From the human T2T-CHM13v2.0 reference genome, Homo sapiens, in the NCBI GenBank assembly GCA_009914755.4, contig CP086569.2:8800001-8864000 (forward strand): 64,000 nucleotides of DNA. Direction: 5' to 3'. Below, one piece after another: positions 1-64,000 of the stretch (positions within the stretch are counted from its first letter, which is position 1; every line of letters starts with the position of its first letter). The translations under genes and the position numbers were made by a program. Below the pieces are notes generated by a model. It worked only from the letters and a program-made list of their open reading frames with translations, searched no databases and was not told the origin of the DNA.

Positions 1-17449: not shown

Positions 17450-20000
17450 CCAGGTGAAAAAAAGGCTGGTTTAAGATATAAGCTCAATAAATTTAGTAGG
17501 TGCAGTTTGCAGACAAAGCGAGAGCATGAAAAGGATTAATATCCTACATGAGTTGCAATGAAAAACAGAACGCATGGCAAGAAACAAATTTTCTGGAGTA
17601 AATAGTGTCTATGTCTGGAGGAGGATTTGTTCAGCCACCTGAGTTGTCCTCTTCAGCATCCCCCAGGTAATGTCTGGCACTTGTGTCATTCATGTTAACT
17701 TCATCATCCGGGGCTGTGGATCTTTCAGGATTCACTCATTTATTCCTGATACTGGGTTGGGTCCTAGTCATGCCATGGTATGGTTTGATGTGTCATGCTG
17801 AAATCCAAAGAGGACCTGAGGGGGTGTGGACACAAGCATACCTTCTTCCCCAGGTTAATAATTCCCTAGGACTGCACCATTCATTACTGTTTACATCTTT
17901 CCATAAAACTGTAGGTTTTATGCCAATAGCATTGAAGGGTCTTTACCCATACTCCCCCCACCCTTTTATTTGATCGTATTTTTAAGGGAGGAGTGGGCAT
18001 GTTTTACTATTTCTTGTCTTTGGGGTTATATGGAATGCCTGCCGGTGGAATACTGGATGCTCCATGTGTGACAAAATTGTTGAAATTGTGAGCTGACATA
18101 AGCTGGAGATTATCAGTGTTAATTTTTGTGGGTCAGCCCATAAATGCAAAAGTGAAAAGAATATGTTTAATGACATATTGAGTTGACTCTCCAGGCAGAG
18201 CATGTGCACTAATTAAATGCGTGTTGGTCTCAATGGATACATGTACATATCTTAGTTTTCCAGATTCAGGGATGTATGTATCATCTGTTTGCCATAACTG
18301 ATTAGGCTCTAGTCCTCCAGGGTTAACACTTGTTGAAGTAGGAAATGTGCCTATGAGGTGGCAATCTGTGCATTGTAGGATAATTTTTTTTACCACTCTG
18401 TGAGTAAGTGGAAATTATTTAGATAAGTTTCTCCAATTTTGGTGGCAAAATTGATGCAATTGGGTGGCTTGGTTAAGCAGTAATGTCATAACATGAAAGT
18501 CTGCTTCATTATTGCCATAAGTCAATGGGCCAGGCAGTGAGCTGTGGACTCGAAGGTTTGTAATAAAAATAGGATATGTATGTTGATCAAGCAATTGCTA
18601 AAGTCAAAGAAAAAGAGCACACAGGTCTGGGCCCAGAGTGGACTTAATTAAGGTCTCTCAAGGTTTTGTAGTAAATAGAGTATGCACAGTCACGTACACT
18701 ACTTATGGCCTGAGTGCAAAAAGTTTCCAAGGCCAGTAGCAGAGCCCCAATCTAAGCTCTCTGAGTGCTAGCAAACCCAGATCAAGTGATTGAATTGTGT
18801 GGTCTCCACCATACTGCTGCTTTTCCATGTTTACCAGACCCATCTGTAAACAGTGTTAAAGCATGAGGTATGGGGATTGACCTCTTTCTGTGGGCAAAAT
18901 TACCAGCATATGAGATAATAAATGAAGGAGTTGATCAGAAGGATGGATGTGCTCTATTTGTCCTGTGTAATCAGAGAAAGCTATTTGCAGATCTATCAAT
19001 AATGGCAATACTGCTTCAAATTGCTTTTTAGTTAAAAGAATCCTGATGACATCAGGATCAGAACCTAGCCACTTATTACATCATTTGCAGCCTGAATAGA
19101 TGACTTTAGTAATTAACTAAATATAGGGAGATAGTGTTTTAGTCCCATTATATGAGCAAAAAATCCATTCTAGGAAGAATAGCCCAGGGACCATTTGTCC
19201 TATTAACCCTTTAGGGGAGTGTTTGCTGGGAAAGATAAACAGCATGTACCATAAAGCCTGGGACTATGTGATCTAGCTGCCTCTGAGAGATGGCGAGTTC
19301 TATTTCCTTGATTTCTCTTTTTGATGTAGTTCTAGTTCTAGTTCCTTGATTTCCCTTTTTGCTGCAGAGGTTAAATATCTGGGATAATCTAGGGCTGGAT
19401 TGCCCTTTAAGATAGAATATAGGTTTTGTAGTTTATCAGTAGAAATCTTCAAAGTGGGGTGGTGCAAATTAATGTCTCTCAGAAATTTTTGATAATCATT
19501 TAAGATGTGTAACTTGCTAGTATTTAATTTAATGTTTTGAGATCTTACTGACAGGGAAGTTAGTATGTACCCAGGATATTTCCAAGGAGAAGACATCTGT
19601 CCTTTCTCAGGTGGAACGATTAAATCTCTTAGCTGTGTATGCTTTATGACAGAGTAATATAAATTTAAAAATATTGGCTCCATTGGGGCTGCAAGTAGAA
19701 TATCATCCATAAAAATATTAATCTTGCAATCAGAAAACTCTCTTCTACCAGGGAGCAAAGCTTGATTTACATGATACTGACACAAGGTAGGACAGTTTAG
19801 CATTCCTTGGGGAAGCACTTTCCAGTGAAATCAACAAGCTGGCTTTTCATTATTGATAGCTGATATGGTAAACACAATTTTTTCTCTGTCCTGGAGAAAT
19901 TGTATGAGAATAATCTTTTCAGTCAATAATGATTACAGGCAAATTTTGAGGAATCAAAGTGGAGGAAGGGGGGCCCTGTTGAAGGGGCCCAATAGGCTGT
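17450..20000 (-). pseudogene. pol: pol (RT, RNase H, integrase) remnant
   Basis: ORF 19300..19818(-) reads MLPQGMLNCPTLCQYHVNQALLPGRREFSDCKINIFMDDILLAA..., matching the betaretroviral RT motif VLPQGMLNSPTICQ...YIDDIL. ORF 18133..18396(-) reads LQCTDCHLIG...NQLWQTDDTYIPESGKLRYVHVSIETNTHLISAHALPGEST, the integrase zinc finger and DD(35)E core. Multiple frameshifts and stops are present. Confidence 0.8.
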
Positions 20001-21040
20001 AAATTAGCATTAATAGCATGTAAGTCATGCAAAATTCTCTATTTCCCAGACTTTTTGGGAATGACGAAAATGGGTGAATTCCAGGGGCTGTGAGAGATTT
20101 GATATGCCCAGCCTTCGATTTCTCTTCAACTAATTCATGAGCCTTCTGTCATTTGTCTCACTTCAGAGGCCACTATTCTTCCCAAATCGGATCTTGAGAG
20201 ACACATGTCAGGGGTAGAGGAGGAATAACAACAGTGGCCATTGTCATAAAGGGGTATGCAGAGTGATCTCCTCACACACACTGGGCTAATAGGTCCTGCC
20301 CCAAAAGATTAACAGGATGGGCATGATTAGAGGTTGTATAACTGTTGTTCTTACTTCAGAATCGCAGCATGTTATGGGAAGCATGCTCTGCTTGGCTGTG
20401 TGCACTTTGTAGATGCAGAAATTTTCTGTTTTTGAGTGATCCAAGGCCAAGTTTCTGGCCAGTTCTGATCACTAATGATTAAAATGTTCACTCCTGTGCC
20501 CAATAAGCCAGTAAAATTCTTATGTCCAATTTTTAAAAGTAATCATGGGTCTCTGATCAGTGATTAATTGATTCCAATACACTCTCATGGCTCCTGTGCA
20601 TCCAAAGCATCCCTTTCGCTTTTCCTTTCCATGGGCATTGAGGACCCAGTATGGTAAAATCAGTAACTGAGCTATCTTTGATCCAGGGGGAGGAATATGC
20701 AGACCTTTACATTCCATCATAACCAATATCTCACCCTGATAATCACTATCAGTTACCCCATTGGGCACATTAATTCCTTGACTGGGTAGGCTAGACTGCC
20801 CTAGGACTAACCCCACTGTTCCCAGAGGCACCGGGCCCCAGATCCCAATTGCAAAACTTTTAGAGTCTTCTTCTTTTAGCACTAATTCACTGGGGCAGAG
20901 TAAGTCCAGTCCTGTGCTCCCAGTTGTGGCTGCTCTGAAAGAGAAGACTATGGGCTTCCCATTTGACCAAGGAAAGCTTCTGGCATTGCCCCAGTTGGGA
21001 GTGGTGCCTGGAGCTGATCCCTCATGAAGTTTCTGAATGG
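20000..21040 (-). pseudogene. pro: pro remnant with N-terminal dUTPase domain
   Basis: ORF 20520..20882(-) reads LGQSSLPSQGINVPNGVTDSDYQGEILVMMECKGLHIPPPGSKIAQLLILPY...GKEKRKGCFGCTG. These are dUTPase motifs 3-5 in the position typical of betaretroviral pro. Confidence 0.8.
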
Positions 21041-22150
21041 TTTCTTATGGAGTTGCTGTTTTTATCAAATTTAGACCTGCATTGATCTGCCCAATACTTC
21101 CCCTTCCTACTTCGGGGACATAAAGAGGTGGATTCTCTCCCTTAGTTACCTTGATCTTTACTATGGGGACATTCCCTTGACATATGGCCTGACTCTCCTC
21201 ATAAACACAATTTTGATCTCTCTCCCTTTTCACTTTAGGAGGCCTTAATGCCATAGCCAATATTTTGGCTTTGTGTATCTCAGTTCCTACCAGCTGAAAT
21301 GCTGGTATTAGCTCCCCAACAGTGGTGGCCTTTCCTCTGATTGCCTGCATTGCCTGCTGGCGATCCACATTAGCATTTTCAAAAACCAGTTGCAATGATA
21401 AGATATCAGTGGCCTGGGCATGACTAATTTGTCTCTTAATTGCCTGGGTTAACTGATTGATAAACTCAACAAATGGCTCCTGAGGCCCTTGTCAAACATT
21501 TACAAAAGATCCCTGCTGAATTCTGCTTTCAGGAATTTGGTCCCAAGCCCTGAGAGCACACAGAGGGACATCAGCATAAGCCTGGAGATCAAAATTTAGT
21601 TTTTATTGCACATCGGCATGAGGACCCCTTCCCTGGAGCATATCAGCTGTTATATTTTGCCTGGCCACCTGATTCACCAGGAGAGGCAATACGGCAAGTA
21701 ACGTTTTCTCCTTCTTCCCCTTTTTAGGCTCTTCTGTGTATAATGAGACTAAAGCCATCCTTACAGGGGCCCATAGTGTTAAAGATGATACTGGGACCCA
21801 TTGCCCTTGTGCATCATGCTGTTTAAGATTTCTCCCCACCTGTTACCAGAGTTCTACCTCTAGCATTCCTTCTTCTGGGAACCATGGATTATGTGAGACA
21901 GTAGTTTGCATTAGTTTTCTTAAGTGAGTCCATGAAGCTGATGCTCTGGTAGCATTAAGCAACTATTTCAACATTTTATATACTGTTTCTGTAGAGCTGG
22001 TAACTATTGTCCCATGATGAAACCTCAGCCTGACCAATCCCCTCCGAACTTGGAAATCCCAAGTGGACACCAATGACTTCCTGTTTTACTGACTTAACCA
22101 CACTGTCTTCTTCAACCTTTGTTTTCAGGGGGTCCATTGCACCTCCTTTG
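21040..22150 (-). pseudogene. gag: gag remnant (capsid C-terminus and degenerate nucleocapsid; matrix/N-terminal half missing)
   Basis: ORF 21045..21395(-) reads LQLVFENANVDRQQAMQAIRGKATTVGELIPAFQLVG..., the capsid ...ELMAYENANPECQSAIKPLKG... region. Only ~580 nt lie between the 5' LTR and the capsid C-terminus, so the matrix region is deleted. Confidence 0.75.
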
Positions 22151-22177
22151 CCATGTTCTTCACATGGGGGTGCTGGC

Positions 22178-22664
22178 TGTGGGGGTCTGTCTTGCAGACC
22201 CTGACTCAGTGATGGATGAATAAAGTACACTGACACACAGATATTCTGCTTTGTCAGTTCAACTAAGCATCTGGGCCACTTAGAGTATCCACACAGAATG
22301 CACTAAACAGTTGCAACTGCAGCCTCAAACAGCCAGCAAGACTTTCATCTGTACAGTAAAGATTAATTGACAAAGGTCTGAGTAAACACCACTAGAGGGT
22401 AATTGACATTGCAGACTTCCCAAGTAGAAAGGAATTAAGCACCTGCAGTAGATCAAAAGTTAGTCTTCTTACCACATGAGTAAAGAAGCCAGTTAGATAA
22501 ACTACCCTACCTTCCTTTGTATGCACTTTAACCTATCTACTCAAGGTAAGGATTAGTTTGCCTTCAGCCATAACCTTATCCTGAGACTTTTACAAAATCC
22601 TTCAGGCTTTGCAAGAAGGTTTGTGACTTATAATTTTCCCCACCATCCTGACTGAACCCCTACA
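22178..22664 (-). repeat. Provirus 1 5' LTR (~487 bp)
   Basis: Direct repeat of 14002-14500. Minus-sense it starts TGTAGGGGTTCAGTCAGGATGGTGGGGAAAATTATAAG and ends ...GACAGACCCCCACA. Confidence 0.7.
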
Positions 22665-22670
22665 AAGTTC

Positions 22671-25600
22671 TGGTGGGCTCCTAGAGGTGAGATTGAGAAT
22701 GTGACCTCTGAGGAGGTGTGGTACACATGAAAAGAACTGTTTGAGTTTTCAAATGTATATAAATAGTCTGGGAACAGGCATGGGAACAGATAGTATAGGT
22801 ATGAGAAAATAGTGGAAAAAAAACCAGAATTGTGTCAGGCTGAATTTATTGATCAGGGCTCACTAAGTAGGCTCTCTGCATTTAAAGCTGCAGCTCAAGG
22901 AGTTTAAAACAAGTTCTAATAATTTATTTGCTTGATTAAATGAAATATAAATAAAAAGATGGCCTACTGTGAGTGGGCTATAAATGTCTGCTCTTTATTG
23001 GTTTAATGTAAAGGAAGACATCCAAAGGCCTAGGGAGATTTGGATGGTGGAGTGGATTTGTCACTTTAGACATACTCACCCCAGTTGGGAGGGTTCAAAA
23101 GATACACCCTTGATCAGTCCCTTGTGAAATAGACTTGTGAGATCAGAGCCTGCATCTTTGAAGAGGCCTGTAATTTTTCTTCTCTGTATGTCAGATCTAA
23201 GGGTGGAAACTACAGTAACTAAACTACCAAATTTAAACACAATGGGAATAATTGTATCCTGATGTGGAAAGGGAAATGACCAGACTTTTCAGGGACTGCT
23301 GGACACAGTCTATGAGTTGATGTTGATTCCAGGGGACAAAAAACATCACTGTGGTCCTTCAGTTAAAGTAGGACCTTATGAAGGTCAGGTAATTAATAAA
23401 GTTTTAGCTTCAGTCAGACTTAGAAGGGGTTCAATGGGTCCCTAGACTCATTCTGTGGTCCTTTTCCCAGTGCCAGAATGCATAATTGGCATAGGCATAA
23501 TTGGCATAGACATACTTAGCAGCTGGCAGAATCCACCATTTGCTCCCTGACTTGTAGGGTAGAGCTAGTATAATGGGAAAGGTCAAATGGAGGCCAGTAG
23601 AGCTGCCTATGCCTAGAAAAATAGTAAATCAAAAACAATATCAATTTTTTGGAGAGATTGTGAAGGTTAGTGACACCATCAAGGACTTGAAAGGCATAGG
23701 AGTGGTAATTAGCAACACATCCTCTTACAACTCTCCCATTTGTCTGATGCAGAAGACAGATGGATTTTGGAGAATAATAGCAGATTACCGTAAGCTTAAC
23801 TGCATGGTGACTCCAATTGTACCTGCTGTACCAGATGTGGTTTTATTGTTTGAGCAAATTAATACATCTCCTGGTACTTGGTATGCAATAATTCACTTGG
23901 GGAAAATACCTTTTTCTTCATTCCTGTCCATAAGGCTCACGTGAAGCAATTTGCCTTCAGCTGGCAAGGCCAGTAATATGCCTTTATTGTCCTACCACAG
24001 GGGTATATCAACTCTCTCTCTCTGTGTCATAATCTTATTTAAAGAGCTCTTGACTGCTTTTGGCTTCTGCAAGATAGCACACTGGTCCATTACATTGATG
24101 ACTTTATGCAGATTTTACCCAGTGAACAAGAAGTAGCAAACACACTGGACTTATTTATGAGACATTTTTGTACCAGAGAATGGGAAATAAATCTGACTAA
24201 ATTTCAGGGACACTTTATCTCAGTAAAATTTCTAGGTGTTATAAGGTAAATAACAAGTTGCTACATTAGGCACCTCCTACAACCAAGAAAGAGGCAAAAT
24301 GTCTAGGGAACCTATTTGGATATTGGAGGCAACACATTTCTCATTCAAGTATCTTACTCTGGCCCATTTATTTAGTGACCTGAAAGCCTGCCAGTATTGA
24401 GTAGTGTCCAGAACAGGAGGAAGATCTGCTGCAGTTCTAGGATGCCATGCCAGCTTCTCTGCCACTTGGGCCATATGACCCAGCAGATCTAATGGTGCTT
24501 AAGGCATCATTGGTAGATAAGGTTGCTGTCTGGAGGCCTTGCCAGGCTCCCACAGGTGAATCACAGGATTGGTCTCAAGTGTTTTGAAGAAAAGCTCCAT
24601 CATGTTCTGCAAATAACTGTTCTCCTTTTGAGAGACAGCTCTTGGCCTGTTACTGGACTTTGTTGGAAACTGAACGTTTGACTATGGGTCATCAAGTCAC
24701 CATATGAACTAAATGGCCTATCATGAAGTGCTTGATTTCTTAACCATCTAGCCACAAAATGGGTTGTGCACAGCAGCATTTCATCACCAAATGGAAGTGG
24801 CATATATGTGACCATGCTTGAACAGGTCCTGAAAGAACAAGTAAGTTATATAAGGAAGTGGATCAAAAGTCCATGTCTCCACTCCTGCCACCCTGCCTTT
24901 TCTCCTTCAACTTGCAATCATGGTCTCAAGAGGATTTCCCTATGATCAACTGACAAAATGAGAGAAGACTATGGCCAGGTTCCATTTGGTTCTGCACAAT
25001 ATGCAGCCACCGCCTGAAATTAGACAGCTGCAGCACTACAGCTCCTTTTTAGGATGTTCCTAAAAGACAGTGGTAAAGGGAAATCTTCCCAATGGGCAGA
25101 ACTTCAAACAGATGTATGATTATATACTGATTCTTTAGCTATAGCAAATGGTTTGGCTGGATGATCAGGAACTTGGAAGAACCATGATTAGAAAATTGGT
25201 GACAAAGCAATTTTGGGAAAAGGTATGTGCAGGGGCCTCTCTGAGTGGTCAGAAACTGAGGATATTTATGTTTCACGTGAGTGCTCACCAGCAGGTTACC
25301 TCAGCAGAGAAGGAATTTAATTATCAAATGGATAGAATGACCTGTTCTGTGGACACCACTCAGACTCTGTCCCAAGCCACTCCTGTCATCACCCAATGGG
25401 CCCATAAACAAAGCGTCTATGATGGCAGGGATGGAAGTTATGCATGGGCTCTGCAAAATGGACTTTTATTTACCAAGGGTGACTTGGGTATGGACACTGA
25501 TGAATTCCCCATTTGCCAGCAATGGAGACAAACACTGAGCCCTCAATATGGTGCCATTTTTGTAGGGTAATCAGCCAGCTACCTGATGGCATGTTGATTA

Positions 25601-26200
25601 CATTTGACCTCTTCCATTATGGAAAGGGAAGAGGTTAGTACTCAAAGTAATATACACTTATTCTGGATATGGGTTTTCCTATCCTGCATGCAATGTTTCT
25701 GCCAAGACTACCATCTGTGGACTCATAAAATGCCTTATCCACCATCATGTTATTCCACAAAACATTGGCTCTGACCAAGGCACCCACTTTATGACTAAAG
25801 AATTGTGGCAGTAGGCTTCTGATTATGGAATTCACTGGTCTCACCATGTTTCTCATCATCCTGAATGGGATCCATTGAATGATTCCATTAAACTGGAAGT
25901 TAAGATTGCCCCCTTAGCATTTTGGGATCCTCCTACTTTTCAGCTATCATGCTAAGAAAGGAGTTACAGTTTTGGCTGTGGTGATTGACCTGAACTATCA
26001 AGATAAAATCAGTCTACTACTCTACAGTGGAGGCAAGGAAGAGTAAGCATGTAATATAGGAAATCCATCAGGGTGCCTGTTAATATTAACATGCCCTGTG
26101 ATTAAGGTCAGTGGATAACTACAGCAGCCTAATCATGACAGGAATACAAATGGTCCAGACTCTTCGGGAATTAAGGTTTGGGTCACTCCACCAGGAAAAA
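22671..26200 (+). mobile_element. ERV-L-like (class III) internal region: pro, pol (RT, RNase H, IN) and post-integrase dUTPase, all pseudogenised
   Basis: ORF 23573..23944(+) is RT (SPICLMQKTDGFWRIIADYRKLNCMVTPIVPAVPDVVLLFEQI), continuing ...VLPQGYINS...LVHYIDDFM. ORF 25148..25570 carries the RNase H/IN zinc finger (HVSAHQ...AHKQSVYDGRDGSYAWA...EFPICQQ). The IN core reads ...FSYPACNVSAKTTI...SDQGTHFMTKELWQ. A dUTPase-like segment lies at ~25900-26200 (GCGD, VIKVNG, IKVWVTPPGKK) after IN, which is typical of ERV-L. Confidence 0.75.
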
Positions 26201-26540
26201 AAAGAAAAGAAAAAAGAACAAACAACACCTGCTTAGGTGCTTGCTGAAGGCAAAAGAAACACAGAAAAGTTGGTAGAATAAGGTGGTCATCAATACCAGC
26301 TATGACCACATGACCAGCTGCAGAAATGAGGACTTTAATTGCCCTAAGTAGTTCCTCCTTTTGTTAAAAAAATGTTTGTGCCTGTATACACATGTACAAA
26401 TACCTTTATTTTTCATTTTCTTTATCATTTGACATAAGATTCATTGGCCTCACATTAGTACTGAAGTATTCTTAACTTTACATAATAGTATTTGGGTTGA
26501 GGATTGGGATGCTCCTGGTTGTACAAAGGATAGTTGTATT

Positions 26541-27027
26541 ATGTTAGGTGTAATTATGACCTCATTACTGTCTTTATTTGAAGATTATGTATGATCTTAG
26601 GAGATGTGTATGGGTTCAACTTGACAAGAAGTGGAGTTGTGATAGTTAAAACTGAGTGTTGACTTCATTGGATTGGGGGATACAGAGTACTAATCCAGGG
26701 TGTGTTTATTGGGTGTTTCCCCCAAAAAACTAACATTTGAGTAAGTGGGCTGAATAAGGCAGATCTACCTTAATCTACTGGGCACAATATAATCAGCTTA
26801 TAGTGAATATAAAGCAGGCAGAAAAATGTGAAAAGGAGAAATAGGCCTAGCTCCAAGCCCACATCATTCTCCCATGCTGGATGCTTCCTCCCCTTTTACA
26901 TTGAGGTCCAAGTTCATCAGTTTTGGGACTCAAACTGGCCCTCTTCACTGCTCAGCTTGTAGGCAGCTTTTTGTGCTCGTGTAAGAGTTAATACTTAATA
27001 AACTCCTCATATATGATATGCTCCACA
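26541..27027 (+). repeat. Putative ERV-L 3' LTR (MLT2-like)
   Basis: The segment is TG...CA-bounded and ends ...gtgtaagagttaatacttaataaactcctcatatatgatatgctccaca, with AATAAA near the 3' end. It lies ~350 bp downstream of the ERV-L dUTPase. Confidence 0.35.
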
Positions 27028-30000
27028 TGTAAACTAATTGAGCACTATAAATGTGGTTAACTACTATGTTGCTGCTAGCTGCTAAGGTCCTGAAACAAAT
27101 TTTTATTCAAACGTAAAAGATTTGACATTGTATGAACAAACCTCCTTTTTGGATTTATCTTAATGTATATATTTTTCATATTCCTTATATTTTTATATTA
27201 CAGCAATTTCCTCATTTATTTGTTTTTATTTTATCTTATTTTCTAATATAAATTTTTCTGAATGTGTTTATTTTGGGTTATTTTAAAACAAGACAAAGCA
27301 TAAGTTATTATGATCAAAGATGCCCACTGTGCAATCTTCTATCAAGTAATTTTTTAAACAGAAGAAGGTACTTGAGTATTAAGTCTCTTCAACAACTTTA
27401 GCAAAAGCACGATTTCTGTAACACTGGCATATTCTTCGAAATCTTAGTTTTCATTTGGCTTGCTTATTGTAATATCTTAGCAACTTTTGTGTCATAAGAC
27501 ACATTTAATATTTGTCATATGATAAATATGAAGAATGTGTGTGCATAATGGAGTGTGCCAATGCACATGTGTGCATGTGTATTATGTATGTCTTCCAGCT
27601 GTAGTCAAGATTAGTTCTATCCTAGAAGCCACTGATTGAGTTTTCTCCCTCAGTACCCCAAAACAGAGGTGGCTTAGGGTTTTATTTTGCTATATTAGCA
27701 TTTTATGGAAATATTTTAAAAGTAATTGGAATGAAAAGGGGAGAAAAAGAAATATATGCTTTAGTTTCTACCCATTGATTAACTGAAGTGACCTCACTTT
27801 GCTAACACTTACCCTAACTTGAATCAACAGAACTTTACAAAAGCTTCCTAAAATCCTTCTGATTTACAGAAAGCAAAGATTGAGTTAAGAAATCTTAAAA
27901 ATATAAAATCAAAGTGTTCTGAAACTGTGCTTTTAAAAATAATTTTCTGTAAAGATGCTTCAACACTGTTAATGTCTCAAAGGTGCCTAAGACTCTAGAT
28001 TTTAAGATATTTAGCAGCATTTCTAGCCTTTCAGCACTAGATGCTAGTAACAACCTTACCAATTCCACTTCCAGTCATCAAGAGGCATAAAGTAAAACTA
28101 TTTTAAACCTACTGACCTACAGAAACCCTAGACATTCACATGGACTGTCTGGTACCTCTGTTGGCTTACCATCTATAATCCTTCCCCTTCCACAGTCAGC
28201 TACGACCACAGTGACCTGGCTGTTTTGCAAGCAATCTAAGCAGAACTCTGCCAGAAATCATCATGCCTCTTAATCTTGCTGCATACTTACATAATTATGT
28301 TCTTATTTTATTTAGATATGAACTTGCAAGTCACTTTGGAGACAAATTACTGTATACCTGTTTTACATAAAACCAAAATGTACTTTATAATAGAGAATCT
28401 TGCCTCATGCATTTTATATGGAATTGATAACCTCAATTAATCAAATGCAAACAAAAAACTTTATATGCACCATAACCACTAAAACAAAAACATAACTTCC
28501 AGGATCCCAAATTATAAGTGTAATATTCAATGTAAGTGTTTTAAATAACATTTTTTATGGGACAAAAATAAGATCTAAATAAAAATGGACTCTGAGATTA
28601 GAAAACAATCAGTGCTTTATAAATAAAAATGAAAGCAAAACTATAGGGAAGATAGCTTCAAACCATTCAAAGAAACATCAAACCAATAAAAAAGTGTCTG
28701 GAACCTGGAAATCAACAGTTTCTATGAACCAAGCTCACAATCAAGGGAGACAATTTTAAAATTATAAATGTTTTTTTTTATTGCCATAGTGCCTCCTAGG
28801 CACATATAAAGCCTTCAAAACTGAAATTTGTATTTTTAATTTGAGGCCCAGATTCCTGATTCAGGAACAAGTAAAGAAGTCTTTATGTGCTAATTTATTG
28901 TGTTTACCTAGGAGGTAATGAAGAATTGATAAAACACATTTATTTCAGTTTTGCCTAAGTAAGAACCCACTCTTGGTTGAAAATGCCAAGAATTGGTCAC
29001 AAATCTTTATGTTGTTGAGAGAAAAGAATACAGTTATTTCATACAATAGACAATTGATTAATAGAGATTCAGATTTTTTAATGATAGTTTTCATATTGCT
29101 CTCATTCAGAATGATAATGGAATGCATGCTAAGCTTTCAATAACTAAGAAAACACCTTGGAGATATGAAGAAAATATATAACTGGTAAAATAATACTCAG
29201 GCAAAAAATGTGTAGATAAAAGCTAAAGGAATGTGTGACTAATCCTTCTCTAAGGAAAGTAGTGTTACTTTTACAACACTGGCAAAGTTAGCTATTACTA
29301 TTATACTTCTGGTAGGCAGCTATTACATAGAAAACTACAAATCTATTTTAATGGACACTCAATGTGTACAGATACAATCTGAGATAATAATATAAATTGA
29401 GAAGGATAGAAAAGCCCAAGAGCAGCATACTTTTATTATTAAAATTAAATTTTAGATAATTCAATTGACTTAATATTCTTCAAAGTAGGTGATTTAATGT
29501 GTAGAATATTACAAGAAGTCCCAAATATAACTAATTATAATATAAAAATACTGAAAAGAATAAACTAAGAAAATAACCAAATTTTTAAAATGATCAACAG
29601 AGGAACTGAGGATCCAATAAGATAGAGAACATATGGGAAACAAGGAAATAAATGTTAGAGTAATTATTTTTTTTACTTGTAATAACTTTAAATATGAGCT
29701 CTTGCATAACAAAGGCAAAGAATGGTGAAAATGCACCTTTAAAGAAGGACTTAACTTATATGATTTCTACCCAAGTCTTACTTTAGGTGCAAAGACATGG
29801 AGATTTAAAGTAAAATGATACAAGTTCTGGGAAAAGCATGAGAGTGGACTATAGAACACTATATATCTGTCTCTTCAAGTGGCAGACTCGGTATGATGCA
29901 ATTAGTTTGGAACTCCAGAGTCTATCTGAAGGTATACCATTTCCAAAAGAAGCTTTGCATAGTAAACAATTAAATTTGATCATATTTTAGTGTAGATCAC

Positions 30001-30419
30001 CAGCAGCTATTTATTTTTTATCAGCTACTGCAGTGATGTGCTACCTTGCAAATACTTCTGGAGCAGCTAGCAAGAGCCAGGATAAACAAAAAGAACTCAG
30101 TCCTCCAAATCTCAGGAGGACTTGGGCATCAATTGCTGCTTCTGATTATGGCCGTCCCGACACAGGGAACAAGTCATGATTTCATTCCCCAAACCTTTCG
30201 CAGGCTTTTCCTCCTCCTCCTCAAGCAACTTTCAGAAGATTTAAAGAGCCAGAACATTTTTTTTTCTAATTTTCCATTTTTTTATCTTAAGAGACCTACA
30301 ATTATGGACAAAAATATTAAAAAGAAAATATATGTACATGAAACTTTAGAATAAAATTTGTTGTTAACCATATGTGCCCCCAAATGGTGCACACTCAAGA
30401 AAGACCCAAGAATAAGTTG

Positions 30420-31590
30420 AGTAAGACTGACTGCCAGGACAGAAATAACTGACATGAGGAATAAAAAAAAACCCTAGCAAATCACAGGGGGAGAAAATCT
30501 GATTTTCAAAGTTTTAGCGTTTTAAAATTTGAACGCCTCTTTTCAACACCAACAAAATCACAAAGCAAAAAGTTAAATAAGAAAGTACGGATCATCCTAA
30601 GAAAAGAAAAATCACTAACAGAAGCTTTTCATAGAAAGCTCAAATGGCACGCTTTCTAAAAAATAATTTTAAAAATTAATGTCCTTAGGAAGCTACTAGA
30701 ATAAACAAAATGATTCTCCTGCCTCGACCTTCCAAAACAAAGAAATTCATGAACAAAAAATGTTAATAAAGAGAGAGTAAACTTATTTTTAAAATTAAGA
30801 AAAAATTATGGACCTAGAAAGGAAAACAAATGACATAGAAATTTTCTACATACATTTAAAAGGAGACTTGAGCAGATAAAAGAACAAAATGTTGGCAAAC
30901 CTAGAAGAAGGGCAGTTGAAATTATTAAGTCAGAAAGAGAAAAAGAAATAAAGAAATGTGAACACAGCCTAGATCCAGTAGGACACGATCAAGGAGATCT
31001 ACTTATGCATTTTGAAAGTTCAAAGAGAAGAGACAAAGAAACAGGGAGACTAAAAATACAGTGGTCAAGAATATAACACATTTGAGGAAATAAACATCTA
31101 GGAAGAGCAACAAACTCCCATTAAGATAAACTCAAAGAAACACACTCAAACCTACATGATAATTATACTAAAACAAAGACAAAGAGAATCTTGAAAGCAG
31201 CAAGAGAAGTGACTAGTCATGTAAAAAGAACCCTCAAAAATAATCAGCAGATTTCTTATCTAGAAACTCAGAGGTCAGAAAGCAGAAGACTAATATTTTC
31301 CAAGTAATGTAAGAAAAGACTTTCAAATACAAATCTTACGTCCAAATAAAGTCCATCAAACATGAGGGAGAAATTATGACATTCCAAAATATAAGCTGGG
31401 GTCTTTTTAGATAACCCTTTAAGAAATGCTCTATGGAGTATTTCAGGATAAAATGAAAGGACACTGAACAGCAGTATAAATAAATAAAGATTACGGTAAA
31501 GATAAATATGTGATTATTATCAATTATGAAAGAGAAAAAATTAACAATGTGCATCTTCGTAATTTGCTCTCCACAAAATCGACAATAGAA
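30420..31590 (+). mobile_element. Ancient LINE-1 (L1M-type) ORF1 region fragment
   Basis: Translation gives L1 ORF1-like RLEQIKEQNVGKPRRRAVEIIKSEREKEIKKCEHSL......KTKRILKAAREVTSHVKRTLKNNQQISYLETQRSESRR..NIFQVM.EKTFKYKSYVQIKSIKHEGEIMTFQN (compare DKERILKAAREK...RREWHDIFKVLKEKNLQPRILYPAKLSFKSEGEIKSF). Confidence 0.55.
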
Positions 31591-31611
31591 TTTTATTTTA
31601 AAAAAAGTGAA

Positions 31612-32112
31612 TTTTTTTATTTTATTATTATTATACTTTAAATTTTAGGGTATATGTGCCCAATGTGCAGGTTATTTACATATGTGTACATGTGCCATGC
31701 TGGTGTGCTGCACCCATTAACTCGTCATTTTGCATTACGTATATCTCCTAAAGCTATCCCTCCCCCCTCCCCCACCTCACAACAGTACCCAGAGTGTGAT
31801 GTTCGCCTTCCTGTGTCCATGTGTTCTCATTGTTCAGTTCCCACCTATGAGTGAGAACATGTGGTGTTTGGTTTTTTGTTCTTGTGACAGTTTACTGAGA
31901 ATGATGATTTCCAATTTTATCCATGTCCCTACAAAGGACATGTGCTCATCATTTTTTATGGCTGCATAGTATTCCATGGTGTATATATGCCACATTTTCT
32001 TAATCCAGTCTATCATTGTTCGACATTTGGGTTGGTTCCAAGTCTTTGCTATTGTGAACAGTGCCACAATAAACATACGTGTGCATGTGTCTTTATAGCA
32101 GCATGATTTATA
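31612..32112 (-). mobile_element. LINE-1 3'-end fragment (ORF2 C-terminus and 3'UTR) on the minus strand
   Basis: ORF 31834..32133(-) reads ...[89 protein letters not shown]. Poly(T) and the 3'UTR reverse complement sit at 31612-31760. Confidence 0.88.
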
Positions 32113-32114
32113 GT

Positions 32115-32392
32115 TGGAGTATTGCTCTGTCACCCAGGCTGGAGATCAGTGGCGCCATCTCAGCTCGCTGCAAACTCCACCTCCCAGGTTCATGCCATTC
32201 TCCTGTCTCAGCCTTCCCAGCAGCTGGGACTAGAAGCACAACACCACCATGCCTGGCTAATTTTTTGTGCTTTTAGTACAGACGGGGATTTCACTGTGTT
32301 AGCCAGGATGGTGTTGATCTTCCGACCTCATGATCCACCCACCTCAGCCTCCGAAAGTGCTGGGATTACAGGCATGAGCCACCATGCCTGGC
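32115..32392 (-). mobile_element. Alu SINE (3' truncated), followed by a second short Alu fragment at 32398-32455
   Basis: attgctctgtcacccaggctggagatcagtggcgccatctcagctcgctgcaaactccacctcccaggttcatgccattctcc...gctgggattacaggcatgagccaccatgcctggc. This is followed by T17 and gagacggagtctctctctgtcacccagactggagtgcagtggc. Confidence 0.9.
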
Positions 32393-32519
32393 TCATTCTT
32401 TTTTTTTTTTTTTTGAGACGGAGTCTCTCTCTGTCACCCAGACTGGAGTGCAGTGGCTATCCAGAGCTCTCTTATGCCTGTCCTCTTGGATTTTTATTGA
32501 GGCTTTATTACATAGGCAT

Positions 32520-33100
32520 GATTGAATAATCTACTGGCCACAGGTGAACCATCTGATTTTTGTCACAGTATCTCTAGGCTGTTGCTTCACCAGCGAAAAA
32601 TCTCTGTAGATGGTGGCAGCATTGCCCAAGTTTCTCCTGGGGCAGCTGAGCTAATTTTACTGACTCAGCTTGACAGGCTGTGCTTAGCTGAAATATCAGC
32701 TCAGATTCTATTCCTGCAATGGGTGAGCCAGACACAGAGTAGAGAGAGGTGCCTGAGTGACTCTTGAGTCCAGCCACTGCACATAGCTAAACAAACTGGC
32801 TGTGATAAGGTGAGCTGATACAAGTGCTAGAACAGGTGCCAACACCATGCAAGTCTTTGGCTGAATCAGGCATACCACAAGCTGTTTCCTCCAAAAGCAC
32901 TGGAGAATGCAGTGGCATCCAAAAGCTTAGAAATGCCAGAAACTGGAGAGCCCCAGTGATGGTGTCACAGTTCTGACTTGGAACATGTTTAGGTCTGGGC
33001 TTCTGTAAGGGTTAAGCCCTTCTAATCCTTTTTTTAAAAAAAATTCTTCTAACAATGTGGCAAGTGTGGGTTTGAGTGTTTCAACCCTGTTTCTGTTACT
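32520..33100. repeat. Unclassified old interspersed repeat related to 13263-13700
   Basis: Segments such as ...gccagaaactggagagccccagtgatggtgtcacag... resemble ...ccagaaactgcaaagtcccaaagaaggtgtcacagcc... at 13640. ORFs 32522..32767 and 32574..32777 are probably spurious. Confidence 0.3.
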
Positions 33101-33639
33101 GTACTTTTAGTTGTGCCATTAAGAGGGTCCTGAGTTCTTGTCCCATGTCCAGAAAGAATGACATATGTGGGACAATGGAGGGTAACCAAGGTAAATAGAT
33201 GCTTTATTGGGTGAAGATACCGATCTCAGGAGACACAAAGTGGGTAACTCCATTTTACAAAGAGGACATACCTGCATCTGCGAAACACTCAGTAAATAGG
33301 AGACCCAGAGATACAAATTTCAGTAGACAGAAAGGTTGTGTAAACACCTCTGAAGCCCTTAGTGGAGGGGGGATTCACAGTGGGTAGCTTCTATCAGCAG
33401 GAAGGTTATTGAGATGTCTCTACATCCCTTAGTTAGGAGGAGACCTATCTATCTGCAGGCAGGCAATCCCAGTAAGTGTATAAGTCTCAGTTAGAGGAGG
33501 CCCACAGTTGGTGGCTCCACCATGAAGACAAGTTATTTCAAAATCTGAATAAGTCTGAAGTTCACATGGACTTCAGAGGACAGAAAGAGTGTGATGACTG
33601 GTCCATTGGAGAACACGAGTGAGACAGAAAAAGACATCT

Positions 33640-36175
33640 AATCCAAACCCTAACAACTAACACTAAACCCTAAAAATAACCCTAAAATGCTAACTATAAT
33701 CCTAATCTTAACCCCAACCAAAACCATAAACTAGCCACATCCCTAAACTTAAATGTAGCACTACACCTATCCCCAATCCTAAACCTACCCCTAGTCCTAA
33801 ACCTACCCAAATCCCAACTTTTAACCCAAACCCTAAACCTAAATTAAATGCAATCCTAGCCCTAAACCCAAAACAAAAAAACCTAACCCTAAAATTGTAA
33901 TTCTAACACCTAACACATAACCCTAACTCCCACATCTACCCCAACACTAACTCTAAACCTACCCTACCCCTACCTTAAAACCATGACACTAACACTACCC
34001 ATATATTGAACAACATCAACTGCAACTCCAACCCTATCCCCAACCCTAACCCCAAGCCCAAATCCAATCTGGACCCTTAATTGTTACCCTAAAACTAACT
34101 CTAATACATAATCCTGAAAATGAGCATGACACTGCCTCTAAACATGACCCTAAGCCAATCTTAACGCAAACTTAAATATAAATCTGAAGCTAACACTGAA
34201 ACCCTAACACTGATGCTAAACACTAACCCTCACATTACCACTAACCCTAAACCAAATCCTAAAGCTAACACTAACATTATAATCCAAACCCTAACCCTGT
34301 AACACTAACCCTAACACTGAAAATAACCCAAACATATAAACTCTAATCTCAACTCCAACCATAAACAATAACACTAATCCTAAACCTACCCCAGTCCTAC
34401 AACAACCTCAACCACAAACCTCCCCATTAATTATAACCATAATGCTAAAACACTAACCCTAACTTTAAGCCTAAAACCCTATTCCTACCCAACTGCAATG
34501 CCAACTGTAACTATAATTGCTGACACCGAAGCCTATAACTAACCCAATCCAAACCCTAACCACTAATCCCTAACCCGGAACCTAAACATAACACTTAACA
34601 AAACCATAACACTACCCAAACCCTGAGGTCTAACCCTAACCCAGACTCTAACTGTGACCCCAAAAACAACCACAAATTGACCAACAACCCTAACCATAAA
34701 ACACTAAACCTAATAAAGACTGTAACAACTAGCCAAAACAATACATCCTAGATCTAAATTTTAATCACTAATGCCAAACCAAGGCCCTGACCCAAATGCT
34801 AACCAAAGGTGAACAGTAGACCTAAGCCTAACCCCTAACTCAAAATCTAAGGCTGAACCTTAACCCTAACCATTAACACTAGGCCCTAAACCCTAAACTT
34901 CAAACAATAACCCTAACAGGTAATGATAACCCTAACCCATAACCCTAACACTAATCCTAACCCTATCTCTACTACAAACCCAACTCCAACACTAAACCTA
35001 ACACAAACTCTAACCAAGACCAAAACTCCAAACAAGAAACCTAAACATAAACCTAACCATAATTGTAACATAATCATAACCATAAAGCTAAAATTAAAAG
35101 CAAGCCCTATGCTACCACCAAACTGTAAATGCTAACATCAACTTTAACCATACACCCTAAACCCAAGACGTAAACATAACAATTAATAATAAACCTAATA
35201 ATAACCTTCAAACATTTTAAACCTAAACTTAAACTTAATCCTAAATGCTAAATCCTACCTTATTCCTCAAAATTCAACCTAATCATAGAACAGAGCTAAC
35301 ACTAAAAAATAAATCTAAGGCTAAACCTAATTATAACCCCTAACACAAACCCTAATCCAAACACTCAACCCTAAATGTAAACCTAACACTAAACCCTGAC
35401 CCTAAGCCTAAACACAAACCCTAACCCCTAATTCTAACAGAATTTAACCCTAACCATAAGCATAAACCCTAACCCTAAGCATAAACAAAAATGCTAAACC
35501 CAAACTTAACCCTAATCCTATACTGTAACCCTAAACCTAATGCAAACCTAACACTGAGCCTCACCGTAACCCCTTATCCTAACCCTAAAGCCACCTTAAC
35601 CCTAACCTTAAATGCTATACAATAACCCTAAATCTAACCCTAAATCCTAAACACTAACCCTAAACTCTAAACATTAACCCTAACACTAACACTAACCTGA
35701 AAACCTAACCTGAGCCCAAACCCTAAAACCTAAACTGAATTCTTATCCTTATCCTAACCCTAACTCTAAGCCCTAACCCTAACAGTAACACACTAACCCT
35801 ATTACCCTCACTCTCACCCTCACCTTAATTCTAACTCATAACACTAACCATAACGCTGGCCATGACCCTAACCTAGAACTTAACCCTACCTACCCCAGCT
35901 CCTAACCTCTAAGTATAAGCCTGTTTTTTAACCTAAACCTAAGCATAATCCGACCCCAAACCTAACCTAACCTAACATCTAAACCTCATTCTAACTCTAG
36001 CCCTAAACTTAACACTAACCTTGACCCCTGACCCTAATCCTAATTCTAACCCTAACCCTAATCCTACCACAACACTAGCCCCTAACCCAACCCCAGCCCT
36101 AACCCTCAATCTAACACTAACATTTCTTCTGCAATTGTAAACCCCTTCCCTAATACCCAACTTCTATCCTGTCTT
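33640..36175 (+). repeat. Degenerate telomere-like hexamer array (CCCTAA)n, C-rich strand on plus, ~2.5 kb, interstitial
   Basis: Continuous head-to-tail run of CCCTAA/ACCCTA/CTAACC variants (aaccctaaccctaa, ctaacactaaccctaa, cctaaacctaccc ...) with heavy point-mutation decay. ORFs 34923..35135(+) and 35972..36160(-) (GLGLGLELGLG, the reading of (TTAGGG)n) are repeat artefacts. Confidence 0.88.
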
Positions 36176-37476
36176 TAATGTTACCCCATCATCCTTCAAA
36201 AAAATTTAAATATATCCTCGATGACTCTAACCTCTAAGTCCTAATGCCCATAAGAGTACATCAAGCAATACTTCTTTGTAATTCCAATTGAGTATTCAAT
36301 TAAACATATGATATCACGGGGACAAAAAACTAAATATTAACAAATCTGATAATTATAGACGTCATAATGCTTAAACAAATACTAGTAGATGGAATTAGGT
36401 ACATAGTGAAGACATTACACACCAGAATGACTAAGTTCTTTATTCAGAAAATCAAGGGTTTTTCAACATTCTAAAGCCATCCCTTTTCAATATGTCATGT
36501 AAATTAAATGATGAAAAAACACTACATGTTTATCTCAACTGTTACAGAAAGTACTTAAATATAGTCAACAAATTTAATAATACAAACATCCAAAAAGTGG
36601 GTTTGAATTTCTTTTATATGATAAAACATCTTTATGCAAAGCACATAACAATCATCATTTGAGTTGTTGGGAAGCAAGGCTTTAAGATTAGGAATGCAGC
36701 ACTGATGCCCACTTTCATCACTGTATTCAACACTGTTCTAGAACTTCCATCCAAAACAATTAGAAAAGACAAATATATACCAACACATTCATATGTGAAA
36801 GAAAAAAGTAAAACTATCTACTCATAGATCTCATAATCATATATGCAGAAAATCATAAGGAACAAACAATAAATTATGAAATCTTGTAAACAAATTAAAA
36901 CTTACAGGACTAGAATTACTCCAACGGCTCTAAAACCCATAGGGGCAGGTAGATAGGCCTTGGAGCAGAGGCTGTGTTGCTACATTGGGTCCTGGGCTGC
37001 AGTGGCTGTGGGGCTAACAAAAACTATTCAAGTTCCTGGGGATTCAAGTAGAATTACTTAAAAACATAATGGATGTGAAGAAGAGAAAACCTACAATGGT
37101 TGTGAAAGTCCTAATCCCATGATATCAAATAGATATCTTCTGAGTCATGAATTTGTTGTAAAAGGAGAACATGCATAAACCTCAACAACAATGAAACCCA
37201 TTTGAGTGACCCAGGTCATTTTTCTGAGGAGGAAAGCATTGAGGTCAATTTAAGAGATATCCCTTCACAAGTGCAGCCAAAAGCATGCACGTATTTTACC
37301 TAAATATTTCACTAAACATACAGTTCAACAGAGATTCCTAAATTCCCATTTTACCTGAAGCTGCACTAGAACTGCTGATGGCTGTGAACTTTCTAGATTG
37401 CATGTAAATACAGTTGATTGTATATAAATAAAATGAATTGATATAATAAAATAAATTATAATAAGCTGTCAACTCC

Positions 37477-37765
37477 TTTTTTTTTTTGAGGTGGAGTCTC
37501 ACTCTGTCAGCTGGGCTGGAGTGCAGCGGAACGATCACAGCTCACTACAAGCTCTGCCTCCTGGGTCCACGCCATGCTCCTGCCTCAGCCTCCTGAGTAG
37601 CTGGGACTACAGGCACCTGCCACCACACCTGGCTAATTTTTTGCATTTTTAGTAGACAGGGTTTCCCCATGTTAGCCAGATGGCCTCGATCTCTTCCCCT
37701 CACGATCCACCTGCCTTGGCCTCCCAAAGTGCTGGGATTATAGGTGTAAGCCACTGAGCCTGGCC
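37477..37765 (-). mobile_element. Alu SINE with TSD
   Basis: tttttttttttgaggtggagtctcactctgtcagctgggctggagtgcagcggaacgatcacagctcactacaagc...ctcccaaagtgctgggattataggtgtaagccactgagcctggcc. The flanks agctgtcaact and agctgttaact match. Confidence 0.92.
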
Positions 37766-38147
37766 AGCTGTTAACTATTGTCAGTGTTTAAGACCCGTAG
37801 TTGAGATACTATTTTTCTTCTAGACAGTGCATTCCCTGTATGCAATGTAACTATAAAATTAATTTTAAATAAGGTTGACTTTTGTTATTTGCATAGCAGA
37901 GTTGAAATGTGTTTGCAATATGAACAAACTAAGGACATTTTCACAAACTGTGAAACAAATATGCAACTCATAAGTGGGTTTGCCTTATGCTTTGTGTATG
38001 TCTCTTAAAATGAGCAATGGTAACACAAAAATGCTGAAAATTAGGCATAAATGAATAACTGCATTATAAAAATGTTCATAGCTTAGCCAGAATGTTGATT
38101 TTTATCTAAACCTAACATATTAAATGTTTTATCAATGCCAATAATCC

Positions 38148-38782
<635 letters not shown>

Positions 38783-38954
38783 TTACTAGGTACAATTTTT
38801 GAAGAAGTAACTGAATGATATCCACAGGGTCAACAAGTCAACTATATGACTTAAGACTTCTTGTACATTATACCTTTTGGGAAACTGAAAGTACTGTATT
38901 TTTATTGACTGTAAAGCAACATTCCTTGGCAATATTCAAAACAGGAAAAAAAAA

Positions 38955-39122
38955 GTCTAGGTGTGGTGTGGTGGCTTATGCCTGTAATTCCATTTCTTTG
39001 GGAGTGAAATGTGTAAGGATTGCTAGAGCCAAAGAGTTTGAAGCTGCAGTGAGCACACCACCCACCACACTGCCACCTGGGCCAGAGACTGAGACGCTTC
39101 CTCAAACAACAACAAAATCAGT
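38955..39122 (+). mobile_element. Alu-family monomer (FLAM/FRAM-like)
   Basis: gtctaggtgtggtgtggtggcttatgcctgtaattccatttctttgggag...gcagtgagcacaccacccaccacactgccacctgggccagagactgagacgc. Confidence 0.6.
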
Positions 39123-39189
39123 GGTAGTAATATTTTAAGCTTAAATTTAACCACGGTGCAAGACTTAGACATGACAAATTATAAAATAT

Positions 39190-40280
39190 TGCTGAAATAA
39201 ATTTCAGAAACCCTAAATAGATGTAAAGACATTCCATGTTTCTGGATTAAAAGGTGATATTTTATATGATGGCAATAATACACAAAGCAATCTACAAATT
39301 CACTGTGATTCCTACGAAATACCAAAATTCTTTTGGCAGAAATGGGCAAGCCAGTCATGACATTCATATAAATTTCAAGGGATTCTGAGTAGCCAAAATA
39401 TTCTTGAAAACAAAAACCAACTTGGATCTCAATTTCAAATATTACTACAAAGGAACAGTAATAAAAAGACCATAATACTAGCATAAGGACAAACATATAG
39501 ATCGATGGAACTGAATGTTGAGTCCAAGAATACCTCTATAGTCAATGATTTTTGACATGTAGCCAAGACCATTAAATTCAACAAATGGTGTTAGACCACT
39601 GACTACTAAAATTCAGACAAATAAATTGTACTCTATCCTCATAACATGTAGAAAAGTTAATTCAAAATGCTTCAGAAGCCTCAAAAATTAACTCAAAATG
39701 GTTCAAAAAGTTTAATATGTAAACAGAGGTAAAAATGTAAACTCTAGAAGAAAACATAGGGATAAATGTTCATAACCTTGGATTTAGCAGTAGTTTCTTA
39801 GATATGACACTAAAATCACAGGCAAATAAAGAAATAATTTCCTCAAAAACTTTTGTGCAACAGAAGACACTGACAAGAAAGTGAAAAGACATGTCACAGA
39901 AAGATTTGCACATTATATATGTGACAATAGTGTGTTATCCACAATATATAAAGAAATTGTATAACTCAACAACAACATAAAAGACAAACAATCCAATTAC
40001 AAAATGAAGAAATAGTTGAACACACACTTCGCCAAAAAACATGCGTATGGAAAACAAGCACATAAAAATACAAACAGTAAAATATATAAGTTCTACTCCA
40101 TCAAATGTTTCATATAATAGCTTTTCTCATAGTCATGTGATGCTGTGTGGTAAAATTACTACTTTTTATCTCTACCTGAGGAACAGACAAGGTAGCAATA
40201 CTGCTTGGGGGTAAGTTTCCTCAGATGAAAAAAAAATTAGCAAAAATGACATTCTGAAATGAAGACTTTCCTGATGGACT
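39190..40280 (+). mobile_element. Ancient LINE-1 (L1M-type) ORF2 fragment
   Basis: Translation shows ...KAIYKFTVIPTKYQNSFGRNGQASHDIHINFKGF... and ...NTHFAKKHAYGKQAHKNTNSKIYKFYSIK.. (compare L1 ORF2 [39 protein letters not shown]). There are many stops. ORF 39179..39496(-) is spurious. Confidence 0.6.
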
Positions 40281-40734
40281 AGAGTTTCCAATAAATGTTA
40301 CCGTTCGTACCTCAGCCTCCAGAGGTCAAGAATTTGGGAGACGTTTTTCCCTCAGGTGAAGCCAATGTTAAAGTGAAATAGGTCTGTGGATTGGACTTTC
40401 ATGTAGAAATAGTGTATTTCCTGATATGGTTGTTATGTGGTGGTAACCTGAGAGAGAGTTCCCGCTTTTGGTAAAACACACTGGGATATTTTGCACGAAA
40501 CTGCAAATCCGGCACAGCACTAACTGCTGAGAAATCTGGAAAAAAGGATGAAGTATACTAACTGCTACTGCAAGTTCCTTAGAAGTATGAAATTATTGGG
40601 AAGTAAACTACTTTTAAATGAAAACAACCATGTCAATACCATGAAACTAAAGCAGAGACATTAACCCAAATTTCATTATAGAGGGAAATCCAACGCAAAT
40701 CCAGATCAATGGAAGGTGTAAAACTAAGGGCCCT

Positions 40735-41320
40735 GGTAAGAGTAGAAACCTTATGTATTACATGTGTTACATCTGTATGATGAGTGTTACAATAGTAACT
40801 ATGGGTGTTATATTAGTGTTACAGTTGTTCTATTTGTATTACAAATGTTATATGAGTATCATGAGTGTTATTTTAGTATTACAGGTGTTACATCGGTATT
40901 ACAGTTGATACATCAAAATTACAGTTGTTATATTTGAATTGTGCATGGTATATTGGTATCATGAGTGTTACAGTTGTATTACAGGTGTCAGGACAGCTTT
41001 ACAGGTGTTACATCAGTGTTACCGATGTTTTATTTGTATTGCGGATCATGTATCGTTATTATTAGTGTTACAGTTGTATCGTGAGTGTTAGATTAGCATT
41101 ATGGTTGTTATATTTTTATTGTGGATGGTACGTTGGTATTATGAGTGTTTCATTACTGTTATGAGTATTACACTTGTAAGATAAGTGTTATATGAGTATT
41201 ACAGGTGTTACATTTGTAGTACTGTTGCATCTGTATTATAGGTGCTGTGTTAGTTTACTGATGTTACATTTGTAGTAGAGATGATATAATTTATGAAGAA
41301 TGTTATATATGTGTCACAAG
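40735..41320. repeat. Degenerate minisatellite (~15-18 bp unit GTGTTACAGTTGTAT / GTATTACAGGTGTTACAT), ~35 units
   Basis: Direct reading: ...gtgttacatctgtatgatgagtgttacaatagtaactatgggtgttatattagtgttacagttgttctatttgtattacaaatgttatatgagtatcatgagtgttattttagtattacaggtgttacatcggtattacagttgatacatc... Confidence 0.9.
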
Positions 41321-41324
41321 TCCA

Positions 41325-41730
41325 TGGCGTTGACTTTGCATTGCGTCCACCGCGCCTTGTGTGGGGACGGACCTTGGGTAGCACTAAAAAACATATATTT
41401 TTTTACTTCTAATGTTCCACACAAAGCCATTTTACTAAGCCCTTGATCCTCAACAGTCATAGGAAGGTTTTTACTTATCTCTGCCTCAGGCTGTCCCTGA
41501 GCGAGGCGGAGTTGCTAGCGTGTGTGCTGAGGGGAATGCAGCTCTTGTCCTCCGCCGCAGCAGGCGGTGAACACCCGAGCACTCACAAGGTCTGAAAAGG
41601 GTGCTCGCGCGCCGCTGTGCAGGTGGACGGAGGAACTGCAAGACCCACGTGGTCCAGGGCGGCCCTGTGCGCTCCCTCCTGGCTGGCCTGCGGCATCAAA
41701 TAAAGGCAGAGTTCAGATTGTTCTGCGCCC
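41325..41730. promoter_or_regulatory. CpG-dense island (~25 CpG in ~400 bp) in an otherwise AT-rich, CpG-depleted region; candidate unmethylated promoter or CpG-rich repeat
   Basis: catggCGttgactttgcattgCGtccacCGCGcc...gagCGaggCGgagttgctagCGtgtg...cctcCGcCGcagcaggCGgtgaacacCCGagc...gggtgctCGCGCGcCGctgtgcaggtggaCGgagg...ccaCGtggtccagggCGgccctgtgCGctccc. It is followed by AATAAA (41700) and T17 (41771-41787). Confidence 0.4.
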
Positions 41731-42475
41731 ATCATTTTGACAATTCAAACGGAAATGGAGCCTATTATCCTTTTTTTTTTTTTTTCTAAAAATGAGAAGG
41801 AACCAATAACTGGAAACCACAGAAAATGACGTGAATGCAGACGCAAACTTTACTTCTTAAACAAAAATGTCCTCAACATAGTCCTGAGACTTAAAATGCA
41901 AAAAAAAAAAATGCTTTCTCATATTAAAAGTTTGCACTCTGTGAAAAATATTGTTCAGTAAATAGACAAGCCACAGATTGAAAAGAAATATCTTCAAAAG
42001 ACAGATTTAAGCAAGAACTTGCACTCAAAATATACAAAGAAAGTTCGAAATTCAAAAATAAAATAGACTATCCAAATAAAAATGGGTCAAGAGCTGAGCA
42101 GATAACTCACCAATGAAGACAAAGAGATGACAAGGAAACAAAAAGATATTCAATTTCATATCATTGCAGGACTGAAAATCACAAGGATGAGATAGCAGGC
42201 CCCATCTATATTTGCTAGTACTGCTAAACTGTTTTTAAAACATGACAAACGATTTTCTGGAGGATAAACAGGGATTCATTCATTTCTGGTGGAATGCAGG
42301 ATGGTGGGAGATCAGAATACATGACCAGAAACTATGCTTCTTTGGTATAAGGCTTATTTTAAACTCACCATTTTCAGAAAATGCAGACACAGGGGAACTT
42401 CTGAAAGCAGAGAAGTAGTTACCCTTTTGTAAGGGAAATTTACATCTAATAAGGAAATCTCCATTTTAATGAGGC

Positions 42476-42640
42476 TTTCTTTCCCTTCCTTCCTCCCTCT
42501 TCCTTCTCTCCCTCCATCCCTCCCTCCCTCTCTCTCTCTTTCTTTCTTTTTCTTTCTTTCTTTATTTTTCTTTCTCTCTTTCCAACAGTCTCCCTCTCTC
42601 TCTCTTTGTCTATCTCTCTTTCTCTCTCTCTCTCTCTTAG
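42476..42640. repeat. Polypyrimidine (CT/CTTT/CCCT/CTTTCTTT)n mirror-repeat microsatellite
   Basis: ttcccttccttcctccctcttccttctctccctccatccctccctccctctctctctctttctttctttttctttctttctttatttttctttctctctttcc...ctctctctctctctctt. ORFs 42354..42644(-), 42446..42646(-) and 42469..42699(+) (RERE/KKER low complexity) are artefacts. Confidence 0.95.
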
Positions 42641-42656
42641 CCACACCCCTCTCTAA

Positions 42657-42918
42657 CAGAGTCTCACTCTGTTGCCCAGGCTGTAGTGCAATGGCATAAT
42701 TTCAGCTCACCTCAACCTCCACCTCCAGGGTTTACGAGATTCTCTTTCTTCAGCCTGAGGAGAAGCTAGGACTATAGTCATGTGCCATCATGCCTGGCTA
42801 AATTTTTAGTATCTTTATTAGAGATGGGGTTTCACTATGTTTGACAGGATGGTCTCCAACTCCTGACCTCATGATTCACTCAACTTGGCCTCCCAAAGCG
42901 TTGGGATTACAGTGTGAG
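42657..42918 (-). mobile_element. Alu SINE (5' truncated)
   Basis: agagtctcactctgttgcccaggctgtagtgcaatggcataatttcagctcacctcaacctccacctccagggtttacgagattctc...ggcctcccaaagcgttgggattacagtgtgag. Confidence 0.85.
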
Positions 42919-43740
42919 AAGAAACCCCGGCCAAGACTCCCTTTCAATACCAATAAGAGAAAGATGATGAAATCCATAGAGGTTCTTATTAAGAGACTTC
43001 CAGAAACACCCTCAAAAATGTATACAGAAATGGTACTTTACCAGCTATGTGAGTATCCCTTAATTGTGTCAAGCGAACACTTAAAATTAGCCATTACAGT
43101 ATTTGTGCTGGATTTGTGGCTACAGTTTTAGAATGAATTCTATAAAATTTATACTTAGATATGTCTTACGTATGTTTGTATTTTTTTATATGTGATACTT
43201 TCACATCTCTGAATGTCAGTGCAAAATTAATCTCTAAAATCATTTAAAAGTGCTCTATTCTAGATTGGCTTGGAAAAAACTTAGCACTTATAGGATAAAT
43301 ATTTCTAAAACATGCAGAAAATAGAGCAACTAATCCAAATGTTTTTCAAGTGCAGATTATTTTGAAAAACCTTTGGTAAGTAAAACTATCTAATATTTTT
43401 TGCTTAATAAAACAAGTATGTATTTAGAGTTGTCACTATTCAATATGAAACAGACGTACATTTTTATTTCATTTACTTACCAAACAAATTGATATTATAT
43501 TCACTCAATATTTAAAATCTTAAATCTTATAGTTTGATGCTAATTAAGTTGCCATTCTTATGACCAACATTATTGTAATAATAATGTGTTACAGTATATC
43601 TAATACTGATTTATAAAATCTTTCTGGTAATTTGTAACTTTAAAGTTATGATAAACAAAATAGGTTTATAAAACAAAATAAAAACCAGTAATTACAAAAC
43701 ATAAATTGAAGCTTATATACTATAGCTTCTTTTCTTATCT

Positions 43741-44033
43741 TTTTTTTTTTTTTTTTTTTGAGATGGAGTTTTCTCTTGTTGCCCAGGTTGGAGTGCAATG
43801 GCACAATCTCAGCTCACTGCAACCCTGCCTCCCAGATTCAAATGATTCTCCTGCCTCAGCCTCCCTAGTAGCTGAGATTATAGGCACACCCAGCTAATTT
43901 TCTTGTAACTTTAGTAGAAACAGGGTTTCAGGATGTTAGCCACGTTGGTCTCAAACCCCTGACCTCAGGTGGCCCACCCACCTTGGCCTCCCAAACTGCT
44001 GGGATTACGGACATGAGCCACCACTCCCAGTGC
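43741..44033 (-). mobile_element. Alu SINE with TSD
   Basis: T19 is followed by gagatggagttttctcttgttgcccaggttggagtgcaatggcacaatctcagctcactgcaaccctgcctcccagattcaaatgattctcctgcctcagcctccctagtagctgagattataggc...cccaaactgctgggattacggacatgagccaccactcccagtgc. The flanks atagcttcttttctta and ctagcttcttactttg match. Confidence 0.92.
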
Positions 44034-44204
44034 TCTAGCTTCTTACTTTGAGAGAGACTAAAAGATATTTTTATCTGTTTACGAACATCCTTTCTACAAT
44101 AATGAGACATTATACTATGAGAAAATATATGCCTCTAAAAATTGAGATGGTTTGTTCAAAAATTATGTAACCCACTCTGGAATGCTAATACATGACAAAC
44201 AGTT

Positions 44205-44724
44205 TTTTTGGGAACAAGCTCCCCAAAATCTGGCCATAAACTGGCCCCAAAACTGGCCATAAACAAAATCTCTGCAGCACTGTGACATGTTCATGATGGC
44301 CATAACACCCATGCTGAAAGGTTGTGGGCTTACTGGAAGGAGGGCAAGGAACACTTAGCCCCCCACCCCCACTCAGGGTGGAAAACCACTTAAAGACACT
44401 CTTAAGCCACAAATAATAGCATAAGTGATCTGTGCCTTAAGGACATGCTCCTGCTGCAGTTAACTAGCCCAACCTATTCCTTTAATTAGGCCTATACCTT
44501 TGTTTCCCATAGGGGATACTTTTAGTTAATTTACTATCTATAGAAACAATGCTAATTTCTGGCTTGCTGTTAGTAAATATGTAGGTAAATCTGTGTTTGA
44601 GGCTCTCAGCTCTGTAGGCTATGAGACCCCTGATTTCCCAGTTCACACCTCAATATTTCTGTGTGTATGTCCTTAATTCGTCTAACGCCACTGAGTTAGG
44701 GTCTCCCCGACCAAACTGGTATCA
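44205..44724 (+). repeat. Provirus 2 5' LTR (~520 bp)
   Basis: (t)tgggaacaagctccccaaaatctggccataaactggccccaaaactggccataaacaaaatctctgcagcactgtgacatgt...gttagtaaatatgtaggtaaatctgtgtttgaggctctcag...ttagggtctccccgaccaaactggtatca. ORFs 44163..44354(-) and 44185..44412(-) are LTR-derived and duplicate 50674..50922 and 50720..50935. Confidence 0.75.
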
Positions 44725-44876
44725 GCAAGTGGCATCCATTGTTGGGGCTCAAATCCAGATTGGAAGGTCACCAGAGTGATGGCTGGAGAATGTGAAACTA
44801 GCTGGACGACACCTGAGTACTCTTAGCCAATCCCCATGGTGAGTAAGAAGGGGAGCTCAGAATCATCAGGGTAACA

Positions 44877-46210
44877 ATGGGACAAGTGTGGGTTCTGGTT
44901 CATTTCACCTTGGAACTTTTCACACTGCTGATGAGGAGGAAGGAGAGTATAGCGAAGTAAAAGAAGAGGTTACAGAGCATGTTTATTTGCCAGCTAAAGC
45001 TAAAGCGGCAAAGGAAGGAGAGGTTCATCCCTACCCTTCTGCATTCCCTCATTATTATTTTGAAGAAAAAGACCCTCCAGATCTTTCTTTTCTGGAGGAC
45101 ACTGGGCTAAAAGTAGTTGCCCCAGTGACTTTGAGCAGCGCCTTGAGTGACCACCCTTAGTTCTATTCAGGCAGGAATTCAGCAAGCCAGACAAGAGGGT
45201 GATTTAGAGGCTTGACAGTTCCCTGTTAGAATACACTCCCCAGATCAAGAGGGAAATATAATAGTTACATTTGAGGCTTTTCCTTTTAAATTATTCAAAT
45301 AATTTAAACAAGCTATAAATCAGTATGGACAAGGTTCTCCTTTTGTAATGGGACTGTTAAAGAATGTTGCTGTTTCCAGTCAGATGATTCCTACTCACTG
45401 AGATGCTCTTACTCAAGCTTGTCGAACTCCTGCTTAGTTCTTACCATTTAAAACTTGGTGGGCAGATGAAGCTTCCATTCAGGCTGCTAGCAATGCCCAT
45501 GCCCAACCTCAAATTAATATAATTGCAGACCAACTTTGGGGGTTGGTGGCTGGGCTGGTTCAGATTCACAACTAGTCATGCAGGATGATGCCATAGAACA
45601 GCTTAGAGGAGGGTGCATTAGAGCTTGGGAGAAAATAACTTCAAGTGGAGAACAATATCCTTCCTTTAGTCTCTTAAAAAGATGACTGCAGATTTGGCTG
45701 CTTAGGATATAGTGTTGCAGTTACTAGTTTTGACAATGGTAATCCGGATTGCCAGGCTGCTCTGTGACCTATCAGAGGGAAAGCACATTTAGTTGACTAT
45801 ATCAAGGCCTGTGATGGTATCGGAGGTAATCTGCATAAAGCTACTGTGTTGGTACAGGCAGTGGCAGGACTGAGAGTGGATAAAGGAAATACTCCATTTC
45901 CTGGAGCTTCTTTTAACTGTGGAAAGCATGGTCATACTAAAAAATAATGTAGAAAAAAATCAGCGAGTCAGGACACCAGATAGGAGAAAAAAGAAAACTG
46001 CTGAGGCTGAAATATGTCCAAAATGTAAAAAAGGAAAACATTGGACTAATCAGTGTCACTCTAAGTTTGATAAAGAAGGGAACCCAATTTTGGGAAATGC
46101 CATGAGATGCCCATCCCGGGCCCATTGTCAACCAGCACATTTTCAACTCTGGCCATTCCCTCACCACTGTACAGTGTCTGTCCCCCACCACAGCTGGTAG
46201 TGCCACTGTA
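44877..46210 (+). pseudogene. gag: gag remnant (frameshifted; nucleocapsid zinc knuckle recognisable)
   Basis: ATG GGA CAA (MGQ...) at 44877 hits a stop after 27 codons. ORF 45919..46200 reads ...EICPKCKKGKHWTNQCHSKFDKEGNPILGN (compare HERV-K [28 protein letters not shown]). Confidence 0.75.
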
Positions 46211-46231
46211 GATTTATGCTGCACAAAAGCT

Positions 46232-46400
46232 GTGAGCCTTCTGCCTGGGGAACCCCTGCAAAAGATCGCAACAGGAGTCTGTGGACACTTGCCAGCAGGG
46301 ACAATACGATTACTTCTAGGCAGGTCTACTTTAAGTTTAAAAGGGGTACAAATACATACAGGAGTCATTGATTCAGATTATAATGGGCATTGCAGGAAGT
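46232..46400 (+). pseudogene. pro: pro N-terminal dUTPase fragment, interrupted at motif 3 by the inserted block
   Basis: ORF 46232..46489 reads LPAGTIRLLLGRSTLSLKGVQIHTGVIDSDYNGH, then runs into unrelated sequence (CRKLATPNRGTH...). Confidence 0.75.
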
Positions 46401-46404
46401 TAGC

Positions 46405-47440
46405 GACCCCGAACAGAGGAACCCACAGAAGCCATGGCAGAACACACATTATGAAGATTTCATGGACATTTATTCATTCCCCAAGTTAATACTTCTATAA
46501 TTTCTTGCAACTGTCTTCACTGCAGTCTTTTAACATAAACTGTGAAGATTTCATGGACACTTATTATTTCGCCAGTCAATACCCTTGTGATTTCCTATGC
46601 CTGGCTTCACTTTATTCTCTTAATTCTGTCATCTTCCTAAGCTGAGGAGGATGTATGTCGCCTCAGGACCCTGTGATGATTGTGTTAACTGCACACATTA
46701 TTTGTATAGCATGTATATTTGAACCATATGAAATCTGGGCACCTTAAAAAAGAACAGGATAACAGCAATGTTCAGGGAACAAGAGAGATAACCTTAAAAT
46801 CTGACTGCTGGTGAGCTTGCAGAACAGAGCCATATTTCTATTCTTTCAAAAGCAAATGGGAGAAATATAACTGAATTCTTTTTCTCAGCAAGGAACATCC
46901 CTGAGAAAGAGAATGCATCCCTGAGGGTAGGCCTCTAAAATGGCCACTTTGGGGGTGTGGCCATCTTTTATGGTAGAAGCTGTAGGGATTAAATGAGGCC
47001 CAGTCTCCCATAGCACTCCCAGGCTTATTAGAATGAGAAAATTTCTGCCTAATAAATTTTTGGTCAGACTGGTTGTCTGCTCTCAAACCCTGTCTCCTGG
47101 TAAGATGTTATCAATGACAACGCATGCCTTAAACTTCATTAGTAATTTTAATTTTGCCCCAGTCCTGTGGTCCTGTGATCTCACCCTGCCTCCATTTGCC
47201 TTGTGATATCTTATTACGTTGTGAAGCATGTGATCTCTGTGACCCACACCCTATTCATACACTCCCTCCCCTTTTGAAAATCACTAATAAAAACTTGCTG
47301 GTTTTATGGCTCAGGGGGCATTACAGAACCTGCCAACATGTGATGATGTCTTCCCTGTCACCCAGCCTTAAAATTTCTCTTTTTTATACTTTGTCCCTTT
47401 ATTTCTCAGACTGGCTGACACTTAGGGAAAACAGAAAAAA
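46405..47440 (+). mobile_element. ~1.0-1.1 kb block shared with provirus 1 (15340-16440 minus), inserted in the dUTPase domain; contains an internal ~75 bp tandem duplication
   Basis: gaagatttcatggacatttattcattccccaagttaatacttctataatttcttgcaactgtcttcactgcagtc is immediately repeated as gaagatttcatggacacttattatttcgccagtcaatacccttgtgatttcctatgcctggcttcactttattc. The rest aligns with the reverse complement of 15340-16440. Confidence 0.6.
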
Positions 47441-47699
47441 ATCTATGTGAAATATTGGGGGTGAATTTTGCCTGATATCTGGCTGAATTTCCCCTGATAA
47501 ATGGGGAAATTAAATTATCATGTCTACTTCTGTTCCCTGGAAAGCAGAGCCAGGAGAGCACATAGCACAGCTCCTGATTGTGCCATATGTGAGAATGGGA
47601 AAATCTGAAATTAAATGAACAGAAGGATTTGGAAGCACAAATAAACAAGGCAAAGCAGCTTATTGGGTAAATCAAATTGCTGATAAACATCCTGCCTGT

Positions 47700-49700
47700 G
47701 AAATAACTACTAAGGGAAAGAAATTTAAAGGTTTGGTAGATACAGTAGTGGACATTTCAGTCATTTCTCTACAGCACTGGCTGTCTGGATTGCCAATTCA
47801 ACCAGCTCAATTTAACATAGTTGGAGTTGGTAAAGCCCCTGAAGTATATCAAAGTAGCTCTATTTTACAGTGTGAAGGGCCCAATGGACAACCTGGGACT
47901 GTTCAACCAATTATAACTTCTGTACCTATAAATTTATGGGGAAGATGTTTATTACAACAATGAGGACCACAATTTCTAATTTCAGAATAATTATATAGCC
48001 CTGAAAGTCAACATGCAATGCATGAAATGGGGTATGCCCCTGGTGGCTGCTAAGTAAAGAGAAACTGGAGGCTTTAGAGAAATTAGTTACTGAACAATTA
48101 GAAAATGGGCACATGACTTGAAAATTTTTCCATTGGAATTCTCCAGTTTTCATAATTAAGAAAAAACAGGTAAATGGAGAATGTTAACTGACGTAAGAGC
48201 CATCAACTCAGTTATACAACCTATGGGAACATTACAGCCAGGATTGCCTTCTACTGCTATAATTCCAAAAAATTGGCATTTAATAGTCTAGATTTGAAAG
48301 ACTGTTTCTTTACTATCCCTTTAGCTGAGCAAGACTGTGAATGGTTTGCATTTACAATTCATGTAGTAAACAACCCGCAGCCTGCTAAGTGTTTTCATTG
48401 TTTTATAGATGGGTCTAGTATGGTAAACCTTCTTATTCTAGCTCAAAAAGCAAAGTTTTCCAGATGTCCTATACTTCAGATCAAAAGCAGAGCTTGTAGC
48501 TGTAATTGAGGTATTTACTGCTTTTGAAATACCTATTAATGTGATTTCTTATTCTTCATGCATGGTTCATTCCACACAGTTAATTGAAAATGCTCAGTTA
48601 TGATTTCATACAGATAAACAACTGATGACTTCATTTACCCAATTGCAAACAGCAGTTAGAAGTAGAATACAATACACCCTTTTTACCTCACTCACATTAG
48701 GGCTCATATACCTCTTACAGGACCTTTAACTGAAGGGAATCAAAAGGCTAACCACCTAGTTGCTAATGCAATATCTAATGCTAGACACTTTCACAATTTT
48801 ACCCATTTTAATGCCTCCAGTCTCAAATGCTAGACACTTTCACAGTTTAACCCATGTTAATGTCTCTGGTCTCAAACACAGATACAGTATTACCTGGAAA
48901 TAAGCTAAAACTATTATCCAGCAATGCCCAACTTGCCAATTGGTACATTCCTCATCTTTTACAGGAGTTAATCCTTGAGGATTGGAAGCTAACTGTCTTT
49001 GGCAAATGGATGTCACACATACACCCTCGTTTGGGAGACTAGCTTATGTACATGTATGTGCGTACACATTTTCTCACTTTTTCTGGGCTATGTGCAAATC
49101 AGAAAAGTCTTCTGCCTGTGTTAAACATCACCTTTTGCAGTGTTTTGCAGTGATGGGCATTCCAGCTTCTAGGAAAACAGATAATGTCCCAGGCTATACT
49201 ATCCAAACTCTAGCTACATTTTTCTCTATGTGGAATATTAAACACATTACTGGTATCCCATATAATTCTCAAGGACAAGCCATAGTGGGAAGAATAAATC
49301 TTTCCCTAAAACAGCGGTTGCAAAAGCAGAAAGAGGGAAATAGAGAATACAGAACCCCACAGATGCAACCGAATCTAGCATTATTAACTTTAAAATTTTT
49401 GAACCTGCCCAAAGGCCAGATGTTATCAGCAGCTGAACAGCATCTACAGTAACCAGCTGCAAAGACAGAAGGAGAACAATTGATTTGGTGGAGAGATACA
49501 AAAACAAGAAGTTGGGAAATAGGTAAAATAATAACTTGCGGTAGAGGTTATGCTTGTGTTTCTCCAGGCCAAAATCAACAGCCAATTTGGACACCATCAA
49601 GACACCTGAAACCCTATCATGAGCCAGATTCTGGGAGGACCCTGAGGACCCCTCAGTTGCAGCCATGTTGAGGCTGATGCTGAGGAGGACTCCAACTGTC
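47700..49700 (+). pseudogene. pol: pro (protease) and pol (RT with internal deletion, RNase H start, integrase) remnant
   Basis: ORF 47733..47963 is protease-like LVDTVVDISVISLQHWLSGLPIQPAQFNIVGVGKAPEVYQSSSILQCEGPNGQPGTVQPIITSVPINLWGRCLLQQ. Positions 48000-48360 read ...[16 protein letters not shown].....[15 protein letters not shown], and ORF 48273..48509 reads [23 protein letters not shown], jumping straight to IDGSS (RT palm/thumb deleted). ORF 48982..49452 reads [31 protein letters not shown]...[15 protein letters not shown]...[17 protein letters not shown] (integrase). ORF 49480..49671 reads [48 protein letters not shown] (integrase C-terminus). Confidence 0.8.
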
Positions 49701-50720
49701 ATGAGAAACACCCATTGAACACAGCCACCTACCTGGGGACAGATCAAGAAGCTGTCACTGATGGCAGAAGAAAACCTGAGGAAAGTGGGACAACCAGTCA
49801 CAACAAGTAATTTAATGGTAGCTATGATAGCAGTTATCACCACTGCCATGAGTATTCCTTCAACAAGGGTTGAGACAGAGAGCAATTATACTTATTGGGC
49901 ATATTTATCAATCCTGGCTGGTACTTATGCCTGGATATAATCAATCTATGACACAGTAGCTCATGCTTTCTGATCTCAGTATTTACCATAATAAACCCGC
50001 TCCTATAATTGAGGCATACCGCCTTCAAAAACCTATTTGTAAACAAAACAGAACGTGGCCAAAAATAATGAACCTACTTGTTTATGAAGATTGCTTTGCA
50101 GAAGAGGCAGAGTGCTGCACAATGATTCCTATGGCATCATGATTGATTGGTCCCCTAAGAGGAGGTTTAGCTTGAATTACACCTCTCAGTCTGTGTGCCA
50201 TGGCCACACTATGTTCAGCTTGTCTGAACAAAATGGTCAGATGATAGAAATGATAAGAGGTACTGCAAGAATTCCTGTTATCTGGAACCATGGCAGTATA
50301 GTGGCACATCTACCTCAAATGATATGGCCCATCATAGAAACTAAACATAAGGATTTATGGAAACTATTAATAGCTCTTAATAAGATCAAGATTTGGGAAA
50401 GAATAAAAATAGTATCCAAAAGGACGCTGTACAAACTTATTTTTGGATATTGCAAAATTAAGAGTACAAATATTTAAAGCATCCCAGGCACACCTGACCT
50501 TAATGCCAGGAACTGGAGTGCTTAAAGGAGCTGCAGACAGATTCACAGCTAGTAACCCATTAAAATGGATAAAAACACTGGGAAGCTCTGTGATTTTAAT
50601 GATGGTTGTGCTTTTAATCTATGTTGTTTTTCTTTGTATAGTCTGCAGATGTGGACCCTGACTCCTTCAAGAATTAGCTCACCATGACAAAGCTGCCTTT
50701 GCTCTTATCAATTTGAAAAT
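49700..50720 (+). pseudogene. env: env remnant (SU middle fragment fused to TM C-terminus, ~1 kb deleted)
   Basis: ORF 50091..50477 reads RRGRVLHNDSYGIMIDWSPKRRFSLNYTSQS (compare HERV-K SU [27 protein letters not shown]). ORF 50443..50661 reads ...IFKASQAHLTLMPGTGVLKGAADRFTASNPLKWIKTLGSSVILMMVVLLIYVVFLCIVCRC (compare [63 protein letters not shown]). Confidence 0.8.
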
Positions 50721-50734
50721 CAAAGAAGGGGGCA

Positions 50735-51250
50735 TGTTGGGAACAAGCGCCCCCCCCAAATCTGGCCATAAACTGGCCCCAAAACTGGCCATAAACAAAA
50801 TCTCTGCAGCACTGTGACATGTGCATGATGGCCATAAAGCCCGTGCTGGAAGGTTGTAGATTTATGGGAATGAGGGCAAGGAATACCTGGCCTGCTGAGG
50901 GCAGAAAACCACTTGAAGTCATTCTTAAGCCACAAACAATAACATGAGTGATCTGTGCCTTAAGGATATGCTCCTGCTGCTGTTAACTATCCCAATCTAT
51001 ACCTTTAATTCAGCCAATACCTTCATTTCCTATAAGGGATAGTTTTAGTTAATTTGATATCTATAGAAACAATGCTAATGACTGGCTTGCTGTTAATAAA
51101 TACGTGGGTAAATCTCTGTTTGAGGCTCTCAGCTGTGAATGCTGTAAGACCTTTGATTTCCTACTTCACACCTCTAGATTTCTGTGTGTGTGTCTTTATT
51201 TCCTGTAGTGCCACCGGCTTAGGGTCTCCCCAGCTAAGCTGGTCTTGGCA
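50735..51250 (+). repeat. Provirus 2 3' LTR (~516 bp)
   Basis: TGTTGGGAACAAGCgccccccccaaatctggccataaactggccccaaaactggccataaacaaaatctctgcagcactgtgacatgt...gttaataaatacgtgggtaaatctctgtttgaggctctcag...ttagggtctccccagctaagctggtcttggCA. Confidence 0.75.
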
Positions 51251-52835
51251 CACAATATACAAGTAAGAAAATATGCTTAATATTCCCTAGGTTATATTTC
51301 GGTAAAGATATTTTGGTAAAATGTTATTTGTTTTGGAAGCTGTATGGAATTCCTGGAAATTTGTGAATGACCTATCTATTACATGTCCTAAGATAATATC
51401 TTGAGTCATAAGTCTAGTCATTATTTTAAATGTTGTTTGCCATAGAAGAAAACAAATTTTCTTGCTCATTGTAACATAATGAGTGTCATTAGATTTTTAA
51501 TCATGGCCATTTTGCACCTTTTCTAATTTGCAGGTAGTTATTATTTCAATATCATGCTTTTCCTTTTGCATCTGCATTGGCTAGAGGTCAGAATGTTTGT
51601 CTCCAACAAAGCACTGCCTCTGAGACCCATGGAAACAACTGTAATGGGTCCTCTGGGCACAAGCATCTGATGTCAAAGATTCAATAATTTTATGGTTATA
51701 CTATGGGACTGAGTAATGATATCCAGAACTCTAGTGGAGAAACTGATGGTCTCATGGAACTGCTAATACAAAATCAAATAAGACTGGAATCAATTACATG
51801 GTATTTAATGAGCTGATGAAGAATGATTATTTTACAGCTTTTGTTTTTGGTTTGGCAAATTGTTGGTTTTTTAATATTCTATTTTTCTGTGTTTAAGAAT
51901 CCCCATTTTTTCTCTTAGGCTAACTATTTAATAGATTACATTTTTGTAGACATAAGTGAAAGACTTACAAATCAAATATAAAATTTTAAGTTTCCCCTCA
52001 AACGTGCCCACCACAGGCATCTGAATGGACCCCTCCTTTTGGCCAAGGGCCTTTTAAAATTGGTTCAGGTCCTGAGAGGAAAGAAGGATAGACATGCTTC
52101 ATTATACACTCCACCTTTTTGAAATTTAGGGAAAGTTGACCATCATTAACATCAACACAGACCTTAAGTTTGACAAGAAATATTTACCACCTATTCTCTT
52201 TTAAGTCTGCCACATGGAGTCTTCCTCATCTTGATAAACTTTGTCTCTATGCTCCCTATTATTTACTGCAACCCAGTCATTCCTATCCATTGTTTCTATG
52301 TCTACAGAAAATAACTCTTTCAACAAACTGCCAATCAGAATGTATTTAAATATACCTATAACTTGAAAGCCCAGCCCCGCACCACCACTCACTTCAAGTT
52401 GTCCCACCTTTCTGGACCAAACAAATGTACATCTTACATGTATTTGATTGATATCTCGTGTCTCCCTAAAATGCAGAAAACTAGGCTGTTCCCAGTCCAT
52501 CTTGGGCACATGTTCTGAGGATCTTCTGAGAAGGGTTGTGTTATGGGCCATTGGTCACCCATATTTGGCTCAGAAAAAATCTCTTTAAATATTTTGCAGA
52601 GTTTGACTCCTTTCATGAACACATGTATCTTTTTTCTCCCTGCTTAGTCCTCCAGAATTTTGGATCTCATAAAATGTTCTTATTTTCATGGCAATATATT
52701 TTAGGTATTCATGCATATTTGTATGAATATGTCAATGTATATTTAAAGAAAAATAATGAAAGTTTACACCATGACTTCTCAGTTATGCCCTCTGGGAGAG
52801 CAATTAAAAAGGGTAAGTGAAAACTTTGGCTTTTT

Positions 52836-53745
52836 TATTACATACTCATGTAGGCATTCTGATTGAAGTGAGATGAAATCTCATTGTGGTTTTGATTTGC
52901 ATTTTCCTGATGGATTACTGATGCTGAGTGCTTTTTACTGTGTCCTCTGGGCAACTGTATGTCTTAGTTTCACAAATGAGCATTCATATCCTTAGTCCAT
53001 TTGTTTTCATGCTATTGAATTGTTGGAGTTCCTTATGTACTGTAAATATTCACCCATTAACAGATGTATAGTGATTCAATAATTTCACCCATCTTGTAGG
53101 ATGTCCCTTCCCTCTCTTCAGTTTCCTTTGGTGTACTGAAGCACCTTAGCTTGACATAACCCGATTTTATATTTTTGAAGGTGTTTACTGTGTTCCTGCA
53201 GTCACTTTGAGACCACCATTGCCCACACCGATGTCATAGAGCTTCTTCCTTGTGATTTCTTCTGGTATTTTTATGGTTTCTGGTCTGACATTCGAGTTCT
53301 GTGAGACATAATCTACTCTTAAAATCCTTTATGTGGATATTCAGGTTTTCCCCAACCTAGTTTATAGAAGATACCTGATTTTGCATTGTGCGTTCTTGCT
53401 TCTTTGGGATAAGGTCCTGAGCTGCAAATGCAGTGACTTGGTTCTGGGACCAGATTGTTTTTCATTAGCTCATGTCTCTGCTTGTCTGACAGTGCTGTTC
53501 TATTTTGGTGCATAAAACTTTGTAGCATATTGTGAAGTTAGGTAGTGTGAAGCCTCCAGCTTTGTGCTTTTTACTGGATTGCTCTGGGTCTTCAGGATCT
53601 TCTACCATTTCATAGCAAACTTAGGCTTCTCAGATTGTTTTTCTATGAAGAGTAGGTCATTGATACTTTTACAGGGGTTGTACAGAATCTGTAGACCACT
53701 TAGGTAGTAGTGATGTCAATGCCATTTAGACAATGTCTGTTTTCG
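52836..53745 (-). mobile_element. Old LINE-1 ORF2 fragment (antisense)
   Basis: gagatgaaatctcattgtggttttgatttgcattttcctgatgg is the antisense of ORF2 [14 protein letters not shown]. ...gtgaagcctccagctttgtgctttttactggattgctctgggtcttc parallels the young-L1 antisense at 590-660. Confidence 0.65.
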
Positions 53746-56700
53746 TGTGCACATGCTCAGGGCCGAGAGACACGCGGTGTCCTCACTAATACTTAGGTGG
53801 GTCCTAATGTCCAGCAGGATTGCCTTCCTGAACACACACAGAAGGTCCCCTTCCATTTTGCCATCTCTTCACATTTCCTCCCCTGTGAAACATGTGTCAT
53901 CCTCCAAATTCCTTGTGTGGTGACCTGTCTTTTCTGGCCATGGCAGAGGATGGGTGAATGAGGATGCTAGAGGGGAAACAGCATGTCAGGGGACCGTGGA
54001 GTCATTGACACAGAACTTGACAGGTCTGGGAGAGCTATTCTGGGAGGATGTAGACCTAGATGGGCCTCAGGTGGGCATTTGTGTGGAGGGTGAGAGCACC
54101 CTGGTTGAGTCCAAACTGAGCCTTAGATGGTAGCAGTCCTCAGGGCAGGGAAGTGAGATTACAAGGGATAATGAGGCAGCTATTCCTTGAGCCTGGCTTC
54201 TCACCCATTGACCTTAGTTACTTATGCCTCTTAAGCAGCTTAGGGTTCCCCAATCCTGAAATGTGGGTACTACAGTTCCCTGATGGGCCTTTCTCCCCCA
54301 GCCCATGCATGGTCTGAGTATGCTTACCGCAGTCCCTGAGCCTTGGCTTCGCTATGTGTCCTAGCTCCAGGACCCACAGGCCTCTCATCCCACAGGAGGC
54401 TGCTCCCCAGCCTCCTCTCTGTTCCCTCTCTGAGGGCCTAACTCCCTTGGGTAGCGCTGCATGAGATTGAGCCACAGGCCCTGGCTGATGATCTGGGGGA
54501 CTGGGCAAAGTGGTCATGACAGGTCAGGTTCTGGTTCAAAGCCAATTCCTCCGATGCCAAGTGGACCAGCAAGGTCCTTTCCCATGATGCCCCACCACCA
54601 CCCCACCTCAGCAACCCATCATACCCTGGGCAGTCACCATCAGCCAACCAGCTGAAGAAACTCAGTTAGGTGTGTCCTGCCTGAAACTGGGGCCTTCACC
54701 TGCATGATCCTAGAACCACTGGACACAGTGGAGCCAGTCACCCTCTATCCTGGAGTGAGAGAAGTTGGGAAGGCTCATGCCAAACCTAGCTTCCCACATA
54801 CCACCCCCTCTACCATGCGGGGAGGCACTCCTTATTGAGAATTCCAATGCAATACTCCTTAATGATCACTTCATTGTGGAAGTAAATGTTGTGATGAAAG
54901 GCATACTTCATCCTTCTGCCACTACTCAGGATGGCTGAGTTCCTCCACCTGCCTGTCCAAGAAGGAGAAAGAGGATGGTCAAGGGACAATTTCATCTAGG
55001 TCAGCTGAGGGGGCCTGCTGGCTGGGGCGAAGCATGCGATTTCCCTTCCCAGCTCTCCCATTGAGACATCCCTGAACCCCAGAAAGACCTCAACCTGACC
55101 AGGACTTGGAACCCTCCCCCAGAACCAGGCTCCCCATCCTCACTTGCAAATCCATCATGTAGCTTTGCAGGACTTCCTCATAGTTTCTGAGCTACTTGCT
55201 CTCACCAGAAATAATCACAACTTTTAAACTGTTCTTTATGTCAAATTAATTTTTTTATTTTTACTACCTCATGTTCTGCATGAGGTATGTGTTTTTAAAT
55301 TTATTTTCACCCTCTGTGATAAAGAGCTTACTAACATTCATACCATAATTATCTTTCAGTTTTAATTGTCTGTTCCTAAAGATTCACTGAAACTAAGAAT
55401 TCTATTTATGCTTGTATCTTTCAGCAACCATATGTCAGATAATGATGCCCATTACTGCAGAAATCATATATACAGTTCCAACGGTAGATGAAGAAGAAGA
55501 AGAAAGCAAGATTTAAAGTCTATATGTTCCTAGCACTGTATCAGAAACTTGGTAATCATAGTGAAATCAAAGAATGATCACAGTCAATTCCATCTCATAC
55601 CTAGACTGAAATATGAAATTTCAAAAGAAAAGAAAGTTAAGAATTTTGGGCTTATAAAAATTTTCCTAGATTGATAAAATTATTGGCAACTTTATCTCAC
55701 TAGAAAACATGAACAAAAATACATTTTTATATGTGTAAATATAAATATTTTCATTTCCATCAGTTATGACATGCAAGCAAGTAATAAAGTGAAAGTACAT
55801 TGCAATAATATATGGAACTTTCTCAGTCTCAAAATATTCCATTGACTATTAATTTTATGAAAACCATAAAGAACGCTTCATGAAACTACATTGTACAGTA
55901 CTTTTTAGTATTTTAGTTATATTTTGAATAATCAACATATTAAAAGGAATTCTTCAAAAGTATTTATTACCAATACCTTTATTCCATTTGAGTAATACTT
56001 TTGAAATTAAGTATTTTAAATAAAGCATTAAAAACAAATTTTATTGACAGATTTCAGCTTTTGAAGAAATCGTACTTCTGTATTTGTAGTAATGTGAAGT
56101 ATAACTTTCTCCTCACAATGAATCATTTATAACACCAGTGTTTTTTTTCTCTGATACAAACACTGTGATATCTTATAGCTTTACTGTATCCATATATTTC
56201 ATGCCTCCACAGAGTAGGCTTAAAACATAGAAAAATTGTACTTGTGACAAAATTCCTGGAAAGGGAATGGTAAAATGGGAGAAAATTTCTAACTTTCTGT
56301 TGGTCAATGGATTTGTATATCTTTAGATATAGACACACATTTGCACACTGCGAGTTTGCACATGTACATAAAAATTTATGTAATTTCATGTGTGAAATTT
56401 GATGAGGTTACCTTATCTGTACTCAATTCGATGGGAAGCAAACAAAGTCTCTGTCAATATTTCAATTAATCCAATAATGTTAACTGCTGATAGCTTCATT
56501 CTCCCTGATCCCTGTTGGCAACCTGAAACTTGATGCTCACTCGAATTCATTTCTCAGGGTACCATCCACAAGAGACAGTCACCTTGCTGTGGATTGTGAC
56601 CTCTGACTCCTCTTTCCTCCTATAGAAGTCCTACCTTTGCATATTTAATAAACTTTTTACATGGTTAAAAGGATAAAAGTTCAGTGAAATGTCAAGCCAT

Positions 56701-57174
56701 GCTGTGAAATATTCAATTGTTTCTATATCTCTAATTGACCTTTCATGTTATAGAGGACAAGAAAAAAAATTCAATATGTTTCTTAATATGCAGTCCAATG
56801 CACTCTTTCTTAATAATATTGCAAACCCATCCCTTCAAGGCACTGACATCTAAACATGGCTGGACATCTCAAAATCTCTTCTCATTAATAACCATTATGT
56901 TAAGCACTGTTGCCCAGAACTGGAATCTGACTGTGAAATCCCTAGGTAGAAATTGTTATAATGGCTCAAACTATGGGACTGACTATTTTTCACCTGAAAA
57001 TATCTGATAAGCATATACATATGCTATGTGCATGAACATATTGTACATTAACAATATATCATCACTGACAGTAAATAATAGGTGTCCCAAACTTATGGGC
57101 CAAACTGAGCTCAGGTGCTCCCACAAACCAAACTTTTACCTCCAGAGATTTTCTATGTCAAAAAATGGCTATTC

Positions 57175-57470
57175 CAGCCCAGACGTGGTGGCTCATGGCT
57201 GTAATTTCCACACTTTGGGAGGCCGAGGTGGGCTGGTCATTTGTGGTCAGGAGTTCAAGACTAGCCTGGGCAACATGGCAAACATGTCTCTATGAAAAAT
57301 GCAAAAATTAGCCAGGCCTGGTGGCACTTTCCTGTAGTCCCAGCTACTCAGGAGGCTGAGACAGGAGAACCGCCTGAACCTGGGAGACAGAAGTTGCAGT
57401 AAGCCCAGATCGCAACACTGCACTCCAGCCTGCATGACAGAGTGAGAACCTGTCTCATAAAATAAAATAA
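57175..57470 (+). mobile_element. Alu SINE
   Basis: ccagcccagacgtggtggctcatggctgtaatttccacactttgggaggccgaggtgggctggtcatttgtggtcaggagttcaagactagcctgggcaacatggc...cactgcactccagcctgcatgacagagtgagaacctgtctcataaaataaaataagg. ORF 57247..57522(-) is Alu-derived. Confidence 0.92.
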
Positions 57471-57501
57471 GGCAACAGAACTTAGGTAAAAATATTGGAG
57501 T

Positions 57502-57819
57502 CAGCTGGGCACAGTGGCTCATGCCTGTATTCCCAGCACATTGTGAGGCCTAGGTGGTCAGATCAACAGAGGTCAGGATTTTGAGACCAGCCTGGCCAAC
57601 ACGGTGAAACCCCATTTCTACTAAAAATATATAAAATTAGCTGGGCATGGTGATGCATGCCTGTAATCCAAGCTACTCAGGTGATTGAGGTAAGATTGTT
57701 GTTTGAACCCAGGAGGCTGAGGTTTCAGTAAGACAAGATTGTGCCACTTCACTGCAGCCTGTGCTACAGAGCGACAGTACCCTATGAGAAACAAAGGTGA
57801 AAAGAACAAAAAAAAAAAT
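57502..57819 (+). mobile_element. Alu SINE with poly(A)
   Basis: gtcagctgggcacagtggctcatgcctgtattcccagcacattgtgaggcctaggtggtcagatcaacagaggtcaggattttgagaccagcctggccaacacggtgaaacccc...cactgcagcctgtgctacagagcgacagtaccctatgagaaacaaaggtgaaaagaacaaaaaaaaaaa. Confidence 0.92.
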
Positions 57820-57922
57820 TAGAAAAATAATACCCACTACTAAAATTTGCCACAGAAATGATAAAAACTTCACCAACTTCCACATTCTATATTGGAAGCT
57901 CAGGTTATTTGGACCAATCCTC

Positions 57923-58272
57923 CTGTATTAGTTCATTTTCACGCTGTTCATAAAGACATATCTGAAACTGGGAAGGAAATGAGGTTTAATTGGACTTACA
58001 GTTCCACGTGGCTAGGGAGACTTCAGAATCATGGCATAGGAATAAAGGCACTTCTTGCATGGCGGTGGCAAGAGGGAATGAGGAAAAAGCAAAAGCAGAA
58101 ACCCCTGCTAAACCCATCGATCTTGTGAGTCTTATTCACTATCACAAGAATAGCTTGAGAGACCAGCCCCTATGATTCAGTCACCTCTCCTTGGGTTCCA
58201 TCCTCAAAACATGAGAATACTGGGACATACAATTGAAGTTGTGATTTGAAGGGAGGCACATGAAACTATATC
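57923..58272 (-). mobile_element. ERVL-MaLR solo LTR (THE1/MST family), reverse complement
   Basis: tgtattagttcattttcacgctgttcataaagacatatctgaaactgggaaggaaatgaggtttaattggacttacagttccacgtggctagggagacttcagaatcatggcataggaataaaggcacttcttgcatggcggtggcaagag...cactatcacaagaatagcttgagagaccagcccctatgattcag...catgagaatactgggacatacaattgaagttgtgatttgaagggaggcacatgaaactatatca is the reverse complement of the THE1/MST consensus TGATATGGTTTGGCTGTGTCCCCACC......CAGTGTGAGAACGGACTAATACA. Confidence 0.8.
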
Positions 58273-60038
58273 ACCTCCCAAACAATTAAAAATTCTGAAT
58301 GGAAAGAACATTCATCATGTCAAAAACTGTCAGGCCAGGAAGGAACTCTCAGCCTCATATCTCAAGAAAGACTGTAGTCAAGGCCCAGGGCCTACTTATG
58401 AAAAGAGTTTAATAGCCAACTCTCTCCAAATGGATCTGGAATTCCATAGGACTGTATCTTCATGGTAAGTGTGAAACAGAAGTAAACCCATTCCTATTTC
58501 CAAGCTCAAAGAACTTTGGCCAAAGTTATCTTGGAGATGAGTAGAATAAGGAGGAAAACAGAAAAAAAATTGTGTGCCTGAGAAGTCATGGCCACAGGCT
58601 GGCCATCACACAGATTGTCAAGCCAGTTCCATATTGCTTGGGTATTGCAGAAAAACTCAAAACATCAATTTGTGTGTGAGCTATCCCAAAGTAGCAGGAT
58701 CTGGCAATAGTAAATTTCATCCTAACCCTCAAGGAATCCACTTTTGGGATTTTACCATTTATTTCATGAATGATAATGGACTTTTTAAAAAATATCTTTT
58801 TGTATACTCAGTTTATGTGACATTGGTGTCAAAGTTCTGCTTGCCTCACAGAATAAGTTTAGGATTTTCCCTTTTTTATTTTATAGAGTTCTTCACATAT
58901 ATTGAAATGCTCTGTCTGGGAAAATAAATATGGGCCTAGTGTTTTATCTGTAGGAACAATCCTTTATTTCCCTTAACATTTATGAGACTATTCAGATTAC
59001 ACACTTATTCTTTTATCAATTTTTCTTAGCTATATATTTATAAAAGTCTATTTGATCTAAGTTTTCAACTTTGTAGCATAAAGTGTTAATCATATTTGCT
59101 TATTAGCTTGTTAACCTGTACTGTATCTATTGTTATGTATCTTTTTAATTCTTAGTTTTATTTGTGCTTTCTCCCTTTTTTTCTTAACTTGCCTGAGGTT
59201 TGCACCTTTTATTATGTTTCTCCAACAATCAAACCTTATCTTTGTATGATTTATTAATTTTCTGTACATCATTATCCCCTCATTTTAGTTTTTCAGAATT
59301 GATTCTGTTGTTTCTTTTCTAATTCTTTATTTAAATACATAGTACATTAATTTTGAGGTTGTTGTAAAAACACTTAAGTGTATAAACTCCTATTGCAATA
59401 TCACTTTTCCTGCTACTCGCAAATTTGATCTGTAATATTTTCAATATCATTAAGTTCTAAGTACTTTTAAATTTCTATTGTGTAATGAATTGCTGAGAAA
59501 TATTTGTCATTAATTTTGTTGTTCCATTTCAACTTAATTTTATTTTAATTTGTGTTAACTCAATCAAAAATTCTTTACTAATTTTAAAATCTCATATCAA
59601 GACTTTTATTCACATCATTTGTTCTATAAATGCTCTCACCTTGAAGAACATTCTCTTGTTGGCTGCTTCCTTGCAACAGTCTTGACTGGTTGCCTTCTAG
59701 GCGTGATTCAATTTTCTCATCCTAGGATTTTCCTTCACCACACTTTAAAGAATTTATCTCTCTTGTGTTATGTCTCCTATTTTTGCCATTCCACATCTTT
59801 GTCTTTCTTGGTTTACTTTTTCCTTTTGGTAGGAAAAATTCTCTAGTAGCATCTTGAGAAAAGGTTCACAGGGAGACACAATTTTAGAGATGTCATATGT
59901 CTGAAAAATGTATGTTTTCTACTTGGACATTTAATTGTAGTCTATGTGGAAATAGAAACATATGTCAGAAATCATTTTCCTTTAGAATTTTCAAAGCATA
60001 ACTCCATTGCCTTCTGGTTTACAGTGATGGTGTTGAAT

Positions 60039-60543
<505 letters not shown>

Positions 60544-61028
60544 TGAGACTTTTTATTGAATTATTTTGCCAACAATTTATTCCCCTTTGTTTCACTTATT
60601 TCTTTTCTTTCTATAACACATACAATTTAAGTATTGGAAGAAATTATCTTGGAGAAGAAAATAGCACCATACTGATTCTGTTTGTGTCAAACTATCACAG
60701 TTCAAGATTTTCATATTTTATTATGGAGAAATGTTGTATTTCTTAGTATTCACATTGTTACAAGAAGAAGGGCAATGACTGGTCAGAAATTGAAATGTAT
60801 GAGTAACAGTTAGAAGATGAAAGCACTGTATCCTCAGAAATTTAGTATATGAAAACCTTTAAATTCCAGGCAAGTTGACTTAAGCTTCAACAGTCTCCCA
60901 GCTGAAATGATCTATTTGTGCTAAGTTCTGGGATCAAAGGTGAATAAGACCTTGTTTCTGCCTTCAGTGATAGCTCAGTCCAAAGGGAGACAAATAAAAA
61001 TGATGTACGAAGAGAGATATGTATGACA

Positions 61029-61314
<286 letters not shown>

Positions 61315-61793
61315 GGAGGGTTATGTAAAGTGCCATAAAAACTGAGAAAAGGGACAGAATATCTGTGACAGGTAACTTGTTTTGGGCAGTTGAAAATGAG
61401 GAGATCTCAGGGTATCCTTTCTTTGTGTCACATTTGACTAAAGGCAGAAACAAATGAATCTTAATATGTATGGGGTCATAGACACTTATTAAGGATGTAA
61501 TGAAATTTATGATGATTCTTTCAGTAAAAATTTATATAACAAAACTACACATATATTTTACTTACTAACACAGAATGTGCATTATCAAGAGCTCTGGATA
61601 GAGGAGAATGAGTAGGAATGTTTTAGGCAAACAAAAAGGGAAGGGGAGGCCAAACAGAAGAAACAGCAAGTGCACGAATGTGGAGACACAAAAGTTTGTG
61701 CATTATTGGAATCAGCTTGACTAAAACATAATTCAGGGTGCCTGAAGCATAAGCTGGAAGATTAACCAGACATGGTGTAAGATGAAAATAGAA

Positions 61794-62086
<293 letters not shown>

Positions 62087-62748
62087 TAGAAAAAGAAAAT
62101 AGAAGATAAGAAGATAGCCTGGGATAAAGCATGAAGTATCACAAATGTCAGTCATGCACTTTGTTTACTCAGAGACAAGACCATGATTGATTAAAATTAT
62201 GCATTTTATGTCCACCCTCTTCTAACTGTTAACAAATACAAGTGGAACAGTTAGCACCCAATGGAATATTATAAAACATTCTGACTGTAAGGTTTCACTA
62301 GCATTCACTGTAGATGTTGAGTGTGGAGTGCTCAAACCTCAAGCTTACAGCTTCGTAAAAGAAAAATCAATGTTAGAAGGGAAGAAAAAGCTCCTCAACA
62401 ACTACATGAACTGTTTGATTCCTTAATAGCTTACAACAGAATGGCAGTCTTCAATGAGTAGAAATGTTTCTCAATCATAGAAAAAATTTAGATTTACTTG
62501 GGGAGTTTACAAAAAGCATACCACATCTGAGATCTATCCCAGACCAATTAAATCAGAATGTATGGTGATCAATGGATCCTGGACAACTGAACTTTTGAAA
62601 GCTTTAGATAACAGATAACATTAATATGCATTCAAAATTGAGAATTACTGGGTTAAGAACGATAATCCATGAAAGTAAGTTTCTATCTACTCATCTGCCC
62701 TTAATTATATTGCATTGTTCTCATGCAGCATGATACAAGTAAAAATTA

Positions 62749-63028
62749 ATTTGTTTTGTTGAAATGGAGTCTAGCTCTGTCACCAAGGCTAGAGTGCATT
62801 GGCATGGTCTCTGCTCACTGAAACCTCTGTCTACCAGGTTCAAGAAATTCTCCTGCCTCAGCCTCCCATATAGCCCAGATTACAGACACCCACTACCCTG
62901 CCTAGCTAATTTTTATATTTTCAGTAGAGACAGGGTTTCACTGCATTGACCAGGCTGGTCTGGAACTCCAGACTTCATGATCCACCCATGTTGGCTGGGG
63001 TTACAAATGTAAGCTACCGCGCCCAGCC
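62749..63028 (-). mobile_element. Alu SINE
   Basis: ttgttttgttgaaatggagtctagctctgtcaccaaggctagagtgcattggcatggtctctgctcactgaaacctctgtctaccaggttcaagaaattctcctgcctcagcctcccatatagcccagattacagac...ggttacaaatgtaagctaccgcgcccagcc. ORF 62764..62949(+) is Alu-derived. Confidence 0.9.
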
Positions 63029-63060
63029 AAAATTAATATTTTAAAATATTTAGAAATATG

Positions 63061-63362
63061 TGTGGTAGTGTGCAGTGGCTCATGCCTGTAATCTCATCAC
63101 TTTTCCAGGCTGAGGTGGGTGGATCATTTGAACTGAGGCATTCCAGACCAGTTTGAAACTATGGTGAAACCCTGTCTCTACAAAAAAATACAAACAATTA
63201 TCCAGGCCTGGTGGTGTGTGCCTGTGGTCCCAGTTATTCTGGAAGCTAAGGCTAGAGAATTGCTGAGGAGGATCACTTGAGCTCAGGAGGCTGAGGCTCC
63301 AGTGCGCAGAGATTGAGCTGCTGCCAACCAGTCCAGTCTGGGAAACAAAGGGAGGCTCTGTC
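63061..63362 (+). mobile_element. Alu SINE, head-to-head with the preceding Alu (32-bp spacer)
   Basis: gtggtagtgtgcagtggctcatgcctgtaatctcatcacttttccaggctgaggtgggtggatcatttgaactgaggcattccagaccagtttgaaactatggtgaaaccctgtctctacaaaaaaatacaaacaattatccaggcctggtggtgtgtgcc...ccagtctgggaaacaaagggaggctctgtc. Confidence 0.9.
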
Positions 63363-63393
<31 letters not shown>

Positions 63394-63515
63394 TATATAT
63401 GACATATATACATATATATGACATATATGTGTGTGTATATATGACATATATATGTATATATCTGTGTGTGTATAAAAATACACACATACATACACATACA
63501 TACGTGTTTGGCCAC
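63362..63515. repeat. Compound (TA)n/(CA)n/(ATATACAT)n microsatellite grown from the Alu tail
   Basis: atatatatatatatatatacacacacacatatatatgacatatatacatatatatgacatatatgtgtgtgtatatatgacatatatatgtatatatctgtgtgtgtataaaaatacacacatacatacacatacatacgtg. ORFs 63080..63487(-) and 63273..63515(-) are artefacts. Confidence 0.95.
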
Positions 63516-63839
63516 TTATTTCATCTGCAATGAAAGTCTAAGCAGCATGATTCAGGGTCAATATCAGGACCTGCAGGGAGCCAGCCTATGCTAGAAATAT
63601 TCAGAGTGAGTTTTTTCACATTTTACAGTCTGATCTGCTGAGTGTACTGCCTGAGGCTATTGTTCTTTTCATATCTTGCGCATCTTTCTGCAGAAAAGGC
63701 CACATGCATCAACAGTATTTTTGCTAAGGGTCTTCTAATTAATTGGATGGCCTTTCTGTTGAAAAATTTCTAAGGAGAAGATTTTTCCTCTTTTGGCTCA
63801 GGAAACTGCAGGCATCAGTTTCACAACAATACTTAACAT

Positions 63840-64000
63840 TAGCATCAGCAAACAAGTCATATGGAACAACTTCCATATGGAAGTTGTTTAGGGCTTCCTG
63901 CAGAACCACACAGCCTCAGAAGCTGCCAGGCGGTGTGTTTCCATGGGAGTCATATGGAACAAGAAGTCCATGTGTTTCCATGGGAGTCATATGGAACAAA
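63840..64000. repeat. Short tandem duplication (~40-bp unit gtgtttccatgggagtcatatggaacaa) next to a near-perfect palindrome (tcatatggaacaacttccatatggaagttgtt)
   Basis: ...gtcatatggaacaacttccatatggaagttgtttagggc...gtgtttccatgggagtcatatggaacaagaagtccatgtgtttccatgggagtcatatggaacaaa. The window ends inside the repeat. Confidence 0.7.

What the first reader, a model, noticed from the sequence alone, without database searches (positions are those of the whole stretch)
40735..41730. Minisatellite abutting an isolated CpG island in an AT-rich desert
A ~600 bp degenerate 15-18 bp-unit minisatellite (GTGTTACAGTTGTAT-type) ends exactly where a ~400 bp segment with ~25 CpGs begins (CGCG, GCGCGCGCCGC). 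Elsewhere in the window CpG is strongly depleted, as expected for methylated primate DNA. Retained CpGs imply germline hypomethylation, i.e. a functional promoter/regulatory element such as a lncRNA or alternative first exon. Alternatively this is a young CpG-rich retroelement fragment (SVA, LTR12-like). An AATAAA plus T17 immediately downstream (41700-41787) could mark a short transcript's end on one strand, or a poly(A) on the minus strand belonging to a retrocopy whose body lies at 41790-42400.
Basis: seen in the sequence. Interest (0 to 1): 0.55.

Follow-up and report, generated by a model that had tools for sequence, protein, structure and literature searches.

The report
Weak CpG island beside fossil repeat
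A short CpG-rich patch of primate DNA sits next to a worn-out 20-base tandem repeat; it is probably a small regulatory or promoter element kept free of germline methylation, but a recent CpG-rich insertion cannot be excluded, and either way it is an ordinary kind of feature.

Summary
Both parts of the observation are real, but several details are wrong. The repeat spans 40753-41280. Its period is strictly 20 bp (9+11), with a 100-bp higher order, not 15-18 bp. Units match their consensus at only about 66%, so it is a fossil array, not a likely VNTR. The CpG segment holds 22 CpGs, not about 25. It splits into a minor cluster (41328-41369), a 133-bp CpG-free gap and a roughly 225-bp core (41502-41727; GC 64-66%, o/e 0.70-0.74). 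It passes the Gardiner-Garden criteria and fails Takai-Jones. Window background o/e is 0.15. Fifteen of 18 Alus in the window have decayed to o/e 0.33 or less, and only the youngest Alu matches the patch. So the patch is either AluY-young or protected from germline methylation. I found no insertion hallmark: no LTR ends with a target-site duplication, no poly(A), no second copy, and no similarity to Alu, L1, or remembered SVA, LTR5 or LTR12 sequences. There was also no Rfam family and no RNA structure. My best reading is a weak orphan CpG island, at confidence 0.45. Promoter activity and methylation state cannot be tested with these tools, and no repeat library was available.

The parts
40753..41280 (.). 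Fossil tandem array. It has a 20-bp period (9+11) and a 100-bp higher order, with about 26 units. It stays in one phase without indels from about 40790 to 41220.
   Evidence: TRF; autocorrelation and register; consensus and identities; phase scan and TG/CA split at unit positions 2-3; z 14.7.
41281..41327 (.). AT-rich spacer between the last recognisable unit and the first CpG of the patch.
   Evidence: Sequence; phase scan loses signal here; CpG positions.
41328..41369 (.). Minor CpG cluster with 5 CpGs. It includes ATGGCG and CGCG.
   Evidence: CpG positions; region 41321-41380 has GC 60% and o/e 0.94.
41370..41501 (.). CpG-free, mostly AT-rich gap that splits the 'island' in two.
   Evidence: No CpG between 41368 and 41502. 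GC is 35% over 41381-41489. A weak MIR-like alignment was not confirmed by nhmmer.
41502..41727 (.). CpG-dense core with 17 CpGs, GC 64-66% and o/e 0.70-0.74. TpG+CpA o/e is 1.40.
41646..41662 (.). E-box CACGTG (41646-41651) and GC box GGGCGG (41657-41662). The GC box is one of only two in the 64 kb.
   Evidence: Motif scans. Both motifs contain CpG, so they are not independent of the CpG richness.
41699..41704 (+). AATAAA hexamer with no A-tail after it.
   Evidence: Sequence. There are 90 plus-strand and 89 minus-strand copies in the window, so it is unremarkable.
41771..41785 (.). T15 run. By analogy with other long T runs in the window, it may be the tail of a short minus-strand retroposed fragment lying to its right.
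   Evidence: TRF. Two of the three other T runs of 15 or more are tails of minus-strand Alus. The body could not be identified.
41885..42161 (+). Old L1 (L1M-type) ORF2 fragment that bounds the feature on the right.
   Evidence: It aligns to the L1 at 39805-40085 with score 94, against 49+-7 in shuffles. tblastn matches ORF2 aa 1029-1074.
39135..40067 (+). Old L1 ORF2 fragment (aa 769-1093) to the left.
   Evidence: tblastn with a remembered L1 ORF2p.

Best explanation
The CpG-rich patch is a small, weak ('intermediate-CpG') orphan CpG island. Its core is 41502-41727 and it has a minor outlier at 41328-41369. I take it to be unique-sequence DNA whose CpGs survived because it is, or was until the last roughly 15-20 million years, kept unmethylated in the germ line. 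The usual cause of that is bound transcription factors or transcription initiation. It would therefore act as a promoter or regulatory element for an unannotated, probably non-coding, transcript.

The neighbouring 20-bp/100-bp tandem array is an old, inert relic. Its ancestral unit carried a CpG (ACGG...) that has decayed to TG or CA in nearly every unit. The junction therefore marks the edge of the protected zone.

Shown: the anatomy, the CpG statistics, the contrast with Alus of known relative age, and the absence of insertion hallmarks. Inferred: hypomethylation, protein binding and transcription.
For: 1. CpG o/e is 0.70-0.74 at GC 56-66%, against a window background of 0.15. The core has 16 CpGs where 3.2 are expected at background (P 3e-7).
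2. Local calibration from the 18 Alus in the window: 15 have o/e 0.33 or less and retain 17% or less of their consensus CpGs. This includes the Alus at 37493-37765 and 42656-42912. Only the youngest Alu (96% non-CpG identity) reaches 0.71.
3. The flanks are old. L1M fragments lie on both sides, and the array's 100-bp copies differ by 25-37%.
4. There is no insertion signature. TG..CA plus target-site-duplication candidates number 3, against 17+-7 by chance. No A-tail follows AATAAA. There is no second copy in the window, and the LTRs of the resident provirus do not match.
5. There is no similarity to Alu or L1 copies in the window, or to remembered SVA, LTR5, L1HS 5'UTR or LTR12 3' sequences.
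6. There is a shoulder of CpG retention in the old array next to the patch. Region 41001-41250 has 5 CpGs where 0.8-1.3 are expected (P 0.001-0.01). A protected island with a 'shore' would give this. A core-only recent insertion would not.
7. Array unit positions 2-3 read TG in 9 units, CA in 8 and CG in 1. This is the signature of a decayed CpG, and it contrasts with the retained CpGs next door.
8. About half of mammalian CpG islands are orphans, and many of those initiate transcription (PMC2944787).
Against: - The patch is short and weak. It fails Takai-Jones: the best 500-bp window has GC 50.4% and o/e 0.73. The CpG/GpC ratio is 0.55.
- TpG+CpA o/e is 1.40 in the core, against 1.24 window-wide. 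This suggests that a third or more of the original CpGs have already decayed, as in a methylated sequence.
- A 133-bp CpG-free gap lies inside the supposed island.
- Motif support is thin: one GC box and one E-box, with no TATA, CCAAT, ETS or NRF1 site. The minus-strand GTGAGT donor is at chance frequency, about 0.84 per kb.
- No repeat library (Dfam/RepeatMasker), no epigenomic data and no orthologous sequences were available.
- Every search of outside collections was empty, but those collections are microbial or viral, so this says little.
Confidence: 0.45

Rival explanations
1. The patch, alone or together with the array, is a fragment of a young, low-copy CpG-rich interspersed repeat, or another recent insertion such as a truncated LTR, captured cDNA or small segmental duplication. 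It is methylated and simply has not yet lost its CpGs.
For: - Its CpG o/e equals that of the youngest Alu in the window (0.71).
- The TpG+CpA excess of 1.40 in the core suggests ongoing decay.
- The layout, with a tandem repeat, then a GC-rich region, then AATAAA near the 3' end, resembles a U3-R arrangement on the plus strand.
- Short 'islands' in AT-rich DNA are often repeats (own knowledge).
- The array has no indels despite 25-37% divergence. This would be natural if its heterogeneity was inherited rather than acquired in place.
Against: - No TG..CA ends with a target-site duplication: 3 candidates against 17+-7 by chance.
- No poly(A) tail.
- No other copy in 64 kb that holds 18 Alus, several L1s and a provirus.
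- No similarity to remembered SVA, LTR5, LTR12 3' or L1 5'UTR sequences.
- No protein-database ORF from any of its 13 open frames.
- For a core-only insertion, the raised CpG count in the adjacent old array is unexpected.
- The lead that the core splits a MIR element was not significant: 14 of 120 random flanks did as well, and nhmmer gave no hit.
Confidence: 0.25
2. The patch is a dying relic. It was once a CpG island, for example the promoter of a gene or transcript lost in primates. It lost protection fairly recently, is now methylated and decaying, and has no present function.
For: - The intermediate values (o/e 0.70, CpG/GpC 0.55, TpG+CpA 1.40) fit partial decay.
- The patch is fragmented into two clusters.
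- The neighbouring array shows that CpGs in this locus do decay once unprotected.
Against: With the decay seen in local Alus, protection must have lasted until roughly the AluY era. From sequence alone this is hard to tell apart from continuing protection. No lost gene or exon was identified nearby.
Confidence: 0.2
3. The GC- and CpG-rich patch is a by-product of GC-biased gene conversion at a recombination hotspot associated with the tandem array, and has no regulatory role.
For: Minisatellites often flank hotspots (own knowledge). The patch is the most GC-rich 200 bp of the window apart from 54.26-54.5 kb.
Against: - There is no PRDM9 13-mer within 40-42 kb. All six matches in the window lie elsewhere.
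- Biased conversion raises GC but does not protect methylated CpGs. The GC-rich 54.3-kb region is not flagged as CpG-rich by the same criteria.
- The array is too degenerate (66%) to be an active minisatellite.
Confidence: 0.05

Closest known systems
Orphan CpG islands (Illingworth et al. 2010, PMC2944787)
   Same: A CpG-rich patch far from any recognisable gene. It meets the classical composition criteria, and its CpG retention implies a lack of germline methylation.
   Different: It is much smaller and weaker than typical CAP-seq islands, with a core of about 225 bp and 17 CpGs. It is interrupted by a CpG-free gap. Its unmethylated state and any transcription initiation are untested.
Intermediate-CpG promoters (Weber et al. 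2007 classification; own knowledge)
   Same: The best 500-bp window has o/e 0.73 and GC 50%. This falls between the high- and low-CpG classes.
   Different: That classification is applied to known transcription start sites, and none is known here.
LTRs with tandem repeats in U3 (for example HERV9 LTR12 or LTR10; own knowledge)
   Same: On the plus strand a tandem array lies upstream of a GC-rich segment that carries AATAAA.
   Different: There are no TG..CA ends, no target-site duplication and no second copy. The array is AT-rich, with a 20-bp unit at 66% identity. The only sequence match is a 14-nt word on the opposite strand (E 0.16).
SVA composite retrotransposon
   Same: A VNTR is followed by a unique CpG-containing 3' part with AATAAA.
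   Different: There is no (CCCTCT)n, no Alu-like part, no GC-rich 35-50-bp VNTR, no SINE-R similarity and no poly(A).
TERRA-type CpG-island promoters built of 61-, 29- and 37-bp repeats next to telomeric or interstitial telomeric arrays (bioRxiv 10.1101/2025.05.15.654290)
   Same: Tandem repeats plus a CpG island lie 4.6-5.4 kb inward from a (CCCTAA)n-type array on the matching side.
   Different: No 61-, 29- or 37-bp periods occur anywhere in the window. The repeat here is AT-rich with a 20-bp unit. The distance is larger, and the telomere-like array is extremely degenerate.
Tandem repeats adjoining CpG islands at imprinted DMRs (for example Rasgrf1; own knowledge)
   Same: A direct-repeat array sits immediately beside a CpG-rich segment.
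   Different: The array here has lost its CpGs and its homogeneity. There is no evidence of parent-specific methylation.

Membership tests
CpG island (Gardiner-Garden & Frommer) | At least 200 bp with GC of 50% or more and CpG o/e of 0.6 or more | tested here: met
   Ten overlapping 200-bp windows from 41421 to 41800 pass. The best is 41501-41700, with GC 66%, 16 CpGs and o/e 0.74.
CpG island (Takai & Jones, stringent) | At least 500 bp with GC of 55% or more and o/e of 0.65 or more | tested here: not met
   The best 500-bp window, 41255-41754, has GC 50.4%, 23 CpGs and o/e 0.73.
CpG island (functional definition) | Unmethylated in germline or early embryo | not testable with these tools
   It is only inferred, from CpG retention compared with local Alus.
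Promoter | Transcription start site (CAGE), H3K4me3, open chromatin | not testable with these tools
   Sequence motifs are sparse: one GC box and one E-box, with no TATA, CCAAT, ETS or NRF1 site.
Minisatellite / VNTR | Head-to-tail units of 10-100 bp | tested here: met
   Period 20 with a 100-bp higher order, z 14.7.
Minisatellite / VNTR | Copy-number polymorphism, which needs homogeneous units | tested here: inconclusive
   Units are only about 66% identical to the consensus and the 100-bp copies are 63-75% alike. Instability is therefore unlikely. Population data are not available.
Solo LTR of an endogenous retrovirus | TG...CA termini flanked by a 4-6-bp target-site duplication | tested here: not met
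   3 weak candidates against 17+-7 at random offsets. The only candidate that includes the array has a 4-bp duplication and leaves AATAAA outside.
Solo LTR of an endogenous retrovirus | Belongs to a multi-copy family or matches a consensus | tested here: inconclusive
   There is no copy in the window and no match to the provirus LTRs at 14.06-14.49 and 22.24-22.65 kb. Six exact-pattern scans and one protein search were empty, but the collections are microbial or viral. No Dfam library was available.
SVA | Hexamer repeat, Alu-like region, GC-rich VNTR, SINE-R, poly(A) | tested here: not met
   None of the parts is visible. blastn with a remembered SVA sequence gives only T/A-run hits.
Poly(A) retrocopy on the plus strand | A-tail 10-30 nt after AATAAA, plus a target-site duplication | tested here: not met
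   There is no A run after 41704. The only homopolymer is T15, 67 nt downstream on the same strand. No duplication longer than 8 nt was found.
Known structured RNA gene | Match to an Rfam covariance model, or a fold more stable than shuffles | tested here: not met
   Between 39500 and 43000 only an Alu-derived SRP hit and a noise hit appear. Fold z-scores are +0.61 and -0.03.
TERRA-type promoter | Tracts of 61-, 29- and 37-bp repeats related to the Xq promoter | tested here: not met
   TRF finds no such periods in the window.
L1 5'UTR | Followed by ORF1 on the same strand | tested here: not met
   There are no ORF1 hits in the window. The 13-nt resemblance at 41805-41817 is noise (E 5.7).

The most novel reading that the evidence does not exclude
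The locus is the inward remnant of an ancient chromosome end. Under this reading, the 2.5-kb, very degenerate (CCCTAA)n array at 33640-36120 is the old telomere. The once CpG-bearing 20-bp array and the still CpG-rich patch 4.6-5.4 kb further in are what is left of a subtelomeric repeat-plus-CpG-island promoter, a functional analogue of TERRA promoters but of an unrelated repeat type. That promoter would have stayed protected since the end became interstitial, and would drive minus-strand transcription towards the telomere-like array.
Probability: 0.03. Interest if true: 0.6.

Novelty: new member of a known kind. Interest (0 to 1): 0.2.

Why it matters
If the patch is truly unmethylated in germ cells, it marks an unannotated promoter or regulatory site in a gene-poor, AT-rich stretch. 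The sharp contrast with the adjoining array would then be useful: the array's own CpGs have decayed to TG or CA, so the junction gives a base-level view of where protection from methylation stops. If the patch is a young repeat fragment or a dying island, it is routine genome furniture. In either case the feature belongs to well-known classes, and standard genome-browser tracks would settle it within minutes.

Tried and rejected
1. Second copy in the window. blastn with word 9 gave only the array's self-hits and T runs.
2. LTR ends and target-site duplications. Candidates were below the chance number. A search for a duplication matching the sequence next to T15 found only an 8-mer.
3. Whole block inserted into one old L1. 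The left flank does not align to the expected L1 position (score 30 against 32+-5). The right flank does align (94 against 49+-7). The two flanks are therefore not shown to be halves of one element.
4. Alignment to other L1 3' ends in the window gave nothing useful.
5. Remembered consensus sequences (LTR5, SVA, L1HS 5'UTR, AluY, LTR12 3' part) gave no hit on the patch. The best was a 14-nt word of LTR12 in the array on the opposite strand, at E 0.16.
6. MIR lead. Region 41390-41479 aligns weakly to a remembered MIR consensus (8-10 of 300-500 shuffles do as well). Continuation of the MIR beyond the core is not significant (14 of 120), and nhmmer gives no hit. I dropped this lead.
7. L1 5'UTR with an ORF1 start at 41793. 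The match is noise.
8. Rfam, with the permissive threshold, found no family. RNA folding of both strands showed no excess stability. Inverted-repeat search found no terminal inverted repeats of note.
9. Exact-ORF look-ups for two ORFs in the patch and two long ORFs elsewhere in the window were all not on record.
10. Exact-pattern scans:
   - Viral contigs, scan 1 (18-mer from the array): six single chance hits.
   - Viral contigs, scan 2 (29-mer from the patch): zero hits.
   - Metagenome contigs, two scans: zero hits.
   - Genome contigs, two scans: zero hits.
11. Protein search with all 13 stop-to-stop frames of the patch joined together: 8000 word candidates, none at E of 0.01 or better.
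12. PRDM9 13-mer: none near the feature.
13. The array is too degenerate for a sensitive exact probe. Degenerate patterns match it only 1-3 times.

Full report
CONTEXT. The window is primate DNA. It holds 18 Alu copies, several L1 fragments and a betaretrovirus-like provirus. Overall GC is 38% and CpG o/e is 0.15. All the tools available are built for microbial, viral or RNA/protein work. No repeat library, epigenomic data or orthologous primate sequence could be reached. This limits how far the interpretation can be taken.

THE TANDEM ARRAY. The array is real. TRF reports period 20 (40806-40934) and period 100 (40819-41079, 76% matches, 0% indels). Self-match peaks only at lags 20, 40, 60, 80 and 100, with side peaks at 9 and 11. 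At lag 20 the match is 0.58, against 0.31+-0.02 in shuffles (z 14.7). A phase scan places recognisable units from about 40753 to 41280. There is one uninterrupted phase from about 40790 to 41220, with small shifts only at the two ends.

The consensus unit is AYRGGTGTTAYATTNGTATT. Mean identity to it is 66%, and the four 100-bp copies are 63-75% alike with ts:tv of about 1.2. So the unit is 20 bp, not 15-18 bp, and the array is a fossil rather than a likely polymorphic VNTR.

Two details of the array are worth recording:
- Unit positions 2-3 read TG in 9 units, CA in 8 and CG in 1. Going from TG to CA needs two changes, but each is one step from CG. The ancestral unit therefore very probably carried a CpG (ACGG...), which has decayed on one strand or the other.
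- Despite 25-37% divergence there is not one indel in about 430 bp. Two L1M fragments in the same window, at similar divergence, need 14 gap openings in about 300 columns. I have no explanation for this.

THE CpG SEGMENT. Region 41325-41730 has GC 55.7%, 22 CpGs and o/e 0.70. It is not uniform. CpGs lie at 41328-41368 (five), then none until 41502, then 17 up to 41726. The real object is therefore a core of about 225 bp (GC 64-66%, o/e 0.70-0.74) plus a small outlier.

It passes the Gardiner-Garden criteria in ten overlapping 200-bp windows. It fails Takai-Jones, because the best 500-bp window has GC 50.4% and o/e 0.73. CpG/GpC is 0.55. TpG+CpA o/e is 1.40 in the core, against 1.24 window-wide, which hints that some CpGs have already been lost.

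The enrichment is far beyond chance: 16 CpGs where 3.2 are expected at the background ratio (P 3e-7). The only other CpG-dense zone, 8741-9440, is a pair of Alus.

HOW OLD MUST THE PATCH BE IF IT IS METHYLATED? The Alus give a local clock. Fifteen of the 18 have o/e of 0.33 or less and retain 17% or less of their consensus CpGs. These include the copies at 37493-37765 (o/e 0.23) and 42656-42912 (o/e 0.15), which bracket the finding. Only the youngest Alu, at 9136-9416 with 96% non-CpG identity, has o/e 0.71. The patch is thus either about as young as an AluY or has been shielded from germline methylation.

IS IT AN INSERTION? I looked for every hallmark I could compute.
- TG..CA termini with a 4-6-bp target-site duplication. 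Three weak candidates were found, against 17+-7 at random offsets.
- A poly(A) tail. There is none after AATAAA. The only homopolymer is T15 on the same strand, 67 nt further on.
- A second copy in the window. There is none, and the provirus LTRs do not match.
- Similarity to the Alu and L1 copies of the window, or to my remembered SVA, LTR5, L1HS 5'UTR and LTR12 3' sequences. There is none. The remembered sequences are leads, not tests.
- A known RNA family, or an unusually stable fold. Neither was found.

Two tempting leads failed their controls. The first was a MIR element split by the core: the left piece is weakly MIR-like, but the continuation is no better than 14 of 120 random flanks, and nhmmer sees nothing. 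The second was an L1 ORF1 start at 41793, which is noise.

The flanks are old. A plus-strand L1M ORF2 fragment lies at 39135-40067 and another at 41885-42161. Only about 100 bp to the right of T15 stays unassigned. Two of the other three long T runs in the window are tails of minus-strand Alus, so T15 may be the tail of a very short retroposed fragment.

OUTSIDE SEQUENCES. The following searches found nothing related:
- Six exact-pattern scans, two each of the viral, metagenome and genome collections.
- Four exact-ORF look-ups.
- One protein search with all 13 open frames of the patch.
These collections hold little primate DNA, so the negatives weigh little.

INTERPRETATION. The balance favours a weak orphan CpG island. 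The evidence for this reading:
- The patch retains CpGs in old surroundings.
- It has no insertion signature.
- The part of the old array nearest the core shows a shoulder of raised CpG, with 5 CpGs in 41001-41250 where about 1 is expected (P 0.001-0.01). A protected island with a 'shore' predicts this. A core-only insertion does not.
- The array shows that CpGs at this locus decay once they are unprotected.
- About half of mammalian CpG islands are orphans, and many of them initiate transcription (PMC2944787).

The mechanism I commit to, at confidence 0.45, is this: factor binding and/or transcription initiation at 41500-41730 keeps the DNA unmethylated in germ cells, so its CpGs persist. The strand is undetermined. 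One GC box and one E-box sit 11 bp apart at 41646-41662, and a minus-strand GTGAGT lies at 41586-41581, but these occur at chance frequency or follow from the CpG richness itself.

The evidence against this reading:
- The patch is small.
- It has a TpG/CpA excess.
- It contains an internal CpG-free gap.
- Motif content is thin.

These features keep two rivals alive. A young low-copy repeat or captured fragment has confidence 0.25. An island that lost protection recently and is now decaying has confidence 0.2. GC-biased conversion at a hotspot is unlikely, at 0.05: there is no PRDM9 motif nearby, and conversion does not protect methylated CpGs.

COMPARISON WITH KNOWN KINDS. The feature behaves like an orphan, intermediate-CpG island. 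It is not an SVA, a complete solo LTR, a poly(A) retrocopy, a known RNA gene, an L1 5'UTR or a 61-29-37-type TERRA promoter; in each case a defining feature was tested and not met. The TERRA comparison arises because a 2.5-kb, very degenerate (CCCTAA)n array lies at 33640-36120, on the side expected for an old chromosome end. Interstitial TERRA-like promoters are documented (bioRxiv 10.1101/2025.05.15.654290). However, no 61-, 29- or 37-bp repeats occur here, so this remains a 3% speculation.

VERDICT. The feature is an ordinary member of known classes. Interest is 0.2. RepeatMasker, germline methylomes, CAGE/H3K4me3 tracks and primate alignments would settle it quickly.

Noticed in passing
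window 33640-36120: About 2.5 kb of very degenerate (CCCTAA)n-like repeat on the plus strand. TRF gives period 6 at 61% matches, and GC skew is about -0.7 over 34-36 kb. It looks like an old interstitial telomere-like array. It is longer than the 16-1840-bp range reported for human interstitial telomeric sequences in T2T (bioRxiv 10.1101/2025.05.15.654290), though much of it may be too degenerate to count.
   Followed up: partly
window 14060-22650, minus strand: A betaretrovirus-like (HERV-K-type) provirus. It has Gag p24 (21045-21395), dUTPase (20520-20882) and RT plus thumb (19300-19818). The LTR pair lies at about 14063-14489 and 22240-22651, at 85-89% identity. An Alu is inserted at 16533-16812. 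It is unrelated to the finding.
   Followed up: partly
window 8595-9718: Two Alus lie here, at 8753-9024 (minus) and 9136-9416 (plus, AluY-like), framed by (TA)n/(AT)n tracts. The older Alu (87% non-CpG identity) still keeps 50% of its consensus CpGs, far more than other Alus of similar divergence in the window.
   Followed up: no
window 40790-41220: The tandem array keeps one 20-bp phase with no indel across about 430 bp, although its 100-bp copies differ by 25-37%. Old L1 fragments nearby, at similar divergence, show 14 gap openings per about 300 columns. This is unexplained.
   Followed up: partly
window 490-2693: A rearranged young L1, with overlapping plus- and minus-strand ORF2 pieces about 92-95% identical in protein to my remembered L1HS ORF2p. 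This suggests an inversion, possibly of the twin-priming type.
   Followed up: no
window 54260-54520: This is the only other stretch with GC of 60% or more in 200-bp windows. It is not flagged as CpG-rich by the same criteria. It may be an old LTR or other decayed GC-rich element.
   Followed up: no
window 41786-41884: About 100 bp lie between T15 and the L1M fragment and keep 2 CpGs (41830, 41842). This may be a very short minus-strand retroposed fragment whose tail is the T15 run. Its identity is unknown.
   Followed up: partly
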